Below are positions 1 to 64,000 of a stretch of 64,000 bases of DNA, one piece after another. Every line of letters starts with the position of its first letter. Within the stretch, counting starts at the first letter, position 1. The position numbers were made by a program, and so were the translations under genes. The DNA is taken from NCBI GenBank assembly GCA_018675685.1, contig JABGXP010000014.1:17288-81287 (forward strand), given 5' to 3'. Under the pieces are notes generated by a model. That model saw nothing but the letters and a program-made list of their open reading frames with translations. It was not told the origin of the DNA and did not search any database. This DNA is from a bacterium (GTDB lineage: Bacteria > Patescibacteriota > Minisyncoccia > Moranbacterales > DUUL01).

Positions 1-159
1 GGAATTCTAACTCGAGGGAGAATGACGAGAAAGGATTATACAAAGCAATCGATCATAACTGCTCTTATCCATCTGGAAAACGCCGAACTTTATTAATGGA
101 TAATCTGAGGTGTTGTGTGTTTTATGTTAAACATAGTTAAGCTGAAATTATATTCTTGC

Positions 160-165
160 TATAAT
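160..165 (+). promoter_or_regulatory. Candidate extended -10 promoter element (TGcTATAAT) upstream of mutM
   Basis: TG at 157-158 followed by TATAAT at 160-165, about 50 nt upstream of the mutM ATG; no good -35. Confidence 0.3.
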
Positions 166-215
166 AAATCCTAATTGCTAAGATGCTAGAACTTTAAGTA
201 ATTAGATAAGAAAAG

Positions 216-1082
216 ATGCCCGAACTTCCAGAAGTGCAAACAGTTGTTGATGATTTAAAAAAAGCGATTGTCGGTGCTACAATTGTGAGCTTCGATTCTT
301 TTTGGAAGAAAAACGTTGCTTGTGGTGTGCAGAAATTCAAAAAAGAGGTGGTTGGGAAGAAAATAGAAGATATCCAAAGAAGAGCAAAATTTATCATATT
401 TAAACTAGAAGGTGACAGTGTAATTATTCTGCACTTGCGAATGACCGGGCAATTGCTTCTAGAAAAAAGCATTTCAAAGTCCAAAAAAACAACTCTACTG
501 CCGAAAAAAAAATACATTCGACATAAATGGGAGTTGAAGAAAAACGATGAAGAATATAATTTATTATTTCATGATATTCGTAAGTTTGCCACGGTTGATT
601 GGACGGACAACATAGGAAACTATAAAAGCTTTAAAAAACTAGGAGTGGAACCATTTTCGGATGAGTTTACGGTAGCTAAGCTTGCTGTTATTTTGAAAAG
701 TAAAAGAACAATTAGGAGCGTTCTCTTAGACCAACAGTTGATTGTTGGAATTGGGAATATATATGTAAGCGAGATTCTCTTTGGAGCTGGAATTTATCCC
801 GGAAGATTGGCTGACTCTCTAACTAAGCATGAAATCAGTGAGTTATATGAAAAAATTATAACCATTTTAAGTAGAGCGATTACCCTTAGGGGAACAACAT
901 TTAGCGATTATCGTGATTCCGAAGGAAAAATTGGTGGTTTTCAAAACTTCCTGAAAGTGTATAATAAAGAGGGCAAACAGTGTGAAAAAAGAGGATGCAC
1001 GGAGATAATTCAGAAAGAAGCCTTAAATCAAAGGAGTTCGTTTTGGTGTGCCGAGTGTCAAAAAAGTATAAAAAATTATTAG
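216..1082 (+). CDS. mutM: Formamidopyrimidine-DNA glycosylase (Fpg/MutM)
   Basis: ATG at 216; N-terminus MPELPEV (catalytic Pro2-Glu3 after Met removal); H2TH region; C-terminal CxxC...CxxC zinc finger (CEKRGC...CAEC). Confidence 0.9.
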   Translation: MPELPEVQTVVDDLKKAIVGATIVSFDSFWKKNVACGVQKFKKEVVGKKIEDIQRRAKFIIFKLEGDSVIILHLRMTGQLLLEKSISKSKKTTLLPKKKYIRHKWELKKNDEEYNLLFHDIRKFATVDWTDNIGNYKSFKKLGVEPFSDEFTVAKLAVILKSKRTIRSVLLDQQLIVGIGNIYVSEILFGAGIYPGRLADSLTKHEISELYEKIITILSRAITLRGTTFSDYRDSEGKIGGFQNFLKVYNKEGKQCEKRGCTEIIQKEALNQRSSFWCAECQKSIKNY

Positions 1083-1119
1083 TTAAACAGAAACAAAAAA
1101 AATTAATCAAGATCAACAA

Positions 1120-2337
1120 ATGCCAGATAATATTTCAGGTGGAATGTATCGACCACCAGTTAGACCAGTTAGCGACTCTTTAAAAAATCAGAACAGCAAA
1201 CAAAACAAGAAGAAGATAAGCCCCATTTTTTTCTTCTTAGCGATAGTTTTATGTGTTATTGGCTTTGTCGTATGGAAGGTATACCGAGCTATGGAGGAAA
1301 GGAAAATGGGGGAGCAGATAGAGGTTATTAGCGACCCAAAGGAGGTAATAAAAGAATATCCCACTGCTAACGTTGAAGATGTTAGTCCAATCTCAGGAAT
1401 TGCTTGTGACAATTGGAATAAGAGAGCTTTTGCTGTGATGCAACCATCTGATGTTTCTGCTCGACCACTTGCCGGTTTTTCTCAGGCCGACATGGTCATT
1501 GAAATGCCAGTTCTTCCGAGTGGCAAACCAAGACTCATGGGTGTTTATATTTGTGAAGGTCCTGAAGAAGTTGGTTCATTAAGAAGTGCAAGACATGACT
1601 TTTTGCATCTTGCAAAAGGGTTGGACGCAATTTTGGTCCACTGGGGTGGCTCACAATTTGCAAAAGAAAAGTTGAATGAGGGTTTGGTTGAAAATGTAAA
1701 TTGCAACAATGATGGTGGAAAATCGGCAGCCCAGTATTGTTTTAGGAAAGAGGGTTTTGCAAAGGGCGTTGACAGTGGTTATGCCAAATTTTCTAAAATC
1801 TTAGAAGGTGCTAAAAAATTTGGCTATCGAGCTGAAAATGAATTTTCAGGGTATGCTCATCAAGGAGAAGCACCAGTTGCTGACAGAATTGACAATGGAC
1901 TTTTGAAAGTAGGGCTTGATTCTTCTTCTGGAGATTTTTATGTTGAATATGAATACGACAAAGAAACAAATTCATATCTGCGACTCTGGGCAAAAAAAGA
2001 AGATGTAGATAGGAACAATGGAAAGAGAATTGCTCCTAAGAATGTGGTTGTGTTGATTGCATCTCAGGAAATTATGATGGACGATAATAATTCTGTCTAC
2101 AACAATGTGCAGCTCGGAGATCCTTGGTATGATGAAAGCGATTCAGGTGAAGCATTTTATTATTTTAATGGACAAGAAAAGCGTGGTAAGTGGAAAAAAG
2201 ATAAAACAAGAATGGATTCGAAGATGTTGTTCCTGGATCAAAACGGAAATGAAATCAAGTTTGTTCCAGGTCAAATTTGGGTTGAAGTTCTTGAGCCTGG
2301 ACGAGCGTTGAAATGGATAACTGACGAATCATTGTAG
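1120..2337 (+). CDS. DUF3048 (YerB-like) membrane-anchored/secreted protein
   Basis: N-terminal basic region plus a single TM. The segment RAFAVMQPSDVSARPLAGFSQADMVIEMPVLPSGKPRLMGVY...VGSLRSARHDF matches the conserved DUF3048 N-domain pattern of B. subtilis YerB. Confidence 0.6.
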   Translation: MPDNISGGMYRPPVRPVSDSLKNQNSKQNKKKISPIFFFLAIVLCVIGFVVWKVYRAMEERKMGEQIEVISDPKEVIKEYPTANVEDVSPISGIACDNWNKRAFAVMQPSDVSARPLAGFSQADMVIEMPVLPSGKPRLMGVYICEGPEEVGSLRSARHDFLHLAKGLDAILVHWGGSQFAKEKLNEGLVENVNCNNDGGKSAAQYCFRKEGFAKGVDSGYAKFSKILEGAKKFGYRAENEFSGYAHQGEAPVADRIDNGLLKVGLDSSSGDFYVEYEYDKETNSYLRLWAKKEDVDRNNGKRIAPKNVVVLIASQEIMMDDNNSVYNNVQLGDPWYDESDSGEAFYYFNGQEKRGKWKKDKTRMDSKMLFLDQNGNEIKFVPGQIWVEVLEPGRALKWITDESL

Positions 2338-2383
2338 TTTTGAAATAGTTGGATTTGCAAGGGGTTTAGTATTAAGAATCGAA

Positions 2384-3358
2384 ATGATCAAATTCTATTT
2401 TGGAAATGAAAAATATTTAATTTTTCATAAATTTCAAGAACAAAAAGCAAAATTTAAGCGCGAGAACCCCAATGCACATATTGGTGAGTTTGATTTTGAG
2501 CAAGTCACAGATCTGAATCAAGTTAGGGAAGAACTTGTTTCGGGAGGTGGCTTGTTTTCATCTGAGAAAAGTATAATTCTCAAGAACGTTGGCAGTTTAA
2601 ACTCATTGGAACAAGAGCGACTTTTGGAGATGTTAAAAATATCAGAAGTTAGTGAAGGTGATGAATTAATTGTTTTCATTGTGTTGCTTGGCAAGGACAA
2701 GCTTCAAAGCAAACTGAAAGGTTTTTTAACCAGAAAATCCAAAAGGAATATTGAAAGCATTGAATTTAAAAAGAAAAAAGAAGCAGAAGTGAAAGAATGG
2801 GCTATCTCTGAATTAGAGAAAAGAAGTGATGCAAATGTTGGGATTGAAAAAAAGGGTTTGAATGAATTAGTTTTAATGATGAATGGAGATCTGTGGAGAA
2901 TTAGCAATGAGTTGGATAAACTTATTTGTTTTGTAGAGAAAGGAAAAATTGATTCAGAGGACATTCAAAGGCTTTGTAGCGGAGAAATTGAGGCAGGAAT
3001 CTTTGATTTGGTTGATGCGATTGGAGCAAAAAATCTTGAAAGAGCGATGACATTAAAAAATCGCCTAATTACTCAGGGTGATAATGAATTTTTTATATTT
3101 TCAATGATAGTTTCTCAAGTCAGAAATCTAATCAAAATTTCTGATTGTGTCACAAAAGGTATCAGTAAATCAGATCAGATTGCAAAACTGTGTAGAATCC
3201 ATCCATTCGTTGTAAAGAAAACTTTAACACAATTAAGAAGCTTTCCAATAGAGAAGCTTCGCCTTACCTATAAACTAGCGACAGATATTGACAGAGAGGC
3301 CAAAAAAGGACAACGTGACATGAAGGAAGCTCTCGATTATTTTATTGCAAAGATATAG
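2384..3358 (+). CDS. holA: DNA polymerase III delta subunit
   Basis: 324 aa. N-terminal MIKFYFGNEKYLI and the overall clamp-loader delta (HolA) architecture. Sits directly upstream of xseA. Confidence 0.7.
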   Translation: MIKFYFGNEKYLIFHKFQEQKAKFKRENPNAHIGEFDFEQVTDLNQVREELVSGGGLFSSEKSIILKNVGSLNSLEQERLLEMLKISEVSEGDELIVFIVLLGKDKLQSKLKGFLTRKSKRNIESIEFKKKKEAEVKEWAISELEKRSDANVGIEKKGLNELVLMMNGDLWRISNELDKLICFVEKGKIDSEDIQRLCSGEIEAGIFDLVDAIGAKNLERAMTLKNRLITQGDNEFFIFSMIVSQVRNLIKISDCVTKGISKSDQIAKLCRIHPFVVKKTLTQLRSFPIEKLRLTYKLATDIDREAKKGQRDMKEALDYFIAKI

Positions 3359-3375
3359 TTTTTAAAAGTATAGAA

Positions 3376-4572
3376 ATGAGTGAGATTATAGACAGAATCC
3401 CAACATTTTCAGTTTCTCAGTATGTTGGTTTTATCAACAATTTGACAGCCGCTGTGCCAGTTCTAGTTGAGGGAGAAATAAGTAACTTCAGAGATATTCC
3501 CGGAAGAAATTTTTGTTATTTTGATATTAAGGACAAAAATGCTGTTGCAAAATGTTTCCAAGGGTTTTGGCACAGTAAGAAAGTTGCACTTGAGAATGGT
3601 GCGACGGTGAAGATTTTTGGCAACCCAACCTTGCAGAAAAATGGCTCCTTAGTAATTGATGTAAGGGAGGTTTTTTTGATTGGTGATGGAGCTCTAAGAA
3701 AGCAATACCAGGAGCTTAAAGAGCGACTTGAAAAAGAAGGATTGTTTGGTTTAGAGTTTAAAAAGGAAATTCCCATTTTTCCAATTTCCATTGGCCTAAT
3801 CGCTGGGAAAAACTCTAGCGCCTACCACGACGTAGTGACTGAGATTTCTGAACGATGGGGAAATGTAGAGATCTTTTTTCATGGGGTAAAAGTCCAGGGT
3901 ATTAATGCTAGAAAAGAGATTGTGCAGGCAATTAGATATTTCAATAGACGACAAACAGTTGATGTTTTGATTGTTGCGAGAGGCGGTGGGAGTATGGAGG
4001 ATCTACAAGCTTTTGATTCAGAGGATGTAGTGAGAGAGATTTTTGCCTCTAAAATCCCGACTATCAGTGCAATCGGTCACGAAGATCATTGGACGCTTGC
4101 TGATTTTGTTGCGGATGTACGAGCAAAAACACCCACAAAGGCAGCACAGATTGCTGTGCCTGACCGAGATGAAATTTCAGATAAATTAGATTTTTTTTCA
4201 ACAAGAGTCAAAGGTTTGGTTCAAGCCAAGTTGAGCGAAGCGAAAATAAATGTAAATACTCTAAATGATAAACTACGGACGAAGATTGAGGATAAATTAG
4301 CTAGAATTAGACAGGACATTAAGTTTCAGCAAGAATCGCTTACAGTTATTGTAAAAAAGAACATAGAAGATAAGCGAAATAGACTTGAAAATCTTTGCAA
4401 AATGCTCGGAGCATTAAACCCCGAAAGTATTTTAAAGAGAGGGTACGGCGTTGTGCAAAAAAAAGGCAAAAGAATCACCGATATTGATGAAGTGAAAGTA
4501 GGGGATGAAATTTCAGTGAGGTTGCAAAATGGAGAAATAAGAAGTAAAATACAAGAAGTGAGAAGTATTTAG
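3376..4572 (+). CDS. xseA: Exodeoxyribonuclease VII large subunit
   Basis: N-terminal OB fold; catalytic core GGGSMEDLQAFDSEDVVREIFASKIPTISAIGHEDHWTLADFVADVRAKTPTKAA; C-terminal coiled coil. Confidence 0.9.
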   Translation: MSEIIDRIPTFSVSQYVGFINNLTAAVPVLVEGEISNFRDIPGRNFCYFDIKDKNAVAKCFQGFWHSKKVALENGATVKIFGNPTLQKNGSLVIDVREVFLIGDGALRKQYQELKERLEKEGLFGLEFKKEIPIFPISIGLIAGKNSSAYHDVVTEISERWGNVEIFFHGVKVQGINARKEIVQAIRYFNRRQTVDVLIVARGGGSMEDLQAFDSEDVVREIFASKIPTISAIGHEDHWTLADFVADVRAKTPTKAAQIAVPDRDEISDKLDFFSTRVKGLVQAKLSEAKINVNTLNDKLRTKIEDKLARIRQDIKFQQESLTVIVKKNIEDKRNRLENLCKMLGALNPESILKRGYGVVQKKGKRITDIDEVKVGDEISVRLQNGEIRSKIQEVRSI

Positions 4573-4608
4573 TTATAAAACAACAATGCGAGGCATTAAA
4601 TGTAAAAA

Positions 4609-4803
4609 ATGGTAAAAAAAACAGAAAGCTTCGAGGGTTTATTTAAGGAGATTCAAAAAGCAGTTGAAGATCTTGAGCAAAACAAACTTTCGGTTGACAA
4701 CGCAATGGAGAAGTATCAAGAGGCAATAAAAAAAATTGCTACAGCTCGAAAAATAATAGATAAAATGGAGACAAAAATTAGTGAAATTTCTGTTAAGCAA
4801 TAG
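4609..4803 (+). CDS. xseB: Exodeoxyribonuclease VII small subunit
   Basis: 64-aa helical protein FEGLFKEIQKAVEDLEQNKLSVDNAMEKYQEAIK, immediately downstream of xseA. Confidence 0.85.
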   Translation: MVKKTESFEGLFKEIQKAVEDLEQNKLSVDNAMEKYQEAIKKIATARKIIDKMETKISEISVKQ

Positions 4804-4830
4804 GAAGGTTAAAAGTTTTAAGTTAATAAT

Positions 4831-6333
4831 ATGGGAAAATATCGTCCAACAATTGGAATGGAAGTTCATGTTGAACTTGCAACAAAGAGTAAGATGTTTT
4901 GTGGGTGTAAGAATGGGATGGGGCAAGAAAAAAGTCCAAATAAAAATATTTGTCCAGTTTGTACTGGTCAACCAGGCGCAATACCAGTACCAAATGCACA
5001 AGCAATTGAATTTACAATTCAGGCTGGTTTGGCTTTGGATTGTCATATCGCAAAAGAGTCTAAATTCGACAGGAAAAATTATTTCTATCCAGACTTGCCG
5101 AAAGGTTATCAAATTTCTCAATTTGATAAACCGATTTGCTCTCGTGGTAGCTTGAAGTTTACGCTTAAGAGTGATGATGGAACTGTGGTGGGGACTGAAA
5201 AAGTTGGAATTACAAGGATTCATCTCGAGGAAGATACTGGAAAATTGGTTCATGAAGGTAAAAACACATTAGTCGATTTCAATCGAGCTTGTGTGCCACT
5301 TATGGAACTTGTAACAGATCCGGATATCAACTCTGCTGCAGAGGCAAAGCGTTTTTGTGAAGATCTAAGATTACTTTTTAGATATCTGGGAATTTCTCCA
5401 GCTGATATGGAAAAGGGGCAGATGCGTTGCGAGGCTAATATTTCTTTGTATGAAGTGGGAAAGGATCCACTCTCAGGAACCAAGGTTGAATTGAAGAATT
5501 TAAATTCTTTTAGAGCTGTTGAGCGAGGAATAGAATATGAGATTGAAAGACAAACAGAGGTTTTAACAAGTGGTGGTGTTGTTCACCAAGAAACAAGAGG
5601 TTGGGATGAGAAAAAAGGAAGAACCTTTCTTCAGAGAAGCAAGGAGGATGCACATGACTATAGATATTTTCCAGAACCAGATATTGCTCCATTTAAATTG
5701 GAGGAGTCATATGTGGAATTGTTAAGAGAAAAATTGCCAGAGCTTCCAACAGAAAAAAGAAATCGATTTGTAGAGCAATTTGGTTTAAAATTAGAAAATG
5801 CTAGCATTTTGGTTGTGAATAAGGAATTGGCTGAATATTTTGAAAATGTCGCCAGTGAGTTGGAAAATTGGATGAAAGAAGAAGGGCACAGCTTTAATGA
5901 AGAGGATACGAAGAAACTCTTTAGGCTCGCTGCTAACTATATTCTCACGGAACTTTCTAGGAGAATTTCAGATACTGAGGGAGGAATGAAAGATTTTAAA
6001 ATTTCAGCGGAGAATTTTGCAGAACTTATTAAAATTGTATACGAAGGGGAGATCAATTCATCTGCAGCACAGACAGTACTCGGAGTGATGTTTGAAACCG
6101 GGGCTGATCCATCTCATGTCGTTGAAGAAAAAGGCTTAGCGCAAACCTCAGATGAGGGTGAACTAGGAGATATTATTGAAAAAATTATTACAGATAATTC
6201 TGGTCCGACGGAGGACTATAAAAATGGGAAGGAGAATGCAATTAAATTCTTAGTGGGGCAAGTAATGGCTGCTACTAAAGGCTCAGCAAACCCACAAGTT
6301 GTGAAAAAGGTGTTGATGGAGAAATTGAGCTAG
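4831..6333 (+). CDS. gatB: Asp-tRNA(Asn)/Glu-tRNA(Gln) amidotransferase subunit B
   Basis: N-terminus MGKYRPTIGMEVHVELATKSKMFCGC; the CxxC-containing GatB catalytic domain; C-terminal GatB/YqeY domain. Confidence 0.95.
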   Translation: MGKYRPTIGMEVHVELATKSKMFCGCKNGMGQEKSPNKNICPVCTGQPGAIPVPNAQAIEFTIQAGLALDCHIAKESKFDRKNYFYPDLPKGYQISQFDKPICSRGSLKFTLKSDDGTVVGTEKVGITRIHLEEDTGKLVHEGKNTLVDFNRACVPLMELVTDPDINSAAEAKRFCEDLRLLFRYLGISPADMEKGQMRCEANISLYEVGKDPLSGTKVELKNLNSFRAVERGIEYEIERQTEVLTSGGVVHQETRGWDEKKGRTFLQRSKEDAHDYRYFPEPDIAPFKLEESYVELLREKLPELPTEKRNRFVEQFGLKLENASILVVNKELAEYFENVASELENWMKEEGHSFNEEDTKKLFRLAANYILTELSRRISDTEGGMKDFKISAENFAELIKIVYEGEINSSAAQTVLGVMFETGADPSHVVEEKGLAQTSDEGELGDIIEKIITDNSGPTEDYKNGKENAIKFLVGQVMAATKGSANPQVVKKVLMEKLS

Positions 6334-6424
6334 CAGAACCCTCAATATGTTCAGTCGTATACCAGCTTATACCGTAGAACTAAAAAGCTTTTTGAAGAAT
6401 TTGAATAAAAGTTAAAATAAAAAA

Positions 6425-6958
6425 ATGGAAAATCAAAACCAAACAGGGGAAGAAGAGGCTTTGGCTAAACCTAGAAGCGAAGATTTTTTGGATAGTAATA
6501 AGAAGTTGCCGCAATCAACAAGCCATCAGGATGATGGGAAAAAAAACGTAGCTTTTAAACAAAAAACTCATAAAGATTTGCACGCGGAAAATGCCGAATT
6601 CCAACAAACAATGCATTCTCAAAATGCAAAACAAGCATATTATATTCCAGACGGTGTCCCAGATGAATTAGTAGAAGATCTAAGCGGATCAAAAGCCAGA
6701 TCAAAGGGTATTATCTCAATTGTTTGCGCAGTGATTTCTCTGGTATTTTTCCCTCCAGTTTTTGGTTTTATCGGAGTATCTTTCGGAGTGAAAGCGAGAA
6801 AATTAGGAGCCAAAACACTCGGGTCAGTTGGAATTATTCTTTCCTCGGTGTTTATGGGCGTTGGAATTGCATTAAGTAGTTGGTATTTCAATTCCGAAAA
6901 AGCAAGTGGAGAGGAACTTATAGGCGGAACAGTTGGTTTGTTTTTGAAACTTTTTTAA
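6425..6958 (+). CDS. DUF4190-like small membrane protein
   Basis: Polar Q/K-rich N-terminus, then two hydrophobic helices (GIISIVCAVISLVFFPPVFGFIGVSFGVKARKLGAKTLGSVGIILSSVFMGVGIA). Preceded by the A-rich start context TAAAATAAAAAAATG. Confidence 0.45.
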   Translation: MENQNQTGEEEALAKPRSEDFLDSNKKLPQSTSHQDDGKKNVAFKQKTHKDLHAENAEFQQTMHSQNAKQAYYIPDGVPDELVEDLSGSKARSKGIISIVCAVISLVFFPPVFGFIGVSFGVKARKLGAKTLGSVGIILSSVFMGVGIALSSWYFNSEKASGEELIGGTVGLFLKLF

Positions 6959-6973
6959 TTTCAATTTATAGAT

Positions 6974-7780
6974 ATGTCTTGGATGATATTTATAGTTTAT
7001 TTTGTTGTTGTGATTTTGCCAGTTGTTTTTTGGTTTAAGTTTTTTCGTCATCAAGACAGAGCTGAGCCTGAACCGAAGAAGCTGCTTTTTAAAGTATTTC
7101 TTGGTGGAATCCCAGTTGTGGCACTTGCTAGTGTCGCCGAAGGTATTTTGGAAGGAGTTTTTTTTCCTCAAATATCAACCAAATTAGCAGAAACAGTAGG
7201 AGGAGGCATTCAAGATTTCGTAGGTTCACCCGAACAACTTTTTGGCTTTTTGGCTATATATTTTTTAGCTGGTCCAGTTGAGGAGTTCATGAAGTTTTTT
7301 GTTTTAAAACAATTAGTGTATCGAAAGATTGCCTTCAATCAGGTTGCGGATGGTTTGATTTATGCAGTGACAATTGCACTTAGCTTTTCTTTAATTGAAA
7401 ATTCAATTTACTTTTTCAATATATTAGATGAAATGTCGCTTTCTTTTGATTTTATCGCTATTGTGGTAATTCGTGGGGTGATAACAACAATGTTACATGT
7501 GTTAGCTGCGGCAATTATGGGTTTGTATCTTGGACGGGCAAAATTTGCTAAGAAGAATAAAAAGAAACTTATAGTCAAAGGAGTTGTCATCGCGGCAATG
7601 GTTCACGGAACTTATAACGTTGCAATCTTCCTTTCTTTTGGGATGTTGGTTAATATTTTTTTACTAGCAGTTTGTTTTAGATATATCATGAGAGAACTAA
7701 AGACGGAAGAATCACGCATGGTTTGGCGTCTGGTTATACCAAAAGAAGAAGTTATAAGCTCAGACAGTGAGTTAGGATGA
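6974..7780 (+). CDS. PrsW-family intramembrane metalloprotease
   Basis: Multi-TM protein with PrsW-like conserved motifs (GPVEEFMKF; SLIENSIYFF; HGTYN). Confidence 0.55.
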   Translation: MSWMIFIVYFVVVILPVVFWFKFFRHQDRAEPEPKKLLFKVFLGGIPVVALASVAEGILEGVFFPQISTKLAETVGGGIQDFVGSPEQLFGFLAIYFLAGPVEEFMKFFVLKQLVYRKIAFNQVADGLIYAVTIALSFSLIENSIYFFNILDEMSLSFDFIAIVVIRGVITTMLHVLAAAIMGLYLGRAKFAKKNKKKLIVKGVVIAAMVHGTYNVAIFLSFGMLVNIFLLAVCFRYIMRELKTEESRMVWRLVIPKEEVISSDSELG

Positions 7781-7939
7781 ACAGTGCTATAGGAAAAATA
7801 AAAAGAATAGCCGAGAGCTCTTTTTTCGATAGATAAATTAAGTAAAAAATAAAAAAGATTCCTAATTTTTTTAGGTTGAATTTTTTGTATAGCTAAGCTA
7901 TAATTGGAGCAACTATTAAAAATTAGTAAAGCCAAGAAA

Positions 7940-9772
7940 ATGTTTACAGCCGATGAATTGAGGGAAAAGTATCTGGAGTTTTTTAAAGAAAAGAATCATG
8001 CCATTATTCCTTCAGCCTCAATTGTTCCAGAAAATGATCCAACAACACTTTTTATCACGGCTGGAATGCACCCCTTGGTGCCATATCTAATGGGCGAAAA
8101 ACACCCGCAAGGAACACGTCTTGTGGATACTCAAAAATGTATTCGCACGATTGATATTGATGAGGTTGGTGACACTACCCACCATACATTTTTTGAGATG
8201 TTGGGAAATTGGTCACTTGGGGACTATTTTAAAAAAGAGGCAATCGCTTGGAGTTGGGAATTTTTGACTGACGAAAAGTGGCTTGGATTAGATAAAAATC
8301 GAATTGCCGTTTCTGTTTTTGAGGGAGAAAACAAAGGGAAGGACAATGAAATTCCTTTTGACAAGGAGGCGTATGGAGTATGGAAGGAAATCTTTGAAAA
8401 AAATAATTTACCAATAGAAAGAATTACTCGACTTGATCGAGAGGCTAATTGGTGGGGACCAGCAGGAGAGACAGGCCCTTGTGGACCAGACAGTGAAATG
8501 TTCTATTGGGTTGGTGACGAAAAGAATGTCCCAGAAAGCTTTAATGATGATAATGATTCGTGGGTTGAAATTTGGAACGATGTCTTTATGGAGTATCACA
8601 AAAATGAAAAAGGCGAATATGTGAAGATGGAAAAACAAAACGTGGACACCGGAATGGGGCTTATCCGAGTCCTAGCAGCACTTAACGGTTTGGACGACAA
8701 TTATAAAACAAGTTTGTTCGTGCCGATCATTGAGAAAATAGAGAAACTTTCTGGTTTTGAATATGGGGATGGAACGGATGAAGAATGTGTTCAGGAGAAA
8801 GGTCAGTGTTGGGTAGACACTAGAAAATCAATGCGAATTATCGCTGATCATATCAAGGCTGCAGTCTTTATGATTGCTGATGGCGTGGAGCCGGCTAATT
8901 CTGACAGAGGTTATATCTTGCGACGGTTGATTAGACGGGCTGTGAGACAAGGGCATGTGATTGGAGTTGAAGAGAATTTTACAGTTAGTATAGCAATCGT
9001 TGTCCAGGGGTTATATGAAAATATTTTCCCAGAAGTGCTGAACAAAAAAGTTTTAGCGGAACTAGAGAAAGAGGAAGAGAAATTTAGAAAAAGTCTTGAA
9101 AATGGTTTGAAGAAATTCGAAAAAGTTAAAAGTGGTTTAACAGGGAAAGTAGCCTTTGATTTATTTCAAACATATGGATTTCCGATTGAAATGATCAAGG
9201 AAGAAGCCAAATTAAAACAAATTAAGTTTACTGAAAATGAAGAGAGGGAATTTGAGGCGGCACTTAAAAAACATCAAGAGCTTTCAAGAACAGCATCTGC
9301 TGGAATGTTTAAAGGTGGCTTGGCTGACACAGGAGAAGAGACGAGGCAATTGCACACAGTAGCTCATTTGATGCTTTCAGGGCTTCGAAAAGTTCTTGGG
9401 GAGCACGTGCATCAAAGAGGTTCTAATATTAATGGTGAGCGGGTTCGTTTTGATTTTTCGCATGGCGAGAAAATGACGGATGAGGAAAAGAAGGCAGTTG
9501 AGAATTATGTAAATGAGGCAATCGAGGCAAAAATTCCTGTTCAAATGAGTGAAATGAGCGTTGACGAAGCGAAAACAAAAGGTGCAGAAGGTGCATTTGA
9601 GAATAAATATGGAGATGTGGTTAAAGTTTTTGCAGTTGGTGAGTACTCGACGGAGATTTGTGGAGGACCACATGTTGAAAATACTGCTGATATCAAGGGT
9701 AGATTTAAGATTAAAAAAGAACAAAGTTCAAGCAGTGGAGTGCGGAGAATAAAAGCTATTTTAGAGAGATAG
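7940..9772 (+). CDS. alaS: Alanine--tRNA ligase, short form without the C-terminal C-Ala/DHHA1 region
   Basis: The track ORF starts at a TTG at 7904; the ATG at 7940 gives MFTADELREKYLEFF, aligning with AlaRS N-termini. Class II catalytic core; editing domain with HTVAHLM...H and GGPHV motifs; the ORF stops right after the editing domain. Confidence 0.9.
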   Translation: MFTADELREKYLEFFKEKNHAIIPSASIVPENDPTTLFITAGMHPLVPYLMGEKHPQGTRLVDTQKCIRTIDIDEVGDTTHHTFFEMLGNWSLGDYFKKEAIAWSWEFLTDEKWLGLDKNRIAVSVFEGENKGKDNEIPFDKEAYGVWKEIFEKNNLPIERITRLDREANWWGPAGETGPCGPDSEMFYWVGDEKNVPESFNDDNDSWVEIWNDVFMEYHKNEKGEYVKMEKQNVDTGMGLIRVLAALNGLDDNYKTSLFVPIIEKIEKLSGFEYGDGTDEECVQEKGQCWVDTRKSMRIIADHIKAAVFMIADGVEPANSDRGYILRRLIRRAVRQGHVIGVEENFTVSIAIVVQGLYENIFPEVLNKKVLAELEKEEEKFRKSLENGLKKFEKVKSGLTGKVAFDLFQTYGFPIEMIKEEAKLKQIKFTENEEREFEAALKKHQELSRTASAGMFKGGLADTGEETRQLHTVAHLMLSGLRKVLGEHVHQRGSNINGERVRFDFSHGEKMTDEEKKAVENYVNEAIEAKIPVQMSEMSVDEAKTKGAEGAFENKYGDVVKVFAVGEYSTEICGGPHVENTADIKGRFKIKKEQSSSSGVRRIKAILER

Positions 9773-9803
9773 GAATTTTTTGAGGATAATTATATATAAA
9801 AAT

Positions 9804-11021
9804 ATGCAAAAAATAATCACAGACGAAAAGAAGATTGACCAGCTACTTGAACGAGGAGTGGAAAATGTTTTCCCTGACAAGGAAGCTCTAAAGAAAAAGC
9901 TCATGAGTGGTGAGCGGATTCGTTTGTATTGTGGTTATGATCCAACTGCCAATTCGCTTCATATTGGAAATGCCATTACAATCAATAAACTTTCTCAGTT
10001 TCAGGAGTTGGGACATGAAGTTATTTTTTTGGTTGGAGACTTTACCTGTATGATTGGCGATCCAACCGACAAACTAGCGACTAGGAAAAAGATGACACGA
10101 GAAGATGTTTTGGAAAATGCCAAGGACTATCAACTTCAAGCTAGTGGATACCTAGCTTTTGACGGTGAAAATCCAGCTAAAGTAATGTATAACAGTGAGT
10201 GGAATGACAAATTGACTTTCAAGGAGCTTATTGAGCTTTCTTCGAACTTCACTGTTCAGCAAATGATTCAACGTGATATGTTTCAAAATCGCTTAAAGGA
10301 AGAGAAACCAATTCATTTACATGAATTTTTATACCCTCTAACACAAGGATATGACAGTGTGGCAATGGATGTTGATTTGGAAGTTGGCGGAAATGATCAA
10401 ATGTTCAATATGCTTGCCGGGCGAACTTTGCAAAAAGCGGTTAATGACAAAGAGAAGTTCGTTCTAACCCTGAAGCTTTTAGCAGATGACAACGGAAAGA
10501 AAATGGGTAAGAGCGAAGGAAATGCAGTTTTCTTAAATCAATCACCAGAAGATATGTACGGAAAAGTAATGAGCTGGGAAGATGGAGTGATTGTGCGTGC
10601 TCTTGAGCTTTGTACAAAAATTTCAATTTCTGAAATTGAAGAAATCACAGAAGCTTTGAAGGACGATAAAAATAATCCACGAGATCAAAAAATGCGATTA
10701 GCTTTTGAATTGGTTAAGATTAATTGTGGTGAAAAAGAAGCACAAAGAGCGCAAGAACATTTTGTGCGTACAATTCAAAAAGGTGAAGCTCCAGAGGATG
10801 TTATTGAAATTCAATTAGCGGTTGGAATAAAACTTTTGCAGGTTTTGGTTGACGAAAAAATGGCAGAAAGCGGAGGAGATGCAAAACGAAAAATCAAACA
10901 AGGGGGAGTGAAGCTCGATGACATTGTTGTGAATAATTTGCAAAAAGAAATTGCAGCTGAGGACAATGGAAGAATTCTGAAAGTAGGGAAAAGAGACTTT
11001 AGAAAGATTTTAGTGAAATAG
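9804..11021 (+). CDS. tyrS: Tyrosine--tRNA ligase
   Basis: The ATG at 9804 (MQKIITDEKK) aligns to TyrRS N-termini. HIGH motif as YCGYDPTANSLHIGN; KMSKS as KMGKS; C-terminal S4-like domain. Confidence 0.9.
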   Translation: MQKIITDEKKIDQLLERGVENVFPDKEALKKKLMSGERIRLYCGYDPTANSLHIGNAITINKLSQFQELGHEVIFLVGDFTCMIGDPTDKLATRKKMTREDVLENAKDYQLQASGYLAFDGENPAKVMYNSEWNDKLTFKELIELSSNFTVQQMIQRDMFQNRLKEEKPIHLHEFLYPLTQGYDSVAMDVDLEVGGNDQMFNMLAGRTLQKAVNDKEKFVLTLKLLADDNGKKMGKSEGNAVFLNQSPEDMYGKVMSWEDGVIVRALELCTKISISEIEEITEALKDDKNNPRDQKMRLAFELVKINCGEKEAQRAQEHFVRTIQKGEAPEDVIEIQLAVGIKLLQVLVDEKMAESGGDAKRKIKQGGVKLDDIVVNNLQKEIAAEDNGRILKVGKRDFRKILVK

Positions 11022-11107
11022 CACCTCGGGCTTAAGTTTTTCGGAGAAAAAACTTAAAATATAATTAAAAAACTGGCTTAAAATAACAAATAGTTATAGT
11101 TCAAATT

Positions 11108-12154
11108 ATGCAAAAAGAAACAATTGAAAAACTTAGAGAAACTGCAACCGGTGAATTAGAAAAAGCGAATTCATTAAATTCCCTTGAAGAGTTGAGGGTG
11201 AAATATTTGGGTCGGAAAAGTGAGTTTATCGGAATTTTACGTGGTTTGAAGGACCTAAGTGTTGAAGATAAGAAAGTTATTGGCCCTTTAGCTAATCAGG
11301 CTAAGATTGAAATCGAGTCAGGAATTCAAACAAAAATAACTTTTATTGAACAGCAAGAAAATGATGCGAAGGAATGGATTGATGTCACTCTCCCAGGCGA
11401 AAAAGAGAGAGTTGGTTCCATGCACGTGATTTCTCAAATTCAAAAGGAAATTGAAGACATTTTTATTTCTATGGGATTTGAAATTGGCGATGGTCCAGAA
11501 ATTGAAACAGAATGGTATAATTTTACAGCGCTAAATGTTCCAGCCGATCATCCAGCACGGGATATGCAAGATACTTTTTGGCTGAAACAGTCGCAGAAAA
11601 ACGAAAATAATAAAGAGGAGAAAATTTTACCAAGAACACAGCTTTCTCCGGATCAAATTCATTACATGCAATCACACACGCCTCCATTTAGAGTGATTGT
11701 ACCAGGGCGGGTATATCGAAATGAATCGACTGATGCAACACACGAACATACCTTTCATCAATTTGAAGCACTAGTTGTGGGGGAGGATATTTCGGTGGCA
11801 AACTTTAAGAGTATTGCACAAACATTTTTTTCAAAATTCTTTGGAAAAGAGCTCGAGATTCGTCTTCGACCGGGATACTTTCCTTTTACGGAACCTAGTT
11901 TCGAGTTTGATATTTCTTGTACAGTTTGTGGCGGTCAGGGTTGTCGATCTTGTAAAAACACAGGTTGGCTCGAAGTTGGTGGATGCGGAATGGTTAATCA
12001 ACGTGTTTTTGAGAATGCTGGATATGAAAGAAACAAATGGCAGGGCTTTGCCTGGGGCTTTGGAATGGAAAGATTAGCTATGATGAAATATAAAGTTGAC
12101 GACATTAGATTGTTTATGAGTGGAGATTTGCGTTTTTTAAGACAGTTTAAATAA
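11108..12154 (+). CDS. pheS: Phenylalanine--tRNA ligase alpha subunit
   Basis: Class II catalytic motifs (FRVIVPGRVYRNE; GWLEVGGCGMV; FAWGFGMERLAM). Confidence 0.95.
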   Translation: MQKETIEKLRETATGELEKANSLNSLEELRVKYLGRKSEFIGILRGLKDLSVEDKKVIGPLANQAKIEIESGIQTKITFIEQQENDAKEWIDVTLPGEKERVGSMHVISQIQKEIEDIFISMGFEIGDGPEIETEWYNFTALNVPADHPARDMQDTFWLKQSQKNENNKEEKILPRTQLSPDQIHYMQSHTPPFRVIVPGRVYRNESTDATHEHTFHQFEALVVGEDISVANFKSIAQTFFSKFFGKELEIRLRPGYFPFTEPSFEFDISCTVCGGQGCRSCKNTGWLEVGGCGMVNQRVFENAGYERNKWQGFAWGFGMERLAMMKYKVDDIRLFMSGDLRFLRQFK

Positions 12155-12170
12155 AAACTAAAATAAAAAA

Positions 12171-13229
12171 ATGAATCAAGAAAATCTTTCCAAAAGAATT
12201 AATCAACCGGAAAATGTCTCTAAAGAGAAAAGCAATCCGGCATTTCATCTTTTTCTCTATTTGGTATCATTTTTGTCACTTAGTTTTTTAGTTGCAGGAA
12301 TTTTGATTTCAATTCACCAAGCAATTAACAAGTTCATCCCCGATTCATTGGATTCTAGCTATTTTGATAATGATGCGATTAAATTTGGCTTATCTGCACT
12401 TATTGTGACGATTCCACTTTATTATGGAATTTTATTTTTATTGAACAGGAAACTTGAAAGAAAAGAAATTCCAGCCGACTCCTTGGTACGAAAAACCATC
12501 ACATATTTAGCATTAGTTGCTTTCTCAGCAATGGCAATTGGGAGTCTCGTTTCAATTATGTATAGTTATTTTGACGGTGAAATAACAACCAGATTTGTGC
12601 TTAAGGCACTTTCTTTTTTGTTTGTTTCCACTTTCTTCTTTGGCTTTTATTTTTGGGAAATCAGACGTTCGGAATTTTTCAAGAGCATGTTTATGAACTT
12701 TTTCATAGCTTCTATAGTGATCGCTCTGGCTTCAATGGTTCTGGGATTTTTTGTTATTGATAATCCAACGACAGCTAGGAATAAAAGAATTGACAATGAG
12801 CTGATTCAAAATATGAGCGATGCTGGTAGGAAGATCAATTTAGAATTTAAGGGGCAAGATGAATTTAATCAAGGTCTTTCAGTAAGACAATCCCAACGTG
12901 ATAAAATGATTTTGGAAATGGCTAAGAATGGAAATACTCCAGAAGAAATTGAAAAGGTTGTAAATAAGTTTTATGGGGGAGACATGATCGGAAAGTTGCC
13001 AACTAATCAGGAAATGAACGGAAAAATTGATAAGAATGTTGTCTATAAGACAAAAGAGGGAAGTTTCTATGAGTTATGTGGGGATTTTAAAATAGAAAAT
13101 AAAACAGGTGGCAACAACTGGAATTCAAATGGAGATAAATGGGCTCATCCAGCTGGAAATCATTGTTTTGTATTTGATGCAAAAGACAATGCATACAATA
13201 ATTATCCAATTCAAATGAAAGTTAATTAG
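12171..13229 (+). CDS. Hypothetical polytopic membrane protein (DUF5671-like N-terminus) with C-terminal soluble domain
   Basis: At least five hydrophobic helices in the first ~200 aa, then a polar C-terminal domain (…GDFKIENKTGGNNWNSNGDKWAHPAGNHCF). Inserted between pheS and pheT. Confidence 0.45.
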   Translation: MNQENLSKRINQPENVSKEKSNPAFHLFLYLVSFLSLSFLVAGILISIHQAINKFIPDSLDSSYFDNDAIKFGLSALIVTIPLYYGILFLLNRKLERKEIPADSLVRKTITYLALVAFSAMAIGSLVSIMYSYFDGEITTRFVLKALSFLFVSTFFFGFYFWEIRRSEFFKSMFMNFFIASIVIALASMVLGFFVIDNPTTARNKRIDNELIQNMSDAGRKINLEFKGQDEFNQGLSVRQSQRDKMILEMAKNGNTPEEIEKVVNKFYGGDMIGKLPTNQEMNGKIDKNVVYKTKEGSFYELCGDFKIENKTGGNNWNSNGDKWAHPAGNHCFVFDAKDNAYNNYPIQMKVN

Positions 13230-13260
13230 TTTCTAAGATATAATAAATTTAGTTTTAATT

Positions 13261-15648
13261 ATGAAATATTCCTATAAGTGGTTAAAAGAGTTAAGTGGAA
13301 CAAAGAAGAGTTCTAAAGATTTAATGGAGATGGTTGGACTTAAGGGTTTTGAACTAGAAGGCTCCGAAGAATTTGCAAAGAGATATGACAAATTTATAGT
13401 GGGTGAAATTTTAGAATTTCATCAACATCCGAATGCTGATAATTTGAGACTTGTTAGGGTTGGGCTTGGTAAGGAAGAAGAGACCCAAGTTGTCTGTGGT
13501 GCTACTAATTTTGAAGTTTGGGATAAAATCCCCGTTGCTCTTATTGGAGCTGTTGTGCCAAAGAGTAAGATGAAGATTGAAAAGGTTAAACTCAGGGATG
13601 AATTTTCTGAAGGGATGCTTTGTTCGGAGGATGAACTGGAATTAGGAAAAGACAGTGGAGGGATTATGATTTTAGATGAAAAATTAAAAGTAGGAACGCC
13701 AATCGTAGAAGCACTGGAGTTGGATGATGTTATTATCGATTTTGATGTGTTACCAAACCGTGCCCATGATTGCTTGAGTCACATTGGAATGGCACGAGAA
13801 ATCTCTGTAATGGAGGGATCTAAAATGAACGACGCATACATAAAACTTCCGAATGAAATATCCAGTGACGGAATTGAGATTGATATACAAAATCGAGAAG
13901 CTTGCCCAAGGTATATCGGAGCGATTTTGGACAATATAGTTATTGGGCCATCTCCAAGATGGATGCAATTACGCTTAATTGCTAGTGGTATGGAGCCAAT
14001 AAATAATATTGTTGATATCACGAATTATGTAATGCTCGAAACAGGAAGTCCCTTGCATGCATTTGATTTTAATAACATCGCTAATAGTGATGGTCTAGTG
14101 AAAATTATCGTGAGGAATGCAGTAGGTGACGAGAAAATGATGCTATTAGACGGGAAGGAAATTGAGTTAGACGAGAATGATCTTTTAATTACTAATGAAA
14201 AGCAAGGCTTGGCGCTGGCTGGAGTAAAGGGAGGACTGGATTCAGGAATTGCTATCGGAACAAATAAAATTGTCTTAGAGGCTGCAAATTTCAAGGGTTT
14301 TGACGTGAGGAAAACACGGCAAAGACACGCACTTTCAACTGAAGCGCAAATTCGCTTTGAAAAAGGAATTTCACCAAAACTTGCTGAATATGCAGCAGCA
14401 AGAGCGTTGGAACTTTTAGAAGAATATGCAAATGCTAATGTTGTTGCTATTAGCGATGCTGATTTTTCTAGTAACGATTTGCAAAAACAAATCTTTAAAT
14501 TTGATTACACACGAAGACTCTTAGGGGAACACGTTGCAAATGATAAGATGAGTGAAATTATTTCAAATCTTGGATTTAAGATTGAGAGCGAAGACGAGGA
14601 AGGGTTCGAAGCAAGTGTGCCATTTTGGCGCTTGGACATTGAGGGAAGCGCTGATTTAGTTGAAGAGGTTGGAAGAATTGTTGGTTATGGCAATATTAAA
14701 GAGGTTCCAATTATTGAAAATATTGCGCCAGCAAACATCAATAAGTCACGAGTATTTGAATGGGAGTTAATCAGACAAATGAATGGACTTGGATTTGATG
14801 AGGCTAGACTTTATTCTTTTTATAGCAAAAAAGACGCAGAAAACTGTGGAATTGATACCGATCATTTTGAAATAGAGAATCCCTTAAGTGAAGAACTGTC
14901 CTTGATGAGAATCTCTCTTGTCCCTAATTTGCTTAGGAGTGCAAGTGAAAATGCAAAATATCTTGCTGATTTTTCGATTTTTGAATTGGGAAGAGAATAT
15001 CTTAAAAAAGGAGAAGAAAGAGTGGAGCGGAGGAAAATTTCAGGTGTTTATTTTAATATTGCGAAAAAAGATACTGAACTTTTCTATGTCTTAAAAGGTA
15101 AGGTGGCAGCATTATTACAGAAAAACATTGATGGAAAAATTGAGTTTATTGTCCCTTTAAACTGGAGTAATGGAATTTACCATCAAACAAGGACTGCGGA
15201 GATTATTGTTAATGGTGATAAAGTTGGAATCTTGGGGCAGGTTAACAAGGCTGTAGCTAGGAAGTTTAGTATCAAGAAGCCCGTTGTTGTTTTTGAGATT
15301 GATATTGAGAAAATTGCACTGGCAGTGAATAGCGAAAAGATTTTTCAGCAAATTGAAAAATTCCCAGTAGTTCTTCGTGATTTATCAATGTTTATTGACT
15401 CAAAGAGACAATCATCTGAAATTGTGAAGATAATTGAAATAGCTTCAGGCGAAAGCTTGAAGGAGATTGAATTATTTGATGTTTACGATGACAAGGATAA
15501 TAATAGAAAGTCTTTAGCGTTTCATTTAGCGTTTAGCAAGAAAAATGCTACACTTGAAAGTGAAGAAGTCGACATTGTGATGAATAAAATTATCTTAGCC
15601 CTTGAAAAAGAAAAAGTTCAAGTTAGAAAGAAAGAAGAACAAAGTTAA
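13261..15648 (+). CDS. pheT: Phenylalanine--tRNA ligase beta subunit
   Basis: 795 aa; N-terminal tRNA-binding (Myf-like) domain; B3/B4 and B5 regions; C-terminal FDX-ACB-like domain. Confidence 0.95.
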   Translation: MKYSYKWLKELSGTKKSSKDLMEMVGLKGFELEGSEEFAKRYDKFIVGEILEFHQHPNADNLRLVRVGLGKEEETQVVCGATNFEVWDKIPVALIGAVVPKSKMKIEKVKLRDEFSEGMLCSEDELELGKDSGGIMILDEKLKVGTPIVEALELDDVIIDFDVLPNRAHDCLSHIGMAREISVMEGSKMNDAYIKLPNEISSDGIEIDIQNREACPRYIGAILDNIVIGPSPRWMQLRLIASGMEPINNIVDITNYVMLETGSPLHAFDFNNIANSDGLVKIIVRNAVGDEKMMLLDGKEIELDENDLLITNEKQGLALAGVKGGLDSGIAIGTNKIVLEAANFKGFDVRKTRQRHALSTEAQIRFEKGISPKLAEYAAARALELLEEYANANVVAISDADFSSNDLQKQIFKFDYTRRLLGEHVANDKMSEIISNLGFKIESEDEEGFEASVPFWRLDIEGSADLVEEVGRIVGYGNIKEVPIIENIAPANINKSRVFEWELIRQMNGLGFDEARLYSFYSKKDAENCGIDTDHFEIENPLSEELSLMRISLVPNLLRSASENAKYLADFSIFELGREYLKKGEERVERRKISGVYFNIAKKDTELFYVLKGKVAALLQKNIDGKIEFIVPLNWSNGIYHQTRTAEIIVNGDKVGILGQVNKAVARKFSIKKPVVVFEIDIEKIALAVNSEKIFQQIEKFPVVLRDLSMFIDSKRQSSEIVKIIEIASGESLKEIELFDVYDDKDNNRKSLAFHLAFSKKNATLESEEVDIVMNKIILALEKEKVQVRKKEEQS

Positions 15649-15724
15649 AAGTAATTTCTTAAAAAAGACAGCTAGGGGTTCTGCTAAATTTGCAATTAAT
15701 TGTCATTTGAGAAAATTCTCTAAT

Positions 15725-16957
15725 ATGAAAAATAAAAAAAGAAAACACGAAAAAGATTCCTATAACACCATTGAAGAGGCTGTAGCGGCTATCTTCCTTA
15801 ATAAAAAAGATCGAAAAAGAATGTTTTCAGTTCTTTTTTCGCTGTCTTTGGTTGGAGCTTTGATCGTTCTGACTGGGACACACTTTCTCTTGAAACAGCA
15901 AGCGGTGATAGATCAGAATAGCGATATTGATTGGAAGAACCAGCATACATTTGCTAGGCAGTTGAAGGGTAAAACAGAGCTGATCGGTGATGATGAAAGT
16001 CAGGAAAAAAATCAAAGCAGTGAGGTGGATAAAGAGGAATACATTCAAAACAGTTTTAAGAATGATACATTAGAGGTATTTTTCTTAGGAGATTTAATGC
16101 TCGATCGTTACAATAGGGAGCTAATGGAACGAAAGGGAGACGGATGGATGACAGAAAGAGTCCGACATTTATTTTTGGAGAAGGACTTAAATGTTGCAAA
16201 CTTGGAAGGTCCAGTAACAACGGATCAATCTGTTTCTGTGGGATCCGAGGAAGGTGTGAAGAATAACTTTATTTTTACATTTGACCCAGACGGAACTAGA
16301 AACTTTCTTCAAGATAACAAAATTAATCTTGTTAATTTAGGAAATAATCATATTTTGAATTTTGGTAAAAAAGGCTTCACTCAGACGAAAAAATTCCTAT
16401 CTCAAAATAACTTTGGATATTTTGGAGATATCAGTGGTGAAGACGATATTTTTATTGAAAAAAATATCAATGGAATAAAAGTCGCCTTTATTAGTTATAA
16501 TCAATTCAGTGGAAATGGTTTCGATGAAATTAAAAGAAAGGTAGAGGATTTGGAAAAACTAAATGATCTGACTATTGTCTATGCTCATTGGGGGAGTGAA
16601 TATGAGCTAGAGGAGAATAAGCAGCAAAGAGAAGAAGCCCATGAATTTATTGATGCAGGAGCTGACCTTATCATTGGCTCTCATCCACATGTAGTTCAGC
16701 CCGTTGAAATGTATAATAAAAGGGCCATTTTTTATTCTTTAGGCAATTTTATTTTCGATCAATATTTTTCAGAAGATACGATGGTTGGATTGGGAGTGAA
16801 TGTTTCTATAGCAAAAACTAAAGAGCTGGATTTCACTCTTACCCCATTGCAATTGCAAAGAAATGGACAAGTTGATTTTGCAACCGATGAGCAAGAGAAT
16901 AAACTATTGAATAGAATTTTAAAGTCCAAAGAGACTAGAGCTGAAATGTCTTTGTAA
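15725..16957 (+). CDS. CapA/PGA_cap-family metallophosphatase (poly-gamma-glutamate synthesis protein-like), membrane anchored
   Basis: The track ORF overlaps the pheT end; the first ATG past the overlap is 15725, with a later ATG at 15821 also possible. Signal anchor MFSVLFSLSLVGALIVL; CapA motifs FLGDLMLDRY, NLEGP, NLGNNH, YAHWGSEY, GSHPHVVQ, SLGNFIFDQ. Confidence 0.7.
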   Translation: MKNKKRKHEKDSYNTIEEAVAAIFLNKKDRKRMFSVLFSLSLVGALIVLTGTHFLLKQQAVIDQNSDIDWKNQHTFARQLKGKTELIGDDESQEKNQSSEVDKEEYIQNSFKNDTLEVFFLGDLMLDRYNRELMERKGDGWMTERVRHLFLEKDLNVANLEGPVTTDQSVSVGSEEGVKNNFIFTFDPDGTRNFLQDNKINLVNLGNNHILNFGKKGFTQTKKFLSQNNFGYFGDISGEDDIFIEKNINGIKVAFISYNQFSGNGFDEIKRKVEDLEKLNDLTIVYAHWGSEYELEENKQQREEAHEFIDAGADLIIGSHPHVVQPVEMYNKRAIFYSLGNFIFDQYFSEDTMVGLGVNVSIAKTKELDFTLTPLQLQRNGQVDFATDEQENKLLNRILKSKETRAEMSL

Positions 16958-17043
16958 CCCTTGTTTTTATAGCCAGAAAATCGATGACTACAGAATTTTC
17001 TGGGCCATTTTTTTTATAGCAACTCTTATTTTTGATAAAAAAA

Positions 17044-17078
17044 GGTCTTCGCCAGGAGGATTTCCGGCGAAGACCAGG
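17044..17078 (-). terminator. Rho-independent terminator for the minus-strand two-gene cassette
   Basis: Perfect 10-bp stem GGTCTTCGCC/GGCGAAGACC with a short loop; read on the minus strand it is followed by a T-run (plus-strand aaaaaaa just upstream). Confidence 0.6.
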
Positions 17079-17157
17079 TTCGGGACTTCAGATGATGATT
17101 GGTTGTATTGTGTTTGGTGGTTTGTTTTTAAATCCGCCGACCCAAGCTGGCTCCAGT

Positions 17158-17637
17158 CTAGGCTGCGGCGATCTGGATGGTTTCAAACCCAAAGGCGTAG
17201 GCGATGGTAGCAACAATTTCGGCAGGTGCCAACCCTCTTTTTTTACCGGTGCTCACTGCGCCAGGTTCATTATCCCTTGTCGTCTGCAAAAGCAAGATAC
17301 TGTCTACCATGATGACTGTCATAAGGTTTGCGTTGTCAGTCATGGAAAAGTTCGCGACAAAATCATTGGTGGAATTCGTAGCTCCAGCCTCTGGAATGTC
17401 CACGGCCTGTGCATCGGCAACTGTTGTCATCAGCGTATTTAAAGAAGAGTCACTTCCGGATAGAGTGGGATTCGTAAGCCCAGCCCCAACACCGGCAGAG
17501 TCAATGGTAAACATAACAGGCGTGTATGCTTTTGCATCCATTTCATCAATGGAGGACGCGATAGCAACACTAAATGAAGTGATCAGGAAAACAAGTGCGA
17601 TACCAAGAGGCATCAGGAATTTGCCAAGCTTTTTCAT
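17158..17637 (-). CDS. Hypothetical small exported protein (signal peptide), in a GC-richer cassette
   Basis: The ATG at 17637 is preceded by AAAGGAGG with 8-nt spacing. MKKLGKFLMPLGIALVFLITSFSVAIASS is a Sec-type signal peptide. The mature part is Thr/Ser/Ala/Asn-rich. Confidence 0.55.
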   Translation of the reverse strand: MKKLGKFLMPLGIALVFLITSFSVAIASSIDEMDAKAYTPVMFTIDSAGVGAGLTNPTLSGSDSSLNTLMTTVADAQAVDIPEAGATNSTNDFVANFSMTDNANLMTVIMVDSILLLQTTRDNEPGAVSTGKKRGLAPAEIVATIAYAFGFETIQIAAA

Positions 17638-17909
17638 GGGCAAAACCTCCTTTGTTTTCTGTGCGGTTAACATTTTTTGAAAATACGATTGCCAAAAAAA
17701 TACATCATCTCTGAAAAGAACCATTTCTATATAAGCATATTTTTTATTACGCTGTCAAGAAAGTGGCTATTTAAAAAAAGAGGCACTCCCGTCGTGATAT
17801 TTTCGACAAGAGTGCCAACGGTTCTTCGTGACAGTTTCCATTGCGAACCCATGTTCGCTTTTAATATACTTATTCCACTTTACAGTTCAACGTACTATTT
17901 TGCTTCAGA

Positions 17910-18275
17910 TCAGATGTCAATGATCTTGGGCTTTTTTGGACAAATCCAGGCTTCAGACTCACTTTCAGGATCCATTTCAGAATTACCAGGTTCTTGAAGA
18001 AAAAGTTTTCTAACTTGGAATCGTCCCAGATTCACCTCATCTGCTTCAATGACCAAATCTGCATTGCGGATCAAACCAGACCACATCGGCTCACTCAAAT
18101 CATTTTCATCTACAACGCTGTTTACTGTCGAGGTATTTGCCCCATCATTCAACAGGTCGTGTGCAGAAATAGCTTTTGAATCACCAAAAACTTGTTGTGG
18201 TTTGGAGTTGGTGTTACCAACGGAACTAAAATAAAACAGTGTGACTACAATGGCCACGATTAGAGTTATTTTCAA
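17910..18275 (-). CDS. Hypothetical small membrane-anchored/exported protein, first gene of the GC-richer cassette
   Basis: TTG start at 18275 with AAGGAG 8 nt upstream. N-terminal hydrophobic anchor MKITLIVAIVVTLFYF, then an acidic polar domain. Confidence 0.45.
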   Translation of the reverse strand: MKITLIVAIVVTLFYFSSVGNTNSKPQQVFGDSKAISAHDLLNDGANTSTVNSVVDENDLSEPMWSGLIRNADLVIEADEVNLGRFQVRKLFLQEPGNSEMDPESESEAWICPKKPKIIDI

Positions 18276-18435
18276 GGTTGTACTCCTTTCCCTTACTAAA
18301 GGGTCTTAAACCGCCAAATGTGAAGAACCGTTAGATTAATTTAAGCATTACTCTTTGATTTTGTCAATAGTTTATAAAAAAGAAGGATACTATATAATTA
18401 GAAGAGTGAGTTTAAGATGTTTAAAAGTCAAAAGG

Positions 18436-19128
18436 ATGGATTTGCCAAAAATTATTGTTGAGAAGGAACTTGCAGAAAAAGGAGTGAAGATTGTACTTGG
18501 AGTTGATGAGGTAGGTAGGGGCCCGTTAGCAGGACCAGTTGTTGCTGCTGCAGCTTGGGTCAACCCTTTGTTTTTGGAGAAAGATTTTGAGAAAAGAAAC
18601 TTAGTCCGTGATAGTAAGAAATTGAGTGAAAAACAAAGAGCTGAAATTTGTGAATATATCCTAAAGAGTGACGATTTCGTGATAGGGATTGGAGAGGTAT
18701 CTCACAGAACAGTTGATAAAATCAACATATTAAATGCTTCATTACTCGCAATGAAGATTGCAGTTGAAGACGTGATGGAAAAATTTGACCAAACAAATCA
18801 CTTTTCAAAGCAGACTGAAAATCTAAAGAGCTGTTTATTGGTAGATGGGAATCGTGAAATTCCTAAAATGAAAATGAAGCAAAGATTGTTTTCGAAAGGT
18901 GACGCTAGAATTTTTTCAATCGCTGCAGCCTCTATTTGCGCTAAAGTTTATCGCGATGAATTGATGCAAGAGTATCACAAAAAATGGCCTCGTTTTGGTT
19001 TTGATACCCACAAGGGGTATGGAACTAAAAAACATATGGATGCTTTGCAAAAAGTTGGTCTGTGTCAAATCCATAGAAAAAGCTTTGGTCCAGTGAAAGA
19101 TCTACTAACAGAGGCCCTGAAGCCTTAA
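18436..19128 (+). CDS. rnhB: Ribonuclease HII
   Basis: ATG at 18436 (MDLPKII), in frame with the longer track ORF; the GVDEVGRGPLAGPVV motif and the DSK motif. Confidence 0.9.
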   Translation: MDLPKIIVEKELAEKGVKIVLGVDEVGRGPLAGPVVAAAAWVNPLFLEKDFEKRNLVRDSKKLSEKQRAEICEYILKSDDFVIGIGEVSHRTVDKINILNASLLAMKIAVEDVMEKFDQTNHFSKQTENLKSCLLVDGNREIPKMKMKQRLFSKGDARIFSIAAASICAKVYRDELMQEYHKKWPRFGFDTHKGYGTKKHMDALQKVGLCQIHRKSFGPVKDLLTEALKP

Positions 19129-19135
19129 AAGGTAA

Positions 19136-19161
19136 TAAAAAAACACTAAAAAGTGTTTTGT
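19136..19161. terminator. Bidirectional hairpin terminator between rnhB and tRNA-Leu
   Basis: Stem AACACT / AGTGTT with an AAAA loop, flanked by an A-run on one side and a T-run on the other. Confidence 0.5.
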
Positions 19162-19245
19162 GTGCCTCGGGAGAGAATCGAACTCTCACAGTATCACTAC
19201 TACACGATTTTGAGTCGTGCGCGTCTACCAATTCCGCCACCGAGG
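19162..19245 (-). tRNA. tRNA-Leu (anticodon CAA), type II with long variable arm
   Basis: The minus-strand sequence GCCTCGGTGGCGGAATTGGTAGACGCGCACGACTCAAAATCGTGTAGTAGTGATACTGTGAGAGTTCGATTCTCTCCCGAGGCA folds as a cloverleaf: 7-bp acceptor, D arm GCG/CGC, anticodon stem CACGA/TCGTG with loop CTCAAAA. It aligns closely with E. coli tRNA-Leu(CAA). CCA is not encoded. Confidence 0.85.
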
Positions 19246-19414
19246 CATTGCAATCTAAACCTAATAATATACAAGCAGAGTGATTCTGTCAATTCTCCTA
19301 AAAGGTAAGTTTCTAGTATTGCAAAAAGCATTTCTTTGTGTTATTGTGGGTGCAGTCCAAAAGTGACTTTTGGGCATTCTTAGTTATTATGGATAAAAAG
19401 TTTAAGTTAAAGTA

Positions 19415-19627
19415 ATGGCAGTACCAAAGCAAAGGCATAACAGAAGTCGAACACGAAGAAGACGAGGCGGACATGACAAACAAAAAGCTATTTCTTTTGT
19501 TAAATGTTCTAATTGTGAAAAGGAGATCGAAGCACACAAGCTTTGCCCTTTTTGTGGTTCATTTAAAGGCAGAGAGGTTGTAAATATGACAGCCAAAGTA
19601 AAAAAAGTCGAAAAGAGCGATAAATAA
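19415..19627 (+). CDS. rpmF: 50S ribosomal protein L32
   Basis: MAVPKQRHNRSRTRRRRG N-terminus and a CxxC...CxxC zinc ribbon. Confidence 0.9.
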   Translation: MAVPKQRHNRSRTRRRRGGHDKQKAISFVKCSNCEKEIEAHKLCPFCGSFKGREVVNMTAKVKKVEKSDK

Positions 19628-19682
19628 AACTTTTTTTCTTGTTTCTTTTAAAATTTTATATTTGCGTTAACACAAATCAACT

Positions 19683-20330
19683 ATGGGGAGCAGACATCTT
19701 TCACGTTCAATAGCAATGCAAAGTCTTTATGAATGGGACTTTAACAATGTTTCCGACAAGGGAATGGAGGCAATTTTGCGAAATAACCTTAAAGAATTTG
19801 GTTCAAATGTAGACGACGACAGCTTCACCAGGAAGCTTGTTTTTGGAATTTTAGAAAAGAGGGAAATAATTGATCCTATTATTGAAAAGTGTGCACCGGA
19901 ATGGCCTCTTGCTCAAATTACAATTGTTGATCGAAATGTTTTACGTCTAGGAATTTATGAGTTGATGTTTGGGAGCTATGATGAGGCTCCACCGAAAGTT
20001 GCTATCAATGAAGCAATTGAACTTGCGAAAGCCTTTGGCGGTGAAAGTAGTGGAAGATTTGTAAATGGAGTTCTAGGAACTGTTTATCGCGAAATGGGAG
20101 AGCCTATGAAGGAGGATTCAACTGAAGATGGGAAGATACGTCGAGAAAAAGTTTTGGGCGTAGAAACAGACGACCCAAAGAAGAAGGCTACCAAAAAAAC
20201 AAAAAAAGCTGTTGTCCAAGAAGAGAAAAAGGCAAAAAAAGAAAAGAAGGATGATGGAAAAAAGGCGAAGAAGGTTGTGAAAAAAGTTAAGAAAGAAGAA
20301 AAGAGGATTGATGCTAGTGATAAAGAATAA
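19683..20330 (+). CDS. nusB: Transcription antitermination factor NusB with a ~75-aa lysine-rich C-terminal extension
   Basis: The NusB core runs through the ALYEW-like helix region to ...GVLGTVYRE; the tail is KKKATKKTKKAVVQEEKKAKKEKKDDGKKAKKVVKKVKKEEKRID. Confidence 0.85.
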   Translation: MGSRHLSRSIAMQSLYEWDFNNVSDKGMEAILRNNLKEFGSNVDDDSFTRKLVFGILEKREIIDPIIEKCAPEWPLAQITIVDRNVLRLGIYELMFGSYDEAPPKVAINEAIELAKAFGGESSGRFVNGVLGTVYREMGEPMKEDSTEDGKIRREKVLGVETDDPKKKATKKTKKAVVQEEKKAKKEKKDDGKKAKKVVKKVKKEEKRIDASDKE

Positions 20331-20441
20331 ATAGTTTAGCACAAGAACAAAAAGGAAATGTTTAATCTTTAAAATAGCACTAAAACGGAAGGTATGAAAT
20401 TTTTCATGGTTTCCATTTGAGGGCTTATAAACAATTGAAAA

Positions 20442-21137
20442 ATGGAAAAAATTAAGAAACTTGCGAAAAAAATAGAAATAGAATTTGATAATATAGAGCT
20501 TCTGCAGGAAGCAATGACTCATCGTTCATATCTCAATGAACACAAAGACTACAAGTTTGATCAAAATGAGAGGATGGAGTTCTTGGGTGACGCAGTCTTA
20601 GAGTTGATAGTCACAGAGCATTTATATTTGAATTATGGAAATCCAGAAGGGGAGCTTACTAATTGGAGAGCATCTTTGGTAAAAGGAGAAATGCTTGCTT
20701 TTGTTGGTGATGAAATTGGAATCGAAAAATATCTATTGATGTCAAAAGGAGAAAAACGAGACACAGGGAAAGCCAGGCAATATATTCTAGCAAATGCAAT
20801 GGAGGCAATTATTGGAGCTATTTATCTTGATAAGAGTCAGGGGTATGATAGTGCTAAAAGGTTTATTGAAAAATGGATCATCGTTAAATTGCCAGAAATT
20901 CTTAAAACAAAAAGCTACTTGGACCCAAAGAGTTATTTTCAAGAGAAAGCCCAAGAATTTGAGCAGACCACTCCTCACTATGAAGTTTTGGAAGAATGGG
21001 GCCCTGATCATGAAAAAATCTTTTTGATGGGAGTGTTTTTGGGAGATGAAAAAGTGGCAGAGGGGAAGGGTGACTCTAAACAAGAAGCTCAACGAACTGC
21101 TGCAGAAAAAGGACTTGAAGCAAAAAATTGGAAATAA
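20442..21137 (+). CDS. rnc: Ribonuclease III
   Basis: RNase III signature ERMEFLGDAVLEL and a C-terminal dsRBD. Confidence 0.9.
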   Translation: MEKIKKLAKKIEIEFDNIELLQEAMTHRSYLNEHKDYKFDQNERMEFLGDAVLELIVTEHLYLNYGNPEGELTNWRASLVKGEMLAFVGDEIGIEKYLLMSKGEKRDTGKARQYILANAMEAIIGAIYLDKSQGYDSAKRFIEKWIIVKLPEILKTKSYLDPKSYFQEKAQEFEQTTPHYEVLEEWGPDHEKIFLMGVFLGDEKVAEGKGDSKQEAQRTAAEKGLEAKNWK

Positions 21138-21180
21138 TAGTTTGAAAATCAAAACCCAATAGTTTATTTCGAAAGGAAAA

Positions 21181-21216
21181 AGGGATTGTCTTGAAATTAA
21201 GACAATCCCTTTTTAG
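21181..21216. terminator. Bidirectional rho-independent terminator (rnc on plus, small Cys ORF pair on minus)
   Basis: Perfect hairpin GGGATTGTCTT-gaaatt-AAGACAATCCC followed by TTTTT on the plus strand; the minus-strand ORF stop lies 18 nt away. Confidence 0.7.
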
Positions 21217-21233
21217 TATCCAGATAGGGTCTT

Positions 21234-21386
21234 TTACGCAAAGCTTTTCCTTGCTTTGTAGGGGCAGTTATGACATTTACTGCCAAGGGATCCTTTGATT
21301 GCAAGTTTTCTTTTTTCGATGCAATTCGGACTTCCTGGTTCATGAGGGCAGTCCTGTGGTTTTCCATTTGCCATAATGGACTTCAT
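21234..21386 (-). CDS. Hypothetical 50-aa cysteine-motif mini-protein (MKSIMANGKPQDCPHEPGSPNCIEKRKLAIKGSLGSKCHNCPYKARKSFA)
   Basis: Below the 60-aa cutoff of the track. The ATG at 21386 is preceded by GGAGG at 9-nt spacing. Four Cys (C-x9-C ... C-x2-C). Its start overlaps the stop of the upstream ORF as ATGA. Confidence 0.45.
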   Translation of the reverse strand: MKSIMANGKPQDCPHEPGSPNCIEKRKLAIKGSLGSKCHNCPYKARKSFA

Positions 21387-21586
21387 AAATAAAATCCTCC
21401 TTGTTTCCTAGTTTGTTTCTTATTGGGACAGTTGTGACATAAACTATCTTGTAGTTTCATTGCCTGTCGTTGTCTGTTTGTGCAAGCTTTGCCATCTAAC
21501 TTTAGGCAACACCTTCGAATCTTTATTTTTTGACCACGAAGGCGGTTTATTACATTGTGGACAGGGAAAACTGGTGTGACTTTCAT
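21383..21586 (-). CDS. Hypothetical 67-aa cysteine-motif mini-protein, upstream paralog (…SLCHNCPNKKQTRKQGGFYL)
   Basis: The ATG at 21586 is preceded by AAGGA. It shares the CHNCP motif with the downstream mini-ORF. Its TGA stop overlaps the next ATG (translational coupling). Confidence 0.4.
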   Translation of the reverse strand: MKVTPVFPVHNVINRLRGQKIKIRRCCLKLDGKACTNRQRQAMKLQDSLCHNCPNKKQTRKQGGFYL

Positions 21587-21820
21587 TTTGAATCCTTTGT
21601 AAAAGATTTTTGAGGAACTTTTTATTTATTAGATTATAGCACGTTTTTTATTAAATGTAAAGGGTTGAGAATACAATTATTTCATTCAATGGAAAAAGAT
21701 TATTTTCCGTTGTTAAGAGAGGTTTATTGTAGTATAATGCAAGAGTATCAATGAAATTTTGTCTTGTTTGCACAAAATTTTGTTTTATTGAAAATAAGGA
21801 ATAAAAAGAAAGAGAAAAAA

Positions 21821-24139
21821 ATGTTTTTAAAAAAGCTTGAAATTATTGGCTTCAAATCGTTTGCCAAAAAGACTTCTTTGGATTTTTCTCAAACAGGGAT
21901 TTTGAATGGTGAGAAAAAAATTGGAATCTCTGCGATTGTCGGTCCCAATGGAAGCGGCAAATCGAATATTGCAGATGCTCTGCGTTGGGCAATGGGAGAA
22001 CAATCCATGAAATATTTGCGAGGAAAAAAGACCGAGGACATTATCTTTGCAGGAAGCGGAAAAAAAGCGAAATTAGGGAGTGCACAAGTTTCGATTTATT
22101 TGGATAATTCTAAGAAACAAATTCCGCTAGAATTTGATGAGGTTGTTATCACTAGAAAAGTATACCGAAATGGTGAAAGTGAATATTTAGTAAATGGTGC
22201 CAAAACGAGATTGATTGATATTGTTGATTTGTTAGCAAGGGCAGGTATTGGACAGCGTAGTTATTGTATTGTGAACCAAGGAATGGCTGATCAGATTTTG
22301 AATGCAACTCCAATTGAAAGACGAGCGATGCTTGAGGAAGCGGCTGGTGTAAAGGAGTTTCAAGTTAAAAAACAGCGAGGACAAAGAAAGTTAGTGAGTA
22401 CAAAAAACAATCTAGATAGAGTGGAAGGACTTTTGCTCGAAATTGAACCGCATCTTAGATTATTGAAACGACAAAGTACAAGAGCTCAAAAAGGAGAGAT
22501 TTATCGAAATCAATTAAGAGAAAAACAACATTCTTTGTATGGTTTTTTGTGGCACGGACTTTTTGATTCTGTGAAAAAAGCTCAAGATATAAAAAGTGTA
22601 ACTGAACATGAAGTTGCAGAATTGCAAAAAGAAGTTAGTAATATTGCGGATGAATCACAGAAGGAGTCTAAGAATAAAATTTCTTTACAAGGAGAGATAA
22701 ACGAATTGGAAACAACACAAAGAGAGGTAAATCAAGAACTCAATATTCTTGAGAGAAAACTGATTATTGCTGAGGGCAAGTTAGCTTTGGAAAAGGAAAG
22801 AGCGAGAGATATTCGTCTCGTAGAAGTTATTCCGATGGGAGTCAAGGTTATTAAAACAAGACTCTCTGAAATTAAAAATCAGCAGGAAAAACTAATTAAG
22901 CGAATTGAAGGTGTTGATGATTTGAAACAAATTCAAGAAATCAAAGAATATGCACGAGCAATCTCAATGGAAATGTATGACTTATATGAAGCTGTTGTGA
23001 GAGGAAAGATGGAGAAGAAGAAGCCACAAGAGGAGATACAGAAACAAAAATCCATCAATTTAAAAAAAGCTCATTTCATCATGGAGGAAATAAAGGAGCT
23101 GAAAACCCAAAAGGCTAGTGCGGAAGAGAACCTTAGAGGGAAACAAAAAATAATCACCGAGCTTATCGGGAAAGATCAAAAAGAAAGAGGACTATCAATA
23201 GAATTAGAAGACAAGCTTAGGCGTGCTAGATTTGAATTAGATAGGAAAAAGGATCTTTTGAATGAAGCTAGAATTGAGCTTGCAAAAAATGAGGTAAAAG
23301 AAGAGGATCTAAGCGCTAGAATCAGATCAGAAATGCGTATTAGTCCGGAGAAGCTTGAATATAATAAGGAGTCTATCGATATTGCAAAATGTGACAAAGA
23401 TATCAACCGATTGAAATTTCAGTTAGAACAGATTGGGGGAATTGATGAAGCGATTATTGAAGAATATAAAGAGACTGATAAAAGATATAATTTCTTGTCA
23501 AAAGAATCTCAAGATCTACATGAAGCGATGAAGCGATTAAAAAAGGTTATTCGAGAAATGGATTTAAAAATAAAAGATGAATTTGAGGAAGCTTTTGTTT
23601 TTATCAATAAAGAGTTTGCAAAATACTTTAAAATTATCTTTAATGGTGGAAAAGCAAAGCTTGAAAAAATTGAAATTACGAAAATAAAACGTTCTTCACA
23701 AGAAAAGGAAAATAAGGAAAACTATACAGAAAACAGCTCTTTCGAAGCTGAGGAAGAGAAGGAGGATAAACAAATTGGAATTGAAATTTTCGCTGAACCA
23801 GCAGGAAAGAAAATAACAAATCTCGGCATGCTTTCTGGCGGTGAAAGAACTTTAACCTCAATAGCAATGCTCTTTGCAATTATTTCATATAATCCACCTC
23901 CATTTGCGTTCTTGGATGAGATTGAGGCTGCTCTTGATGAGGCTAATTCAAAGAGGTTTAGCAAAATCCTCAATGAGCTTTCAGGAAAAACTCAGTTTGT
24001 ACTTATTTCGCATAATCGGCAAACAATGAGAGAAGCAGCATTGCTTTATGGTGTCACAATGGGAGATGACGGGATTTCGAAGTTATTATCAGTTAAATTG
24101 GACCAAGTGGGGCTTGCTGGAGAGATAAAAAAGAATTAA
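21821..24139 (+). CDS. smc: SMC-family chromosome segregation ATPase (short coiled coil)
   Basis: The track ORF starts at a TTG at 21764; the ATG at 21821 gives MFLKKLEIIGFKSF. Walker A GPNGSGKSN; long coiled coil; C-terminal signature LSGGERTLTSIA and Walker B FAFLDEIEAALD. About 770 aa, which is short for SMC. Confidence 0.8.
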   Translation: MFLKKLEIIGFKSFAKKTSLDFSQTGILNGEKKIGISAIVGPNGSGKSNIADALRWAMGEQSMKYLRGKKTEDIIFAGSGKKAKLGSAQVSIYLDNSKKQIPLEFDEVVITRKVYRNGESEYLVNGAKTRLIDIVDLLARAGIGQRSYCIVNQGMADQILNATPIERRAMLEEAAGVKEFQVKKQRGQRKLVSTKNNLDRVEGLLLEIEPHLRLLKRQSTRAQKGEIYRNQLREKQHSLYGFLWHGLFDSVKKAQDIKSVTEHEVAELQKEVSNIADESQKESKNKISLQGEINELETTQREVNQELNILERKLIIAEGKLALEKERARDIRLVEVIPMGVKVIKTRLSEIKNQQEKLIKRIEGVDDLKQIQEIKEYARAISMEMYDLYEAVVRGKMEKKKPQEEIQKQKSINLKKAHFIMEEIKELKTQKASAEENLRGKQKIITELIGKDQKERGLSIELEDKLRRARFELDRKKDLLNEARIELAKNEVKEEDLSARIRSEMRISPEKLEYNKESIDIAKCDKDINRLKFQLEQIGGIDEAIIEEYKETDKRYNFLSKESQDLHEAMKRLKKVIREMDLKIKDEFEEAFVFINKEFAKYFKIIFNGGKAKLEKIEITKIKRSSQEKENKENYTENSSFEAEEEKEDKQIGIEIFAEPAGKKITNLGMLSGGERTLTSIAMLFAIISYNPPPFAFLDEIEAALDEANSKRFSKILNELSGKTQFVLISHNRQTMREAALLYGVTMGDDGISKLLSVKLDQVGLAGEIKKN

Positions 24140-24158
24140 CAGATTTAAATTTTCGAAA

Positions 24159-24989
24159 ATGAAAAAACATAAAGAAGGCGAGGGTATAGAGACAAGAGAA
24201 TATGCTGGTTTTTTATTTAGACTTGCTGCTTTTGCTATTGATTTTTTGGTATTAGTTTTAATTTCAGTTGCTACAGCTATTGTTTTCACAATCGTTATAA
24301 ATCTTGCGAGAATTAATTTCGACATAGAAGTCATTTCTAGTTTTGTTGGTTTTTTGATTAATGCTGGATATTATGTGTTTATGACTTATCGATATGAAGC
24401 AACGTTCGGGAAGAAACTTTTTGGTCTTAGAGTAAAAAGTCATGATGATGAGGGGTTGGATATCGGAACAGTAATTGTTCGTGAAGTGGCTGGTAAATTT
24501 CTCTCAATAATGTCTTTCGGCCTGGGCTATCTTTGGATTTTCTTTGATAATAAAAAACAAGGGCTTCATGACAAGCTTGCAAAAACAGTTGTTTTAGTTG
24601 ATAAAGGAAGCAATGTCGCAAAATGGAAAGCCTTTCTTGTTGCGGGAGTTTTTTCAGTTTTCTTCATATGGTTCTCGGTTTGGATCACACTAGGAGTATT
24701 AGATGAGGATTTTCAAGATGGAATAAATCGAGGAAACGTAGTTTTACTTGTCAAAAGAACTCTAGTTTCTGCAAAATTGTGTGTTTCTGAAGGGAATAAT
24801 ATTATGAATCCAAAAAGCAATCAAAATGGCGGTGGAGATATTTGTGACGAAGCAATTGGGATGAAATGGCCAAGTTTAGGTGGAGGCTATGAATATGGGG
24901 AGATTAATAACAGTTATATTTTCATAAATAAAGCGGAAATTCCAGATACTAAATGTGAAATTATGAGTGGAGAGTGTAATTTGGAGTAA
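24159..24989 (+). CDS. RDD-family membrane protein with a ~110-aa Cys-containing C-terminal extension
   Basis: The RDD core (RLAAFAIDFLVLVLI ... RYEATFGKKLFGLRV ... GLHDKLAKTVV), then an extra TM and a soluble tail with four Cys. Confidence 0.65.
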   Translation: MKKHKEGEGIETREYAGFLFRLAAFAIDFLVLVLISVATAIVFTIVINLARINFDIEVISSFVGFLINAGYYVFMTYRYEATFGKKLFGLRVKSHDDEGLDIGTVIVREVAGKFLSIMSFGLGYLWIFFDNKKQGLHDKLAKTVVLVDKGSNVAKWKAFLVAGVFSVFFIWFSVWITLGVLDEDFQDGINRGNVVLLVKRTLVSAKLCVSEGNNIMNPKSNQNGGGDICDEAIGMKWPSLGGGYEYGEINNSYIFINKAEIPDTKCEIMSGECNLE

Positions 24990-25143
24990 GTATGGTAATT
25001 AAGGAGTAGTTATAAATATGTCTGTTTGAAGAAATCAAAAAATCTGATAGAATGTTATTATATTTTTAGTTATTAAAACTAGAATTAAGAATATGTGGAA
25101 AAGCTTTTCTTTTTGGAATTTACATATAGGCAATAGCCTTGTA

Positions 25144-25500
25144 AGAATGAGGATTATAAAAGGATTTTTAATGCTTATTATAATCAGTCTTTTTGTGATT
25201 AAGATGAAGTATGATCTTAATAAGGCAGAACAAATGTGTGAAGGTCCGGATTGTGTGGAAATTAACATTTCTTTTTTGGCACCCCCCGACTATATAAAAG
25301 GTGTTGATAAGCGAAAATATCAGTGGGTCGAGATTTATAAAAAAGATTCCAAGAAAGTTCTTTATAAAAGATATTTCGATAATCAAAATAGGATAATTTT
25401 TTTGGTTGAGAAGGGCGAATATTATATAAAGAGTGATAATAAAGACCAAGAAATAAAAGAAATTTCGGTCAAGGGTAAAAAAGAGCTAATTCTGCAATAA
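25144..25500 (+). CDS. Hypothetical small signal-anchored protein
   Basis: ORF 25093-25500; the likely start is MRIIKGFLMLIIISLFVIK, a hydrophobic N-terminus; the lysine-rich soluble part has no recognisable motif. Confidence 0.3.
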   Translation, partial: RMRIIKGFLMLIIISLFVIKMKYDLNKAEQMCEGPDCVEINISFLAPPDYIKGVDKRKYQWVEIYKKDSKKVLYKRYFDNQNRIIFLVEKGEYYIKSDNKDQEIKEISVKGKKELILQ

Positions 25501-25524
25501 TAGATAGTAAAAAAATAACAAGGA

Positions 25525-25974
25525 ATGAAAATCGAAAAGTTTAGAGAGGAAATAGAACTTGAACACAGAGTTTTAATTGGAGAAAGGGAGTTTGAAATAT
25601 TGGAAATTGTACATTTCCAATTAGATGACGGAACTGTTTATACAAAATTGTTTTTGGAGGACGGATATGTCCTAGCTGATGATGCAGAGCAGGATGTTTA
25701 TATTCTTGTTGAAGACGTTAAAACTGACTTCATCAAACCTTTTCCGGAACTTCTAGAATTTGACTCAAAGCGATTCACCTTTCAGTACAGTGCGAATGCA
25801 AAGGCAATTGAGGTTTCAGGAGAAGAGATTTTTGCCAAAGGTGATATGGAGAAATTTTGGGATTATGAATCCAGGGATGGGAGTTATTTAAGTTTGGGAA
25901 TTGTAGGGAAGACAGGAAAGAGAATGGATTTGTGTGGAAGAATTGTTCAAGAAGACGAACTGGAATTAGTTTAG
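25525..25974 (+). CDS. Hypothetical acidic cytoplasmic protein
   Basis: 149-aa ORF with no recognisable catalytic motif; compact spacing to the neighbouring genes. Confidence 0.4.
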   Translation: MKIEKFREEIELEHRVLIGEREFEILEIVHFQLDDGTVYTKLFLEDGYVLADDAEQDVYILVEDVKTDFIKPFPELLEFDSKRFTFQYSANAKAIEVSGEEIFAKGDMEKFWDYESRDGSYLSLGIVGKTGKRMDLCGRIVQEDELELV

Positions 25975-25992
25975 ATTTTTTAAAATTTCGAA

Positions 25993-26685
25993 ATGGAAAA
26001 AGCTAAAATTTATATTATCGGGACACCGATTGGAAACTTAAGTGACGTCACTTTTCGTGCGATTGAAACTTTAAGTGAAGTTGATTTAATTTTATGTGAA
26101 GACACTAGAGTGACAGCAAGGCTTCTTAATCGATATGAGATCAAGAAACCGCTTCTATCTTATCATCAGCAAAGTGGTTTAAGTAAAGTGGATAAGATTA
26201 TTGACCTCCTAAGGGAAGGGAAAAAGTTGGCGCTTGTGACAGATGCAGGGACCCCCGGAATATCTGATCCAGGGAATGAACTTGTTGCAAAGATACTGGA
26301 AGAATTTAAAGAGGATGTTTGTGTTATCCCAATTCCTGGTGTCTCAGCTATTACAGCCCTTGCTTCGGTTGCTGGGATTGATTTGTCAAAATTTGTTTTT
26401 TTAGGATTCATTCCCAACAAAAAAGGAAGGCAGACTTTCTTGAAAAAAGCAATTAATGCTTGCTTCCCGGTACTTTATTATGACTCACCTTATCGTTTTA
26501 TGAAGAATCTAAAACTTTGCAAAGAACTTTGTGAAGAACTAGGGGTTCACAAGAGGATGATTGTAGGAAGGGAGTTAACTAAAATTTTCGAAGAAATTGT
26601 CCGGGGTGATTTAGATGAAATTGAAGAATATTTTTTGAGTAAGGACGGCAAAATCAAGGGTGAATTTGTTGTGATTTTATATTAG
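25993..26685 (+). CDS. rsmI: 16S rRNA (cytidine1402-2'-O)-methyltransferase
   Basis: IYIIGTPIGNLSDVTFRA and LILCEDTRVTARLL, the tetrapyrrole-methylase-like fold typical of RsmI. Confidence 0.9.
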   Translation: MEKAKIYIIGTPIGNLSDVTFRAIETLSEVDLILCEDTRVTARLLNRYEIKKPLLSYHQQSGLSKVDKIIDLLREGKKLALVTDAGTPGISDPGNELVAKILEEFKEDVCVIPIPGVSAITALASVAGIDLSKFVFLGFIPNKKGRQTFLKKAINACFPVLYYDSPYRFMKNLKLCKELCEELGVHKRMIVGRELTKIFEEIVRGDLDEIEEYFLSKDGKIKGEFVVILY

Positions 26686-26752
26686 AAAATAGCGGTTGAT
26701 TTTTGTTGATTTTTGCGATAGAATGGGGATAAATAATAAGTTGGAAATTTAT

Positions 26753-27646
26753 ATGAAAATAATTCAAAAACGAAATAAGTTCTTTGTACTATCGGCTATA
26801 CTTATGATTGTAAGTTTTGCTTTGATTTCTACCTGGGGACTGAAGTTGGGAATGGACTTTGTTGGTGGGACCAAACTAACCTTGAAGTACGAGGAAGGTG
26901 TTCCGACCAATGATGAGATCAGTGAGCAATTAAAAGAGCTTGAACTTGGAAGTTTAACAATTCAAAGTTCAGAGGAGAACACAGTGTTTGTTAGATTTGT
27001 AACAGGAGAGAATGATGAAGAGGTTCTGAACAGTGTTCAGGAGAAGCTGAAGGGTGCTCGAGAGGACTTATTGGTTGAAGAAGTCTCATATATAAGCTCA
27101 ACAGTTTCTGGGGAATTGAAATCTAGAGCCCTAACGGCAATTATTTTTGCAGTAGTGGGGATCGCCTTGTATGTAGCTTGGGCGTTTAGAAAAGTTTCTC
27201 ATCCAGTTGAAAGTTGGAAATACGGGATTGCTGCTGTTGTTGCTCTTGCGCATGATACTTTGCTTACAGTGGGACTCTTTTCTGTCCTAGGACACTTTTA
27301 TGGCATTGAAGTTAATATTCCATTTGTAGCAGCTCTTTTGACGATCCTAGGGTACAGTGTTAACGATACGATAGTTGTTTTTGACAGAGTTCGGGAGAAT
27401 TTGAATAAATCTGGAGCAAAAGATGACTTTGAAGAAACAGTGAACACCTCAATTAACGAATCATTGACCAGGTCAATCAACACTTCTTTGACCGTGGTTG
27501 TTGTTCTTACAGCAATTATTTTATTTGGCGGAGAAAGTATTCAGTCATTTTCAATCGCACTTCTAGTTGGAATTGTCCTTGGAACATATTCATCAATCTT
27601 TATCGCCAGCGCACTGATTGTTGAAATTTGGAAAAAAAGGAATTAA
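26753..27646 (+). CDS. secF: Protein translocase subunit SecF
   Basis: The ATG at 26753 (MKIIQKRNKF) is in frame within the track ORF. GMDFVGGTKL motif and six TM segments; the C-terminal half matches SecF (YSVNDTIVVFDRVREN). Confidence 0.85.
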   Translation: MKIIQKRNKFFVLSAILMIVSFALISTWGLKLGMDFVGGTKLTLKYEEGVPTNDEISEQLKELELGSLTIQSSEENTVFVRFVTGENDEEVLNSVQEKLKGAREDLLVEEVSYISSTVSGELKSRALTAIIFAVVGIALYVAWAFRKVSHPVESWKYGIAAVVALAHDTLLTVGLFSVLGHFYGIEVNIPFVAALLTILGYSVNDTIVVFDRVRENLNKSGAKDDFEETVNTSINESLTRSINTSLTVVVVLTAIILFGGESIQSFSIALLVGIVLGTYSSIFIASALIVEIWKKRN

Positions 27647-27682
27647 AAGAAGAAAAGCTGAAATAAAAGATAAGAAAAAAAA

Positions 27683-28819
27683 TTGAAAATTGCGATAGTT
27701 CACGACTATTTGGTTCAGTACGGGGGAGCGGAAAGGGTTCTTGAAGCGATTTGTGAGATTTGGCCCCAGGCACCCATCTATACACTGTTACATGACAGTG
27801 ATCTTGTGCATAATAAATTTGATGACAAGGTGATCAGAACTTCTTTTTTGCAAAAAGTTCCTTTTGCTAAAAAGAACCATAGGATTTTCCCACCACTTAT
27901 GATGCTTGGAATTGAACAGTTTAATCTTGACTATTATGACGTTGTTCTATCTGATTCTTCTAGCTTCGCCAAAAACTTAATCACCAATTCTGACACATTA
28001 CATATTACATATTGTCACACACCAATGCGTTATGGATGGGATGATTGTCAATATTATACTCAAGAATTTAGTTTTCCAGGAATTGTTAAGAAAGTCGTTC
28101 CACCTCTCATGAACTACATTAGATTGTGGGATTTTTTTGGCTCATATGGAGTGGATTCTTTTATTGCCAATTCTAATTTTGTTGCGACAAGAATTAAAAA
28201 ATATTATCATCGAGACTCATACGTAATCAATCCTCCTGTGAATGTTGACGATTTTCATATCTGCAAAAAGGAGGAACTAGGTGATTATTTTTTGATGGTT
28301 GGCAGAATGATGAAGTACAAGAAGATGGATCTTGTGATTGAAGCTTTTAATGAAATGAAATTGCCCCTCAAAATTGTCGGGCGTGGAATGGAGAAGGAAT
28401 ATCTAAGTGAAATAGCAGGGCCAACAGTTGAGTTTATGGGAAGAGTCTCAGACGAAGAATTGCGCGATATTTATGCTAAGGCGCAAGCATTTATCTTCCC
28501 CCAAGAAGAGGATTTTGGGATTGTTGCGATTGAGGCACTAGCTTCTGGAAGACCATTGATTGCTTTTAAAGGAGGGGATGTAGTGGAGCATATCCAAGAG
28601 GGGAAAACAGGTGTTTTCTTTAAGCAGCAAACTAAAAAGAAAGTGATAGCCGCTGTCAGAAAATTTCAATCCATTGATTTCGATGGAGAATTCATTCGTT
28701 CGACTTCATTGAAATTTGAAAAAGAGAATTTCCAGAAAAAAATTAAGGATTTTATTGAAAGTAAGAGAGAAGATTTTGTTAAGGAAAAAGAGTTTGTTAA
28801 TAATAAAAATATTAAATAA
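27683..28819 (+). CDS. Glycosyltransferase family 4 (GT-B, retaining)
   Basis: C-terminal nucleotide-sugar binding motif EDFGIVAIEALASGRPLIAF; about 380 aa. Confidence 0.8.
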   Translation: MKIAIVHDYLVQYGGAERVLEAICEIWPQAPIYTLLHDSDLVHNKFDDKVIRTSFLQKVPFAKKNHRIFPPLMMLGIEQFNLDYYDVVLSDSSSFAKNLITNSDTLHITYCHTPMRYGWDDCQYYTQEFSFPGIVKKVVPPLMNYIRLWDFFGSYGVDSFIANSNFVATRIKKYYHRDSYVINPPVNVDDFHICKKEELGDYFLMVGRMMKYKKMDLVIEAFNEMKLPLKIVGRGMEKEYLSEIAGPTVEFMGRVSDEELRDIYAKAQAFIFPQEEDFGIVAIEALASGRPLIAFKGGDVVEHIQEGKTGVFFKQQTKKKVIAAVRKFQSIDFDGEFIRSTSLKFEKENFQKKIKDFIESKREDFVKEKEFVNNKNIK

Positions 28820-28826
28820 AAAACAG

Positions 28827-29888
28827 ATGAAGACGTTAAAAGGACTTGACTTGAAAGATAAGAGAGTTGTGTTAAGAGCTGAATTTAATGTGCCTACGAG
28901 CCAAGGTAAAATTGATGATGACACCAGGATTAAGAAGGCTGTCTTAACAATTAATCATATATTATCTCAAGAAACAAAAGCTTTGCTGGTTATCGCTCAT
29001 ATAGGGAGACCAGGGGGAAAAAGAGATGAAGAATTTTCAAATAAAATAGTTCAAGGCAGATTGCAGGAACTAACCAAAAGAGAAGTTGAAATAATCGAAG
29101 ATGTTGGTGAAATTGATGCTGTGCTAAAGAGTGCTGATAGTAATAAAATTTATTTGTTGGAAAATATCCGTTTTTGGGAAGAGGAGGAAGGTGGTGATGA
29201 AGCTTTCGGAAAAAAAATCGGAGAACCCTTCGATGTGTATGTAAACGATTGTTTTTCAACAAGCCATAGAGCACACGCTTCTTTTGTTTGTGTTCCTAAA
29301 TATACACGGGAAAAATGTATGGGGCTGCTTTTCGAAGAAGAGTATTCAAATTTAAGCAAGGTTAAAAATGATCCAGAACACCCGGCCGTGATGGTTATTG
29401 GTGGTGCAAAAATTGCTACAAAATTGCCTGTTATTGAGAATATGATTCGAATCTATGATAAAGTTTTAGTTGGTGGAAGAATCGCCAATGAAGCGCTCGA
29501 TGAAAAACTTGATCTTGGTGAAAAAGTTCTATTGCCAACAGACTTCAATCCGAAAGGAAAGGAAGATGAGCGGTTGGATATTGGTGATGAAACAATTAAG
29601 GAATATATCAAAGAAGTTGAGAATGCCAAGACGATTGTTTGGAATGGTCCACTTGGAAAATTTGAGGATGAGGAAGCATCAGAAGGAACAAAATTGGTTT
29701 GTCGAGCGATCGCCCAAAATGAAGAGGCACTGCAAGTGATTGGTGGTGGAGAGACGTTAGAAGCTGTCAGTGAATTTAGTGATTTTTCACACTTTGATTA
29801 TGTCTCAATGAGCGGAGGGGCAATGCTCGAATATCTTTCGGGAAAAACCTTGCCTGGAATTGAAGCTCTGGAGGATCGCGAAGAGTAA
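28827..29888 (+). CDS. pgk: Phosphoglycerate kinase
   Basis: The ATG at 28827 (MKTLKGLDLKDKRVVLRAEFNVP) matches the PGK N-terminus. Hinge and C-domain motifs (GGAKIATKL; NGPLGKFE; GGGETL). Confidence 0.9.
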   Translation: MKTLKGLDLKDKRVVLRAEFNVPTSQGKIDDDTRIKKAVLTINHILSQETKALLVIAHIGRPGGKRDEEFSNKIVQGRLQELTKREVEIIEDVGEIDAVLKSADSNKIYLLENIRFWEEEEGGDEAFGKKIGEPFDVYVNDCFSTSHRAHASFVCVPKYTREKCMGLLFEEEYSNLSKVKNDPEHPAVMVIGGAKIATKLPVIENMIRIYDKVLVGGRIANEALDEKLDLGEKVLLPTDFNPKGKEDERLDIGDETIKEYIKEVENAKTIVWNGPLGKFEDEEASEGTKLVCRAIAQNEEALQVIGGGETLEAVSEFSDFSHFDYVSMSGGAMLEYLSGKTLPGIEALEDREE

Positions 29889-29899
29889 ATCCCCTATGA

Positions 29900-29927
29900 T
29901 TGACACTATTTTGCGGTCTGATAGAAT
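29900..29927 (+). promoter_or_regulatory. Sigma70-type promoter for speH
   Basis: TTGACA, a 16-nt spacer, then TAGAAT, about 45 nt upstream of the speH ATG. Confidence 0.5.
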
Positions 29928-29972
29928 TTAACCAACTTCTTTTTTTGAATGAAAATATTCTGAAATAATTAA

Positions 29973-30350
29973 ATGCAAAATCAAAACGCAACACATGTTA
30001 TTTTTGATGTGAGTTTTGAGCACTTTCCGATTGAACTAGAAAGTGCTGATTTTTGGAAGAAATTGGGCAAAAAAGCCCTAGAGAAAGGTAATTTCTCTGT
30101 AATGGGCGGTGCAATGCATAAATTCGACCCAGCCGGAATGTCTGGCTTTTGGCTCTTATGTGAATCACATCTTTCTTTTCATACTTGGCCAGAAGAAAGA
30201 CGAGTTTTTATCGATCTTTTTTCTTGTGGTGATGAGAACCGAACAAAAAAAACCATTGATGAGTTAATAAGGGGATTTGAGAGAATAAATGGAGTAGTTG
30301 AGAGGAGGAATGATTTGAAAAGAGGATATGTTTATGAAAGTGAAGAGTAG
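29973..30350 (+). CDS. speH: S-adenosylmethionine decarboxylase proenzyme (class 1B, SpeH-type)
   Basis: LLCESHLSFHTWPEE contains the ES-H-S self-processing site of pyruvoyl AdoMetDC; 125 aa, typical of SpeH. Confidence 0.85.
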   Translation: MQNQNATHVIFDVSFEHFPIELESADFWKKLGKKALEKGNFSVMGGAMHKFDPAGMSGFWLLCESHLSFHTWPEERRVFIDLFSCGDENRTKKTIDELIRGFERINGVVERRNDLKRGYVYESEE

Positions 30351-30407
30351 TTTTAACTAAAACTGTTTATTGCGAGAACTTTTTAACTGCTAGACACTTG
30401 AAAAAAC

Positions 30408-30436
30408 AAAAAAAAGGTTGTATTATGTAGAAGTTT
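30408..30436 (+). promoter_or_regulatory. Sigma70-type promoter for tRNA-Gln
   Basis: TTGAAA, a 17-nt spacer, then TATTAT, ending about 27 nt before the tRNA 5' end. Confidence 0.5.
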
Positions 30437-30463
30437 TCTTAAACAGTGTCAATATTTGAAAAT

Positions 30464-30534
30464 TGGGGAATCGCCAAGTGGTAAGGCACTGGTTTCTGGT
30501 ACCAGTATCGGGGGTTCGAATCCCTCTTCCCCAA
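30464..30534 (+). tRNA. tRNA-Gln (anticodon CUG)
   Basis: TGGGGAATCGCCAAGTGGTAAGGCACTGGTTTCTGGTACCAGTATCGGGGGTTCGAATCCCTCTTCCCCAA folds as a cloverleaf: 7-bp acceptor, anticodon stem CTGGT/ACCAG with loop TTCTGGT, T-loop TTCGAAT. It is near-identical in architecture to E. coli tRNA-Gln(CUG). CCA is not encoded. Confidence 0.85.
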
Positions 30535-30752
30535 CAAATAATAATAAAACACCCTTTAATGAGGGTGTTTTATTATTATCCTTGTTTGGAAATGAATTCG
30601 AACGGACAGCAGCAAGCGGAGCGAGCGCCGATGGATGCGATAGCATTCAGCGCTGTCCTGGACAACGAAGGCGAAACGAAGTGGAGACGAGGCGAGAGAA
30701 TCGTATGAAACTGAGAGATTGCTAATAGAAAGATGATATCTTCCCCAACAAA
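30525..30752. repeat. Exact 14-bp direct repeat TCTTCCCCAACAAA at 30525-30538 (tRNA-Gln 3' end) and 30739-30752, bracketing ~200 bp that includes a GC-rich segment
   Basis: Exact match seen in the sequence. The first copy spans the tRNA acceptor 3' strand plus discriminator, as in tRNA-associated att sites. Confidence 0.6.
30544..30572 (+). terminator. Hairpin terminator after tRNA-Gln
   Basis: AACACCCT-ttaatg-AGGGTGTT followed by TTATTATT. Confidence 0.55.
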
Positions 30753-30760
30753 AAAATAAA

Positions 30761-30796
30761 TAGAACGTACTATAGAACGTTCTATAGTACGTTCTA
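30761..30796. promoter_or_regulatory. 36-bp perfect palindrome of TAGAAC/GTTCTA half-sites
   Basis: TAGAACGTACTATAGAACGTTCTATAGTACGTTCTA equals its own reverse complement. A further GTTCTA lies at about 30800. It sits between the att-like repeat and the rbp promoter. Confidence 0.5.
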
Positions 30797-30905
30797 TTTT
30801 GTTCTATCTCGAGAAGAATTTAAGTGGATATCAATGACAAGTGATGTAAGAGTTTCCAGTCTAGCTAATAAAAAGCATTATTACCGAGACAATTTTTGAA
30901 AGCCC

Positions 30906-30934
30906 TTGACTTTTCTCTCTAATAAGTGTATAAA
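30906..30934 (+). promoter_or_regulatory. Strong sigma70-type promoter for the RRM RNA-binding protein gene
   Basis: TTGACT, a 17-nt spacer, then TATAAA(T); about 110 nt upstream of the ATG. Confidence 0.55.
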
Positions 30935-31045
30935 TAATCATCAGTAAGATTACTCTTTCTCTTTCCTTGCATACAAGAACATGTAAGCCCAAAAGAATAG
31001 ATGTTCGGTCGGCTTGCTTATTTAAATCAACACAAGGAAAATATC

Positions 31046-31327
31046 ATGGCAAAAAAACTATACGTAGGTGGAATTTCATATGACACTACTACAGATGCTC
31101 TTAAAGAGTTGTTTGCACAGGCTGGAACAGTTGACGATGTGGTAATTATCACAGACAGAATGACTGGTCAGTCAAAAGGATTTGGTTTCATTGAAATGGG
31201 ATCAGATGAAGACGCTACAGCTGCTATTGAAATGTTCGACGGAAAAGAAATTGACGGTCGATCAGTAACAGTAAACGAGGCTCGTCCTCGAGAAGAACGT
31301 CCTCGAAATGGTGGCGGACGATACTAA
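31046..31327 (+). CDS. RRM-domain RNA-binding protein (glycine/arginine-rich tail)
   Basis: ATG at 31046 with AAGGA upstream. RNP2 LYVGGI and RNP1 KGFGFIEM motifs; C-terminal RPREERPRNGGGRY. GC-richer codon usage, consistent with high expression. Confidence 0.85.
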   Translation: MAKKLYVGGISYDTTTDALKELFAQAGTVDDVVIITDRMTGQSKGFGFIEMGSDEDATAAIEMFDGKEIDGRSVTVNEARPREERPRNGGGRY

Positions 31328-31352
31328 TTTTTAGTATTTTCGAAACTTAAAA

Positions 31353-31378
31353 AAAATCCCCTTCGGGGGATTTTTTTG
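31353..31378 (+). terminator. Rho-independent terminator of the rbp gene
   Basis: AAAATCCCC-ttcg-GGGGATTTTTTTG. Confidence 0.75.
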
Positions 31379-31390
31379 TTGGGTGAAAAA

Positions 31391-31425
31391 TAAAAGATCA
31401 CTGGCTGTGACCAGTGATCTTTTAT
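31391..31425. terminator. Second hairpin, probably the terminator for the minus-strand ATP-grasp gene
   Basis: AAAAGATCACTGG-ctgt-GACCAGTGATCTTTTATT, a 13-bp stem flanked by A/T runs on both sides. Confidence 0.6.
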
Positions 31426-31443
31426 TGACTTAGAGGTAAGTTT

Positions 31444-32319
31444 TTACTTAACCAAGCATTTTATTTGAGAAGATAGAAATTCGTATGCGCCATCAACTTC
31501 AGTTGTTTTTGAGCTAAGACCTGGGAATCGATTGATTTCCATAAGGTAGGGTTTCTTTGTTTTTTTGTCTATAATTATATCTGAACGTGACCACTCTAAT
31601 CCAATCGCTTTGCTGGTTTTTAGGGCCATTTGTTTAATTTTAGTCGGAATGTTCACAGGATCAATAAATACTTCTTCTGCGCCATTGCAAGTGTTATTTC
31701 TGAACTCACCTTCAGAAGGGTAGCTTTTTTCTCCCGACACTACTTTTCCATTCACAACCATGATGCCCCAATCATAATCATTCGGGACATATCTTTGCAG
31801 TAGATATTTTTTATATTTAGGTAATTTCTTCATTTCTTCAAGTAACTCCTCCTTTGTATTAACGAGTACGGAATGCGCCCCTCTTGAGCCTTTTGTGTCC
31901 TTTATAACTAAAGGATAACCACATACTTCTTCAATTTGAAAAAGGTTTTTTTGAAGATCCTTATTTCCCATAAACAGAGTATCAGGAACATCAATACTGT
32001 TTAGAGCAAAAATCATATGATCAGTTACTTTAGATGTACCTTTTTCTACGTAGGTACAAGGAGTACCAGAGTCTTTTAGATAAAGTTTAATAGCATAGGC
32101 AAGATCGCGAGAAGTCCACGAGGAAGAAAGCCAAACGAAAGAAAAATCCTTTAAGTCTACGCCTTTATGCAAAATTGCAAGATGTTCATTTTGGAAGATA
32201 AATTCCAGATCTTTGAATGCTCCTTCTGTTAGTTCAACAGCAAAGGGAAATTTTTTTGCTACTTGCTCTATATTTGCAACTGCTGGCAATACTAGTAATT
32301 TCAATTTTTTTTCTTTCAT
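31444..32319 (-). CDS. ATP-grasp family ligase (RimK / alpha-L-glutamate ligase-like)
   Basis: 291 aa with ATP-grasp elements (GYPLVIKDTKGSRGAHSV; EEMKK; LLQRYVP; the C-terminal LMEINRFPGLS Mg/ATP region). The substrate cannot be assigned. Confidence 0.65.
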   Translation of the reverse strand: MKEKKLKLLVLPAVANIEQVAKKFPFAVELTEGAFKDLEFIFQNEHLAILHKGVDLKDFSFVWLSSSWTSRDLAYAIKLYLKDSGTPCTYVEKGTSKVTDHMIFALNSIDVPDTLFMGNKDLQKNLFQIEEVCGYPLVIKDTKGSRGAHSVLVNTKEELLEEMKKLPKYKKYLLQRYVPNDYDWGIMVVNGKVVSGEKSYPSEGEFRNNTCNGAEEVFIDPVNIPTKIKQMALKTSKAIGLEWSRSDIIIDKKTKKPYLMEINRFPGLSSKTTEVDGAYEFLSSQIKCLVK

Positions 32320-32621
32320 AATAAATAGTGTTTTTTAATAAAAAAAGCCTTATTTGGCTTAACTATCCACAATTTTCATGATTGAAATGGACTAATACTC
32401 CTTCCACAAAATGCTTCAAATAAGATGTTGATTCTTAATTATATACTTTATTTTGAATTTTGTAAAGGCCTGTTCTTTTATCAAAGCTTTATTGCTAGGG
32501 AAGGAAGATTGTTTTTTTCCTATAATTTTTGGTATAGTTAGAGAATATAATTGTCTGTTGAATTGAACTTTGGTGTTTGAAAGACAAAAGATTTAGATTG
32601 TTTAAAAAATAAATCAAAAAA

Positions 32622-33485
32622 ATGAGCTGGTTTTCTTTTGTAATTTTTTCAATTTTTGCACTCGCGTTTGCAGAGTTATCTCAACAGAAACTTTTGAATT
32701 TGAAAAATGGTTTTAATGAAAGGGCGAGTGCCGTTTTAACTTTTGGCTTCCAATTTATTTTAAGCATCCCATTGGTTTTTATTTTTGGGCTTGATGATGA
32801 AATTTTTTCAATCTTTAGAACCTCTGTTTGGCAGCAAGTATTATTTGGGACATTCATTGCATCCTTTGGAATGGTTTTGTATTTAAAAAGCTTTAAAGTT
32901 AAAAATATAAGTTTTTCAGCTATTTTGATTTCATCTTCTGCGATTATTTCAACATTTTTAGGTATTTTATTTTTTTCGGAGTCGGTTACGGGGTTGAAGT
33001 TTTTTGGGATTTTCTTGATTCTAGCCGCTGTTGTTGTTGTGAACTTTAAAAATGCTGACATTGAAAAAAACCACATCTTTGGTTTATTTGCAGGCTTGAT
33101 TTTCGGAGTGGCTTTTACGATTGATAAAAGCGTCATGCAAGACATCCAACCCCTGGTGTATATTTTTTGGAGTTTTCCTCTGATTTCGATTTGGGGATTA
33201 TCATTTGGTTATAAAAAAGTTACATGCTCAATAAAAGGGAAAAAGTTTAGCGCTTACAAGCCGATAGCAATATCAGGAATAGGATATTTACTTTTCAACA
33301 TTGCCACTTTTAGCGCATACCATGCTGGCGGAGAAGTCGGGCGAGTAGATGCTATCAACACTACCTATATTTTCATTATAATTCTTTTTGAATATTTCTT
33401 TTTAAAGAGTAAGAGTGGAGTTAAAAGAAAACTCATCGCCACATTTTTGGCATTTTTGGGAATTTTGTCGTTAGGAATAATTTGA
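32622..33485 (+). CDS. EamA/DMT-family transporter (10 TM)
   Basis: 287 aa, two repeated 5-TM halves, no soluble domains. Confidence 0.5.
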   Translation: MSWFSFVIFSIFALAFAELSQQKLLNLKNGFNERASAVLTFGFQFILSIPLVFIFGLDDEIFSIFRTSVWQQVLFGTFIASFGMVLYLKSFKVKNISFSAILISSSAIISTFLGILFFSESVTGLKFFGIFLILAAVVVVNFKNADIEKNHIFGLFAGLIFGVAFTIDKSVMQDIQPLVYIFWSFPLISIWGLSFGYKKVTCSIKGKKFSAYKPIAISGIGYLLFNIATFSAYHAGGEVGRVDAINTTYIFIIILFEYFFLKSKSGVKRKLIATFLAFLGILSLGII

Positions 33486-33559
33486 GAATAAGCTCCATTT
33501 AAAGCTAATAGGGGGGGGTAAAAAAACTGCCAATTGGAGGCAGTTTTTTTAAATAAGCA

Positions 33560-34996
33560 CTAGAAATCATTCCAAAGCATTTGATTTGTGATTTCATGAT
33601 GGTAGATGATTTCTGATCTTTTCACCTTCGCCCCGAGTTCTTTTGGGCTTCTGTCTGCTGCCGCTTGTTTGAATTGGATGTATTTATTTTTTGTTTCTTC
33701 GCCAATGATTTTCGTGGTGAATTCACTGGAGCGAAATATTTTAATAGCATCATTAATGTTCCCTGGAAGATAACTAAGTCTTTCGCGCTTATTCTTTTCT
33801 TTTTGCAATTTCCTTCCTTCAGTTATTGTTTTTAAAACTGTAAAAGCGACGAGATAGGGATTTGCATCAGGGGCGACACTGCGTATTTCTATGCGAGCTG
33901 TTTCTTTATTGAAAGTAGGGATTCTAACCATTGACCCACGATCTTTTGAGGAAACCTTGATTTGATTTGGTGCTTCAAAGGCAGGATCCAACCTGCGATA
34001 GGAATTCACACTTGAGTTTAGGATTAAGCTTATTTCCTGAGCATGATTTAATATTTTTGAAATTCCATCCCAGGCAGTTTTAGAAAGGGAGTCCTTCCCT
34101 TTTTTATCAAAGAAAATATTTTTACCGTCCTTTTGTAGGGAGAAATTAAGATGCATCCCACTTCCATTGATACCAGAAATTGGTTTTGGAAGGAAGGTAG
34201 CAGTCATTTGCATATTAGCAGCAATTTGACGACAGACAAGCTTGTAGAGTTGAATTTTATCGCAAGCTGAAAGTGCATCAGAGTAGGAAAAATTTAATTC
34301 AAATTGAGACGGCGCAACTTCCGGGTGGTCTTTTTCATTTTGAAAAGCCATTGCTCTTTGAGCCTCAGCCGCTTTGTCGATAAACATTTTCAATTTATCC
34401 AGTGGTAAAGAGTGATAATACCCACCGCTGGAAATCAGTTTGAACCCTTTGAATACATTGTAATGTTCCTCTGCTTCCACTCCATCAACAACAAAGCCTT
34501 CTACTTCAGCTGAAACAAATCCAATAATATTCCTTTTCCTCGACAATTGATTGGAGTATAACCCTAACATTCCTCTGAAATCTGAAGGGTGAGGTTTTTT
34601 GTCGTTTGTTAAGATGAAAGCGAAAATAATAATTTTCCCTGATCCAAAGATATCAGCAGGGAGGTGCCGCAGTGTTGGCCAGTCGATTTGAAGTCGCAAA
34701 TCAGACTCTTTTAGAGAACTAAATCCTCGAATAGATGATCCGTCAAAAGTAAGATTATCAGCAGACTTCAGGAGGAAAGCTTTATCGTAATCTAGCATAT
34801 GGAAACGACCTTCAATATCAGAAAAACAAATTGTCACAGCCTTAATTCGTTTCTCTTTTTTGAGGTACATGCGGTATTCCGTCTCAAGTTCTGCAGGCGA
34901 TGTCGTCTTTGCTTTTTTAACTGCTAAGAGATTCATCTTCTCAAGCTGATCGTAGGGAATTTCAAGAAAATTCCGTAATTTGTTTTTAATTTCCAT
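33560..34996 (-). CDS. Glutamine synthetase-family enzyme (GlnA-like; possibly a gamma-glutamyl-amine ligase)
   Basis: GS beta-grasp FDGSSIRGF; catalytic motifs EVAPSQFE and KPISGINGSGMHLNFSL (GS ATP/ammonium signature); NSYRRL; SMVRIP. Confidence 0.8.
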   Translation of the reverse strand: MEIKNKLRNFLEIPYDQLEKMNLLAVKKAKTTSPAELETEYRMYLKKEKRIKAVTICFSDIEGRFHMLDYDKAFLLKSADNLTFDGSSIRGFSSLKESDLRLQIDWPTLRHLPADIFGSGKIIIFAFILTNDKKPHPSDFRGMLGLYSNQLSRKRNIIGFVSAEVEGFVVDGVEAEEHYNVFKGFKLISSGGYYHSLPLDKLKMFIDKAAEAQRAMAFQNEKDHPEVAPSQFELNFSYSDALSACDKIQLYKLVCRQIAANMQMTATFLPKPISGINGSGMHLNFSLQKDGKNIFFDKKGKDSLSKTAWDGISKILNHAQEISLILNSSVNSYRRLDPAFEAPNQIKVSSKDRGSMVRIPTFNKETARIEIRSVAPDANPYLVAFTVLKTITEGRKLQKEKNKRERLSYLPGNINDAIKIFRSSEFTTKIIGEETKNKYIQFKQAAADRSPKELGAKVKRSEIIYHHEITNQMLWNDF

Positions 34997-35109
34997 TTTT
35001 TATATTAAATTAGTTATTATTTAATATAAATTATATCATTTTTATTTTAAAAAGCAAAAAATCCAATCAACATGTAAGTTGAAAGGATTTTTTGAAAAAA
35101 CGGGAAGGA

Positions 35110-36903
35110 TTATTGTTTTTTTCTCTTTGCTTGAACTCTGTCGTTTTCGGTTAGATATTTTTTTCTCAGCCGAATGCTTTTTGGTGTGACTTCCAGGTAT
35201 TCATCTTCATTCATCACGCTCATACCTCTTTCTAGCGATATCTCAACTGGTGTTGTGAGCTTGAGTGCCTCATCTGAACCAGAAGCTCGCATATTCGTAA
35301 GTTGTTTCCCTTTAATTGGATTAACGGTCATATCAGCTCCAGCAACAACACTCCCGATTACCATACCTTCGTAGACTTCAGTTGCAGCAGGGATATATAG
35401 GCTACCACGATTTTGAAGAGAAAAAAGTGAAAAACCAAGAGCTTTTCCAGTTTCTTTTGAAATCATTGAACCAACTTGATTTTTTTGAATGTTTCCCACG
35501 TGTGGTCTAAAACCAACAACTCGAGTATATAGGATTCCTTCACCTTTTGTATCAACAACAAAATCGTTTCGATACCCAAGCAATCCACGAGTTGGAATTT
35601 CAAAGATAATCCGAGTCGAAGAATTTTTTGTTTCCATAAACATTAAAACCCCAGCTCGTTTTTGAAGCTTCTTAATAACACTACCACTCATATCTTCTGG
35701 TACTGAAATTGTTACTTCTTCAAAAGGCTCAAGTTTCTGGCCATTTTCTTCTTTTATAATAATATGTGGTTGTGAAATTTGAATCTCATATCCTTCTCGT
35801 CTCATATTTTCAAGTAGAATTGCGATGTGCATTTCACCCCTTCCATATACCTTAAAAGCATCTCCAGCAGAGAAGTCAACCTTAAGTCCAACATTAACTT
35901 CTAGTTCTTTCTCTAGTCTTTCACGAATCTGTTGCCCTGTTATAAAAGTTCCTTCTCGTCCAGCGAAAGGTGAGTTGTTGATCAAAAAATTAAGAGAGAT
36001 TGTTGGTTCATCTATTGAAATTGCCGGCAGAGTTTCAATATTTTCGTTTTCACAAAGTGTTTCACCAATACTAATATTGGGAAGTCCAGCTATCATAATG
36101 ATATCACCAGCACTTGCCTCTTTTACTTCTTTTTTCTCCAATCCATTGAAAGTGAAAAGTTTTGTAATTTTTCCCCTTCGAACAGTTCCATTAATATTTT
36201 TGATCATTATTTGAGAGGCAGTACGAATTGTCCCAGCATAAATTCTGCAAATTGCAAGTCTTCCGAGGAAGTTGTCATATCCTAAGTTGAAAGATTGAGC
36301 ACGCAACTCCTCTGCGGCAAGATTGTCGCCTGAGGCCGATGGAACTTCCGCAATAATTGTATCAAGAATTGGTGAGAGATCTTTCATTTCATCATTAAAA
36401 TCCTTTTTTGCAAGACCTTCTCGTGCAATTGAATATAGTATTTTGAAATCAAGTTGTTTGTCGTTTGCTCCAAGATCTAAAAAGAGTTCATAAATCATTT
36501 CCTCCACTTCCTCTACTCTGGCAGCTGGTTTATCAATCTTATTAATTATCACGATTGGTTTTAGTCCAAGTTCGAGTGATTTTTTTAAAACAAATTTCGT
36601 TTGTGGCATTGGGCCTTCTTGTGCATCAACGACAAGAAGCACGGAGTCAATTGAACGCAAAACTCGCTCAACTTCGCTTCCGAAGTCGGCATGTCCTGGA
36701 GTGTCCACGATATTAATCTTCGTATCTTTGTAGATAACAGAAGTATTTTTAGAGTATATTGTGATTCCACGTTCTTTCTCAAGTGCATCAGAATCCATAC
36801 TAACTTCCGAAGTGGACATCCCTGTCTGTTGCATTAATGCATCAGTTAGGGTTGTTTTCCCATGGTCCACATGGGCAATGATTGCAATATTTTTGATTTC
36901 CAT
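35110..36903 (-). CDS. typA: Translational GTPase TypA/BipA
   Basis: The ATG at 36903 gives [24 protein letters not shown]1-G4 motifs; domain order as in EF-G-like proteins plus the BipA C-terminal domain. The track's longer ORF adds an implausible N-terminal extension. Confidence 0.9.
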
Positions 36904-37102
36904 AAAAAAGTAAAACCGTTCCTTTGAGAAACGGACAAAATTAAAACATAAAATTAAATCTGTAACTATATAAGTAATACTATATTTTAGAGCAAATGTC
37001 AATGTGTTTTGACAGTTAGTATTTTCTTATTGGGAAAAAATAAAAGATCCCCACCGCTATTTTAGAGGCGAGGATCTTCAACCTTAGATTGAATCCCTGT
37101 GA

Positions 37103-37396
37103 TTAGGCGACTGCATCGGGCAATAAATCCTCTTTACATTCAAAGAGCTCCCCGGTTTCCGTATTTTCTACCCACAAAGCAGGAGTTCCTTTCTTTTTCC
37201 TTTTTGTGCATGGTGCGATTTTGCATTCACCACAACAAGTCGGCGCCACCCCGAAGACAATGACCTCGTAGCCTGAACTAAGGGATATGCAATTTCCAGG
37301 TAGGAGGTTGGTAAAAGGGATACATGCCTCAAGCGAAACATCGAATTCGCGAGTTCTTTTGTCGGTACAAAGTCTTTGAACTAAATTTCCTGACAT
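37103..37396 (-). CDS. Hypothetical 97-aa cysteine-rich protein in a GC-richer patch
   Basis: The start MSGNLVQRL at 37396 has AAAGGAG 8 nt upstream. Cys pattern C-x19-C-x11-C-x21-CC-x2-C-x4-C; family not recognised. Confidence 0.4.
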   Translation of the reverse strand: MSGNLVQRLCTDKRTREFDVSLEACIPFTNLLPGNCISLSSGYEVIVFGVAPTCCGECKIAPCTKRKKKGTPALWVENTETGELFECKEDLLPDAVA

Positions 37397-37635
37397 AAGT
37401 CGTTTCTCCTTTCTAAAAGTGGTTGTGGGAATGAACCGATACATCTCTTTTCATTGAGAGTTTTTTATTTAAACACAAAAATGAAAAGTAAGCAACTCTA
37501 TCGTATGTATTTTATTTTTTATATGCTATAATTTCATACAAATAAGAGTGAAAACAAAATCAGCAAAAAACGTATATATAGATTGTATACACAATTAAGA
37601 CAAAAGCATAAGCAATTAAAAATTAAAGAAAAAAA

Positions 37636-38277
37636 ATGAAGAAAAGAAATGCAATTATCGCAATTGCAACTTTCGCATTGTTCGGTGGTACTTTATTAGC
37701 TCAAGCTGCAATGTTGACGTCAGAAGAACGAGAAGCCTTAAGGGTAGAGAGAACTGAATTGAGAGACGGCATGAAAGAAAATAGAGCTGAGCTGAAAGAA
37801 GACCGAAAAGAAAACCGAGAACAAATAAAAGAGGAAAAAAAGGAAAAAAGATGCGAAAGAATTGAGAATAGAATTCAAACTAGAATCAAGCGTTACGAAA
37901 ACAAACAAGAACAACACAAGAATGTTTTTGGGAAATTAGTGACACGAGCCAATGGAGTGGTAATAAAACTAAAAGCAAGAGGTCTTGATACTTCAGATTT
38001 GGAAAGTGATCTAACGACATTAAAAGCTAAGGTGCAAGAATTGGAAGAAGAGCACAAAAATTTCATTGAAGGTTTGGATGCGACTGAGACAGTCGCTTGT
38101 GGTGGGTCAAATGGAGAATTCAAAGAAAAATTGGGCGAAGCACGCAAGATGTCTTCCGAAGTGCACACAAAACTACAAGCCGTAAGGGACTATTACAAAA
38201 CAACAATAAGAGCTGATATCTTGGAGTTGCGGAAACAACTCAACAAAGAAGCCAATGAAGATCAAGAAGTGGAATAA
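37636..38277 (+). CDS. Hypothetical secreted coiled-coil protein
   Basis: Signal peptide MKKRNAIIAIATFALFGGTLLAQAA, then a highly charged E/K/R-rich helical sequence. Confidence 0.5.
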   Translation: MKKRNAIIAIATFALFGGTLLAQAAMLTSEEREALRVERTELRDGMKENRAELKEDRKENREQIKEEKKEKRCERIENRIQTRIKRYENKQEQHKNVFGKLVTRANGVVIKLKARGLDTSDLESDLTTLKAKVQELEEEHKNFIEGLDATETVACGGSNGEFKEKLGEARKMSSEVHTKLQAVRDYYKTTIRADILELRKQLNKEANEDQEVE

Positions 38278-38321
38278 TGTCCCAGATCAATTTAAGTAGT
38301 TTTAATATTTTTTATAAAAAA

Positions 38322-38648
38322 ATGCTAAAAAGGAATAAAAAAAATGCGTTGATATTGGCCTTCTTTGTCTTACCTTTTGTACTCTCTGCTTGTGGAAATA
38401 CAAAGAAAAAAACAGACGTAAGCACACAAAGCCAAACAAAAAATGGTGCTGAAATGGTCAATGAGCAAAGTGAAACAAGGGAGCAGCTAGTTCCAAGTGA
38501 TAAAATGGAATTTTCTGATCCTGGTGATGATGAAATTGGTAAAGAGATTAAAGAAATGGATGATCTTTTGAACCAAACAACTCCTAGCGAGTATAGCGAG
38601 GATGACTTAACGGACGCTGTTATCGAAAATGATGTCGAGTTGAAATAA
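38322..38648 (+). CDS. Hypothetical lipoprotein (lipobox LSAC), acidic
   Basis: ORF 38277-38648; the likely start is MLKRNKKNALILAFFVLPFVLSACG; acidic C-terminal half. Confidence 0.45.
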   Translation: MLKRNKKNALILAFFVLPFVLSACGNTKKKTDVSTQSQTKNGAEMVNEQSETREQLVPSDKMEFSDPGDDEIGKEIKEMDDLLNQTTPSEYSEDDLTDAVIENDVELK

Positions 38649-38683
38649 AAAGCTCTTAAAGACGCAGAAAATTATTTGTTAAA

Positions 38684-38712
38684 AAAGACCTCGCACAGAG
38701 CAAGGTCTTTTT
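38684..38712 (+). terminator. Hairpin terminator after the lipoprotein gene
   Basis: AAAAGACCTCGC-acagag-CAAGGTCTTTTTTTG. Confidence 0.55.
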
Positions 38713-38759
38713 TTGTGTGGATAAATAAAGTATACTAAGGTTAAATTGAAATAAACTGT

Positions 38760-40718
38760 TTGAATATTAAAATAAAAAATATGTTAAAATTTTTTGTAAA
38801 AGTTTTTTGTATAAGCATTCTAAGTATCGGAAGTTTTTTTGTGTTCTTGCAAAAAGCACAAGCAATTGAAAATCGAGGTGCTTTTGTAATTACAAATTTC
38901 GATGTGGGAATTTTTGTTAAAGAAGATACTACAATCGAAGTGGAAGAAATTATCGATGTTAACTTCTCCCAAAAAAGACATGGGATTTATCGAAAGATTC
39001 CTGTTCGATATAAGGATGATAATGGTTTTAAATACAACATGAAATTAAGAGACGTCTCCGTGACAAATAGAAGAGGCGAGCATCTTGATTTCAAACAATA
39101 TAATGAGGGGAGTGAAGTTGTCTTGCAGATCGGTGATGCCGACGTAGAGATTTTTGGAGATGTGCAGTATGTGATCAGTTATACAATTCAAAGAGGCATG
39201 CGCTTTTTTGATGATCATGATGAAATTTATTGGAACCCAATTGGAGTGGGTTGGCCCACAAAAATCTACAATGCCTCCAGTACTGTTTATTTCGAGGAGA
39301 GAATTAATTCGCTTGAAGAAAATAGCCTTTGTTTTACTGGAGGTTTTGGATCGCTGAAACAGGATTGCACAATAAGTGCTATATCTTCAAGTGAAATTGA
39401 GTTTAATGCAAGTGGAGTATTAAATGAATATGAAGGACTAACAATTGCTGTTAATCTTCCGAAGGGCTTGGTTGAGCAGCCGACAAAAAAAGATTATTTT
39501 TTTATGTTTCTATTAGACAACTGGGCTTTTGCAATTCCAATATTAGCTTTTTTTGGGATGTTTTATTTGTGGCATTTTCGTGGTAAAGAACTGGACTTGG
39601 GGAGAGCAGTAGTGACTCAATATAGCCCCCCCGATAATCTGACTCCTGGAGAAGTGGGATATTTAATAAAAGAGCGATATTCCCATAAGTTCGTTGCTGC
39701 TGATATTGTGAATCTGGCAGTAAAGGGATACTTAGAGATTCGTGAGATTGAAATAGAAGGACTCCAAATATTAAAGAGCTTGAATAATCTTTCGAGCAAA
39801 GTTATTGGGAGGATAAGGCCTATTGTTATTATGGTTTTGATGGGGATAGCGGTCTCCTTTGCAGTACCCCTCGCAGCAGAAGGCACTTCAGTTTTTTCGA
39901 TTATCTTTTCGATCGCATTTTTTGGGATATTTATTTCTATTCTTTTGGGTAAAAATAAAAAACTATTTAAAAATAATACTGTGGGAAAAATGTGCGATTA
40001 TGAATTAGAGAATAAAAAGGATTGGACAAATACTAAAGAATTAACATTGCACGAAAAAAGATTATTGAAAGGTTTATTTGCAAGTAAGATTCTTGGTAAG
40101 GTTAAGCTTTCTGATAAAAAGAAGTTCTATACACATGTTGGAATCGCCACTAAGAAAATCGATGAACAAATTAAAACAAGAGAGTATTTTGAAAAATCGA
40201 CAATCAACAGTAAGGTCCTATACGTAGTATCGGGAGTTTTAGCTGGTTTTGTAATGTTCGTTATTGGAAGTATCACACAGAGATTGGATTTTTTTCTTAG
40301 TGCAATTGCAACAGCAACAGTTCTGATTAGTTTTGGACTTTTAATGTCAAAGAAGACGAAGAAAGGCATCAAGTCATATTGGAATGCGAAGGGGTATGAA
40401 CATTATATTGATGTTGCTGAGCGATATCGAGCAAAGTTCAACGAAGAAGAGAATATTTTCGAGAAAAATCTACCATTCGCAATGGTCTTTGGAAATGTTG
40501 ATAAATGGGCAAAAGCATTTGAGGGAATAACCAAAGAGTCTCCAAGTTGGTATCATTCAAGAACTCCAATTTCATCTTTTAGAGCAGTATCTTTCGCGAA
40601 TTCTTTGAACGATGGTTTTGCATCAGCTGCAAATTCAGCATCAACTTCTCCTAGTTCCTCTTCTTCAGGTGGATCTTCAGGAGGCGGAGGAGGCGGAGGA
40701 GGCGGAGGAAGTTGGTAG
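38760..40718 (+). CDS. DUF2207-family membrane protein with C-terminal Ser/Gly-rich tail
   Basis: Signal peptide. N-terminal beta-rich domain (FVITNFDVGIFVKEDTTIEVEEIIDVNF...RHGIYRKIP); several TM helices; the tail SSSSGGSSGGGGGGGGGGSW. The ATG at 38781 with an A-rich leader is an alternative start. Confidence 0.6.
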   Translation: MNIKIKNMLKFFVKVFCISILSIGSFFVFLQKAQAIENRGAFVITNFDVGIFVKEDTTIEVEEIIDVNFSQKRHGIYRKIPVRYKDDNGFKYNMKLRDVSVTNRRGEHLDFKQYNEGSEVVLQIGDADVEIFGDVQYVISYTIQRGMRFFDDHDEIYWNPIGVGWPTKIYNASSTVYFEERINSLEENSLCFTGGFGSLKQDCTISAISSSEIEFNASGVLNEYEGLTIAVNLPKGLVEQPTKKDYFFMFLLDNWAFAIPILAFFGMFYLWHFRGKELDLGRAVVTQYSPPDNLTPGEVGYLIKERYSHKFVAADIVNLAVKGYLEIREIEIEGLQILKSLNNLSSKVIGRIRPIVIMVLMGIAVSFAVPLAAEGTSVFSIIFSIAFFGIFISILLGKNKKLFKNNTVGKMCDYELENKKDWTNTKELTLHEKRLLKGLFASKILGKVKLSDKKKFYTHVGIATKKIDEQIKTREYFEKSTINSKVLYVVSGVLAGFVMFVIGSITQRLDFFLSAIATATVLISFGLLMSKKTKKGIKSYWNAKGYEHYIDVAERYRAKFNEEENIFEKNLPFAMVFGNVDKWAKAFEGITKESPSWYHSRTPISSFRAVSFANSLNDGFASAANSASTSPSSSSSGGSSGGGGGGGGGGSW

Positions 40719-40765
40719 TTGATTCAAGCTTCTGTAGTCAAATTGCTAAAACGCAAACTTTTTTT

Positions 40766-40822
40766 GTTACTCTCGTAAGTAATAGATGGGAGTATGATTC
40801 GTGAAAAAGTAACTGTGTTACT
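40766..40822. promoter_or_regulatory. Two GTTACT-type inverted repeats upstream of the ABC efflux operon (candidate operator)
   Basis: GTTACTctcgtaAGTAAT at 40766-40783 and the perfect palindrome AGTAACtgtGTTACT at 40808-40822, followed by TATATT; about 30 nt upstream of the macA-like ATG. Confidence 0.3.
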
Positions 40823-40854
40823 ATATTTTCTTTTTTAAAAAATAAATTAAATCG

Positions 40855-42096
40855 ATGAGTCAGGTGAAAGAGATTGGAATGTGGTTGTGGGGAAACAAGA
40901 TTAAAGCATTACTACTACTGGTGCTTGTTGCGGGTAGCTTTTATTATTGGCAACAAAAGCAGAAAACTGCAGAATCCCTAGCGAACAATAAGATCAAGAA
41001 AGCCGTTGTTCAAAAAAGAGACATTGAAGTATTAGTTTCTGGTAGTGGACAAGTGCAACCAGCGAGTCAGGTTGATTTGCGACCCCAAGTGGCTGGTGAT
41101 GGTACCGATGTTACCTCTGTTGAGGTTGAAAATGATCAAGAGGTGAAAGAGGATGATATTATCGCAATACTAGACACGGAGGAGGCTTCGGAGTCAATAA
41201 GAGACGTGAACCTGGAACTGGAATCTTTGCAAATCAGAAAAAAGCAAATCGAAGATGAAAATTATCGAAAAACAACAGAGGACACAAGAATAAGACAGAT
41301 CCAAGAGATTGAAATGCGACAAAAATTGAATAAATTAGCAGATGCAAGAAAAAATCTTCAAGATTATTATATCAAAGCTCCATTCGACGGGATTGTGACT
41401 GGGCTTGATTTTGAATCTGGTGACTCTGTGTCTAGGGATGAGATTCTGGCCTCGGTTATTACTAAAGAAATGGTTGCCAAGATTTCGTTAAATGAGATTG
41501 ACGCTGTAAAGGTGCTAAAAGGTGCTAAGGCAAAATTAACTTTTAGTGCCCTAGAAGGAGTTGAAGCTAGTGGAAGTGTTGCCAAGATGGATACAATTGG
41601 AGAAGTGAGTCAAGGAGTGGTTTCGTATAATGCGGAAATTTCTTTTGATGCCAGTAATGTTTTAGGGCTAAAACCTGGGATGAGCGTAGAAGTCGAGATT
41701 ATAATTGCTGATAAACGAGATGTGCTAACTGTTCCTGTTTCAGCGGTCCAATCGAATCCAAGAGGTAAAAATTTTGTGATGGTTATTTCGGAGGATTTTT
41801 CTTTAGAGAATATGTTCGATGATACGAATTCCGTAGACAAGAATAATAAGAGTGGCGATGAAAAAACTAAAGGAGCTAGAATGCCAGAGGGTGTAAAGCG
41901 AGTTTTAGTTGAAGTTGGTATTTCAGATGATGTGATGATTGAAATTTCAGGTGAAATTTCCTCAGGAGAAATTGTTTTAACACAAACACTTCAATCGTTA
42001 ATGAGCAATATTAATTTAAAGGAAGGAGAAACTGAGAGTTCGAGTAAGAGTTTGATTCCAATGGGAAAAGGAATGGGTGGCGGAAAACGAAAATAG
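40855..42096 (+). CDS. Periplasmic adaptor (membrane fusion protein, MacA/HlyD family)
   Basis: N-terminal TM anchor, coiled-coil hairpin, beta-barrel/lipoyl domains; immediately followed by the MacB-type ATPase and permease. Confidence 0.75.
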   Translation: MSQVKEIGMWLWGNKIKALLLLVLVAGSFYYWQQKQKTAESLANNKIKKAVVQKRDIEVLVSGSGQVQPASQVDLRPQVAGDGTDVTSVEVENDQEVKEDDIIAILDTEEASESIRDVNLELESLQIRKKQIEDENYRKTTEDTRIRQIQEIEMRQKLNKLADARKNLQDYYIKAPFDGIVTGLDFESGDSVSRDEILASVITKEMVAKISLNEIDAVKVLKGAKAKLTFSALEGVEASGSVAKMDTIGEVSQGVVSYNAEISFDASNVLGLKPGMSVEVEIIIADKRDVLTVPVSAVQSNPRGKNFVMVISEDFSLENMFDDTNSVDKNNKSGDEKTKGARMPEGVKRVLVEVGISDDVMIEISGEISSGEIVLTQTLQSLMSNINLKEGETESSSKSLIPMGKGMGGGKRK

Positions 42097-42126
42097 TTTT
42101 AGTGTTTTATTAAATAACTCAAAGAA

Positions 42127-42813
42127 ATGATAGAGTGTAAAAATTTAGTTAAAATATATAAAAATGGTGAGAACAGGACTTGGGCGTTGAAAGGAATTTC
42201 TTTTAAGATTGAAAAAGGTGAATTCGTTGCGATTATGGGTCCGTCTGGAAGCGGAAAATCGACACTGATGCACATCATCGGAGCACTCGACAATCCTACA
42301 AAAGGAGAATATATGTTGGAAGGAAGAGATGTTGCCAAGCTCTCGGATGATCGTTTAGCTGAAATTCGAAATAATAAAATTGGTTTTGTATTTCAATCTT
42401 TTAATTTACTTTCCAGAGCTACAGTAATAAGAAATGTAATGTTGCCACTTTTGTATAATAAAGTTAAAAAAAGCCAGCGAACAAAGAGGGTAGAAGAAGC
42501 CTTGAACGCTGTGAATTTAGATCCTAATCGCTGGGATCATCTTTCAAACCAGCTTTCTGGTGGACAAATCCAAAGAGTCGCAATTGCGCGAGCACTAGTA
42601 AATCAGCCATCTTTAATTTTAGCAGATGAGCCAACTGGAAATTTAGATACAAAAACAGGTGCAATGGTGATGAACACATTTAAGAAATTAAACAGAAGGA
42701 AGGGTCACACAATTATTCTTATTACCCACGAGAAAGAGGTAGCGGAACATGCTGACAGGATTATTCATATTCGAGATGGAGGGATTGAAAAAGATGAGAT
42801 TATTAGAAAATAA
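42127..42813 (+). CDS. ABC transporter ATP-binding protein (MacB/LolD type)
   Basis: Walker A GPSGSGKST; signature LSGGQIQRVAIARAL; Walker B ILADEPTGNLD. Confidence 0.9.
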   Translation: MIECKNLVKIYKNGENRTWALKGISFKIEKGEFVAIMGPSGSGKSTLMHIIGALDNPTKGEYMLEGRDVAKLSDDRLAEIRNNKIGFVFQSFNLLSRATVIRNVMLPLLYNKVKKSQRTKRVEEALNAVNLDPNRWDHLSNQLSGGQIQRVAIARALVNQPSLILADEPTGNLDTKTGAMVMNTFKKLNRRKGHTIILITHEKEVAEHADRIIHIRDGGIEKDEIIRK

Positions 42814-42829
42814 GCACTAAAAAGGAAAA

Positions 42830-44053
42830 ATGAAGTTTGCAGATTTAATTTATGAAACTTTTACTTCAATCACAACCAATAAGGTCCGTTCAAGTTTAAC
42901 AATCCTAGGGATTGTGATTGGAATTGCCTCCGTGATTGTAATGATTGCAATCGGAAAAGGAGCTCAAAGTAGCATCGAGACCGAGATTGAGAAAATTGGC
43001 TCGAATCTTTTAATGATTAGACCAGGAGCACAAAGAGGTCCAGGACAACATGTAAGTCAAGGGCAGGGGTCTTCTCAATCCTTAAAAATGATAGACGTGG
43101 AGTTGATAGAAGCAAATATTGAAGCTGCTAAGGCTGTAGCCCCTGTTGTCACGGAGAAATATCAAATCATTGCAGCTGGTGAAAATACAAAAACTTCTAC
43201 CACAGGAACAACACCAAATTATACTGAAATTAAGAGCATTGCAATCGAAGAAGGGACTTTTTTTACTGACAAGCAAGTGGCGAAAATTTCAAAAGTTGCT
43301 GTTTTGGGTCCCGACACAGCCGTGGATCTTTTCGGTGAGGGTGTTTCCGCTGTTGGAAAAAAAATAACAATCAATGGTGTTATTTTCACAGTGCTTGGAA
43401 CAACTGTTTCTAAGGGAGGTTCTGGCTTTGGAAGTCAAGACGATGTTATTTATATACCAATAACAACTGCTCAGCAATATTTAGTTGGCAACGATTATCT
43501 TTCAACGATTGAAATCAAGGTTAATTCGCAAGAGGAGATGACTGGAGCTGAGAGTGAAATTGAAGTTTTATTGCTCGCAAAGCATGGCTTTGATGATATC
43601 GAAGATGCTGATTTTAGTATCATGAATCAAGCAGATATTATCGAAACAGCATCATCTATAACTGGTACACTGACAATTTTACTGGGTGCTGTTGCTGGAA
43701 TTTCACTTGTGGTAGGTGGAATCGGAATTATGAACATGATGCTAACAACAGTGACTGAGAGAACTCGCGAAATTGGACTTCGAAAGGCAATTGGTGCAAA
43801 GGCTGATGATGTTACGAAGCAGTTTCTTTATGAATCAATTGCATTGACTTTTTTTGGTGGGACAATCGGGATTGTTTTGGGATATGGAGTTGCTATTGGA
43901 ATTAAACAATTTACGGGACTAGAAACAGAGGTTTCTGGTTTTTCAGTTGCACTAGCTTTTGGAGTTTCGACCTTAATCGGGATTGTCTTCGGATATTATC
44001 CGGCTAAAAGAGCTGCAAAACTCAATGCTATCGAAGCTCTTAGGTATGAATAG
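42830..44053 (+). CDS. ABC transporter permease (FtsX/MacB-like, 4 TM with large periplasmic domain)
   Basis: N-terminal TM, ~230-aa periplasmic domain, then the C-terminal FtsX 3-TM bundle (TERTREIGLRKAIGA). Confidence 0.85.
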   Translation: MKFADLIYETFTSITTNKVRSSLTILGIVIGIASVIVMIAIGKGAQSSIETEIEKIGSNLLMIRPGAQRGPGQHVSQGQGSSQSLKMIDVELIEANIEAAKAVAPVVTEKYQIIAAGENTKTSTTGTTPNYTEIKSIAIEEGTFFTDKQVAKISKVAVLGPDTAVDLFGEGVSAVGKKITINGVIFTVLGTTVSKGGSGFGSQDDVIYIPITTAQQYLVGNDYLSTIEIKVNSQEEMTGAESEIEVLLLAKHGFDDIEDADFSIMNQADIIETASSITGTLTILLGAVAGISLVVGGIGIMNMMLTTVTERTREIGLRKAIGAKADDVTKQFLYESIALTFFGGTIGIVLGYGVAIGIKQFTGLETEVSGFSVALAFGVSTLIGIVFGYYPAKRAAKLNAIEALRYE

Positions 44054-44083
44054 TTTCAATTTTAAGTTGGAGTAAATATAAAA

Positions 44084-44124
44084 AATCCCTTTGGGCTTCA
44101 TTAGTTGTTCCTAAGGGATTTTTT
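44084..44124. terminator. Bidirectional hairpin terminator
   Basis: AAAAAATCCCTT-(loop)-AAGGGATTTTTTAT between the convergent genes. Confidence 0.5.
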
Positions 44125-44431
44125 ATATTTTAAATTTTTCTATTGCAAGATAGATTCTAGTCAACTCTTCTTCTACCTCAGGCGTTTCATAATCTGCGTT
44201 GTGTGCTGTTTGTCCAGCATGTCTTGTTTTTGCTTGATCTAGATGGAGGTCAAAGATTGTTTCATCGGAAGCTTCTTTAAGATAGAGATGAAAACGGGGA
44301 TAATGATGAGCGGTTAATTTTCGTACATAGCTAGTTTTGCCAGAGATCCTATCTTGAATTTTAAGATATCCGGAGCGACGAAGCATCATAGCTGGTGTTT
44401 GCGAGAATTTGTTAGGTAATCTAAATTTCAT
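44123..44431 (-). CDS. Hypothetical protein
   Basis: The track ORF starts at a TTG that overlaps the divergent CAP gene start; the first ATG is at 44431 (MKFRLPNKF). No recognised motif. Confidence 0.3.
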   Translation of the reverse strand: MKFRLPNKFSQTPAMMLRRSGYLKIQDRISGKTSYVRKLTAHHYPRFHLYLKEASDETIFDLHLDQAKTRHAGQTAHNADYETPEVEEELTRIYLAIEKFKI

Positions 44432-44504
44432 ACATTTAATTTGAGAAAGAAGTTTCAGCGTGTTAAAATAGGAATAGTTAATATAAAAGAATGTCAATTT
44501 TTTA

Positions 44505-45359
44505 ATGTCGAAAAGAGTTTCCAAAGAGATTAGTTTGATTGCACTAGCATTGCTGATTTTTACCGCGGTGAAATTTTTTGATATTCACATTAAGCAATTT
44601 GAAGAAGTCCACCCTTTTGAAATGGTCGAAACTGGCGTTGTTCATAATGAACTTATCGAAAACAAGGAGTTGGTTCAAGAGAATAGTTTCGATGGAACTG
44701 AGGATGATATTATCAGATTAACAAATGAATTTAGAAAAGAAAAGGGGTTAGATATTCTAATTAGGAACGAAAGTCTAATGGAATCCGCAAAACTTAAAGC
44801 AGAAGACATGAAAAGTCAGGAATATTTCGCTCACGTTTCTCCAGATGGGGTTGAACTTTGGAACCTTGTTCAGCAAGTAGGCTATAGTTACTCGGTTATC
44901 GCTGAAAATATCGCTGAAGGATATTTTTCAGCCGAAAGCGTGGTTGATGCCTGGATGGATAGTGAAGGGCACAGAAAGAATATACTGTCGGTTGAACTTG
45001 AAGAAATAGGAGTTTCAGTGTTAGAGATTAAGAACAAGGAAGAGAGAAAGAGTTATGTTTTAGTTCAACATTTTGCGGCTCCTCAGAAAGAGCTTGATAG
45101 AAAACAAAGCATAGAAGTTGTTTGTGACCAAAAAGTGAAGAAGAATTGTAAGAAGATTGAAAAGAAAAAAGAAGAATATCGGGAATTAGTCAAAGAACAA
45201 GATAAAATAATCGACAAGGCTGAGAAGGAAGGTTTCTCTAAAAAAGATCTAATTGATTTATATGACAATCTAAAGGATTTAAAGGAGATCAGAGATCAGT
45301 ATAAAGAATTTTCTGATGGATGTGAGACATATATCAATAAATGTGATCGATGGGAATAG
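44505..45359 (+). CDS. CAP/SCP (PR-1-like, YkwD-type) domain protein, membrane anchored, with C-terminal coiled coil
   Basis: N-terminal TM; CAP motifs (RLTNEFRKEKGL ... HVSPDGVELWN ... AENIAEGY ... WMDSEGHRKNIL); K/E-rich tail. Confidence 0.7.
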   Translation: MSKRVSKEISLIALALLIFTAVKFFDIHIKQFEEVHPFEMVETGVVHNELIENKELVQENSFDGTEDDIIRLTNEFRKEKGLDILIRNESLMESAKLKAEDMKSQEYFAHVSPDGVELWNLVQQVGYSYSVIAENIAEGYFSAESVVDAWMDSEGHRKNILSVELEEIGVSVLEIKNKEERKSYVLVQHFAAPQKELDRKQSIEVVCDQKVKKNCKKIEKKKEEYRELVKEQDKIIDKAEKEGFSKKDLIDLYDNLKDLKEIRDQYKEFSDGCETYINKCDRWE

Positions 45360-45440
45360 TTTGGTTTGTAAAAAGTTGATAAATTAAGTATACTTAAAGA
45401 AGTTTAAGGGGCAAGATAATTCAAAATAATACTCAAAGGA

Positions 45441-45809
45441 GTGATAAAAAAAATATTAATCGTCGAGGACGATCCAATGTTAGTTGAAATTTACAGTAAA
45501 AAGTTCATAAGTGATGGATTTGATACTGACACAGCTATTAGTGGGGCAGAGGCTGAAAAAAAGATCTTGGCTGGCAAATTTGATCTTGTTTTACTCGATC
45601 TTGTTTTACCAGAAGCAGATGGCTTCGAAGTATTGAAGAAGATTAAAGAAGACCCAGCGGTTCGTGATACGAAAGTTGTTGTTTTTTCAAACCTTTCTCA
45701 ACAAGAAGACAAAGAAAAGGCTGCATTACTTGGAGCGGATGATTTTTTGACAAAATCTGATTACACCCCAGGGGAAATTGTAGAGCATGTAAAAGAAATG
45801 TTGAAGTAG
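45441..45809 (+). CDS. Single-domain response regulator (CheY-like receiver)
   Basis: GTG start at 45441 immediately after AAGGAG. ILIVEDD; phospho-acceptor in VLLDLVLPEADG; the conserved K in FLTKSD. No output domain, and no kinase gene nearby. Confidence 0.7.
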   Translation: MIKKILIVEDDPMLVEIYSKKFISDGFDTDTAISGAEAEKKILAGKFDLVLLDLVLPEADGFEVLKKIKEDPAVRDTKVVVFSNLSQQEDKEKAALLGADDFLTKSDYTPGEIVEHVKEMLK

Positions 45810-45946
45810 GTTCGGATAAAGAACCTTGCTATTAAGAATAGAATTAGCTATTGTGATAAGATTCAAAGGCTTTTTGAGCTGGTTGGACGTTGAGTGTCTT
45901 ATATTCAATACTAGAAAAATTAGAAAAATTAAGAAATTATAAAAAT

Positions 45947-47737
45947 ATGTTAAGGACACACACTTGTGGACAATTGAGGGAATCTGAAATTGGTGAAAAA
46001 GTTATTTTGACTGGGTGGGTGCATAGAAGAAGGGATCACGGAGGCGTGATTTTTATTGACTTGCGAGATCGATATGGCCTAACTCAAATTAAATTTGACC
46101 CAGCAATCAATAAAGAAGCACATACAAAAGCAGATAAATTAAGGAGTGAATGGGTTGTAAAAGTAGAGGGAATAGTTTCTGCTAGGCCAGATGATATGTT
46201 GAATGAGAAATTGAAAACGGGAAAATTAGAAATTGAAATTTCTAATTTAGAAGTCTTGAATACATCCAAGACCCCGCCATTTGAATTAATTGAAGAAAGA
46301 AACGTTGAAGCAAATGAAAGTCTCCGTTTGAAGTATCGTTTTATTGATCTTAGAAGACCTAAGCTCCAAGAAATGCTAAGGGTTCGCGATGAAATTATTC
46401 GGCACATGAGAGAATATTTTCATGCAAGAGATTTCAGGGAAGTCCAAACACCAATTCTTGCAAGTTCTTCACCGGAAGGCGCAAGAGATTGGCTTGTTCC
46501 TTCAAGGATTTATCCGGGTAAGTTTTATGCATTACCTCAAGCTCCTCAACAATTCAAACAACTGTTAATGGTCGGTGGTGTTGATCGATATTTTCAAATT
46601 GCTCCGTGTTTTAGGGATGAAGACCCTCGAATGGATCGTCACTTTGGGGAGTTTTATCAACTTGATATGGAAATGAGTTTTGTGGAGCAAGATGATATTT
46701 TTCAAACAATGGAACCATTGATGATCGAATTAACAAAAAAGTTTTCAAGAAAAGAAATTATCAACCTACAGGAGAATGGGAGGTTCCAACAAATACCTTG
46801 GAGGGAGGCAATGACGAAATATGGTAGTGATAAACCAGACTTAAGATTTGATTTTGAAATCCAACCAATATCTGAGCTCGTGAAAGATTGCGGATTTGGA
46901 GTATTCGCGAATGTTATTGAGGCACAGGGAGTTGTTCATGCAATGAAGATTGATAGCGGGGGAGAAAAATTTTCCAGAAAGGACATTGATGAATTGACTG
47001 AGTTAGCTCAGAGCAAGGGTGCAAAGGGATTAGCGTATATTGTCGTAAAGGAGGGCGGAAAACTACAGTCCCCAATAGTTAAATTCTTAGGAGACGTTAT
47101 TTGCAAGAAAATAATCAATAAACTGGAAGCAAAAGATGGTGATATTATTTTCTTTGGAGCAGATAAATGGAGAACTGTCTGCGAAAGTCTCGGGATTGTT
47201 CGGAATGAATGTGGCGTAAGACTTGGTTTGAAAGATTCTAATAAAGCCGCGTGGCTTTGGGTTACTGATTTTCCAATGTATGATTATTCTGAAATCGAAG
47301 AAGGTAAGATTGATTTTGCACACAATCCATTCTCAATGCCGCAAGGCGGAATGAAAACTTTAGAAGAAAAAGACCCTTTTGAAATTGTTGCATATCAATT
47401 TGATTTTGTTTTAAATGGTTTTGAGCTTACAAGTGGGGCAATCCGAAACCACAAGCCTGAAATTATGTATAAAGCATTTAGCATCGCTGGATATTCAAAA
47501 GAGGAAGTTGACGCAAAATTCGGGCATATGATTAGAGCATTTGAATTTGGTGCACCACCACACGGAGGTAATGCGCCTGGGATCGACCGTTTGATAATGG
47601 TGTTGAATGATTGGAGCTCAATTCGTGATATCTATGCTTTTCCGAAGGATGGGCAAGGTAGAGATGTGATGTTGGATGCTCCAAGCGAAGTCGAAAAGAA
47701 GCAACTCGATGAATTGCATATCCAAATAAAGAAATAG
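45947..47737 (+). CDS. aspS: Aspartate--tRNA ligase
   Basis: The ATG at 45947 gives MLRTHTCGQLRESEIGEKV. N-terminal OB anticodon-binding domain; class II motifs (FYALPQAPQQFKQLLM; GGNAPGIDRLIM); GAD insertion present. Confidence 0.95.
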   Translation: MLRTHTCGQLRESEIGEKVILTGWVHRRRDHGGVIFIDLRDRYGLTQIKFDPAINKEAHTKADKLRSEWVVKVEGIVSARPDDMLNEKLKTGKLEIEISNLEVLNTSKTPPFELIEERNVEANESLRLKYRFIDLRRPKLQEMLRVRDEIIRHMREYFHARDFREVQTPILASSSPEGARDWLVPSRIYPGKFYALPQAPQQFKQLLMVGGVDRYFQIAPCFRDEDPRMDRHFGEFYQLDMEMSFVEQDDIFQTMEPLMIELTKKFSRKEIINLQENGRFQQIPWREAMTKYGSDKPDLRFDFEIQPISELVKDCGFGVFANVIEAQGVVHAMKIDSGGEKFSRKDIDELTELAQSKGAKGLAYIVVKEGGKLQSPIVKFLGDVICKKIINKLEAKDGDIIFFGADKWRTVCESLGIVRNECGVRLGLKDSNKAAWLWVTDFPMYDYSEIEEGKIDFAHNPFSMPQGGMKTLEEKDPFEIVAYQFDFVLNGFELTSGAIRNHKPEIMYKAFSIAGYSKEEVDAKFGHMIRAFEFGAPPHGGNAPGIDRLIMVLNDWSSIRDIYAFPKDGQGRDVMLDAPSEVEKKQLDELHIQIKK

Positions 47738-47767
47738 ACACAATACGAACTTTATTAGAAAAATAAA

Positions 47768-48964
47768 TTGCTCTTGAAAGTGGCACAAAAAAACAAAAGA
47801 AAATCTATAAAAAAATTGACGTTGATAAACCTAATAGCATTAATGCTTGGTTTACAGCTAGGATTGACTGCATACATCATCTCTACCTTCTTAGAAAAAC
47901 AAGTTGGTGAAAAAGCTGTTGGTTTACTTTTTTTGCTTGGATATCTAATTTCACTGTATGCTTTGATAAAACTGCATACCTTGATTAGAGGGATAGGGAA
48001 ATCACAAACATTTTTTCTTTTTGTGGCTATTACCTGGATTTCATTGCTTGGAATGGGAGCTTTTTGGTTTCACCCAGTAGCTATTTTATTTGCGGTCTTT
48101 TTCTTAGTTGGTGGGTCGATACTTTGGGCAGCTCTTGATGTTTTAATTGAAACTTATTCTGAAGATAAAACAACAGGAAAAACGAGGGGTTTATTTTTAA
48201 CAATTTTAAATACGGGAGTTATTATTGCACCTCTTATCTCAACCTGGTTGGTCCAAACTTACGAAAATGGATTTCAACTAGTTTTTTATACAGCCTCCTT
48301 TTTTGTTTTCATCCCTTTAATTATATTGGCAATATTTTTCTCTGAACGTAAATGTCACTTGGAAAAGAGAAGGAAAGATTTTTCAATCGTCAAAGAACTC
48401 TTAGAAAAAAAAGATGTTGCGAGGATTTACTGGGTCGCATTTTTATTAGATTTATTTTATGCAGTGATGGTTGTTTATACTCCAGTTTATTTGCTGAGTA
48501 TAGGACTTGATTGGCTGGAGATTGGAAAAATTTTTGCAGTAATGCTAATCCCTTTTGTTGTTCTGCAATACCCCCTCGGACTTATTGCTGATAAAAAAAC
48601 AGGAGAAAAAAACTGGCTTATTGCCGCTCTTGTTGTTATGTCTGTTTCAACAATAAGCATTGGATTTATAGACGTGCCTCATATTGGGACTTGGATGTTA
48701 ATATTATTATCGACTAGAATTGGAGCTGCTACTATTGAAGTCATGAGGGACACTTATTTCTATAAGAAGATTGGGCCAAAAGATATCGAGTTGATGGATT
48801 TTTATAGAACAACAAAGAGTCTGTCATATATCATTGGAATGCCAATCTTTAGCCTATTGTTGTTGTTTTCTCCCCTAAATTATGTTTTCATTGTCCTAGG
48901 AACTGTCATTGGAGTGGGAGTTATCCCTTTGTTTAAACTAAAAGATACTGAAGTTTCTAAATAA
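47768..48964 (+). CDS. MFS transporter (12 TM)
   Basis: 398 aa, two 6-TM halves separated by a central cytoplasmic loop (ERKCHLEKRRKD). Confidence 0.65.
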   Translation: MLLKVAQKNKRKSIKKLTLINLIALMLGLQLGLTAYIISTFLEKQVGEKAVGLLFLLGYLISLYALIKLHTLIRGIGKSQTFFLFVAITWISLLGMGAFWFHPVAILFAVFFLVGGSILWAALDVLIETYSEDKTTGKTRGLFLTILNTGVIIAPLISTWLVQTYENGFQLVFYTASFFVFIPLIILAIFFSERKCHLEKRRKDFSIVKELLEKKDVARIYWVAFLLDLFYAVMVVYTPVYLLSIGLDWLEIGKIFAVMLIPFVVLQYPLGLIADKKTGEKNWLIAALVVMSVSTISIGFIDVPHIGTWMLILLSTRIGAATIEVMRDTYFYKKIGPKDIELMDFYRTTKSLSYIIGMPIFSLLLLFSPLNYVFIVLGTVIGVGVIPLFKLKDTEVSK

Positions 48965-49245
48965 ACACACCTAATCTTGGTGCTAGCGTACTTCTTATCC
49001 CTATGTTTTTTGACTAAAGCTTAGCTGTATCTGAGCCACATTCATTTTTATTGATAGTATGTTTGTCTTAAAGCTTATTATTTCAGCTGCACTCTCACTT
49101 CTGCTTAGAAAGTAGAGTCTGGAATTTAAGAGAATCTAAAAAGCACAAAAAGAAGAAAGTCTTTATAAATTTGAATAGATTTGTTATAATTGCATAATAT
49201 AGAAGTTTTTTAAGAGAGTAACTTTAGTCAAAAGAAAAGAATCCA

Positions 49246-49977
49246 ATGTATCAAATTAAAACAAAAGACTTTGAGGGCCCATTGAATTTGCTATTGGTGC
49301 TTTTTGAAAAACAAAAGTTGGACGTCACAAAAGTTTCCTTAGTACAAGTTGCTGATGACTACCTAGCTTTTATTGAAGACGGAAAGAGTGCTGACTTAGC
49401 AAACCTTAGTGAGTTTTTTTTAATAGCTTCTTCGTTACTTTTGATAAAATCTAGGGCACTCTTGCCACTGTTCGAGTTTTCAGTGGAAGAAGAGGAAGAA
49501 ATCAAGGACCTGGAAGATAGGTTGAAAGAATATCAAAAATTTAAACAGGCAGCAGAAAAAATAGAAAGCGTCTATAAACTTAGGAGGGTTTGCTTCTCGA
49601 GAAATCCACGAATAAAATTAAATATTAATTTTATTTCTCCGGAAATTGATCCTGAGAACCTAGGAAAATTATTTGTGGGAGTTTTAAGTGAGATCCCAAC
49701 AAAGAAAGAATTGGCGCAGCAAGTAATGGAAGAAGTTGTAAGTCTAGAGGAAAAAATGCTTCATTTGAAACATTCTATTGAAAAGAGGGCAAAAACAGCT
49801 TTTGAGGAGACTGTCTCTGGGGCAAAGGATAAAATTGAAGTAATCGTTACTTTTTTAGCAATGCTTGAGATGATTAAGCAAAAAACAATCATTGTTTCAC
49901 AAAAACAATTGTTTGGCGAGATTATATTGCAAAACATGGCAGAGGAAATGCCAAAGAGGCAGCGAATGAAATCTTAA
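49246..49977 (+). CDS. scpA: Segregation and condensation protein A
   Basis: FEGPLNLLLVLFEKQKLDVTKVSLVQVADDYLAFIE; kleisin N- and C-terminal winged helices. Confidence 0.85.
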   Translation: MYQIKTKDFEGPLNLLLVLFEKQKLDVTKVSLVQVADDYLAFIEDGKSADLANLSEFFLIASSLLLIKSRALLPLFEFSVEEEEEIKDLEDRLKEYQKFKQAAEKIESVYKLRRVCFSRNPRIKLNINFISPEIDPENLGKLFVGVLSEIPTKKELAQQVMEEVVSLEEKMLHLKHSIEKRAKTAFEETVSGAKDKIEVIVTFLAMLEMIKQKTIIVSQKQLFGEIILQNMAEEMPKRQRMKS

Positions 49978-50001
49978 AATATTTAAGTTGAAAATGTGAT
50001 T

Positions 50002-50559
50002 ATGAATGAGGAATGCGCAAAAATTGAAGCAATTTTATTTGCTTGTGGTGAACCTGTGAGATTTGAGAAATTGGCAGATTTTTTGAAAATTTCAAAAAAA
50101 GAAACGGAAGACGAAATAGGGAAATTGAAAAGTTTTTACCGTGATAATAAAACTGGCTTGCAAATTCTGACTAAAGTCAATACAATTCAATTAGTGTCTG
50201 ATGCGAGATTTGGTGAAGAAATTGCAAAATTTTTGGATAAGAGAATAAACGAGCCTCTTACGAAAGCGGCAATGGAAGTTTTATCAGTGATTGCATATCG
50301 TGGACCAATAACTAGATTGCAAATTGAGCACATCAGGGGCGTCAACTGTAGTTTTATGATTAGAAACTTAGCAATAAGGGGATTGATTGAGAGGGGAGAA
50401 ATTCCAATCAGTTCTCGCTCCTATCAATATCAGGTAAGTTATGATTTCCTCAAAAGCATGGGTTTTGAGGAAATTGCACAGTTACCAGACTATGAACTGT
50501 TAAGTAAAACAGAACTTCAGATTAAAGAGGATAGAAATGAAGAGGGGTCGAATAAATAA
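50002..50559 (+). CDS. scpB: Segregation and condensation protein B
   Basis: The track start at 49996 is a GTG; the ATG at 50002 gives MNEECAKIEAILFACGEPV. Tandem winged-helix ScpB pattern. Confidence 0.85.
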   Translation: MNEECAKIEAILFACGEPVRFEKLADFLKISKKETEDEIGKLKSFYRDNKTGLQILTKVNTIQLVSDARFGEEIAKFLDKRINEPLTKAAMEVLSVIAYRGPITRLQIEHIRGVNCSFMIRNLAIRGLIERGEIPISSRSYQYQVSYDFLKSMGFEEIAQLPDYELLSKTELQIKEDRNEEGSNK

Positions 50560-51656
50560 TGAATTTGAAAAAAAGGGGAATGGAATCAAAAACTAATCTA
50601 GTCAATTTCATAAGTGCAACGCTGATTTTAATTTCCGCGTTTGTTTGGTTTAGCTTTTTACCTAGTGTTTCAGCTTGGAGGGAAGCAAAGTTTTCAAATT
50701 TAAAAATTACCGGAGAAGAAGAGAAGGATAAAAGACAGTTGGATTTAAGTAAAGTTAGCAAGGAACGAGAAAAAGACGGAAAAGAGTTTATGACATTCGA
50801 TCAACTAGTGGTATCTGTCCCCGAAGCTCCCGTTAAAGATAAAAGTTTTGGTGAGACGTATATGAGAGCAAGAAGCTCAATCGCTATAGATGCTAATGCG
50901 GGGACAATACTGCATTATCAAAATGGAAATCGGAGAATGGCAATTGCTTCTTTAACAAAGGTTATGACAGCAATCGTGGCAATTGAAAACATTAAGGATC
51001 TGGATAGCGAAATTGTTACTATTGACGAAGAAAGTAGATTTACTGATGGAACTAAGGTTGGGTGTCCTCGAAGTGGGTATTGTATTTCAAATAGATTGCA
51101 AGTTGGAGAAGAAATCAGTTCCAGGGCTCTTCTTGAAGCAATGTTAATGAACAGCGCAAATGATGCCGCGGTGGCGATAGGAAAGCATATTGCTGGTTCC
51201 CAGGCTGAATTTGCAGATATGATGAATAAAAAGGCTCGAGAAATTGGATTAAGCGATACAAATTTTTGCAATCCTTCTGGGCTTGATGAAGAGAGTAAAC
51301 CAGGAGGTTGTTATTCAACGGCATATGACTTTGCAAGAATTTCTGCATATGCTTTAAAACATCCCTTGATTTGGGAAATTATGAAATATGAAACGAAGGA
51401 CATTTCCTGCGTTAATGGAACGATCTCCCATAAAATTATCAATACAGATCTTTTATTGGGGCAACTACCAAATGTTGTTGGCGGAAAAACCGGATTTACA
51501 TATGAAGCAGGAAAATCACTAATGATGGCTGCTCATCATCCGACTGACCAAAATGCAAAAGTGATTGTAGTCGTTTTGGATGATAATCATCGTTGGGAGG
51601 ATATGAAAAAAATGTTCACTTGGGTTTTTGGAGCGTATAATTGGCCAAAAAAATAA
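50559..51656 (+). CDS. D-alanyl-D-alanine carboxypeptidase (S11 / PBP5-like)
   Basis: SxxK motif as ASLTK; SxN as SAND; KTG as KTGFT; N-terminal TM anchor. Confidence 0.85.
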   Translation: MNLKKRGMESKTNLVNFISATLILISAFVWFSFLPSVSAWREAKFSNLKITGEEEKDKRQLDLSKVSKEREKDGKEFMTFDQLVVSVPEAPVKDKSFGETYMRARSSIAIDANAGTILHYQNGNRRMAIASLTKVMTAIVAIENIKDLDSEIVTIDEESRFTDGTKVGCPRSGYCISNRLQVGEEISSRALLEAMLMNSANDAAVAIGKHIAGSQAEFADMMNKKAREIGLSDTNFCNPSGLDEESKPGGCYSTAYDFARISAYALKHPLIWEIMKYETKDISCVNGTISHKIINTDLLLGQLPNVVGGKTGFTYEAGKSLMMAAHHPTDQNAKVIVVVLDDNHRWEDMKKMFTWVFGAYNWPKK

Positions 51657-51659
51657 TAT

Positions 51660-52760
51660 ATGATTCTTGCACAAATTCAAACAATTCCAGAAGTATTAGC
51701 AATTTCTAAGGTTTTAATTCTTGCTCTGTTGTCTTTTACTTTAGCGATGGCACTGACACCTCTTCTGGCACACTTTTTATATAAATATAAAATTGGAATT
51801 CAAATTAAAGAAAAGTCAGTCTCGGGTGAAAAACTTTCATATGTTAATAAGATGCACGCTCATAAGAGCGGAACGCCGACAATGGGGGGAATTTTGATTT
51901 GGGGAACAGTTTTCTTTTTAGCCACAACAATGTATTTTCTTGCTCCTTTTTTATCTGAAAAACTACAATGTGTTTGGCTTGGAAGGTTGGATTTTGTGAG
52001 CAGAAGTCAGACTTGGTTACCATTGTTTGCACTTGCTACAACAGCAATGCTGGGTCTTGCTGATGATTGGATGAGTATTAAGAAGATTGGTTCCAATAAG
52101 GGCGGCGGAATGAGATTCGCTTGGAGATTCGCTTGGATGATTGCGATTTCGTTACTTGGAGCTTGGTGGTTCTACAATAAGCTTGGTTGGGATACAATCC
52201 ATATTCCTGCCATTGGAGACTTTATTATAGGTCTTTGGTACATCCCTTTGTTTATTTTTGTGATTGTTTCTACTGCAATTTCTTCAAATGAAACAGATGG
52301 ATTGGATGGTTTGAACGCGGGAATCTTAGCACAAGCTTTTGTTGTTTTTGCAATAATCTCTGTCTTTCAAGACAAGATGAACCTAGCAGCTTTTTGCGCC
52401 GTTGTCGCAGGTTCGATAGTGGCATTCTTATGGTTTAATTTTTATCCAGCAAGGTTCTTTATGGGTGATACAGGTGCAATTTCCTTAGGCGCTACCTTAG
52501 GAGTTGTTGCAATCTTAACTGATTCTGTCATTGCGCTCCCTTTTGTTGTTAGCATTTATTGTTTTGAATCAATTTCCGTTGTGATTCAAATGTTTTCAAA
52601 AAAGTTTTTCAAAAGAAAGGTTTTTTTGGCGGCGCCTATTCATCATCATTTTGAGGCGAAGGGTTGGCATGAAACAAAAGTTACAGTGAGGTTTTGGATT
52701 ATCAATGCAATTATTGGACTAGTCGGTTTGATTATTGGAATTGTTGGTTCTGGATTATAA
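51660..52760 (+). CDS. mraY: Phospho-N-acetylmuramoyl-pentapeptide transferase
   Basis: ADDWMSIKK, NETDGLDGLNAG, GDTGAISLGATLG, APIHHHFE motifs; 10 TM. Confidence 0.9.
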   Translation: MILAQIQTIPEVLAISKVLILALLSFTLAMALTPLLAHFLYKYKIGIQIKEKSVSGEKLSYVNKMHAHKSGTPTMGGILIWGTVFFLATTMYFLAPFLSEKLQCVWLGRLDFVSRSQTWLPLFALATTAMLGLADDWMSIKKIGSNKGGGMRFAWRFAWMIAISLLGAWWFYNKLGWDTIHIPAIGDFIIGLWYIPLFIFVIVSTAISSNETDGLDGLNAGILAQAFVVFAIISVFQDKMNLAAFCAVVAGSIVAFLWFNFYPARFFMGDTGAISLGATLGVVAILTDSVIALPFVVSIYCFESISVVIQMFSKKFFKRKVFLAAPIHHHFEAKGWHETKVTVRFWIINAIIGLVGLIIGIVGSGL

Positions 52761-52793
52761 AGAGGTGCTAGAATTTAAAATAACTTTAAAAAG

Positions 52794-53738
52794 ATGAAGT
52801 CAAAAGAAAAGCTTTTATCGATAGTTGTTCCGATATATAACGAGGGTGAGAACGTAGAGAAGTTGCACCAGGAGGTTTTGTCTGCAATAAAAAAAAATAA
52901 GCTAAATGCCGAAATTATCTTTGTTGATGATGGAAGTTCTGATAATACAGTCAAACTAGCAGAGAAATTAACGCCGTTGAGATTGATTGTCTTTCGGAGA
53001 AATTTTGGACAGACAGCTGCTATGGATGCTGGGATAAAAGCTGTTAAAGGTGAAATTGTTGTCACGATGGACGGCGACTTGCAAAATGATCCCAACGACA
53101 TTCTTTTGCTTCTAGAGAAGATGGACGAGGGCTTTGACATTGTTTCTGGCTGGAGAAAGAACAGAAGAGATCCTTTCATGAAAAAACTTCTTTCTCGGGG
53201 AGCTGATAAGTTGCGAAAAACCTTAATTAATGATCAAATAAATGATAGCGGTTGCTCCTTAAAAGCTTATAAAACAGAGTGTTTTGAGAATGTTGATTTA
53301 TACGGCGAGATGCACAGATTTATTCCAGCAATTTTGAAAATTAAAGGTTTTAAAGTGGGGGAAGTAGTTGTGAGCCATAGACCAAGGATAGCAGGCGAGA
53401 CAAAATACACCTACACACGACTTGCAAAAGGACTTTTGGATTTAATCGGAGTTTGGTTTTGGCGAAAATATGCAAATAGACCACTCCATCTTTTCGGAGG
53501 AATTGGTTCGATTATGGGGTTTGTGGGAACACTAATCCTAATTTGGATGGCAATTGAAAGGGGAATCTTCGGCAATCCAATTGGTGATCGAATTTGGCCA
53601 GTGATCGGAGTACTATTTGTGGTTCTGGGAATCCAATTTTTTGTATCAGGAGTGATTGCAGATATTGCGGTAAAGACCTATTACACAGCAAAAAAAGAAA
53701 CCGTTTATCTAGTAAAAGACGTGATTGAAAATAAATAA
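52794..53738 (+). CDS. GT2 polyprenyl-phosphate glycosyltransferase (GtrB/DPM1/ArnC-like) with two C-terminal TM helices
   Basis: LSIVVPIYNEGENV, FVDDGSSDNT, MDGDLQNDP; C-terminal hydrophobic pair. Confidence 0.85.
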   Translation: MKSKEKLLSIVVPIYNEGENVEKLHQEVLSAIKKNKLNAEIIFVDDGSSDNTVKLAEKLTPLRLIVFRRNFGQTAAMDAGIKAVKGEIVVTMDGDLQNDPNDILLLLEKMDEGFDIVSGWRKNRRDPFMKKLLSRGADKLRKTLINDQINDSGCSLKAYKTECFENVDLYGEMHRFIPAILKIKGFKVGEVVVSHRPRIAGETKYTYTRLAKGLLDLIGVWFWRKYANRPLHLFGGIGSIMGFVGTLILIWMAIERGIFGNPIGDRIWPVIGVLFVVLGIQFFVSGVIADIAVKTYYTAKKETVYLVKDVIENK

Positions 53739-53803
53739 AGATTCAGGATAGAAAGAATTTCAGTACCCATGGCTGCAGCTATGGGTACTTTGCAGCTCTT
53801 CTC

Positions 53804-53832
53804 TTGAAAAGTAGCCAAAAGTACGCTATAAT
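53804..53832 (+). promoter_or_regulatory. Consensus sigma70 promoter (TTGAAA-17-TATAAT) upstream of small membrane gene and gyrB
   Basis: TTGAAA at 53804-53809, a 17-nt spacer, TATAAT at 53827-53832. Confidence 0.55.
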
Positions 53833-53913
53833 GTAGCTAGTTGATTTTGAAAAACATGAAAGAAGATAGCGAAAACAAAATCACGTGTTTAAGAAATAAA
53901 TTGCATAAATAAA

Positions 53914-54300
53914 ATGTCGATAGGAGCATTTCTTTGGGGGATGCGGCTTATTTTGTTGATTGGATTTATGGGGGCAGTCGGAATGATTTTTTCGTTCGCT
54001 CCATATTTTGATGCAAAGTCGCTTGAAGTAAACTATTTTGTGATAGGATTATTTTATTTATTTCTATTCCTATTTTTAATGGGAATGTTTTCACTTTTCC
54101 TATTCAAACTCAAGGGTTCTAGTGGAAAAGATGATGAAATAAAAACCAATGTCAGAGTTTCATTCCGCCAAGGCTTTTTTCTTAGCGTAATGGTACTGAT
54201 TCTTTTGCTGTTGCAAAGTTTTCGTGTTTTAGTTTGGTGGGATGGTCTTTTGGTTGTAGGAGCAGTCTTAATGGCAGAATCATATTGTTTAGTTAGATAG
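53914..54300 (+). CDS. Hypothetical small membrane protein (4 TM)
   Basis: 128 aa, four hydrophobic segments, upstream of gyrB. Confidence 0.4.
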   Translation: MSIGAFLWGMRLILLIGFMGAVGMIFSFAPYFDAKSLEVNYFVIGLFYLFLFLFLMGMFSLFLFKLKGSSGKDDEIKTNVRVSFRQGFFLSVMVLILLLLQSFRVLVWWDGLLVVGAVLMAESYCLVR

Positions 54301-54348
54301 AAATTTATCGATTTTAATTAATAAGAAGGGGTGTAATAAAAAGAAAAA

Positions 54349-56343
54349 ATGGTACAGAAAGAAAGATCAAGTAAAGAATATACCGCGAAGTCTATCCAAG
54401 TCTTGGAAGGATTGGAGCCGGTTCGAAAGCGTCCAGGGATGTATATCGGTGGAACATCGCTCGAGGGTTTACATCATTTGATTTGGGAAATTGTTGCGAA
54501 TTCGATTGATGAGGCAATGGCGGGGTATGGAAAATACATAGAAGTTGTTATCGGTAAGGATAACATGGTCACAGTTTCGGATAAGGGTCGTGGGATCCCA
54601 GTTGATAAGCATAAACAGACAGGATTAACAGCTCTTGAAACAATCTTTACAAAACTGCATGCAGGAGGAAAATTTGGTGGAGACAATACCGGATATAAAG
54701 TTTCCGGAGGTTTGCATGGTGTGGGTGCTTCAGTGGTTAATGCACTTTCCGTGATGACTCGAGCTGAAATTCACAAGGGTGGGAAAATTTGGGTACAAGA
54801 GTATTCGAAGGGAATAACACTTGCAAAAGTCCAAGCTGTTGGAAAAACTGATAAAACCGGATCTATTATTTCATTTGTACCAGACCCAGAAATTTTTCCA
54901 GAAATTGAATGGAGTTGGAAAACAGTCGTTGATTATCTTAGACAACAGGCATATTTAACAAAAGGGGTTCACTTCAAACTAGTTGATGAGCGTTTTGAGG
55001 ATCCAAAACAAAATCAAAGTATCGGTTTTTGTTTCGATGGAGGAATCCGCTCTTTTGTGCAATTTGCAAATCGCAAGAAAGATATCGTAAATCCAACAAT
55101 TTTCTATGTTGAAAAAGAAAAGGATAATATGATTGTGGAAGTTGCAATGCAATATCAAGATACTTTCAAGGACAAAGTCTCTTCTTTTGCAAATAATATA
55201 CCAACAATTGAAGGTGGGATGCATGAAACCGGCTTTAGGTTTGCGCTAACAAGAACAATCAATGATTACGCTAGAAAAAATAATATTCTAAGAGAAAAGG
55301 AGAATAATCTAACCTCAGACGATGTACGAGAAGGTTTGACGGCTGTGGTTTCTGTGAAGTTGCAAGACCCACAATTTGAGGGACAGACAAAATCAAAGCT
55401 TGGAAATTCAGAAGCCAGAACGATTACTAGTTCGGTTGTTTCTGAAAGCCTTATTGAATATTTTGAAGAAAATCCACAGGATGCGAAGATGATTATTATG
55501 AAAGGGTTGATTTCTGCGAAAGCCCGACTTGCTGCAAAGGCTGCAAAGGATGCTGTTGTGAGAAAAGGAGTTTTAGAGGGTATGACTCTTCCAGGAAAAC
55601 TTGCAGATTGTTCTTCGAGGGATGCTTCAAAGACAGAATTATATATTGTAGAGGGAGATTCTGCTGGTGGAAGTGCAAAGCAAGGAAGAAACAGGAGAAC
55701 ACAAGCAATTTTGCCATTAAAGGGAAAGATTTTGAATGTTGAGAAGGCGAGATTGGATAGGATGCTTGCTTCTCAGGAAATTAAGTCGCTCGTGATTGCA
55801 TTGGGTGCAGGGATTGGTGATCAGCTTAATTTTGACAAACTGCGATATCATCGGATTATTATCATGACAGATGCCGATGTCGACGGTTCTCACATTAGAA
55901 CACTCCTTTTGACTTTGTTCTATCGTCATTTTGAAGAATTGCTAAAACGTGGATATATTTATATCGCTCAACCACCTTTATTCCAAATCAAAGAAGGAAA
56001 AAAAGAGCATTATGTTTATACAGACGAGGAAAAAGAACGTGTTTTGAAAGAAATTGCAAAAAGAAAAGGCGCTTTGGTTGATGGAGAGATTGATGAAGAA
56101 AATGAAGAATTTAAGAAGATTGCTGGAGTTGGAATTCAACGATACAAGGGTCTTGGGGAAATGAACCCAACACAACTTTGGGACACAACAATGAATCCAG
56201 AAACTCGTGTAATGTTGCAAGTTTCGATTGAGGATGCCGAAAAAGCAGACGAAGCTTTCACGGTCTTGATGGGTAGCGAAGTTGCACCAAGGAAGAAGTT
56301 TATTCAATCTCATGCAAATAAAGTCCAAAACTTGGATGTCTAA
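54349..56343 (+). CDS. gyrB: DNA gyrase subunit B (type IIA topoisomerase B subunit; ParE not excluded)
   Basis: GHKL ATPase motifs (GLHHLIWEIVANSIDEAMAGYG; GLHGVGASVVNALS); TOPRIM EGDSAGGSAK; the PLKGKILNVEKA motif. Confidence 0.9.
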   Translation: MVQKERSSKEYTAKSIQVLEGLEPVRKRPGMYIGGTSLEGLHHLIWEIVANSIDEAMAGYGKYIEVVIGKDNMVTVSDKGRGIPVDKHKQTGLTALETIFTKLHAGGKFGGDNTGYKVSGGLHGVGASVVNALSVMTRAEIHKGGKIWVQEYSKGITLAKVQAVGKTDKTGSIISFVPDPEIFPEIEWSWKTVVDYLRQQAYLTKGVHFKLVDERFEDPKQNQSIGFCFDGGIRSFVQFANRKKDIVNPTIFYVEKEKDNMIVEVAMQYQDTFKDKVSSFANNIPTIEGGMHETGFRFALTRTINDYARKNNILREKENNLTSDDVREGLTAVVSVKLQDPQFEGQTKSKLGNSEARTITSSVVSESLIEYFEENPQDAKMIIMKGLISAKARLAAKAAKDAVVRKGVLEGMTLPGKLADCSSRDASKTELYIVEGDSAGGSAKQGRNRRTQAILPLKGKILNVEKARLDRMLASQEIKSLVIALGAGIGDQLNFDKLRYHRIIIMTDADVDGSHIRTLLLTLFYRHFEELLKRGYIYIAQPPLFQIKEGKKEHYVYTDEEKERVLKEIAKRKGALVDGEIDEENEEFKKIAGVGIQRYKGLGEMNPTQLWDTTMNPETRVMLQVSIEDAEKADEAFTVLMGSEVAPRKKFIQSHANKVQNLDV

Positions 56344-56392
56344 AGTTGAAAAATTTAGGTTGAGTATTTAGATAAAAACTAAAAAATAAAAG

Positions 56393-56758
56393 ATGAAAAT
56401 AAAAAACAAAATCATTCCCATTTGTTTAATCGTTGTCATTGCAATATTAGTTAAAAATTTTGAAGGCTTGGTCTCTGGTGAAATAGTGCATAAGTTTTTG
56501 AAAATGATAATTTTTCCAGAAAAATTTGAAATAGTTTTTTCAGTTCTACAATTGATTTGTGTAATCTTTTTTCTTCTAAGTGTGCTTGTTTCAATAATTT
56601 CTGGCCCAATGTATTTTTTTGTGAGAAAAGACATTGTAAAATCTAAGATGGTGAAAAAATATATTAAATATTCAGTATTAGGTCTTTTCGGGTCTTTTGC
56701 TCTGTATCTATTAGTAATTTTGATAAGAATTTTTGTTTTTGGTGGTACATTGCAATAA
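56393..56758 (+). CDS. Hypothetical 3-TM small membrane protein (paralog family with 56818 gene)
   Basis: Shares the segment FF(V/R)RKDI(V/E)K(S/E)K between TM helices with the next ORF; A-rich start context. Confidence 0.45.
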   Translation: MKIKNKIIPICLIVVIAILVKNFEGLVSGEIVHKFLKMIIFPEKFEIVFSVLQLICVIFFLLSVLVSIISGPMYFFVRKDIVKSKMVKKYIKYSVLGLFGSFALYLLVILIRIFVFGGTLQ

Positions 56759-56790
56759 TATTCATAGTTTTTTATAATTTTACTAGTCTG

Positions 56791-56848
56791 TAATATTAAA
56801 AATTAAAATAAAAAAAAATGAAAGTAGCCATTAATGATTTTGGTTGGA
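56791..56848 (+). repeat. Duplicated copy of the gap 5' leader plus first ~10 codons (compare 57176-57233)
   Basis: taatattaaaaattaaaataaaaaaa(aa)ATGAAAGTAGC(C/T)AT(T/A)AATG(A/G)TTTTGGT(T/C)GGA is near-identical between the two loci. Confidence 0.6.
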
Positions 56849-57171
56849 CAGTGAAAGCAAAAATGATAATTTTAGGCGCATTGTTTATTTTTCAGGCTAA
56901 GGTTGCAAATGCGAGTATCACTTTAGACCGGCTCTTTGAGTATACATGGTTTGAGTCGGCATTTCATATCATGCAATGGGCACTTTTAATTTTTTTATGC
57001 ATTTTCTCCCTTCTAACATTTGTTTTTGCAATATCGTTAATTTTTTTTAGAAAAGACATTGAAAAAGAAAAGTTCATAAGAGGTAAAGCATTAGTTGCTG
57101 CTATTTCTTCTGTCATCTTAAGTTTTATTTATGCATTTACTACATTTCTAGCACCAATGATTAGTAATTAA
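56818..57171 (+). CDS. Chimeric small membrane protein: gap-derived N-terminus (MKVAINDFGW) fused to a 3-TM paralog of the 56393 gene
   Basis: Its first ~30 nt of coding sequence and the upstream leader duplicate those of gap, with the GxGxxG motif destroyed (G to D, R to W); the remainder is hydrophobic and carries the FFRKDIEKEK motif. Confidence 0.45.
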   Translation: MKVAINDFGWTVKAKMIILGALFIFQAKVANASITLDRLFEYTWFESAFHIMQWALLIFLCIFSLLTFVFAISLIFFRKDIEKEKFIRGKALVAAISSVILSFIYAFTTFLAPMISN

Positions 57172-57200
57172 TTTATAATATTAAAAATTAAAATAAAAAA

Positions 57201-58199
57201 ATGAAAGTAGCTATAAATGGTTTTGGTCGGATTGGGCGACCTGTGTTGAAGATTTCACTGGAGAATCCCAATGTTGAGGTTGTAGCAATCAATGATCTGG
57301 GGGAGCTGGAAACTCTTGCATATCTCTTGAAATATGACACTTCTTATGGTGTTTATTCAAAAGACGTACAAATTAAAGATGGAAACCTAGTTGTGAATGG
57401 AAAGGAAATCAAGGTTTTCAGTGAAAGGGACCCCAAAAAGCTTCCTTGGAAGGAATTGGGTGTTGACGTGGTGTTTGAGTGTACAGGCATCTTCAAGGAC
57501 CGAGAGAGTGCTTCTGCACATCTTGATGCTGGAGCAAAGAGAGTTTTGATTTCAGCTCCAACGAAAGATAAAAGTTTAAAGACTATAGTTTTGGGTGTAA
57601 ATGAAAAAGAGATTATGGATGGTGACCAAATTCTTTCGATGGCATCTTGTACTACAAATTGTATTGCTCCAATTATGAAAGTATTGGAGGATAAATTTGG
57701 AATCGAGAAGTCACTGATGACAACGATCCATAGCTATACTTCAACACAGTCGCTTATTGATGGACCTTCAAAGAAAAAGCTTCGAGAAGGGCGAGCAGCA
57801 GCTCTTAATATCATTCCTTCAACAACAGGGGCTGCGATTGCTGCAGGAAAAACAATTCCAGCATTGAATGGAATTTTTGACGGGATGGCTTTCAGGGTTC
57901 CAACTGCGGTTGGCAGTGTGAGTGATGTTGTTGCTGTCTTGAAAAAAGATGCGACAGAAGAAAAAATAAATGAAGCACTTGAAGAAGCTTCAAAAGGAGT
58001 GATGAATGGAGTGATGCTTGTAACAGATGAGCCACTTGTTTCACATGATATTGTTGGAAGCAGTTATTCTGTGATTGTTCAGAAAGAACTTACAAAGGTC
58101 GTGGGAGGGAATATGGTGAAAATTGTAGGATGGTATGACAATGAATGGGGATATTCAACAAGATTAGTTGATTTGGCGGTCAGATTGTTTCATAAGTAA
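57201..58199 (+). CDS. gap: Glyceraldehyde-3-phosphate dehydrogenase (type I)
   Basis: MKVAINGFGRIGR Rossmann motif; catalytic SCTTNC; 332 aa. Confidence 0.95.
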   Translation: MKVAINGFGRIGRPVLKISLENPNVEVVAINDLGELETLAYLLKYDTSYGVYSKDVQIKDGNLVVNGKEIKVFSERDPKKLPWKELGVDVVFECTGIFKDRESASAHLDAGAKRVLISAPTKDKSLKTIVLGVNEKEIMDGDQILSMASCTTNCIAPIMKVLEDKFGIEKSLMTTIHSYTSTQSLIDGPSKKKLREGRAAALNIIPSTTGAAIAAGKTIPALNGIFDGMAFRVPTAVGSVSDVVAVLKKDATEEKINEALEEASKGVMNGVMLVTDEPLVSHDIVGSSYSVIVQKELTKVVGGNMVKIVGWYDNEWGYSTRLVDLAVRLFHK

Positions 58200-58216
58200 A
58201 AAACAACAATACATAT

Positions 58217-58429
58217 ATGAAAGTCATTATAGAAAATTTTGGCAGACTCGTACCTTTTATTTTATTTTTGTTTAGTACAATATTTTTTGTGACGTATACG
58301 TTAAAGTGGCTAATGTCAAATAAAGATTCTCAACAGGCCAGGAAGTTCATGCTCTACATATTGTTTTCAGCAATGGGATTTTTAGTCTCAATGATTTTTG
58401 CTGTTTTTATAATGTTTGAGAATAATTAG
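58217..58429 (+). CDS. Short hydrophobic ORF with gap-like N-terminus (MKVIIENFGRL); possibly the degenerate core of a gap remnant
   Basis: Its N-terminal ~35 nt resemble the gap start, and it is followed in the gap frame by the 3' gap fragment. Confidence 0.3.
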   Translation: MKVIIENFGRLVPFILFLFSTIFFVTYTLKWLMSNKDSQQARKFMLYILFSAMGFLVSMIFAVFIMFENN

Positions 58430-58500
58430 GATAGGATGATAATGAATGGGGATATTCAACAAGATTAGTTGATCTTGCTGTGAGATTGTTTCATAAATAA
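58425..58500 (+). pseudogene. Duplicated 3' fragment of gap (…DDNEWGYSTRLVDLAVRLFHK*), about 90% identical to 58124-58199
   Basis: atgaatggggatattcaacaagattagttgat...agattgtttcataaataa versus the real gap 3' end; in-frame remnant with an internal stop. Confidence 0.55.
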
Positions 58501-58730
58501 TTTATGTTTTAAGTTTAAGAAAAAAGTTTGTTGTATTCTTATATGCAACAAACTTTTTCTTTTTAGTGTGGCTCTTATCTCTTGCAATAAATCTTCAAAT
58601 GCTTCATAGTTAAGGTGCTAGAGGAAGAAAATGATACTTAAGGGAAGTGTTATTTTTTTGATAAAAAAGAGCTATGCAAATAGCCTAGTCTTAAATAAAA
58701 GAGAATTGAGAAATAAATTACAAAGTTTTT

Positions 58731-60131
58731 ATGAATTTGAAAAATAAAAAAGTTACAGTAATGGGAATCGGTCTTCATGGTGGAGGTGTCGCGATGATTT
58801 CTTGGCTATCTAAACAAGGTGCCCGTGTTTTTGCAACTGACAAAAAAACAGCAGAAGAATTGAAAAATTCATTGGAGAAGATAGAGAAATTGAAAAATGT
58901 TAAAATTATTACAGGACAGCATCGAATGGAGGATTTTACTCATGTTGATTTAGTGATTAAGAATCCAGATGTTTCTTGGACTAATAAATACATCAAGGCT
59001 GCGTTAGAGAGTAAAGTGCCCGTTGAGATGGATTCCAGTTTGTTTATGAAGCTTTGTCCCACAAAGAATATAATAGGTATTACAGGGACAAAAGGTAAAA
59101 CTACTACGTCGCTTATGATTGCGCATATCCTTGAAGAGGCCGGGAAACATGTTGTTAGAGTTGGTATTGGGCAAGAAGCTGTGATAAACAAACTTGCACA
59201 AATCAAAAAAGATTCCTGGGTTGTTTTTGAGCTGTCTTCTTGGAGATTAAGTGCTTTGGAGCAGATCAAAAGAAGTCCACGCATTGCTATTGTAACAAAT
59301 ATTTTTCAAGATCATTTGAATCGTTATAGCTCAATGGAGACATATGTTCTAGATAAAGAAAAGATTTTTCGTTTTCAAAAAGAGGAGGATTTTCTTATTT
59401 TGAATTATGATCAAACGGAATACTTTGAAGAATTTTCCCAACAAGCAAAAGGAAAAATAGTTTCTTTTACAAAAAATAATGAGACAACCCTTCATGGTTT
59501 GTTTGTTGATAAAGAAAAAATTAAATATAAATCCGAAGAGAAAGAAATTGAGTTGTTTGAGGTCAAGGATATGGCACTGAGAGGAAAGCACAATCTTTCC
59601 AATGCACTTGCTGCAAGTGCCGCCGCTATCTTGGTTGGAGTCTCGGAACAAACTATTAAAAATGCAATTTCGACTTTTTCTGGTGTGAAGCATAGACTGG
59701 AGTATATTGGGAAGAGAAATGGTGTTGCTTATTACAATGACACAACAGCTACGACCCCTGAATCTGCAATTGTTGGGATAGAGTCGTTTTCTCGTCCAAT
59801 CCATTTAATTTGTGGTGGGTCTAACAAGAAATTGGACTTGCGACCACTCGCGCGAAAAATTGCAATGGATGAAAATGTAATCTCAATCTCACTTTTAAAA
59901 GGTGGGGCAACTGAAACTCTAATTAAACTTCTTAGAGAATTTGATGGAGCATCTAAAAAAATCAGGGGACTTTATGATGAAATGAAAAATGTTGTGCATG
60001 ATTTATACACAAATTCAAAAGAAGGGGAGATTGTTCTTCTTTCTCCTGGATGTGCTAGTTTTGGAATGTTTGTGAATGAATTTGACAGAGGAGAGCAGTT
60101 TCGAGAAGCAATTAAAGAAATTGAGAAGTAG
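58731..60131 (+). CDS. murD: UDP-N-acetylmuramoylalanine--D-glutamate ligase
   Basis: N-terminal Rossmann VTVMGIGLHGGGVA; P-loop GITGTKGKTTT; Mur ligase central and C-terminal domains. The ATG at 58761 is an alternative start. Confidence 0.9.
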   Translation: MNLKNKKVTVMGIGLHGGGVAMISWLSKQGARVFATDKKTAEELKNSLEKIEKLKNVKIITGQHRMEDFTHVDLVIKNPDVSWTNKYIKAALESKVPVEMDSSLFMKLCPTKNIIGITGTKGKTTTSLMIAHILEEAGKHVVRVGIGQEAVINKLAQIKKDSWVVFELSSWRLSALEQIKRSPRIAIVTNIFQDHLNRYSSMETYVLDKEKIFRFQKEEDFLILNYDQTEYFEEFSQQAKGKIVSFTKNNETTLHGLFVDKEKIKYKSEEKEIELFEVKDMALRGKHNLSNALAASAAAILVGVSEQTIKNAISTFSGVKHRLEYIGKRNGVAYYNDTTATTPESAIVGIESFSRPIHLICGGSNKKLDLRPLARKIAMDENVISISLLKGGATETLIKLLREFDGASKKIRGLYDEMKNVVHDLYTNSKEGEIVLLSPGCASFGMFVNEFDRGEQFREAIKEIEK

Positions 60132-60192
60132 TAAATTTCGATAAACACAATGATATAAGTAGAACACTTAAAGATTAAATATTGGAAAATAA

Positions 60193-61248
60193 ATGAAAAA
60201 AATAATAGGAGCTCTCGCTATCAGTATCCTTTTCTTTTCAATAGTAGCACTTTGTGGATACAATTGGATACGGGGCGGTGCGTTTGAAAGTACGGTAAGC
60301 GAGTCTAATATTTTGCAAAAATTTGAAATTAAAGAAGGCGAGGGAGTAAAGGTCATTGCAAAAAACCTTTTCAAGGAAAAACTAATAGAAGAAGAGAATT
60401 TCTTTCTTTACTATATTTGGAAGACAAAGAAAGGAAGCGGATTGCAAGCTGGTGTGTACGAGCTTTCCCCTGATATGATTATCCCTGATATTGTGGACAA
60501 GTTTACTGACGGAAAAATTAAAGTAGAAGTTTTAAAGCTAACTGTCCCAGAAGGATTTACGAATAAGAAAATCATTGCACTTTTACGAGAAAAAAAACCT
60601 GAAATTTCTGATGAATTTGAAAGTATTATCCAATGCAAATGTTTAAGCACTCAAAATTGTGAGTGTGATAAATTCAGCAAAAAGTATGATTTTTTAGCTG
60701 AAATTCCTGTCGGAGTTGATATGGAGGGTTATCTTTTCCCTGATACTTATTTTATTGACAAGGAAGAAACGGGGGCAACATTGGTAAGCAAATTTTTGAA
60801 TAATTTCAAAAACAAAATTGATGCCGATTTAACTAAAAAAATTGAGCTAAGTGGAGAAAGTTTATATGAAGTTATTACATTGGCTTCGATTGTAGAAAGG
60901 GAAGTTCCAACGGAAGAGGATGCAAAAATGGTGGCAGGAGTTTTTAGAAACCGTCTTCAAGTTGGAATGGCACTGGAAAGCTGTGCAACGCTAGCATATT
61001 TTCAAGGGGTTGATAAACGCCAATTTTCCTTTGAAGACACTAGAGTTGAATCTCCATATAATACGTATATAAATCCAGGGCTTCCACCTGGACCAATTTC
61101 GAATCCAGGCCTAACTTCTATTAAGGCGACAGTCAGTCCAACTAATTCAGACTATATTTTCTTTTTGTCTGATTTTAAAACAGGGGAAACTGTTTATTCA
61201 AAGACACTAGCCGAGCACAATTTAAACAAAGATAAGCATGGGTTGTAA
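60193..61248 (+). CDS. mltG: Endolytic murein transglycosylase MltG (YceG-like)
   Basis: N-terminal TM; YceG domain motifs (LASIVEREV; GVFRNRL; ESCATLAY; GLPPGPISNPG). Confidence 0.85.
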   Translation: MKKIIGALAISILFFSIVALCGYNWIRGGAFESTVSESNILQKFEIKEGEGVKVIAKNLFKEKLIEEENFFLYYIWKTKKGSGLQAGVYELSPDMIIPDIVDKFTDGKIKVEVLKLTVPEGFTNKKIIALLREKKPEISDEFESIIQCKCLSTQNCECDKFSKKYDFLAEIPVGVDMEGYLFPDTYFIDKEETGATLVSKFLNNFKNKIDADLTKKIELSGESLYEVITLASIVEREVPTEEDAKMVAGVFRNRLQVGMALESCATLAYFQGVDKRQFSFEDTRVESPYNTYINPGLPPGPISNPGLTSIKATVSPTNSDYIFFLSDFKTGETVYSKTLAEHNLNKDKHGL

Positions 61249-61257
61249 GAATTGATT

Positions 61258-62382
61258 ATGACATTTAGAGTTAGTCAGTTTGCAAAATTTGATCTAATTT
61301 CTATTGTAGCAATGACCTTTTTGATTGCTACTGGGCTTATTGCAATTTTTTCTCTCTCTTTGGAATCAGAGAGAGTTGGTTTTAATAATTTTGAAAAACA
61401 AACCATTCATGTTGCGATTGCAATAGTAACTTTCATAGTTTTTAGTTTAATTGATTATCGAATTTGGAAAAGCCATAGCGGTAATTTATATTTAATCGGA
61501 ATCATTCTTTTGGCAGCAGTTCTTTTTTTAGGAGATAATATCCGTGGAACATCCGGTTGGTTTAAATTGGGGTTCTTCAATGTTCAACCGGTGGAGCTTA
61601 TGAAATTAGCATTGATTATTGCGCTTGCGCGTTATTTTTCTCAGATTAAGCCTTTACTGATTTCTTTTAAGCATATTCTGATTTCATTTTGTTATGTTTT
61701 AATTCCAGTTTCGTTAGCTGCTAGGCAGCCAGACATGGGATCTGCTGTTGTGATGATAATGATTTGGTTTGCAATGGTTCTGCTTTCTGGAATTAATAAA
61801 AAATATATTTTTGGTATTGTCGTGACAGGTTTACTGGTAATTATTTTTGGATGGGGGCTTTTCCTAAAGCCATATCAAAAAGCAAGAGTGCACTCATTTT
61901 TGAGTCCAGGAAGTGATCCCTTGGGTGACGGATATAACGTCATCCAGTCCATGGTTGCAGTTGGATCAGGTGGAGTGCATGGAAAAGGAGTAGGGCATGG
62001 TTCGCAGAGTAAGTTGAACTTTCTTCCAGAAAAACATACGGATTTTATATATGCCACAATAGCAGAGGAAAGAGGTCTTATTGGAACGGGTATTGTAATT
62101 GGACTCTTCGGAGTTTTATTGTATCGTCTAAGGGTAATATACAAAGCATCAAGAGATTTATTTGGTAAATTCGTAGTCGGAGGCGTCACTATGGTTATTT
62201 TTTTCCAAGCTTTTATAAACATTGGAATGAATATTGGGATTATTCCCGTTGCAGGACTTTCCTTGCCATTCTTGAGTTATGGAGGAAGCTTTATCGTTGT
62301 AACACTAGCTTTTATGGGGTTAGCTCAAAGTGTTTGGATTAGAAGGCTCAAAAGTGACAAAAATTCAAGAATATTAGGATAA
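61258..62382 (+). CDS. ftsW: SEDS-family peptidoglycan glycosyltransferase FtsW/RodA
   Basis: The track start at 61252 is a TTG; the ATG is at 61258. 10 TM; conserved SEDS motifs (FQPVELMKLALI; GSGGVHGKGVGHGSQS; TDFIYATIAEE; LPFLSYGGS). Confidence 0.85.
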   Translation: MTFRVSQFAKFDLISIVAMTFLIATGLIAIFSLSLESERVGFNNFEKQTIHVAIAIVTFIVFSLIDYRIWKSHSGNLYLIGIILLAAVLFLGDNIRGTSGWFKLGFFNVQPVELMKLALIIALARYFSQIKPLLISFKHILISFCYVLIPVSLAARQPDMGSAVVMIMIWFAMVLLSGINKKYIFGIVVTGLLVIIFGWGLFLKPYQKARVHSFLSPGSDPLGDGYNVIQSMVAVGSGGVHGKGVGHGSQSKLNFLPEKHTDFIYATIAEERGLIGTGIVIGLFGVLLYRLRVIYKASRDLFGKFVVGGVTMVIFFQAFINIGMNIGIIPVAGLSLPFLSYGGSFIVVTLAFMGLAQSVWIRRLKSDKNSRILG

Positions 62383-62400
62383 CTATTTAAACCAAAAAAA

Positions 62401-63465
62401 GTGATAAAGCGCAAAAAAACAAGACATATATTAATTGGCAATGTTGGGGTTGGAGGAGATGAACCAGTTAGGGTTCAATCTATGACCAATACTGATACTC
62501 GCAATGTTAAAAAAACTGTTTCACAAATTAAAGGACTTGAAAGGGTTGGATGTGAAATTGTAAGAGTTGCGGTTCCCGACATGGAAGCTGCTAAAGTTCT
62601 TTCGGAAATAAAAAAACAGATTTCCATTCCACTGGTTGCAGATATTCATTTTTCTGCTGATTTAGCCTTGGAAGCTATTCGTCAAGGAGTTGATAAAATT
62701 CGGATTAATCCTGGGAACGTGAAGCCTATAGAAAAAATAAAAGAAGTTGTATTAGCCTGTAAAAAGAAGAAAATTCCTATTAGAATTGGGGTTAATGCAG
62801 GCTCTTTGGAACAAGAAATTTTAGAGCAATATAAGGGCGAAGCAACCGCAAAGGGAATGGTTCAATCTGCAATTAAACACATTACAATCTTAGAGGAATT
62901 GGGTTTTGAAGATATTATGATTTCCCTTAAAGCATCTGACATTGAAAGAACGGTTGAGGCATATCGAGAGTTAAGTGAAAAAGTTAACTACCCCTTGCAC
63001 GTTGGGGTTACTGAAGCTGGCACAAAATTTCGAGGAACTGTGATGAGTTCTATCGGTATTGGAACTTTGCTTTATGCTGGAATTGGAGACACAATCCGTG
63101 TTTCATTGACGGATGATCCCACAGAAGAAATCCCTGTTGCATGGGAAATTTTATCAGCACTTGACCTTCGACATCGAAAGCCCACAGTAACAAGTTGCCC
63201 GACTTGCGGAAGAACAGAAATTGATTTACTGAAACTAACAAAAGAAGTTGAAAAATTAGTTGAGAAGTTTCCTAGGAAACTTCATATTGCTGTGATGGGC
63301 TGCATTGTTAATGGTCCAGGAGAAGCTAAAGAGGCAGACATTGCAGTAATTGGAGGCAAGGGGGTTGGTTTAATTTGTCGTAAGGGTAAGATACTAAGGA
63401 AAGTTAAAGAAAGGGACTTATTAACTGAATTTAAGAAAGAGCTAGAGAAGGAGTTTAAAAAATAA
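62401..63465 (+). CDS. ispG: 4-hydroxy-3-methylbut-2-en-1-yl diphosphate synthase (flavodoxin)
   Basis: GTG start. VRVQSMTNTDTRNV, TIM-barrel domain, and the C-terminal 4Fe-4S domain CPTCGRTE…GCIVNGPGE. Confidence 0.9.
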   Translation: MIKRKKTRHILIGNVGVGGDEPVRVQSMTNTDTRNVKKTVSQIKGLERVGCEIVRVAVPDMEAAKVLSEIKKQISIPLVADIHFSADLALEAIRQGVDKIRINPGNVKPIEKIKEVVLACKKKKIPIRIGVNAGSLEQEILEQYKGEATAKGMVQSAIKHITILEELGFEDIMISLKASDIERTVEAYRELSEKVNYPLHVGVTEAGTKFRGTVMSSIGIGTLLYAGIGDTIRVSLTDDPTEEIPVAWEILSALDLRHRKPTVTSCPTCGRTEIDLLKLTKEVEKLVEKFPRKLHIAVMGCIVNGPGEAKEADIAVIGGKGVGLICRKGKILRKVKERDLLTEFKKELEKEFKK

Positions 63466-63484
63466 TTCATTATCAAAAAACAAA

Positions 63485-64000
63485 ATGGAATGTAAGGTTG
63501 CTAAGACTGCTGGTTTTTGTGGAGGTGTTAAAAAGGCCTTTTTAATGGTGCAAGAAGAATTTAAAACAAAACCAGAAAATGGAAGGATCTTGATCTTTGG
63601 TTCACTTGTGCATAATGAAAATGTGATGAAAATTATCAATGGAATGGGTATTGTGAAAATAGATTCCTTGAATGAAGTAGGAAGTGGCGACATTGTGATA
63701 ATCACAGCCCATGGTGCTGGCAGGAAGGTTTTTGAGGAAATAGAGAGACGAGGTGCGACAAGCTTTAATGCAACCTGCCCTAAGGTTTCAATGGTGCAAG
63801 ATTGTGCTAAAAAATATTACGAAAAAGGATTTGAAATTATAATCTTTGGAAACAGAGAGCATAAAGAGGTTAGAGGTATCAACGGTTGGTGTGAAAATAA
63901 AGCCAGGATCATTCCAGATTTCAAGGAAGTAGCAGCTTTAATTAATGAGATCAGAGCTAAGAAGATTAAAAAACCAATTTTATTGATATCGCAAACAACT
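63485..64000 (+). CDS. ispH: 4-hydroxy-3-methylbut-2-enyl diphosphate reductase, 5' partial (runs off window)
   Basis: MECKVAKTAGFCGGVKKAF; …ITAHGAG…; TCPKV…; open to the window end, so absent from the ORF track. Confidence 0.85.
   Translation, partial: MECKVAKTAGFCGGVKKAFLMVQEEFKTKPENGRILIFGSLVHNENVMKIINGMGIVKIDSLNEVGSGDIVIITAHGAGRKVFEEIERRGATSFNATCPKVSMVQDCAKKYYEKGFEIIIFGNREHKEVRGINGWCENKARIIPDFKEVAALINEIRAKKIKKPILLISQTT

Follow-up and report, generated by a model that had tools for sequence, protein, structure and literature searches.

The gap between capA and rnhB in an uncultured, small-genomed, Moraniibacteriota-like CPR/Patescibacteria bacterium holds two small minus-strand genes, p159 and p121. 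We conclude that p159 is a real gene for a fast-diverging, acidic protein predicted to be Sec-exported, and that it is lineage-specific and inherited, not a fresh import. Its presence here goes back at least as far as the last ancestor shared by the species analysed here and a related species (L086). We further conclude that lineage-restricted genes on the opposite strand have a small hot spot in this gap: its orphan-gene content varies among three related species, being one, two or three. The joint explanation that probably holds would combine such a hot spot with two independent genes, of which p159 is inherited, exported and GC-rich through constraints of its own. Recent horizontal transfer of p159 is not supported. 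Its first origin may have been an ancient transfer or a de novo one, both of which are compatible with the data. All positions refer to the window, the whole stretch of 64,000 nucleotides that was analysed.

Two transcription units in the capA-rnhB gap

The preliminary description had placed two minus-strand genes here, and both exist as open frames. p159 (17158-17637, minus strand) encodes 159 aa and its frame is open in both species. p121 (17910-18275, minus strand) encodes 121 aa and uses a TTG start, as had been suggested; the start and its SD sequence are kept in the L086 orthologue. The strong SD sequences were also found again, AAAGGAGG (17646-17653) 8 nt ahead of the p159 ATG and kept together with it in L086, and AAAGGAG (18283-18289, minus strand) 7 nt before the TTG of p121. 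Upstream of p121 lies a promoter-like site (TTGACA-18-TAAATT; 18338-18367, minus strand), back to back with that of rnhB. The promoter-like site of p159 (17729-17758, minus strand), predicted from sequence and alignment, reads TTGACA, 18 nt, TGn-TTATAT and has the counterpart TTGATA, 17 nt, TGn-TTATAT in L086; under a stricter promoter-scan rule it is not listed. The putative start of the p159 5'UTR (about 90 nt; 17638-17728, minus strand) is taken from this site.

The terminator reported near 17044 is present. This intrinsic terminator of p159 (17037-17075, minus strand) has a 12-bp stem (17044-17075, 8 G-C pairs) and a T-run on the minus strand, with a folding energy of -23.1 kcal/mol, and is found at the equivalent position in L086 with three compensatory pairs. 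The terminator of p121, hairpin B with its T-run (17773-17816, hairpin 17782-17816, minus strand; -22.4 kcal/mol), is conserved in all three species, and 5 of its 12 pairs show compensatory changes among the window, L006 and L086. Because this covarying terminator and a separate promoter-like site stand between them, p159 and p121 are two independent transcription units and not one cassette. On the plus strand, the terminator-like hairpin A with its T-run (17843-17868) lies directly 3' of capA in L006, where a conserved terminator module follows capA after about 20 nt. The candidate capA terminator in the window (16973-17016, plus strand; -9.8 kcal/mol) consists of an AT-rich hairpin of 9 bp (CCAGAAAAU...AUUUUCUGG) and a T8 run behind it.

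In L086/L087 the gene order is rnhB, the p121 orthologue, P0009, a 167-aa orphan gene, capA and pheT. P0009 is the sole homologue of p159 (about 36-40% identity), sitting in the capA-rnhB gap of another Moraniibacteriota-like species. The promoter, 5'UTR start, terminator and 3'UTR of p159 can all be aligned with L086. A third species, L006, keeps the capA-rnhB synteny and lacks p159. As for the synteny check that had been proposed, the L006 gap is free of p159, and L086/L087 carry both genes there. A 91-aa ORF of L006 was considered as an orthologue of p121 and rejected: similarity was undetectable and the analogy is positional only. Housekeeping identity is 0.734 between the window and L086, 0.711 between the window and L006, and 0.707 between L086 and L006. 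The three form a near-trichotomy, with which gain and loss of p159 are both compatible. The species of the window is nearly clonal in the population sampled (99.95-100% over 12 kb). A diversity-generating retroelement, repeat or paralogue was also rejected: 16960-18354 has no second copy in the 64 kb and is identical or nearly so across samples.

Products of p159 and p121

The p159 protein begins with MKKLGK, followed by a 21-residue hydrophobic core (FLMPLGIALVFLITSFSV) and A-I-A/SS. The predicted Sec signal peptide covers residues 1-27 (17557-17637, minus strand), with cleavage at AIA/SS, after Ala27. The n-region, h-region and small -3/-1 residues of the signal peptide described earlier are present by manual reading, a heuristic call with which a signal anchor is also compatible. 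At residue 27, the equal position, P0009 has the AXA-type site S-T-A/T. p159 is thus predicted to have a signal peptide of the Sec/SPase-I type and to be exported, either onto the cell surface or into the medium. The mature part (132 aa) is acidic (15 D+E against 5 K+R), rich in Ala, Thr, Ser and Asn, and contains no Cys or Trp. Each of the two proteins has a single hydrophobic segment, located at the N-terminus, which bears out the anchor that had been noted in p121.

Signals of other export routes were looked for. A bacterial lipoprotein lipobox ([LVI][ASTVI][GAS]C) is absent; p159 is without any cysteine and p121 has a single one, at residue 112. The class III signal of type IV pilins and pseudopilins (G|F/M-T/S-L-x-E) is missing from both N-termini. 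No sortase or exosortase signal (LPXTG, PEP-CTERM, PGF-CTERM and others) was seen in the C-termini ...PAEIVATIAYAFGFETIQIAAA and ...PAEIAANTSLVDDFYAVGAVLQA: these have acidic residues and lack a basic tail, and none of their 19-residue windows has a hydrophobicity above 1.6.

A fully open p159 frame was obtained in 2e-4 of shuffles. Conserved nucleotide blocks of p159 and P0009 are offset by -3, +45 and +30 nt, each divisible by three. Conservation is found in the signal peptide (16 of the first 17 residues are identical) and in three short blocks, and the remainder has diverged almost beyond alignment. The motif AG(L/A)TN(P/S) is the sole recurring element inside the mature domain; internal duplication of this domain was rejected as not significant (p 0.19 and 0.38 versus shuffles). 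A 24-nt sequence block reads CCTGATGCCTCTTGGTATCGCACT. p121 and its L086 orthologue are 35-37% identical and share ISA.DLL, MW..L..NADL, QEP and WI. p121 appears to be a fast-evolving small protein, predicted to be held in the membrane by its N-terminal hydrophobic helix. AlphaFold2 models were of low confidence and uninformative for both proteins, with a mean pLDDT of 35.9 for p159 (from a 2-sequence alignment) and of 49.1 for p121 alone.

Neither protein had been assigned to a known family in the preliminary description, and database searches agree. For p159, p121 and P0009 the best E-value in Pfam-A, NCBIfam, PHROGs, PADLOC and PDB sequences was at least 0.008, far short of the cut-offs, and the 148-aa and 167-aa proteins of L086 and the 91-aa protein of L006 had no match in the same family databases. 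An exhaustive phmmer search of 1.84 billion proteins (representatives) returned one true p159 homologue, P0009; the matches P0007 and P0008 were rejected on inspection as repetitive false positives. A word-indexed search of 5.8 billion proteins, with single sequences and a p159+P0009 profile, recovered their own clusters only. Family-profile scans of metagenome and viral contigs and TBLASTN searches of phages and plasmids yielded no p159 relative. An RNase HII profile scan of metagenomes for closer relatives found only loci of at most 45% identity, and a literature search for related CPR surface proteins found nothing relevant.

The features of p159 are partly those of CPR/Patescibacteria ORFan genes: no family, small size, an N-terminal signal or anchor, fast divergence, and a position flanked by conserved housekeeping genes, where the gene content varies among relatives. 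Ordinary orphan genes are usually genome-like or AT-richer; p159 differs from CPR ORFans by a conserved GC3 anomaly and frozen synonymous sites, described below. Mycoplasma Vlp/Vsa genes combine a conserved 5' region and signal-peptide coding sequence with a divergent Ser/Thr/Ala-rich mature region. Likewise occurring in host-associated bacteria with reduced genomes, they resemble p159 in their conserved signal peptide and divergent mature part. However, p159 has no lipobox Cys and is not a lipoprotein, it is a single-copy gene with no paralogues or phase-variation repeats in the window, and its conservation is seen between species, whereas that of Vlp/Vsa is seen between paralogues.

Base composition and horizontal transfer

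A shift in base composition had been reported across 16.96-18.35 kb. The shift is real, with GC reaching 0.482 at 17001-17600, the highest peak in the 64 kb and about 4 sd over the mean (0.361, sd 0.030). However, it is confined to 17.0-17.64 kb, that is to p159 and its 3'UTR (3'UTR GC 0.49). The p159 5'UTR has a GC of only 0.33, and p121 is marginal, being mildly raised (GC about 0.40, GC3 0.358, z 2.5). GC3 of p159 is 0.481 versus 0.300±0.024 in 52 other ORFs (maximum 0.348; z 7.7), and GC2 has a z of 3.3. The synonymous-codon log-likelihood is -1.32 versus -1.007±0.041 in window genes, about 7.7 sd below. A composition like that of the neighbours, which the preliminary description had named as a sign against its reading, is clearly not what p159 has.

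Strand bias was rejected as the source of the high GC3, which is normal in other minus-strand genes. Translational selection is weakened as a cause, as no rise was seen in L32, GAPDH and an RRM protein, the genes compared, and as p159 has ACG, GGG and CCC among its codons. The orthologue P0009 has a GC3 of 0.497, with 0.32-0.35 in its neighbour genes. High GC and GC3 is intrinsic to p159 and maintained in both species, and is not an unameliorated trace of recent transfer. It probably reflects either nucleotide-level constraint on the mRNA (frozen synonymous sites, hairpins within the coding sequence, the end-to-end UTR clamp) or repair or recombination that is biased at this locus.

Silent-site divergence between the species is ordinary in p121 but not in p159. 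Third codon positions of housekeeping genes differ at 0.44-0.53 between the window and L086/L087. Between p159 and P0009 the difference is nearly the same at all three codon positions (0.38, 0.38 and 0.47 from first to third). Where a residue is identical between p159 and P0009 its codon is identical in 44 of 57 cases (0.77), and in 20 of 23 within runs of at least four, versus 0.53 in seven housekeeping genes (Fisher p 0.001). Four-fold third positions of p159 are identical in 22 of 28 cases versus 0.36-0.56 in housekeeping genes. The aligned non-coding parts of the p159 module are about 74-75% identical, and other intergenic regions of these genomes 71-89%.

It is unlikely, if still worth weighing, that related CPR lineages exchanged p159 as a hypervariable gene once they had split, for example by natural transformation, with diversifying selection on the mature domain and silent sites that are younger than the genomes and keep an unameliorated GC3. 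Such exchange would account for the nearly equal change at the three codon positions, for a conserved signal peptide joined to a highly diverged mature part, and for conserved-codon four-fold sites that are 79% identical versus about 42% in housekeeping genes. A GC3 that stays high, combined with few silent changes in the conserved blocks, would fit too. The identity of the non-coding module parts can also be cited in its favour, but 75% is no sign of youth, because other intergenic regions reach 71-89% by constraint alone. Exchange is further at odds with the shared locus and the adjoining p121 orthologue in both species. Silent divergence is not correspondingly lowered in the flanking genes, and neither an allele pool nor donor sequences were found in the 5.8 and 1.84 billion proteins.

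The reading first proposed, of a two-gene cassette recently acquired from a GC-richer donor and encoding a secreted effector or surface protein, is now somewhat more doubtful than that. p159 does share with HGT genomic islets its atypical GC and codon usage (p121 is marginal), its own promoter-like site and terminator, and its absence from the syntenic gap of one relative, L006. However, both genes occupy the same locus in L086/L087, where housekeeping proteins share about 73% identity with those of the window, and they are separate units with different silent-site behaviour and different histories. The GC3 of P0009 is equally raised (0.50 versus about 0.33), which counts against import because an ancient import should have ameliorated. 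In contrast to HGT islets, no integrase or transposase, tRNA or attachment junction, or flanking direct repeats were seen in the neighbourhood or the window; a tRNA-Leu lies beyond rnhB, off any junction. No donor homologue was found in other lineages or in phage, plasmid and viral-contig collections, so that p159 homologues are confined to the species of the window and that of L086/L087. The composition recurs with the locus at this protein divergence. Presence at the same position in relatives was thus found, but not the clear family assignments that the preliminary description had coupled with it.

Possible RNA-level constraint and other readings

The two ends of the p159 transcript are predicted to pair. 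The 5' arm of this clamp, UGGUUCUUUUCAGAGAUGAUG (17703-17723, minus strand), lies inside the 5'UTR and the 3' arm, CAAUCAUCAUCUGAAGUCCCGAACC (17077-17101, minus strand), inside the C/A-rich 3'UTR (17076-17157, about 80 nt). The duplex has a predicted energy of -25.1 kcal/mol versus -12.4±3.1 for shuffles (p about 0.001), and the 3' arm is the best partner of the p159 5' end over the whole transcript. The clamp is kept in L086 (-19.9 kcal/mol, p 0.024) and is also predicted by MFE folds and RNAalifold. Within the coding sequence, hairpin motif 1, GGG-CUUACGAAU-CCC (17467-17481, minus strand), encodes G-L-T-N-P and caps a longer stem which covaries with L086 (UGGGG/CUCUA versus UGUGU/ACACA). Hairpin motif 2, GGA-GCUACGAAU-UCC (17371-17385, minus strand), encodes the G-A-T-N-S of the second AG(L/A)TN(P/S) motif and in L086 has one loop substitution (GGA-CUUACGAAU-UCC). 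The two copies share the conserved 9-nt loop (C/G)(U/C)UACGAAU. Each of the 40 selected RNA pairs can form in the window species and in L086, and 7 carry double changes, versus 0-1 in slid controls, although the structures were derived from the same two sequences on which they are tested and the pair counts are biased upwards. The folding z-score of the transcript is only -1.65 in the window and -5.8 in L086. An Rfam 15 scan of 16900-18450 gave nothing with E<0.2 and nothing close to a gathering score; the whole window gave two tRNAs only.

mRNAs with 5'-3' end pairing include hok with its fold-back (fbi) element and Staphylococcus icaR with its 3'UTR-5'UTR interaction. The predicted p159 duplex is similar in joining the extreme 5' end to the 3'UTR just upstream of the terminator, and in two species. 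It differs in sparing the SD sequence and start codon, and the product is a 159-aa predicted exported protein, not a small toxin or regulator. The elements share no sequence homology, and the pairing in p159 is a prediction from sequence alone.

A dual-function RNA is a possibility to which we give little weight. The p159 transcript would then be an end-to-end clamped, GC-rich mRNA whose hairpin loops (CUUACGAAU) and frozen synonymous sites mark a function at the RNA level, for example in binding, stability or localisation, atop a rapidly diversifying exported host-contact protein. Less probable again is that the island serves mainly as a structured RNA, either non-coding or dual-function, with paired ends, functional 9-nt loops and an ORF that is incidental or secondary. 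A GC-rich island in an AT-rich genome is a typical mark of structured RNA, and this island, its end pairing in both species, its blocks of frozen synonymous sites, its two hairpins with a shared loop (the stem of the first covarying) and the L086 z-score all agree with this. However, a frame of 159 and 170 codons stays open in the two species, all three inter-block indels are multiples of three, and conservation extends to the SD, the ATG and a signal peptide of canonical n-h-c layout. No Rfam match appears even at E<=10, the window z-score is weak, and GG/CC stems come free from Gly (GGN) and Pro/Ser (CCN/UCC) codons.

It is very improbable that p159 is a Sec-dependent bacteriocin and p121 its adjacent small membrane immunity protein. 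A small exported protein does adjoin a small membrane-anchored one, both lineage-specific and fast-evolving. However, mature p159 is large for a bacteriocin of this kind, strongly acidic and free of Cys, the terminator hairpin B between the genes indicates that they are not co-transcribed, L006 has the positional analogue of p121 without p159, and no bacteriocin, immunity or defence model matched. It is scarcely credible that the plus-strand ORFs 17032-17442 and 17204-17680, reported earlier as shadows, are real and the minus-strand ORF their shadow: they exist, are long (136 and 158 aa) and have an antisense counterpart of 115 aa in the same relative frame in L086, but they have no conserved start or SD, the conserved promoter, SD, signal peptide and terminator all suit the minus strand, the L086 ORF stops 7 nt past the P0009 start, and antisense frames are open because p159 is poor in Tyr, His and Gln residues and in TTA, CTA and TCA codons.

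CPR/Patescibacteria are thought to be attached to host cells, and roughly half of their genes lack a functional assignment. Small exported CPR proteins are prime candidates for host contact. For an inherited and exported p159, the likeliest role would be that of a variable protein with which an episymbiont builds its cell envelope or contacts its host, a tentative assignment drawn from predicted export, composition and divergence pattern. At present the finding is a solid annotation refinement and less than a discovery. The locus is a clean, well-delimited case of a two-member protein family known nowhere else, in a syntenic hot spot. It also holds a warning for searches for genomic islands: even when GC3 deviates by more than 7 sd, this is no proof of recent transfer by itself, because the orthologues share the same anomaly. 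If the end clamp, repeated hairpin loops and frozen synonymous sites are true features, they would represent an unusual case in which constraint on the RNA shapes what a coding gene is composed of, and such dual constraint on RNA and protein would explain how a GC-rich gene is kept by an AT-rich genome in two species.

The capA-rnhB gap in three related species

The host is an AT-rich CPR/Patescibacteria bacterium (overall GC 0.361), and the plus strand carries 48 of the 54 window ORFs that reach 120 aa. Among pheS, pheT, capA (PGA_cap, E 7e-55), rnhB (RNase_HII, E 3e-36), rpmF, nusB, rnc and smc sit two minus-strand ORFs, p159 (17158-17637, 159 aa) and p121 (17910-18275, 121 aa). As the preliminary description had stated, neither belongs to a recognised family: Pfam, NCBIfam, PHROGs, PADLOC and PDB sequences gave no match. 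In a word-indexed search of 5.8 billion proteins both matched only their own clusters, which represent many assemblies of what amounts to a single clonal population (12 kb at 99.95-100% identity). When 1.84 billion representatives were searched exhaustively with phmmer, p159 had a single true homologue, P0009 (170 aa, E 1.4e-4, ~36-40% full-length identity); two further matches were repetitive false positives. A two-sequence profile of p159 and P0009 detected nothing further, and no p159 relatives were found in the metagenome contigs, viral contigs, phages and plasmids scanned.

Two Logan contigs from a second Moraniibacteriota-like species, L086 and L087, carry the P0009 gene, with the gene order smc, rnc, nusB, rpmF, rnhB, 148-aa ORF, P0009, 167-aa ORF, capA, pheT. 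It occupies the same capA-rnhB gap as p159, in the same orientation. The 148-aa ORF is the p121 orthologue (about 34-37% identity); the two have the same start arrangement, GGAAAGGAG-N7-TTG, and their common residues include ISA.DLL, MW..L..NADL, QEP and WI. Between P0009 and capA, L086 carries a third orphan (167 aa, 8109-8612, plus strand) with no window counterpart and no match in a family search; it has no signal peptide and ends in a C-terminal CPHC motif.

The nearest GTDB species representative to the window organism, the Candidatus Moraniibacteriota MAG L006, keeps pheT, capA, rnhB, rpmF, nusB and rnc. Its capA-rnhB gap is only ~500 bp long and holds a single minus-strand ORF of 91 aa with an N-terminal hydrophobic segment, which has no detectable similarity to p121; no trace of p159 was found there. 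In L006 a double-hairpin terminator module lies ~20 nt past the capA stop, and in the window and L086 the p159 unit lies between capA and this module. With one, two and three unrelated orphan genes in L006, the window and L086, respectively, the gap is a hot spot where small, lineage-restricted genes occur. Pooled identity over six housekeeping proteins (window-L086 0.734, window-L006 0.711, L086-L006 0.707) amounts to a near-trichotomy in which L006 is marginally the outermost species. A single gain in the window/L086 ancestor is therefore as parsimonious as a single clean loss in L006.

Transcription units and coding status

The minus-strand ORFs, SD sites, TTG start, terminator and two plus-strand ORFs of the preliminary description are all present. 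p159 starts at ATG 17637, with the SD AAAGGAGG 8 nt ahead, and is followed by a terminator on the same strand (17044-17075; 12-bp G+C-rich stem, -23 kcal/mol); p121 starts at a TTG with AAAGGAG 7 nt ahead. The two genes had been described as one unit, which is not what their arrangement indicates. Between them, on the minus strand, lie hairpin B and a T-run (17782-17816, -22.4 kcal/mol), followed by a promoter-like site for p159 (17729-17758; TTGACA, 18 nt, TGn-TTATAT). Hairpin B recurs in two other species, where 5 of its 12 pairs carry compensatory changes, and is read as the probable p121 terminator. L086 has a matching promoter-like site (TTGATA, 17 nt, TGn-TTATAT). Because a stricter consensus scan did not list the window site, it is treated as a putative promoter. 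These features point to two separate transcription units, not one cassette.

A convergent-terminator module is kept in all three species (window 17773-17868; L006 7262-7345; L086 6975-7075), in the order hairpin B (minus strand), invariant ATTTCCAnTGC and hairpin A (plus strand). Several public annotations carry a 188-aa p159 (P0006) from ATG 17724. This version is over-extended: its extra segment (17638-17724) lacks conservation in L086 and lies over the inferred 5'UTR, and the conserved start is ATG 17637. For capA, a start at TTG 15602 would overlap pheT by 47 nt and add a Lys-rich N-terminus (15602-15724) that neither the gene calls for this contig (410 aa) nor relatives have; the likelier start is ATG 15725.

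The strongest objection to p159 being coding is the frequency with which a GC-rich island in an AT-rich genome turns out to be a structured RNA. Three of the six frames at p159 also contain long ORFs, the antisense ones because Tyr, His, Gln and TTA, CTA and TCA codons are scarce. A fully open 159-codon frame occurs in only 2e-4 of shuffles, and the homologous 170-codon frame is open in L086. From one species to the other, the conserved nucleotide blocks shift by -3, +45 and +30 nt, each a multiple of three. Both genes have the SD, ATG and a canonical n-h-c signal peptide, with 16 of the first 17 residues identical and putative cleavage sites at residue 27 (A-I-A|S and S-T-A|T), predicted by manual reading of the sequence. 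An Rfam search of the region gave no family, even at E<=10. The evidence thus favours a real gene whose product would carry a Sec-type signal peptide.

The predicted mature protein (132 residues) is acidic (15 D+E vs 5 K+R), rich in Ala, Thr, Ser, Asp, Val and Asn, and lacks Cys and Trp. No lipobox, sortase- or exosortase-type C-terminal signal or pilin signal was found, and an apparent internal duplication was not significant. The signal peptide of p159 and the single, N-terminal hydrophobic helix of p121, both noted earlier, are recognisable in the sequence; the AlphaFold2 models were unusable beyond the N-terminal helices (mean pLDDT 35.9 for p159 with a two-sequence alignment, 49.1 for p121 as a single sequence).

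Base composition, divergence and origin

GC peaks at 0.482 in the 500-nt segments that begin at 17001 and 17101, the highest value of the 64 kb and ~4 sd over the mean. The shift noticed in the preliminary description is therefore real but narrower than claimed: it covers p159 (0.477) and its 3'UTR with terminator (0.49), and leaves out the p159 5'UTR (0.33) and, nearly, p121 (~0.40). GC3 of p159 is 0.481 vs 0.300±0.024 in 52 other window ORFs (maximum 0.348; z 7.7), GC2 has a z of 3.3 and GC1 is normal; given the GC3 value, amino-acid composition alone does not account for the excess. Synonymous-codon log-likelihood under window usage is -1.32 vs -1.007±0.041. Codon usage is thus atypical in p159, and p121 is marginal (GC3 0.358, z 2.5). 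Strand bias was rejected as a source, as other minus-strand genes have GC3 of 0.26-0.34. The P0009 gene is likewise raised (0.497 vs 0.32-0.35 in its neighbours), as is the L086 p121 orthologue (0.47). Spurious antisense ORFs lie over rpmF (19313-19537, GC3 0.49) and tRNA-Gln (30456-30725), so high 'GC3' in a short window ORF can simply come from an RNA gene or from the wrong strand being read. A tRNA-Leu(CAA) gene (19162-19246, minus strand) lies between rnhB and rpmF.

Horizontal acquisition was first proposed, but a recently acquired two-gene cassette is not supported, given the same-gap L086 orthologues and their shared GC3 rise; since L086 has the p159 orthologue, a recent import confined to the window genome is excluded. 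The composition of an import older than the window/L086 split should have ameliorated: third positions of housekeeping genes differ by 0.44-0.53, and identity at four-fold sites is no more than 36-56%. Homologue searches yielded no donor lineage for p159, and the locus showed neither a mobility gene nor a tRNA junction or repeat. The original observation was largely correct, while its interpretation holds only in part: p159 does have the anomaly and is lineage-restricted, but it is an inherited resident of a variable gap.

Divergence between p159 and P0009 is almost the same at the first, second and third codon position (0.38, 0.38, 0.47), compared with 0.09-0.29, 0.03-0.17 and 0.29-0.53 in housekeeping genes. 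Divergence is very uneven along the gene, with a 24-nt perfect match in the signal-peptide region and blocks conserved to the nucleotide (GGGCTTACGAATCCCA, GAGGCTGGA..TACGAATTCC, ACCTGCCGAAATTG). Identical residues use identical codons in 44 of 57 cases (0.77; 20/23 in runs of at least four) vs 0.53 in seven housekeeping genes (Fisher p 0.001), and four-fold third positions agree in 22 of 28. The p121 pair resembles housekeeping genes (0.57 identical codons, 0.42 four-fold). The conserved p159 blocks would be either under nucleotide-level constraint or younger than the genomes. Other window-L086 intergenic regions are 71-89% identical; nucleotide-level constraint on regulatory sequence is therefore common in both genomes, and the ~75% identity of the p159 UTRs is unusable as a clock.

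The rnc-smc gap (window 21138-21820; L086 2742-3513) comprises 680 nt without a long ORF, 65-68% identical between the two species. Its small minus-strand ORFs of 67 and 50 aa have a '..KCHNCP..' motif in common with L086 ORFs, and Rfam gave no hit. The gap may be another islet on the opposite strand, encoding tiny proteins with a Cys motif, or else an unrecognised RNA.

Predicted mRNA structure and possible function

In both the window and L086, the best pairing partner for the first 40 nt of the inferred p159 transcript is the part of the 3'UTR directly ahead of the terminator. The predicted minus-strand clamp (17703-17723 with 17077-17101) has -25.1 kcal/mol vs -12.4±3.1 in shuffles (p ~0.001), the L086 duplex -19.9 kcal/mol (p 0.024), and MFE folds and RNAalifold recover it. 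Two further minus-strand hairpins are predicted in the AG(L/A)TN(P/S) coding blocks (17467-17481 and 17371-17385), with a 9-nt loop (C/G)(U/C)UACGAAU closed by GGG/CCC or GGA/UCC; the stem under the first covaries (window UGGGG/CUCUA vs L086 UGUGU/ACACA). For clamp, hairpins and terminator together, 40 of 40 pairs form in both genomes and seven show double-sided changes vs 0-1 in slid controls, counts that come from two sequences from which the structure was itself derived, and in which Gly and Pro/Ser codons pair by nature. The transcript folding z-score is only -1.65 in the window, against -5.8 in L086, the latter partly because of an ~80-nt insertion, relative to the window, in the P0009 5'UTR (L086 7165-7245) that contains hairpin CCACGUUGCGUUACGUGG. 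The repeat element GGR-(C/G)(U/C)UACGAAU-YCC distantly resembles a tRNA T-arm; elsewhere in the window, the one near-match (2 mismatches) is the tRNA-Gln T-arm (30510-30524), and the likeness is probably coincidental. The RNA features are tentative leads that could explain the frozen synonymous sites and the maintained GC.

The best-supported mechanism is a generic export scheme. The p159 mRNA would be autonomously transcribed and possibly stabilised, yielding a small acidic protein that may be Sec-exported and then released or surface-associated, next to p121, a putative membrane-anchored protein whose tail would be extracytoplasmic. A variable protein acting at the envelope or in host contact fits, since the signal peptide is conserved and the mature region strongly diverged, the life style is presumably episymbiotic and the gap content changes; Mycoplasma has variable surface protein genes, which p159 may resemble in pattern only. 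A bacteriocin-immunity pair is unlikely, as the p159 product is acidic and 132 aa long, the two genes appear to be on separate transcripts and no model matches either.

p159 and P0009 form a two-member orphan exported-protein family with a persistent anomaly at GC3 and synonymous sites and a suggestive mRNA structure. Orphan exported proteins of this sort are already familiar from CPR bacteria, and only the RNA-constraint lead could make more of the locus.

Follow-up and report, generated by a model that had tools for sequence, protein, structure and literature searches.

A candidate accessory cassette for two small, basic, cysteine-rich proteins between rnc and smc in Moranbacteria

Introduction

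The closest described systems to the locus reported here are the C(P)XCG proteins of Haloferax volcanii, such as HVO_2753 and HVO_0758. As presented in PMC11241148 and PMC10716476, these are single-domain proteins of <70 aa that are often basic, carry four Cys residues as two ligand pairs and mostly have no assigned function. For small Cys4 mini-proteins, zinc binding is common but not universal, as established for the C(P)XCG set (PMC11241148); according to the title of that report, several predicted zinc-finger mini-proteins bind no zinc. Small size, strong basicity and a Cys4 arrangement also characterize the zinc-ribbon ribosomal proteins bL32, bL33, bL36, bL31 and uS14 type Z. These ribosomal proteins bind RNA. 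To our knowledge, the small proteomes of CPR bacteria are essentially unexplored.

Here, we analyzed two short genes, ORF A and ORF B, found in a 64-kb stretch of DNA (the whole of which is called the window below). Their products resemble the Haloferax proteins in being shorter than 70 aa, in appearing to consist of a single domain and in carrying four Cys residues as two pairs without an assigned function, and they share with the ribosomal zinc ribbons a very basic composition.

Results

The minus strand of the window carries ORF A followed head to tail by ORF B, between rnhB, tRNA-Leu, rpmF, nusB and rnc at one end and smc at the other (Table 1). A sequence-only reading of this DNA had described two minus-strand mini-ORFs of 67 and 50 aa joined by an ATGA at 21383-21386, a GGAGG motif of B's own within the end of A, and a terminator that works in both directions and also serves rnc. 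The coordinates of the ORFs and of the ATGA were confirmed, and so was the GGAGG motif (21400-21396). The predicted promoter of the cassette matches the consensus at 11 of 12 positions and was the top-scoring site of the region; transcription would start near 21626. At the other end, the hairpin folds with -22.5 kcal/mol (z -5.2) on the minus strand and -26.1 kcal/mol (z -5.8) on the plus strand. Since a T-run is present on each strand, we counted it as bidirectional, that is, as a predicted intrinsic terminator common to the cassette and the convergent rnc, in agreement with the earlier description.

Table 1. Positions of the cassette and its surroundings in the window
Feature	Position	Strand	Remarks
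bL32 gene	19415..19627		
nusB	19683..20330	plus	215 aa
rnc	20442..21137	plus	Pfam label on identical public contig
Hairpin, inverted repeat I1 (predicted terminator)	21177-21214	both	16 bp, T-run on both strands
56-aa ORF (P0006)	21197..21367	minus	In the reading frame of A
ORF B	21234..21386	minus	50 aa, ATG start, pI 9.6
ATGA junction	21383-21386	minus	A stop TGA (21385-21383) overlaps B start ATG (21386-21384)
ORF A	21383..21586	minus	67 aa, ATG start, pI 10.6, 16 K+R
Inverted repeat I2	21385..21401 with 21613..21629		17 nt, 82% complementary
SD of ORF B	21396..21400	minus	GGAGG, within the 3' end of A, 9 nt 5' of B ATG
5' UTR	21587..21626	minus	~40 nt; 5' end at the predicted transcription start
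SD of ORF A	21597-21593	minus	AAGGA, 6 nt 5' of A ATG
Predicted cassette promoter, sigma-70 type	21633..21661	minus	TTTACA, 17-nt spacer, TG-extended TATAAT
Promoter-like site	21710..21738	plus	TTGTTA, 17 nt, TATAAT
smc	ATG 21821	plus	True start; Pfam label on identical public contig

Orthologous pairs of A and B were recovered at the rnc-smc site of two other lineages, so that the carriers are the window, L078 (UBA2772, identical to the metagenome contig L087) and L085/L086 (Logan assemblies). The conservation of the pair in related genomes, on which the sequence-only reading had hinged, was thus borne out. In all three lineages, the rnc-smc gap measures 687-776 nt and holds a promoter, A, B and a terminator hairpin. 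The promoter 30-mer CTTTACATTTAATAAAAAAYGTGCTATAAT is kept in each of them; among 87 sequences compared, it was not found at the rnc-smc site of any non-carrier, and its single other match, right at the limit of 6 mismatches, lies elsewhere in L022. The hairpins located 3' of B in L085 and L078 differ in sequence from that of the window and are equivalent in shape.

Several features of the surrounding DNA were recorded alongside. The mechanically called ORF of smc begins at a TTG (21764); a start reading MFLKKLEIIGF is conserved in all relatives and corresponds to the ATG listed in Table 1. The promoter-like site on the plus strand and conserved sequence upstream of smc suggest that smc may have its own promoter, divergent from that of the cassette. 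NusB carries an extremely Lys-rich C-terminal tail of ~70 residues (KKKATKKTKKAVVQEEKKAKKEKKDDGKKAKKVVKKVKKEEK...), and the equivalent gene in L085 encodes 234 aa. The inverted repeat I2 joins the 5' UTR to the SD and start region of B. Long-range pairing between the 5' UTR and the B ribosome binding site through I2 was considered and rejected: its duplex energy was no better than that of shuffles (fraction 0.11), and the pairing is absent in L085 and L078.

We then examined the cysteines. Cys makes up 0.95% of the residues in the long ORFs of the window, compared to 8% and 7.5% in the two mini-proteins, an ~8-fold excess over the window proteome (P ~1e-3 and 5e-4). The Cys residues of ORF A are at positions 26, 27, 35, 50 and 53 and form a scaffold C26-x8-C35-x14-C50-x2-C53, while that of ORF B is C13-x8-C22-x15-C38-x2-C41. 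A pattern C-x8-C-x14/15-C-x2-C is hence common to both, and the "C-x9-C" previously given for the first Cys pair (C13/C22 in B, C26/C35 in A) was a miscount. The CHNCP motif is present in a K/R-rich context in both window proteins, as quoted before. It is not conserved as such, since the orthologues read CHDCP, CNSCP, CHACK and CLNCK, and the invariant part of the knuckle is C-x2-C alone. Pro follows the last Cys (C-x2-C-P) in 4 of the 6 family proteins and is absent in both L078 proteins (CHACK, CLNCK).

All six proteins are basic (pI 9.5-10.6, with 10-19 K+R versus 2-9 D+E). The scaffold C-x8-C-x14/15-C-x2-C within a basic cassette protein of 50-90 aa was found in 5 of the 6; the exception is L078 A, which reads C-x10-H...C-x2-C. 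The proposal that A and B are paralogues held up in two comparisons. By BLASTP, A matched B with an E value of 5e-4. Alignment of the family profiles with hhalign gave an E value of 1.1e-4 and a probability of 56%; the aligned region of 34 columns brings the four Cys of the two families into register. We consider the paralogy of A and B to be reasonably supported by these alignments, although not overwhelmingly.

Comparison of the orthologues allowed us to assess whether the ORFs are coding. The A orthologue in L085 (P0003, real start GTG 2985) is 42% identical to A of the window and has all four Cys, whereas that in L078 is 22% identical and keeps C23, C60 and C63 plus H34, two of the four Cys being lost. 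The B orthologues have 51 aa in L085 (47% identical) and 69 aa in L078/L087 (about 40%). Conservation of the Cys positions among homologues was therefore complete for B, with four Cys retained in 3/3 lineages, and partial for A (2/3), L078 being the lineage without two of them. In at least one lineage, A may thus do without the scaffold; alternatively, its L078 copy may be decaying. Identities at the three codon positions between the window and L085 were 0.65/0.69/0.37 for B and 0.58/0.57/0.40 for A. That conservation is lowest at the third position argues for selection on the protein sequences of A and B. No such codon signal was seen for L078 A versus the window (0.45/0.49/0.48). Both proteins evolve rapidly: pN was 0.32-0.47 for B and 0.40-0.59 for A, compared to 0.05-0.07 for rnc and 0.13-0.15 for smc, with synonymous sites saturated in all four, so that the protein divergence of A and B is 3-10 times that of rnc and smc.

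Both ORFs are led by an SD in all three lineages. The SD before A is GGAGG in L085 and AGGAG in L078, and purine-rich SDs precede B in L085 (AAAGGGGA) and in L078 (GGAGGAAAGGAG). The junction of A and B differs among the lineages, with an out-of-frame overlap of 68 nt in L085 and of 50 nt in L078, and the ATGA is specific to the window. Translational coupling, as suggested previously, is plausible, since B starts within A or at its end; the ATGA itself is not a conserved coupling device, given the longer overlaps elsewhere and the presence of B's own SD in every lineage. We also considered whether A and B might be fused or joined by a programmed frameshift. B lies in the -1 frame relative to A in the window and in the +1 frame in L085, which rules out a conserved frameshift fusion.

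The second gene turned out to be inconsistently annotated in public data, which is a practical finding in its own right. Public gene calls for B comprise the 50-aa product, a 46-aa product, a 56-aa ORF in another frame (P0006), which some pipelines call instead of B, and a 129-aa read-through product on short contigs (P0007) in which the TGA stop of A is read as Trp. The NCBI entry for B is a hypothetical protein (MBT4251201.1 and others). We rejected P0006 and P0007 as gene-caller artefacts, because the 56-aa frame is not open in the orthologues and TGA terminates 4 of the 50 long ORFs of the window. Taking together the codon-position asymmetry, the conservation of the Cys residues, the SDs in every lineage and the closure of the rival 56-aa frame, we conclude that ORF A and ORF B are genuine protein-coding genes.

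Searches against family collections did not place these proteins. None of the six A/B-family proteins matched Pfam at E values up to 10. HMMs of the ribosomal zinc ribbons bL32, bL33, bL36, bL31 and uS14 from Pfam and NCBIfam matched 0 of the 6, so that the earlier statement that no ribosomal zinc-ribbon protein corresponds to them was correct and extends to the other families catalogued in Pfam and NCBIfam. The likeness to a zinc ribbon that had been read from the spacing was not upheld: a second CxxC (C(P)XCG) knuckle is absent in A and B, and no Gly follows the single one. With only one CxxC knuckle, these proteins are not classical zinc ribbons, and their metal binding cannot be read off by analogy.

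In NCBIfam, B, which is small and basic like Rmf/CrpP, gave a local match to that family (NF041886) around G-S-K-C-x-x-C-P-Y, with 15.8 bits against a cutoff of 28 bits (E 0.008), spanning residues 32-46 and 15 of the 39 profile positions. The four orthologous proteins of L085 and L078 had no match to NF041886 at E values up to 10, and A had none either. We rejected membership of B in Rmf/CrpP: the match is sub-threshold, is not repeated in any orthologue or in A, and is attributed to chance. PDB sequence profiles and Foldseek returned nothing usable for A or B. The AlphaFold2 models were of low confidence (pLDDT 60 and 54) and had no fold match; they place a helix straight after Cys2 and the C-x2-C where the next helical turn begins, and were set aside as too weak for structure-based inference. 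On the strength of these searches, A and B are assigned to an uncatalogued family that matches no known one.

To determine the distribution of the cassette, we used Rnc as an anchor and obtained 80 loci, mostly labelled Candidatus Moraniibacteriota or Patescibacteria. In many of these, rnc and smc are co-directional and 10-260 nt apart, the gaps having been tabulated for L005-L084. A regular-expression and tblastn scan of the 80 related rnc loci found the A/B pair in L078 only, and at the rnc-smc site of the remaining ~75 related Moranbacteria loci the cassette was missing, with either a short gap or other accessory genes in its place. Even L005 and L006, the nearest sister genomes, lack the cassette, which is thus not essential. 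Since the contents of the gap vary among relatives, it is a variable slot in Moranbacteria, and the cassette is an accessory insertion confined to one subclade. Other occupants of the gap were a HAD-like hydrolase gene in L005 (4821..5435), a truncated remnant of this L005-type gene in L006 (4871..4996), and a LexA-like (S24 peptidase) gene with a 104-aa ORF in L007 (5166..6151).

Beyond this site, an HMM search of 1.84 billion representative proteins returned three clusters only, which correspond to A, B and the L085 A orthologue. Word-indexed protein searches with A or B singly recovered only the query itself, a profile search added orthologues only, and two metagenome scans added only L087, the duplicate of L078. 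A stretch in L042 (~7830..8080, minus) reads as Cys/Tyr/Val/Met-rich repeats in all three frames (CYVFYAMCSMLCVLC...) and is probably a DNA tandem repeat in a Moranbacteria contig.

Discussion

We give about an even chance to the reading that A and B are a lineage-specific pair of metal-binding mini-proteins that contact nucleic acid or a partner protein. Their two SD-led ORFs, together with a strong predicted promoter and a terminator, form a self-contained accessory cassette that was inserted in antisense orientation between rnc and smc in a single small subclade of Candidatus Moraniibacteriota. Each protein would fold round one metal ion, most probably Zn2+, in a loop-helix-helix unit whose ligands would be Cys1, located in the N-terminal loop, Cys2, with which one helix begins, and the C-x2-C, with which the following helix begins. 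The Lys/Arg-rich helix and tail may then contact a polyanion, such as RNA, DNA or an acidic protein surface. As the start of B lies in A or at its end in each of the three lineages, both proteins would come from a single mRNA and probably work as a pair. The genes themselves, their paralogy, the conserved Cys scaffold, the expression signals and the narrow distribution are seen in the data, whereas we infer metal binding, the nature of the bound partner and the A-B pairing from the sequences. Against the metal and nucleic-acid reading stands the lack of homology of A and B to any characterized zinc- or nucleic-acid-binding family. A bolder version, in which A and B form a zinc-stabilized heterodimer and represent a hitherto unrecognized class of CPR-specific, rapidly evolving RNA- or nucleoid-binding mini-proteins, perhaps acting on the ribosome, RNase III, SMC, or in phage or host-organism conflict, is a speculation that we consider very unlikely.

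The rapid divergence and patchy distribution could also point to an accessory module of conflict or addiction (phage or host conflict, or of a toxin-antitoxin-like type), rather than to a housekeeping nucleic-acid binder. Indeed, the slot in which the cassette comes and goes hosts HAD-like (L005) and LexA-like (L007) genes, the proteins diverge far more than those of the flanking genes, and the unit is compact, with two overlapping genes behind a strong promoter. However, this divergence fits vertical descent, with synonymous sites saturated in the cassette and the flanks alike, and A and B are paralogues of each other. Paralogous products are unusual for toxin-antitoxin pairs. PHROGs and PADLOC yielded nothing credible for any of the six proteins, and neither these nor Pfam and NCBIfam gave a credible match to a toxin, antitoxin or defence protein. 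Relatives of A and B were not found among IMG/VR viral contigs, GenBank phages or PLSDB plasmids, and no flanking repeats or mobility genes were found around the cassette. We regard a conflict module as unlikely.

The conserved Cys residues themselves are open to another interpretation, in which they hold an Fe-S cluster or Fe in a rubredoxin-like manner, or in which C-x2-C serves as a redox dithiol. These CPR cells are taken to be anaerobic in this interpretation, and the C-x2-C-P found in 4 of the 6 proteins recalls the C-P ending of ferredoxin cluster motifs. That Pro is missing after Cys4 in both L078 proteins, though, and neither CxxCxxCxxxCP nor CxxCG...CPxCG motifs are present; no Pfam model of ferredoxin or rubredoxin matched at E values up to 10. 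The extreme basicity of A and B is also atypical for small electron carriers, and we hold an Fe-S or redox function to be distinctly unlikely.

Could the ORFs instead be non-functional, with the locus giving rise to a non-coding or antisense RNA, or representing a decaying remnant that insulates rnc from smc? The disagreement of gene callers (46-, 50-, 56- and 129-aa products), the tiny size of the family and the L078 copy of A, without two Cys and without a codon signal, would be in line with this. Moreover, the whole cassette transcript folds better than shuffles (z -5.0), in part through the terminator. Rfam detected two tRNAs only and nothing in the cassette, however, and the pairing of the UTR with the B ribosome binding site is neither significant nor conserved. 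The ORFs remain open in an AT-rich genome, and the codon-position asymmetry, the in-register Cys residues and the SDs recur in three lineages. This explanation seems to us very improbable. We give hardly any weight to A and B being exported cationic disulfide peptides or RiPP precursors, a variant of the "precursor/partner system" mentioned in the sequence-only reading: their products are small, cationic, Cys-rich tandem paralogues, but their sequences show neither a hydrophobic signal nor a leader segment, the genes around them (rnc, smc, nusB, rpmF and rnhB) include no radical-SAM or lanthipeptide enzyme, protease or ABC exporter, and the cassette has its own terminator, so that nothing else is co-transcribed.

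If the reading as metal-binding mini-proteins is correct, a small uncatalogued family would be added to those of CPR bacteria. The analysis also provides an example of a short gene pair, below the usual ORF cutoffs, that was validated by synteny and codon-position statistics alone. Its wider significance is limited by the narrow distribution, the dispensability of the cassette and the lack of a functional handle; nothing marks the pair as a new type of system, and we regard it as a modest curiosity.

Compared to known systems, A and B come close to the ribosomal zinc ribbons in overall character, and the bL32 gene of the window lies ~1.8 kb from the cassette. The ribosomal proteins differ in having two CxxC knuckles or a C-x2-C-x12-C-x4-H arrangement, while the spacing of A and B is another one, and the restriction of A and B to three lineages is incompatible with a core ribosomal protein. 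With the Haloferax C(P)XCG proteins, A and B have no sequence relationship, and they carry one C-x2-C together with a C-x8-C instead of two C(P)XCG knuckles. Unlike the Haloferax proteins, they are bacterial, from the CPR, and are encoded as a tandem pair of overlapping paralogues for which zinc binding is predicted.

What the first reader, a model, noticed from the sequence alone, without database searches (positions are those of the whole stretch)
30464..30810. tRNA-Gln with an exact 14-bp direct repeat of its 3' end 200 bp downstream, bracketing a GC-rich non-coding segment: att-like relic of an integration event
The last 10 nt of tRNA-Gln plus 4 flanking nt (TCTTCCCCAACAAA, 30525-30538) recur exactly at 30739-30752. 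A 14-mer coincidence at 200-bp distance is very unlikely by chance. Duplication of a tRNA 3' end is the classic footprint of integrase-mediated insertion (attL/attR). The bracketed ~200 bp contains a terminator hairpin and a ~110-bp stretch that is conspicuously G+C-rich for this genome: gaattcgaacggacagcagcaagcggagcgagcgccgatggatgcgatagcattcagcgctgtcc, with a GGACAGC...GCTGTCC stem. Two long apparent ORFs span it in the track (30456-30725, 30463-30708), but they run through the tRNA and are artefacts. I see two possibilities. One is the eroded stub of an integrated element, most of which has been deleted. The other is a small structured-RNA insertion (MITE or sRNA) that targets the tRNA-Gln 3' end.
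Basis: seen in the sequence. Interest (0 to 1): 0.65.

Follow-up and report, generated by a model that had tools for sequence, protein, structure and literature searches.

The report
RtT-like repeat unit trailing tRNA-Gln
The 14-base repeat after this tRNA-Gln gene is real, but what it brackets is not a dead prophage stub: it is one copy of a conserved, folded, non-coding unit that trails tRNA genes in Moranbacteria and is built like the long-known but still unexplained RtT repeats behind E. coli tRNA-Tyr.

Summary
tRNA-Gln(CUG) lies at 30464-30535. TCTTCCCCAACAAA occurs exactly twice in the window (30525-38 and 30739-52), and no shuffle of the window gave two copies. The G+C-rich block is the highest-GC 100-mer in the 64 kb.

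The "integration relic" reading does not hold. The block (30585-30710) is one unit of a conserved, non-coding, structured family. Units lie directly 3' of tRNA-Gln(CUG), tRNA-Gln(UUG) and tRNA-Lys genes in Candidatus Moranbacteria (CPR) and one untyped contig, often in tandem arrays of 2-4. Across 17 distinct units the helices are 91% paired (slid controls 41-49%), and 13 pairs show compensatory changes. G.U pairs fit only the tRNA strand, and no reading frame is conserved.

Each unit starts with an inverted copy of its own tRNA's 3' end and many end with a direct copy of it, so the second 14-mer fits as that built-in copy. This is the architecture of E. coli RtT (tyrT operon repeats, rttR). 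Two units give full-length but sub-threshold Rfam RtT hits (30.1 and 23.1 bits; cut-off 45), so formal RtT membership is unproven.

A real serine-recombinase element does sit at this tRNA in a relative, but it landed between the tRNA and a unit that was already there.

Verdict: new variant of a known kind, function still unknown.

The parts
30398..30426 (+). Promoter-like site (TTGAAA-17-TATTAT) upstream of tRNA-Gln. It is the only such site between the upstream gene and the RRM-protein gene.
   Evidence: Consensus scan, 10 of 12 matches. A consensus match only; not shown to be functional.
30464..30535 (+). tRNA-Gln, anticodon CUG
   Evidence: ARAGORN. Rfam tRNA 62.8 bits, E 7e-13, 30464-30534. 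100% identical to the tRNA-Gln of relative L011.
30525..30538 (+). Left copy of the 14-mer TCTTCCCCAACAAA: the end of the T-stem, the acceptor 3' strand, the discriminator and 4 nt of trailer
30538..30579 (+). Hairpin terminator 1 (core stem ACACCCT/AGGGTGT at 30549-55/30562-68, followed by a U-rich tract), lying between the tRNA and the unit
   Evidence: Terminator scan. An equivalent hairpin follows tRNA-Gln in L004, L011, L012 and L037.
30581..30603 (+). Left arm: a degenerate inverted copy of the tRNA-Gln 3' end (CTTGTTTGGAAATGAATTCGAAC)
   Evidence: 19 of 24 aligned positions match the reverse complement of the tRNA 3' end; duplex -16 kcal/mol, reached by 2 of 300 shuffles. The same arm is perfect in relatives: 26/26 in L011, 23/23 in L033, 22/22 in L050.
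30585..30710 (+). Core of the RtT-like unit (match to covariance model R1). It contains helix P2 (30604-10/30652-58), hairpin P3 (30632-38/30643-49), the CTGGACAA box (30658-65) and the remnant of the P1 3' strand, GAGAATCG (30696-703).
   Evidence: R1 gives 86.5 bits, E 1e-22, and this is the only copy in the window. It is 83% identical to L012 copy 2 over 113 nt. Covariation is shown. No Rfam family matches it at E<=10.
30711..30738 (+). A+T-rich tail of the unit (…GAGAGATTGCTAATAGAAAGATGATA), homologous to the tails of the L012 and L037 units
   Evidence: Alignment A2 and blastn window-L037 covering 30650-30727. The motif GATTGCTAATAGAAA is at 30717-31.
30739..30752 (+). Right copy of the 14-mer, read here as the direct copy of the tRNA 3' end that closes the unit. 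By analogy with the rttR 3' end, the predicted RNA 3' end is at A30748.
   Evidence: Analogous direct copies lie at the 3' end of the L034 unit (tRNA-Lys) and of every E. coli RtT unit. The rttR annotation ends exactly at such a copy.
30758..30799 (.). Hairpin terminator 2: a perfect 36-bp palindrome (30761-30796) between an A-run and a T-run, terminator-like on both strands
   Evidence: Terminator scan finds it on both strands; the exact palindrome was located.

Best explanation
The segment between the two 14-mers is one unit of a family of tRNA-trailer repeats with the architecture of E. coli RtT.

A unit is about 125-150 nt, non-coding, and lies on the same strand directly 3' of a tRNA gene. 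It begins with an inverted copy of the 3' end of that tRNA. It then folds into a long helix, P2, that encloses a hairpin, P3. It ends with a strand that pairs back to the start (P1), and this strand is itself a direct copy of part of the tRNA 3' end. The second TCTTCCCCAACAAA is that built-in copy.

Shown: the family, its position next to tRNA genes, its tandem arrays, its conserved fold on the tRNA strand, and arms that follow the sequence of the local tRNA.

Inferred:
1. The unit is transcribed from the tRNA-Gln promoter. In the A+T-rich lineage this requires read-through of hairpin 1. In the G+C-rich lineage no terminator intervenes.
2. Its tRNA-like end lets the tRNA-maturation enzymes cut it out as a small RNA ending near A30748, as E. 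coli rtT RNA ends at its tRNA-like CCA.
3. The repeated tRNA-end copies drive gain and loss of units by unequal recombination or gene conversion with the tRNA gene. This would keep the arms matched to the tRNA.

The window copy is a single, partly decayed unit: P2 and P3 are intact, P1 and the left arm are degenerate. Its cellular role, like that of RtT, is not known. My best guess is an RNA that pairs with, or mimics, the tRNA 3' end and so influences tRNA-Gln maturation or use.

The confidence given (0.6) is for the whole statement, including relatedness to RtT and action as RNA. That the block is a member of a conserved, structured, tRNA-linked repeat family and not an integration relic I hold at about 0.95.
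For: Homologous units follow tRNA-Gln(CUG) in relatives L011, L012 (about 2.5 copies) and L037. They follow tRNA-Gln(UUG) in four higher-GC Moranbacteria loci (L032, L033, L050, L051) as arrays of 2-4 (taxonomy). One follows tRNA-Lys in L034.

Model R1 scores the window unit at 86.5 bits (E 1e-22). It also recovers units that were not in its seed.

Structure: across 17 distinct units, 90.9% of cells are paired against 41-49% when partners are slid. Thirteen pairs have changes on both sides, and 0 of 500 shuffles reach the observed values (the 9-unit set is). The G.U and U.G pairs in P2 and P3 would be mismatches on the other strand.

There is no conserved ORF: box spacing falls in all three phases and stops occur in every frame.

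The unit is 83% identical between the window and L012, while the flanking coding DNA is 74-75% identical.

The arms track the local tRNA: GGGGAAG where the tRNA ends CUUCCCCA, GGGGAGG where it ends CCUCCCCA, Lys-specific in L034 and Tyr-specific in E. coli.

Link to RtT: the E. coli tyrT/tyrV units have the same layout, and rttR ends exactly at the tRNA-like CCA. The Rfam RtT model aligns full-length to two independent units, at 30.1 bits (E 5e-4) and 23.1 bits (E 0.048), and is the only family to match a unit end to end. A 15-nt box, AGGAGCGAAGCGACG, is shared (z 4.9).

Literature: rttR is one of the tyrT operon repeat units (PMC3318445). rtT varies in copy number as a 175-bp VNTR (PMC2658671). 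It is expressed (PMC4147364).
Against: The RtT link is sub-threshold. The Rfam gathering score is 45 bits, and the window unit and most other units give no RtT hit at E<=10. R1 reaches only E about 0.1 on the E. coli units. An HMM built from the E. coli units finds nothing significant, and the window core shows no sequence similarity to E. coli RtT beyond chance (z about 0).

A good intrinsic terminator lies between the tRNA and the unit in the window, and no separate promoter-like site was found, so transcription of this copy is uncertain.

The window unit's own fold is not better than shuffles (z -1.3 to -1.5), and its P1 is reduced to about 4 bp.

Several A+T-rich-lineage units (L012, L037) lack the direct 3' copy, so that feature is not universal.

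No expression data were available. The structure could serve single-stranded DNA rather than RNA.
Confidence: 0.6

Rival explanations
1. Non-autonomous mobile DNA (MITE-like or integrase-mobilised mini-element). The unit is selfish DNA that inserts at tRNA 3' ends. Its conserved hairpins are recognition structures for a recombinase or HUH enzyme supplied in trans, and the 14-mer pair is the duplicated target or att core.
For: The core occurs at three different tRNA species: Gln-CUG, Gln-UUG and Lys. Presence is patchy among relatives, with none in L004, L013 or L052. The unit is bounded by imperfect inverted repeats. In L034 the unit sits between two diverged copies of [tRNA-Lys 3' end + terminator], as after an insertion. 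tRNA-Gln is a proven integration site in UBA2772, which carries a large serine recombinase and a rolling-circle Rep. The covariation would equally fit folded single-stranded DNA of + polarity.
Against: There is one copy in the 64-kb window. Every copy found lies 3' of a tRNA gene or a tRNA-end fragment at the same locus, and none is dispersed. No recombinase is consistently adjacent. In L037 the recombinase element lies outside the unit. There are no hits in the viral, phage or plasmid collections. Tandem head-to-tail arrays with arms matched to the local tRNA are explained more simply by local duplication and gene conversion. Serine recombinases do not create 14-bp direct repeats (established knowledge).
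Confidence: 0.14
2. attL/attR relic. A phage or ICE integrated into the tRNA-Gln 3' end and duplicated the 14-mer, and nearly all of it was later deleted, leaving about 200 bp of element DNA.
For: There is an exact, non-random direct repeat of the tRNA 3' end. The same tRNA hosts a 6.7-kb integrative element in a relative. L004 has the tRNA and terminator without any unit.
Against: The bracketed block is conserved with compensatory changes across many genomes and sits in tandem arrays, which an eroded stub would not do. There is no integrase fragment, no ORF with a Pfam hit and no phage or plasmid similarity. The hairpin just after the tRNA is at the position where unit-less relative L004 also has a terminator hairpin, though with a different sequence.
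Confidence: 0.04
3. A lineage-specific structured RNA unrelated by descent to RtT. It arose independently in Moranbacteria from a fold-back duplication of the tRNA 3' end and only converges on the RtT layout.
For: All RtT model hits are below the gathering score, and most units give none. R1 and an E. coli-derived HMM do not significantly connect the two sets. The hosts are extremely distant (a CPR phylum versus Enterobacteriaceae) and no intermediates were found.
Against: Of 4227 Rfam families, the only one that aligns end to end with units, in two genomes, is the one family defined by this same genomic context. The two share collinear boxes (GAUGAGAAC, GAGCnAAGCGAGA, GGAGCGAAGCGACG) and the same helix order.
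Confidence: 0.2
4. A small protein gene (38 aa, 30594-30710, MNSNGQQQAERAPMDAIAFSAVLDNEGETKWRRGERIV), analogous to the tpr ORF annotated inside E. coli rttR.
For: An ATG-initiated ORF spans the block. E. coli annotation carries a 29-aa tpr ORF inside rttR.
Against: In other units the same frame is interrupted by stops, and the spacing between conserved boxes varies in all three phases. There is no Pfam hit. The variation pattern is compensatory base pairing, not codon-like.
Confidence: 0.02

Closest known systems
RtT RNA / rttR (Rfam RF00391): the repeat units of the Escherichia coli tyrT-tyrV operon
   Same: Both lie directly 3' of a tRNA gene on the same strand, in tandem head-to-tail units of about 120-180 nt. 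In both, a 5' strand that is the inverted complement of the tRNA 3' end (T-loop / T-stem / acceptor) pairs with a 3' strand that is a direct copy of that end. This pairing closes a fold made of a long-range helix enclosing hairpins and a long purine-rich joining strand. They share boxes (GAUGAGAAC, GAGCnAAGCGAGA, GGAGCGAAGCGACG). In both, the repeat can extend into the tRNA trailer. Copy number varies in enterobacteria (PMC2658671), as it does here between genomes.
   Different: The hosts are a CPR phylum rather than Enterobacteriaceae, and the tRNAs are Gln and Lys rather than Tyr. Model scores are below the Rfam cut-off (best 30.1 against 45 bits; none for the window unit). The left arm is much longer here (22-26 nt, reaching past the discriminator) than in E. 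coli (about 10-13 nt). No CCA is encoded. In the A+T-rich lineage, which includes the window, a terminator hairpin separates the tRNA from the unit and an A+T-rich tail is added. Many units lack the acceptor part of the direct copy.
tRNA-gene attachment sites of integrative elements (attL/attR of phages, ICEs and cis-mobilisable elements)
   Same: Both show a direct repeat of a tRNA 3' end flanking non-tRNA DNA. The same tRNA-Gln is used by a serine-recombinase element in relative UBA2772.
   Different: There is no integrase or other element gene, and the bracketed DNA is only 200 bp. That DNA is conserved, structured and tandemly repeated in relatives, and homologous units occur without the repeat.
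Bacterial MITEs and REP-like repeats (e.g. Correia, ERIC, REPIN)
   Same: Small, non-coding, hairpin-forming, bounded by imperfect inverted repeats, and patchy among relatives.
   Different: The units are not dispersed. All copies sit at tRNA 3' flanks in tandem, their arms are copies of the neighbouring tRNA rather than of a transposase's ends, and no target-site duplication of fixed length is seen.
tmRNA, including permuted (two-piece) forms
   Same: The tRNA 3' end followed by GGGGAnGAGGGAUUCGAAC resembles the junction of a permuted ssrA gene and the tmRNA 5' end. Rfam gives weak partial hits to tmRNA_permuted and beta_tmRNA (18-23 bits).
   Different: ARAGORN finds no tmRNA. Scores are far below the cut-offs (47 and 84 bits). 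There is no tag reading frame, and the A-rich stretch in L011 and L012 is just an optional A-U hairpin. There is no T-arm before the 3' strand.

Membership tests
RtT RNA (Rfam RF00391; E. coli tyrT operon repeats) | Lies immediately 3' of a tRNA gene, on the same strand | tested here: met
   The unit (30585-30710) starts 50 nt after tRNA-Gln (30464-30535), on the + strand. The same holds in L011, L012, L032, L033, L034 and L050.
RtT RNA (Rfam RF00391; E. coli tyrT operon repeats) | The unit ends with a direct copy of the 3' end of the upstream tRNA | tested here: met
   The 14-mer at 30739-52 equals the tRNA's last 10 nt plus 4 nt. E. coli units end in AAUCCUUCCCCCACCACCA, the tRNA-Tyr 3' end. 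L034 has the tRNA-Lys equivalent. This is not universal: L012 and L037 units lack the acceptor part.
RtT RNA (Rfam RF00391; E. coli tyrT operon repeats) | A 5' strand complementary to that copy forms the closing helix (P1) | tested here: inconclusive
   In the family, P1 is 84% paired and the arms are perfect complements of the local tRNA end over 12-26 nt. In the window the arm is degenerate (19 of 24), P1 is reduced to about 4 bp, and the minimum-free-energy fold does not predict it.
RtT RNA (Rfam RF00391; E. coli tyrT operon repeats) | Tandem repetition of the unit | tested here: not met
   The window has a single unit plus the start of a second period (14-mer and hairpin), about 1.3 periods of 214 nt. 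Relatives have arrays: L012 about 2.5, L032 2 plus 1, L033 at least 4, L050 3.3, L051 3.
RtT RNA (Rfam RF00391; E. coli tyrT operon repeats) | Scores at or above the Rfam gathering threshold (45 bits) with the RF00391 covariance model | tested here: not met
   The window gives no RtT hit at E<=10. The best family members score 30.1 bits (L032 309-457, E 5e-4) and 23.1 bits (L051 7224-7372, E 0.048), both full-length. Other units give none.
RtT RNA (Rfam RF00391; E. coli tyrT operon repeats) | Released as a discrete RNA by processing of the tRNA operon transcript | not testable with these tools
   No transcript data were available. In E. coli, rttR is annotated from 8 nt after tyrV to the tRNA-like CCA.
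Integrative-element att relic (attL/attR at a tRNA gene) | Direct repeat of the tRNA 3' end flanking the inserted DNA | tested here: met
Integrative-element att relic (attL/attR at a tRNA gene) | Integrase or other element genes, or their remnants, between the repeats, or similarity to known elements | tested here: not met
   No ORF has a Pfam hit. No frame is conserved. There are no phage, plasmid or viral matches.
Integrative-element att relic (attL/attR at a tRNA gene) | Bracketed DNA absent from, or unrelated in, relatives (an empty site with one att copy) | tested here: not met
   Homologous, covarying units lie at the same place in L011, L012 and L037, and at other tRNAs. L004 lacks a unit, but its downstream synteny is broken, so it is not a clean empty site.
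MITE / dispersed intergenic repeat | Many dispersed copies in one genome, with terminal inverted repeats and target-site duplication | tested here: not met
   There is one copy in 64 kb. The extra copies in L037 all lie within 1.5 kb of the same locus. Inverted ends exist, but they are copies of the adjacent tRNA. Only the window and the fetched loci could be examined, not whole genomes.
tmRNA (standard or permuted) | tRNA-like domain plus tag reading frame; detected by ARAGORN or the Rfam models | tested here: not met
   ARAGORN is negative. Rfam partial hits score 18-23 bits against cut-offs of 47 and 84.

The most novel reading that the evidence does not exclude
RtT is not an enterobacterial curiosity but one branch of an old, widespread class of tRNA-trailer RNAs. 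In the Moranbacteria branch, each unit carries a 22-26-nt 'anti-acceptor' arm that is perfectly complementary to the 3' end of its own tRNA and changes with it. In this reading the units act through that pairing. Either they mimic a tRNA minihelix so that tRNA enzymes process them, or they sequester the 3' strand of tRNA-Gln (or its precursor) to tune its maturation or charging. Comparative genomics across phyla could then finally reveal what RtT does.
Probability: 0.3. Interest if true: 0.72.

Novelty: new variant of a known kind. Interest (0 to 1): 0.5.

Why it matters
From memory, the repeats behind E. coli tyrT were sequenced in the late 1970s and rtT RNA was described in 1991. A 2024 preprint still calls its mode of action unknown (bioRxiv 10.1101/2024.07.17.603846). 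As far as I know, and as the papers I could search suggest, RtT is treated as an enterobacterial, tRNA-Tyr-specific oddity.

Here the same design turns up behind tRNA-Gln genes in a CPR phylum with tiny genomes, and behind a tRNA-Lys gene on one untyped contig. The fold is supported by covariation, and the arms follow the sequence of whichever tRNA they sit behind. This suggests the architecture itself is what is selected: a folded core capped by a helix made from the tRNA's own 3' end. It also gives many independent sequences with which to model the fold and ask what binds it.

It has a practical side too. Such units create exact repeats of tRNA 3' ends that look like attL/attR scars, and they break short-read assemblies at tRNA genes. 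Island- and prophage-finding methods that rely on tRNA-end repeats could miscall them.

Tried and rejected
1. Other copies in the window: blastn and model R1 find only one.
2. Rfam on the window block: no family at E<=10.
3. Same-population contigs L001-L003: 100% identical, so uninformative.
4. Viral-contig scans with five patterns: either nothing, or hits that share only the short motif or lie in coding sequence, with no blastn or R1 support.
5. blastn against the phage and plasmid collections: no match.
6. Metagenome hit L036: a chance match.
7. tmRNA or permuted tmRNA: the resemblance of GGGGAAGAGGGAUUCGAAC and the A-rich stretch to a tmRNA 5' end and resume region was followed up. The A-rich stretch is an optional A-U hairpin that is absent from other units. 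ARAGORN is negative and Rfam scores are far below the cut-offs.
8. Hammerhead or other small ribozyme: the three-way-junction idea was compared by eye with the hammerhead core recalled from memory (CUGANGA/GAAA). CUGGACAA does not fit it, and no ribozyme family appears in any Rfam scan.
9. Small protein: frames are not conserved.
10. Reciprocal link to E. coli RtT: R1 gives only E about 0.1 on the E. coli locus, although its top four hits fall on the four RtT units. An HMM built from the E. coli units gives nothing significant.
11. More relatives through the AdoMet_dc neighbours P0006, P0008 and P0010: their contigs end at or just after the tRNA-Gln position, so they yielded no units.
12. The Boesl and Kersten 1991 paper could not be retrieved.
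Full report
**1. The observation**

ARAGORN places tRNA-Gln(CUG) at 30464-30535. Rfam's tRNA model gives 62.8 bits over 30464-30534.

TCTTCCCCAACAAA occurs at 30525-30538 and 30739-30752 and nowhere else in the 64 kb, even when one mismatch is allowed. The expected count is 0.08, and none of 100 dinucleotide-preserving shuffles had two copies.

Between the two copies lie a hairpin terminator (30538-30579) and a G+C-rich block. The 100-mer starting at 30601 is 59% G+C in a 36% G+C window, the highest value found anywhere in it.

They run through the tRNA and have no Pfam match.

**2. Who the organism is, and the first comparisons**

The flanking genes place the window in Patescibacteria/CPR, next to Candidatus Moraniibacteriota.

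Three metagenome contigs carrying the same upstream protein are 100% identical across the whole intergenic region. They are the same population and say nothing about an empty site.

More distant relatives were reached through the S-adenosylmethionine-decarboxylase-like gene just upstream of the tRNA.

In L004 the tRNA-Gln is followed by a terminator hairpin and then unrelated DNA.

In L005/L037 (UBA2772) the tRNA-Gln is abutted by a 516-aa large serine recombinase (Resolvase, Recombinase and zinc-ribbon domains) and a rolling-circle Rep. So this tRNA really is an integration site in the lineage.

**3. The bracketed block is a conserved unit**

L011 and L012 carry sequence homologous to the window's G+C-rich block, again right after tRNA-Gln and its hairpin. 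L012 holds about 2.5 tandem copies. The window block is 83% identical to L012 copy 2 over 113 nt (E 3e-29). The flanking protein-coding DNA of the same two genomes is only 74-75% identical.

A single metagenome scan with a motif spanning two conserved boxes found further members:
- L032 and L033 (53-55% G+C) have several units after tRNA-Gln(UUG).
- L034 has one unit after tRNA-Lys(CUU).
- L035 proved to be part of the UBA2772 contig.

The DnaX protein encoded next to the L033 array is 65-69% identical to proteins of named Moranbacteria MAGs, so these higher-GC hosts belong to the same phylum.

Following dnaX into three long contigs gave two more arrays of three units each (L050, L051) and one tRNA-Gln(UUG) with no unit (L052).

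A covariance model built from nine units (R1) scores the window block at 86.5 bits (E 1e-22). It finds no second copy in the window. It recovers units that were not used to build it, and it finds nothing in L004, L013 or L052.

**4. Structure, strand and coding**

An outer helix P1 closes the unit.

On nine units, P2 and P3 are 97% paired, and 10 of their 15 pairs carry changes on both sides.

On 17 distinct units the whole structure is 90.9% paired, against 41-49% when the 3' partners are slid by one to three columns. Thirteen pairs carry double changes, and no shuffle of 500 reaches the observed pairing, double-change counts or covariation score. That alignment was fitted to the model, which favours the structure. 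However, the first count was made on a plain MAFFT alignment, and the compensations are visible by eye (GGACAGC/GCUGUCC, GGGUAGC/GCUACCC, CGGUGGC/GCCACCG; UGGAUU/GAUUCA, CAGGUC/GACUUG, CAAAUG/CAUUUG).

The G.U and U.G pairs would be A.C mismatches on the other strand, so the folded strand is the tRNA's strand.

The spacing between conserved boxes falls in all three phases, and every frame is broken by stops in several units. The conservation is therefore structural and not coding.

The window copy on its own does not fold better than shuffled sequence (z -1.3 to -1.5). The evidence for structure is comparative.

**5. The arms come from the neighbouring tRNA**

Each unit begins with an inverted copy of the 3' end of the tRNA it follows:
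- 26 of 26 nt in L011
- 23 of 23 in L033
- 22 of 22 in L050
- 16 of 16 in L012 copy 1
- 12 of 12 behind tRNA-Lys in L034
- a degenerate 19 of 24 in the window, at 30581-30603

The arm follows the tRNA. It reads GGGGAAG where the tRNA ends CUUCCCCA and GGGGAGG where it ends CCUCCCCA.

The 3' strand of P1 is a direct copy of the T-loop and T-stem part of the same tRNA end. In L034 it continues through the acceptor strand and into a diverged second copy of the tRNA's terminator. That gives the same layout as the window: tRNA, hairpin, unit, tRNA-end copy, hairpin.

On this reading the window's second 14-mer belongs to the unit's 3' end. The locus is then about 1.3 periods of a 214-nt repeat made of tRNA end, hairpin and core.

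**6. The known thing it resembles**

Rfam's RtT model (RF00391) aligns full-length to L032 309-457 at 30.1 bits (E 5e-4 in 401 nt, 0.007 in 5.5 kb). It also aligns full-length to an independent unit in another genome, L051 7224-7372, at 23.1 bits (E 0.048). Both scores are below the gathering score of 45.

RtT is the repeat unit of the E. coli tyrT operon, and rttR is encoded by one of these units (PMC3318445).

Reading the K-12 locus shows one unit between tyrT and tyrV and three after tyrV. Each starts with GGGGAAGGAU, which pairs with the AUCCUUCCCC of a terminal copy of the tRNA-Tyr 3' end (...CCACCACCA). The repeat period includes the tRNA trailer. The annotated rttR ends exactly at the first such CCA.

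The helix order in the Rfam consensus (P1, then a long-range helix enclosing hairpins, then a long 3' joining strand) matches the Moranbacteria units. So do three boxes, including an exact 15-mer, AGGAGCGAAGCGACG (z 4.9 against shuffles).

In enterobacteria rtT varies in copy number (PMC2658671) and is expressed (PMC4147364). Its mode of action is still called unknown (bioRxiv 10.1101/2024.07.17.603846).

**7. Limits of that link**

- The window unit and most other units give no RtT hit at E<=10.
- R1 reaches only E about 0.1 on the E. coli locus, although its four best hits are the four RtT units on the right strand.
- An HMM of the E. coli units finds nothing significant, and the window core has no sequence similarity to them beyond chance.

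The chain therefore has two links of different strength. The window to the Moranbacteria family is very strong. The family to RtT is suggestive, resting on two sub-threshold full-length matches, identical genomic context and identical design. I treat it as "works like RtT, probably related, membership not proven".

**8. Why it is not an integration relic**

An eroded stub would not be conserved with compensatory changes, would not be more similar between species than the neighbouring genes, and would not stand in tandem arrays.

The block has no similarity to phage or plasmid records or viral contigs.

The UBA2772 locus is the most telling. Its order is tRNA-Gln (L037 11170-11243), then a 6.7-kb element with the serine recombinase, Rep, a methylase and an HNH gene, then a degenerate tRNA 3' end (about 17875-17905), then the usual hairpin and the unit (17935-18083). 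The mobile element landed between the tRNA and a unit that was already there.

**9. How it most likely works**

Shown: position, arrays, fold, strand, and arms matched to the tRNA.

Inferred:
1. Transcription from the tRNA promoter. The only promoter-like site lies at 30398-30426. In the higher-GC members nothing that looks like a terminator separates the tRNA from the first unit, and the L033 array ends at a strong terminator. In the window's lineage a good hairpin terminator intervenes, so expression would depend on read-through.
2. Excision by the tRNA-maturation machinery. P1 plus the tRNA-end copy imitates the acceptor/T-stem helix, and rttR ends at the tRNA-like CCA. By analogy the window RNA would end near A30748.
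3. Gain, loss and homogenisation of units by unequal recombination or gene conversion between the tRNA-end copies. This also explains why short-read contigs break at this locus.

The long arm, complementary to the tRNA's own 3' strand and far longer than P1 needs, hints at pairing with tRNA-Gln or its precursor. That step is speculation.

The window copy has intact P2 and P3 but a decayed arm and P1. It may be a fading member of the family.

**10. Verdict**

- The element is a new variant of a known kind: an RtT-like tRNA-trailer unit in a CPR phylum, behind tRNA-Gln here and behind tRNA-Lys on one untyped contig.
- Interest is moderate. It extends a decades-old unexplained element to a very distant lineage and supplies covariation, but the function remains unknown and the homology to RtT is not yet proven.

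Noticed in passing
L037 11141-~17905 (UBA2772; the same genome as L005 and L035): A ~6.7-kb integrative element sits at the tRNA-Gln 3' end. It carries a large serine recombinase whose ORF reads antisense through the whole tRNA, a rolling-circle Rep (PF23343), an EcoRI-type methylase and an HNH protein. The right junction is a degenerate tRNA end, ACATTCGAACTTCATCCCACAG|CCCCAACAGC. The 10-mer CATCCCACAG also precedes the third unit in L032 (about 1093-1102), which hints at related elements there.
   Followed up: partly
L051 6813-6884: The tRNA-Gln(UUG) ahead of a three-unit array has its T-loop and T-stem 3' strand replaced (GGGGGTGGGGATAACACCTCCCCAACA). ARAGORN does not call it, and Rfam tRNA drops to 32 bits from about 61 in the sister loci. 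It is either a damaged gene at a recombination-prone site or an assembly artefact.
   Followed up: partly
L012 6623-6700, and the last ~37 nt of L039, L040 and L041: The 5' end of tRNA-Gln (TTGGGGAATCGC) is duplicated upstream of the gene and followed by a G+C-rich ~18-nt insertion (CCACCCGAGGCGGGCAGG / TCCACCCAAGGCGGACAGG). So the 5' side of this tRNA also carries small G+C-rich modules with tRNA-end duplications. R1 does not match them.
   Followed up: no
window 30761-30796 (hairpin 30758-30799): A perfect 36-bp palindrome, TAGAACGTACTATAGAACGTTCTATAGTACGTTCTA, lies between an A-run and a T-run and is terminator-like on both strands. A similar CTATAG-centred palindrome follows a partial unit in L035 at about 1805-1860. 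It contains repeated GAAC/GTTC half-sites, so a protein-binding role cannot be excluded.
   Followed up: partly
window 30351-30463, compared with L004 4380-5144, L005 4375-5127 and L039-L042: The window's species lacks the F420-0:gamma-glutamyl-ligase-like gene (PF01996) that lies between the AdoMet_dc-like gene and tRNA-Gln in most relatives. L011 and L012 lack it too.
   Followed up: no
Ends of L011, L038, L039-L041 and L043: Independent short-read assemblies break at or just after the tRNA-Gln (L043 about 160 nt after the upstream gene). This fits repeated or polymorphic sequence at the locus.
   Followed up: partly
L033 4560-5850: An A+T-rich ~1.3-kb insert with two small minus-strand ORFs (one a 157-aa membrane-like protein) splits the G+C-rich unit array. 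It looks like foreign DNA captured inside the array.
   Followed up: no
window 31046-31327, with the terminator around 31350-31385: A 93-aa RRM-type RNA-binding protein gene (PF00076) follows the tRNA-Gln/unit locus and has its own strong terminator. The pairing with the unit is not conserved in relatives, so no link is claimed.
   Followed up: no
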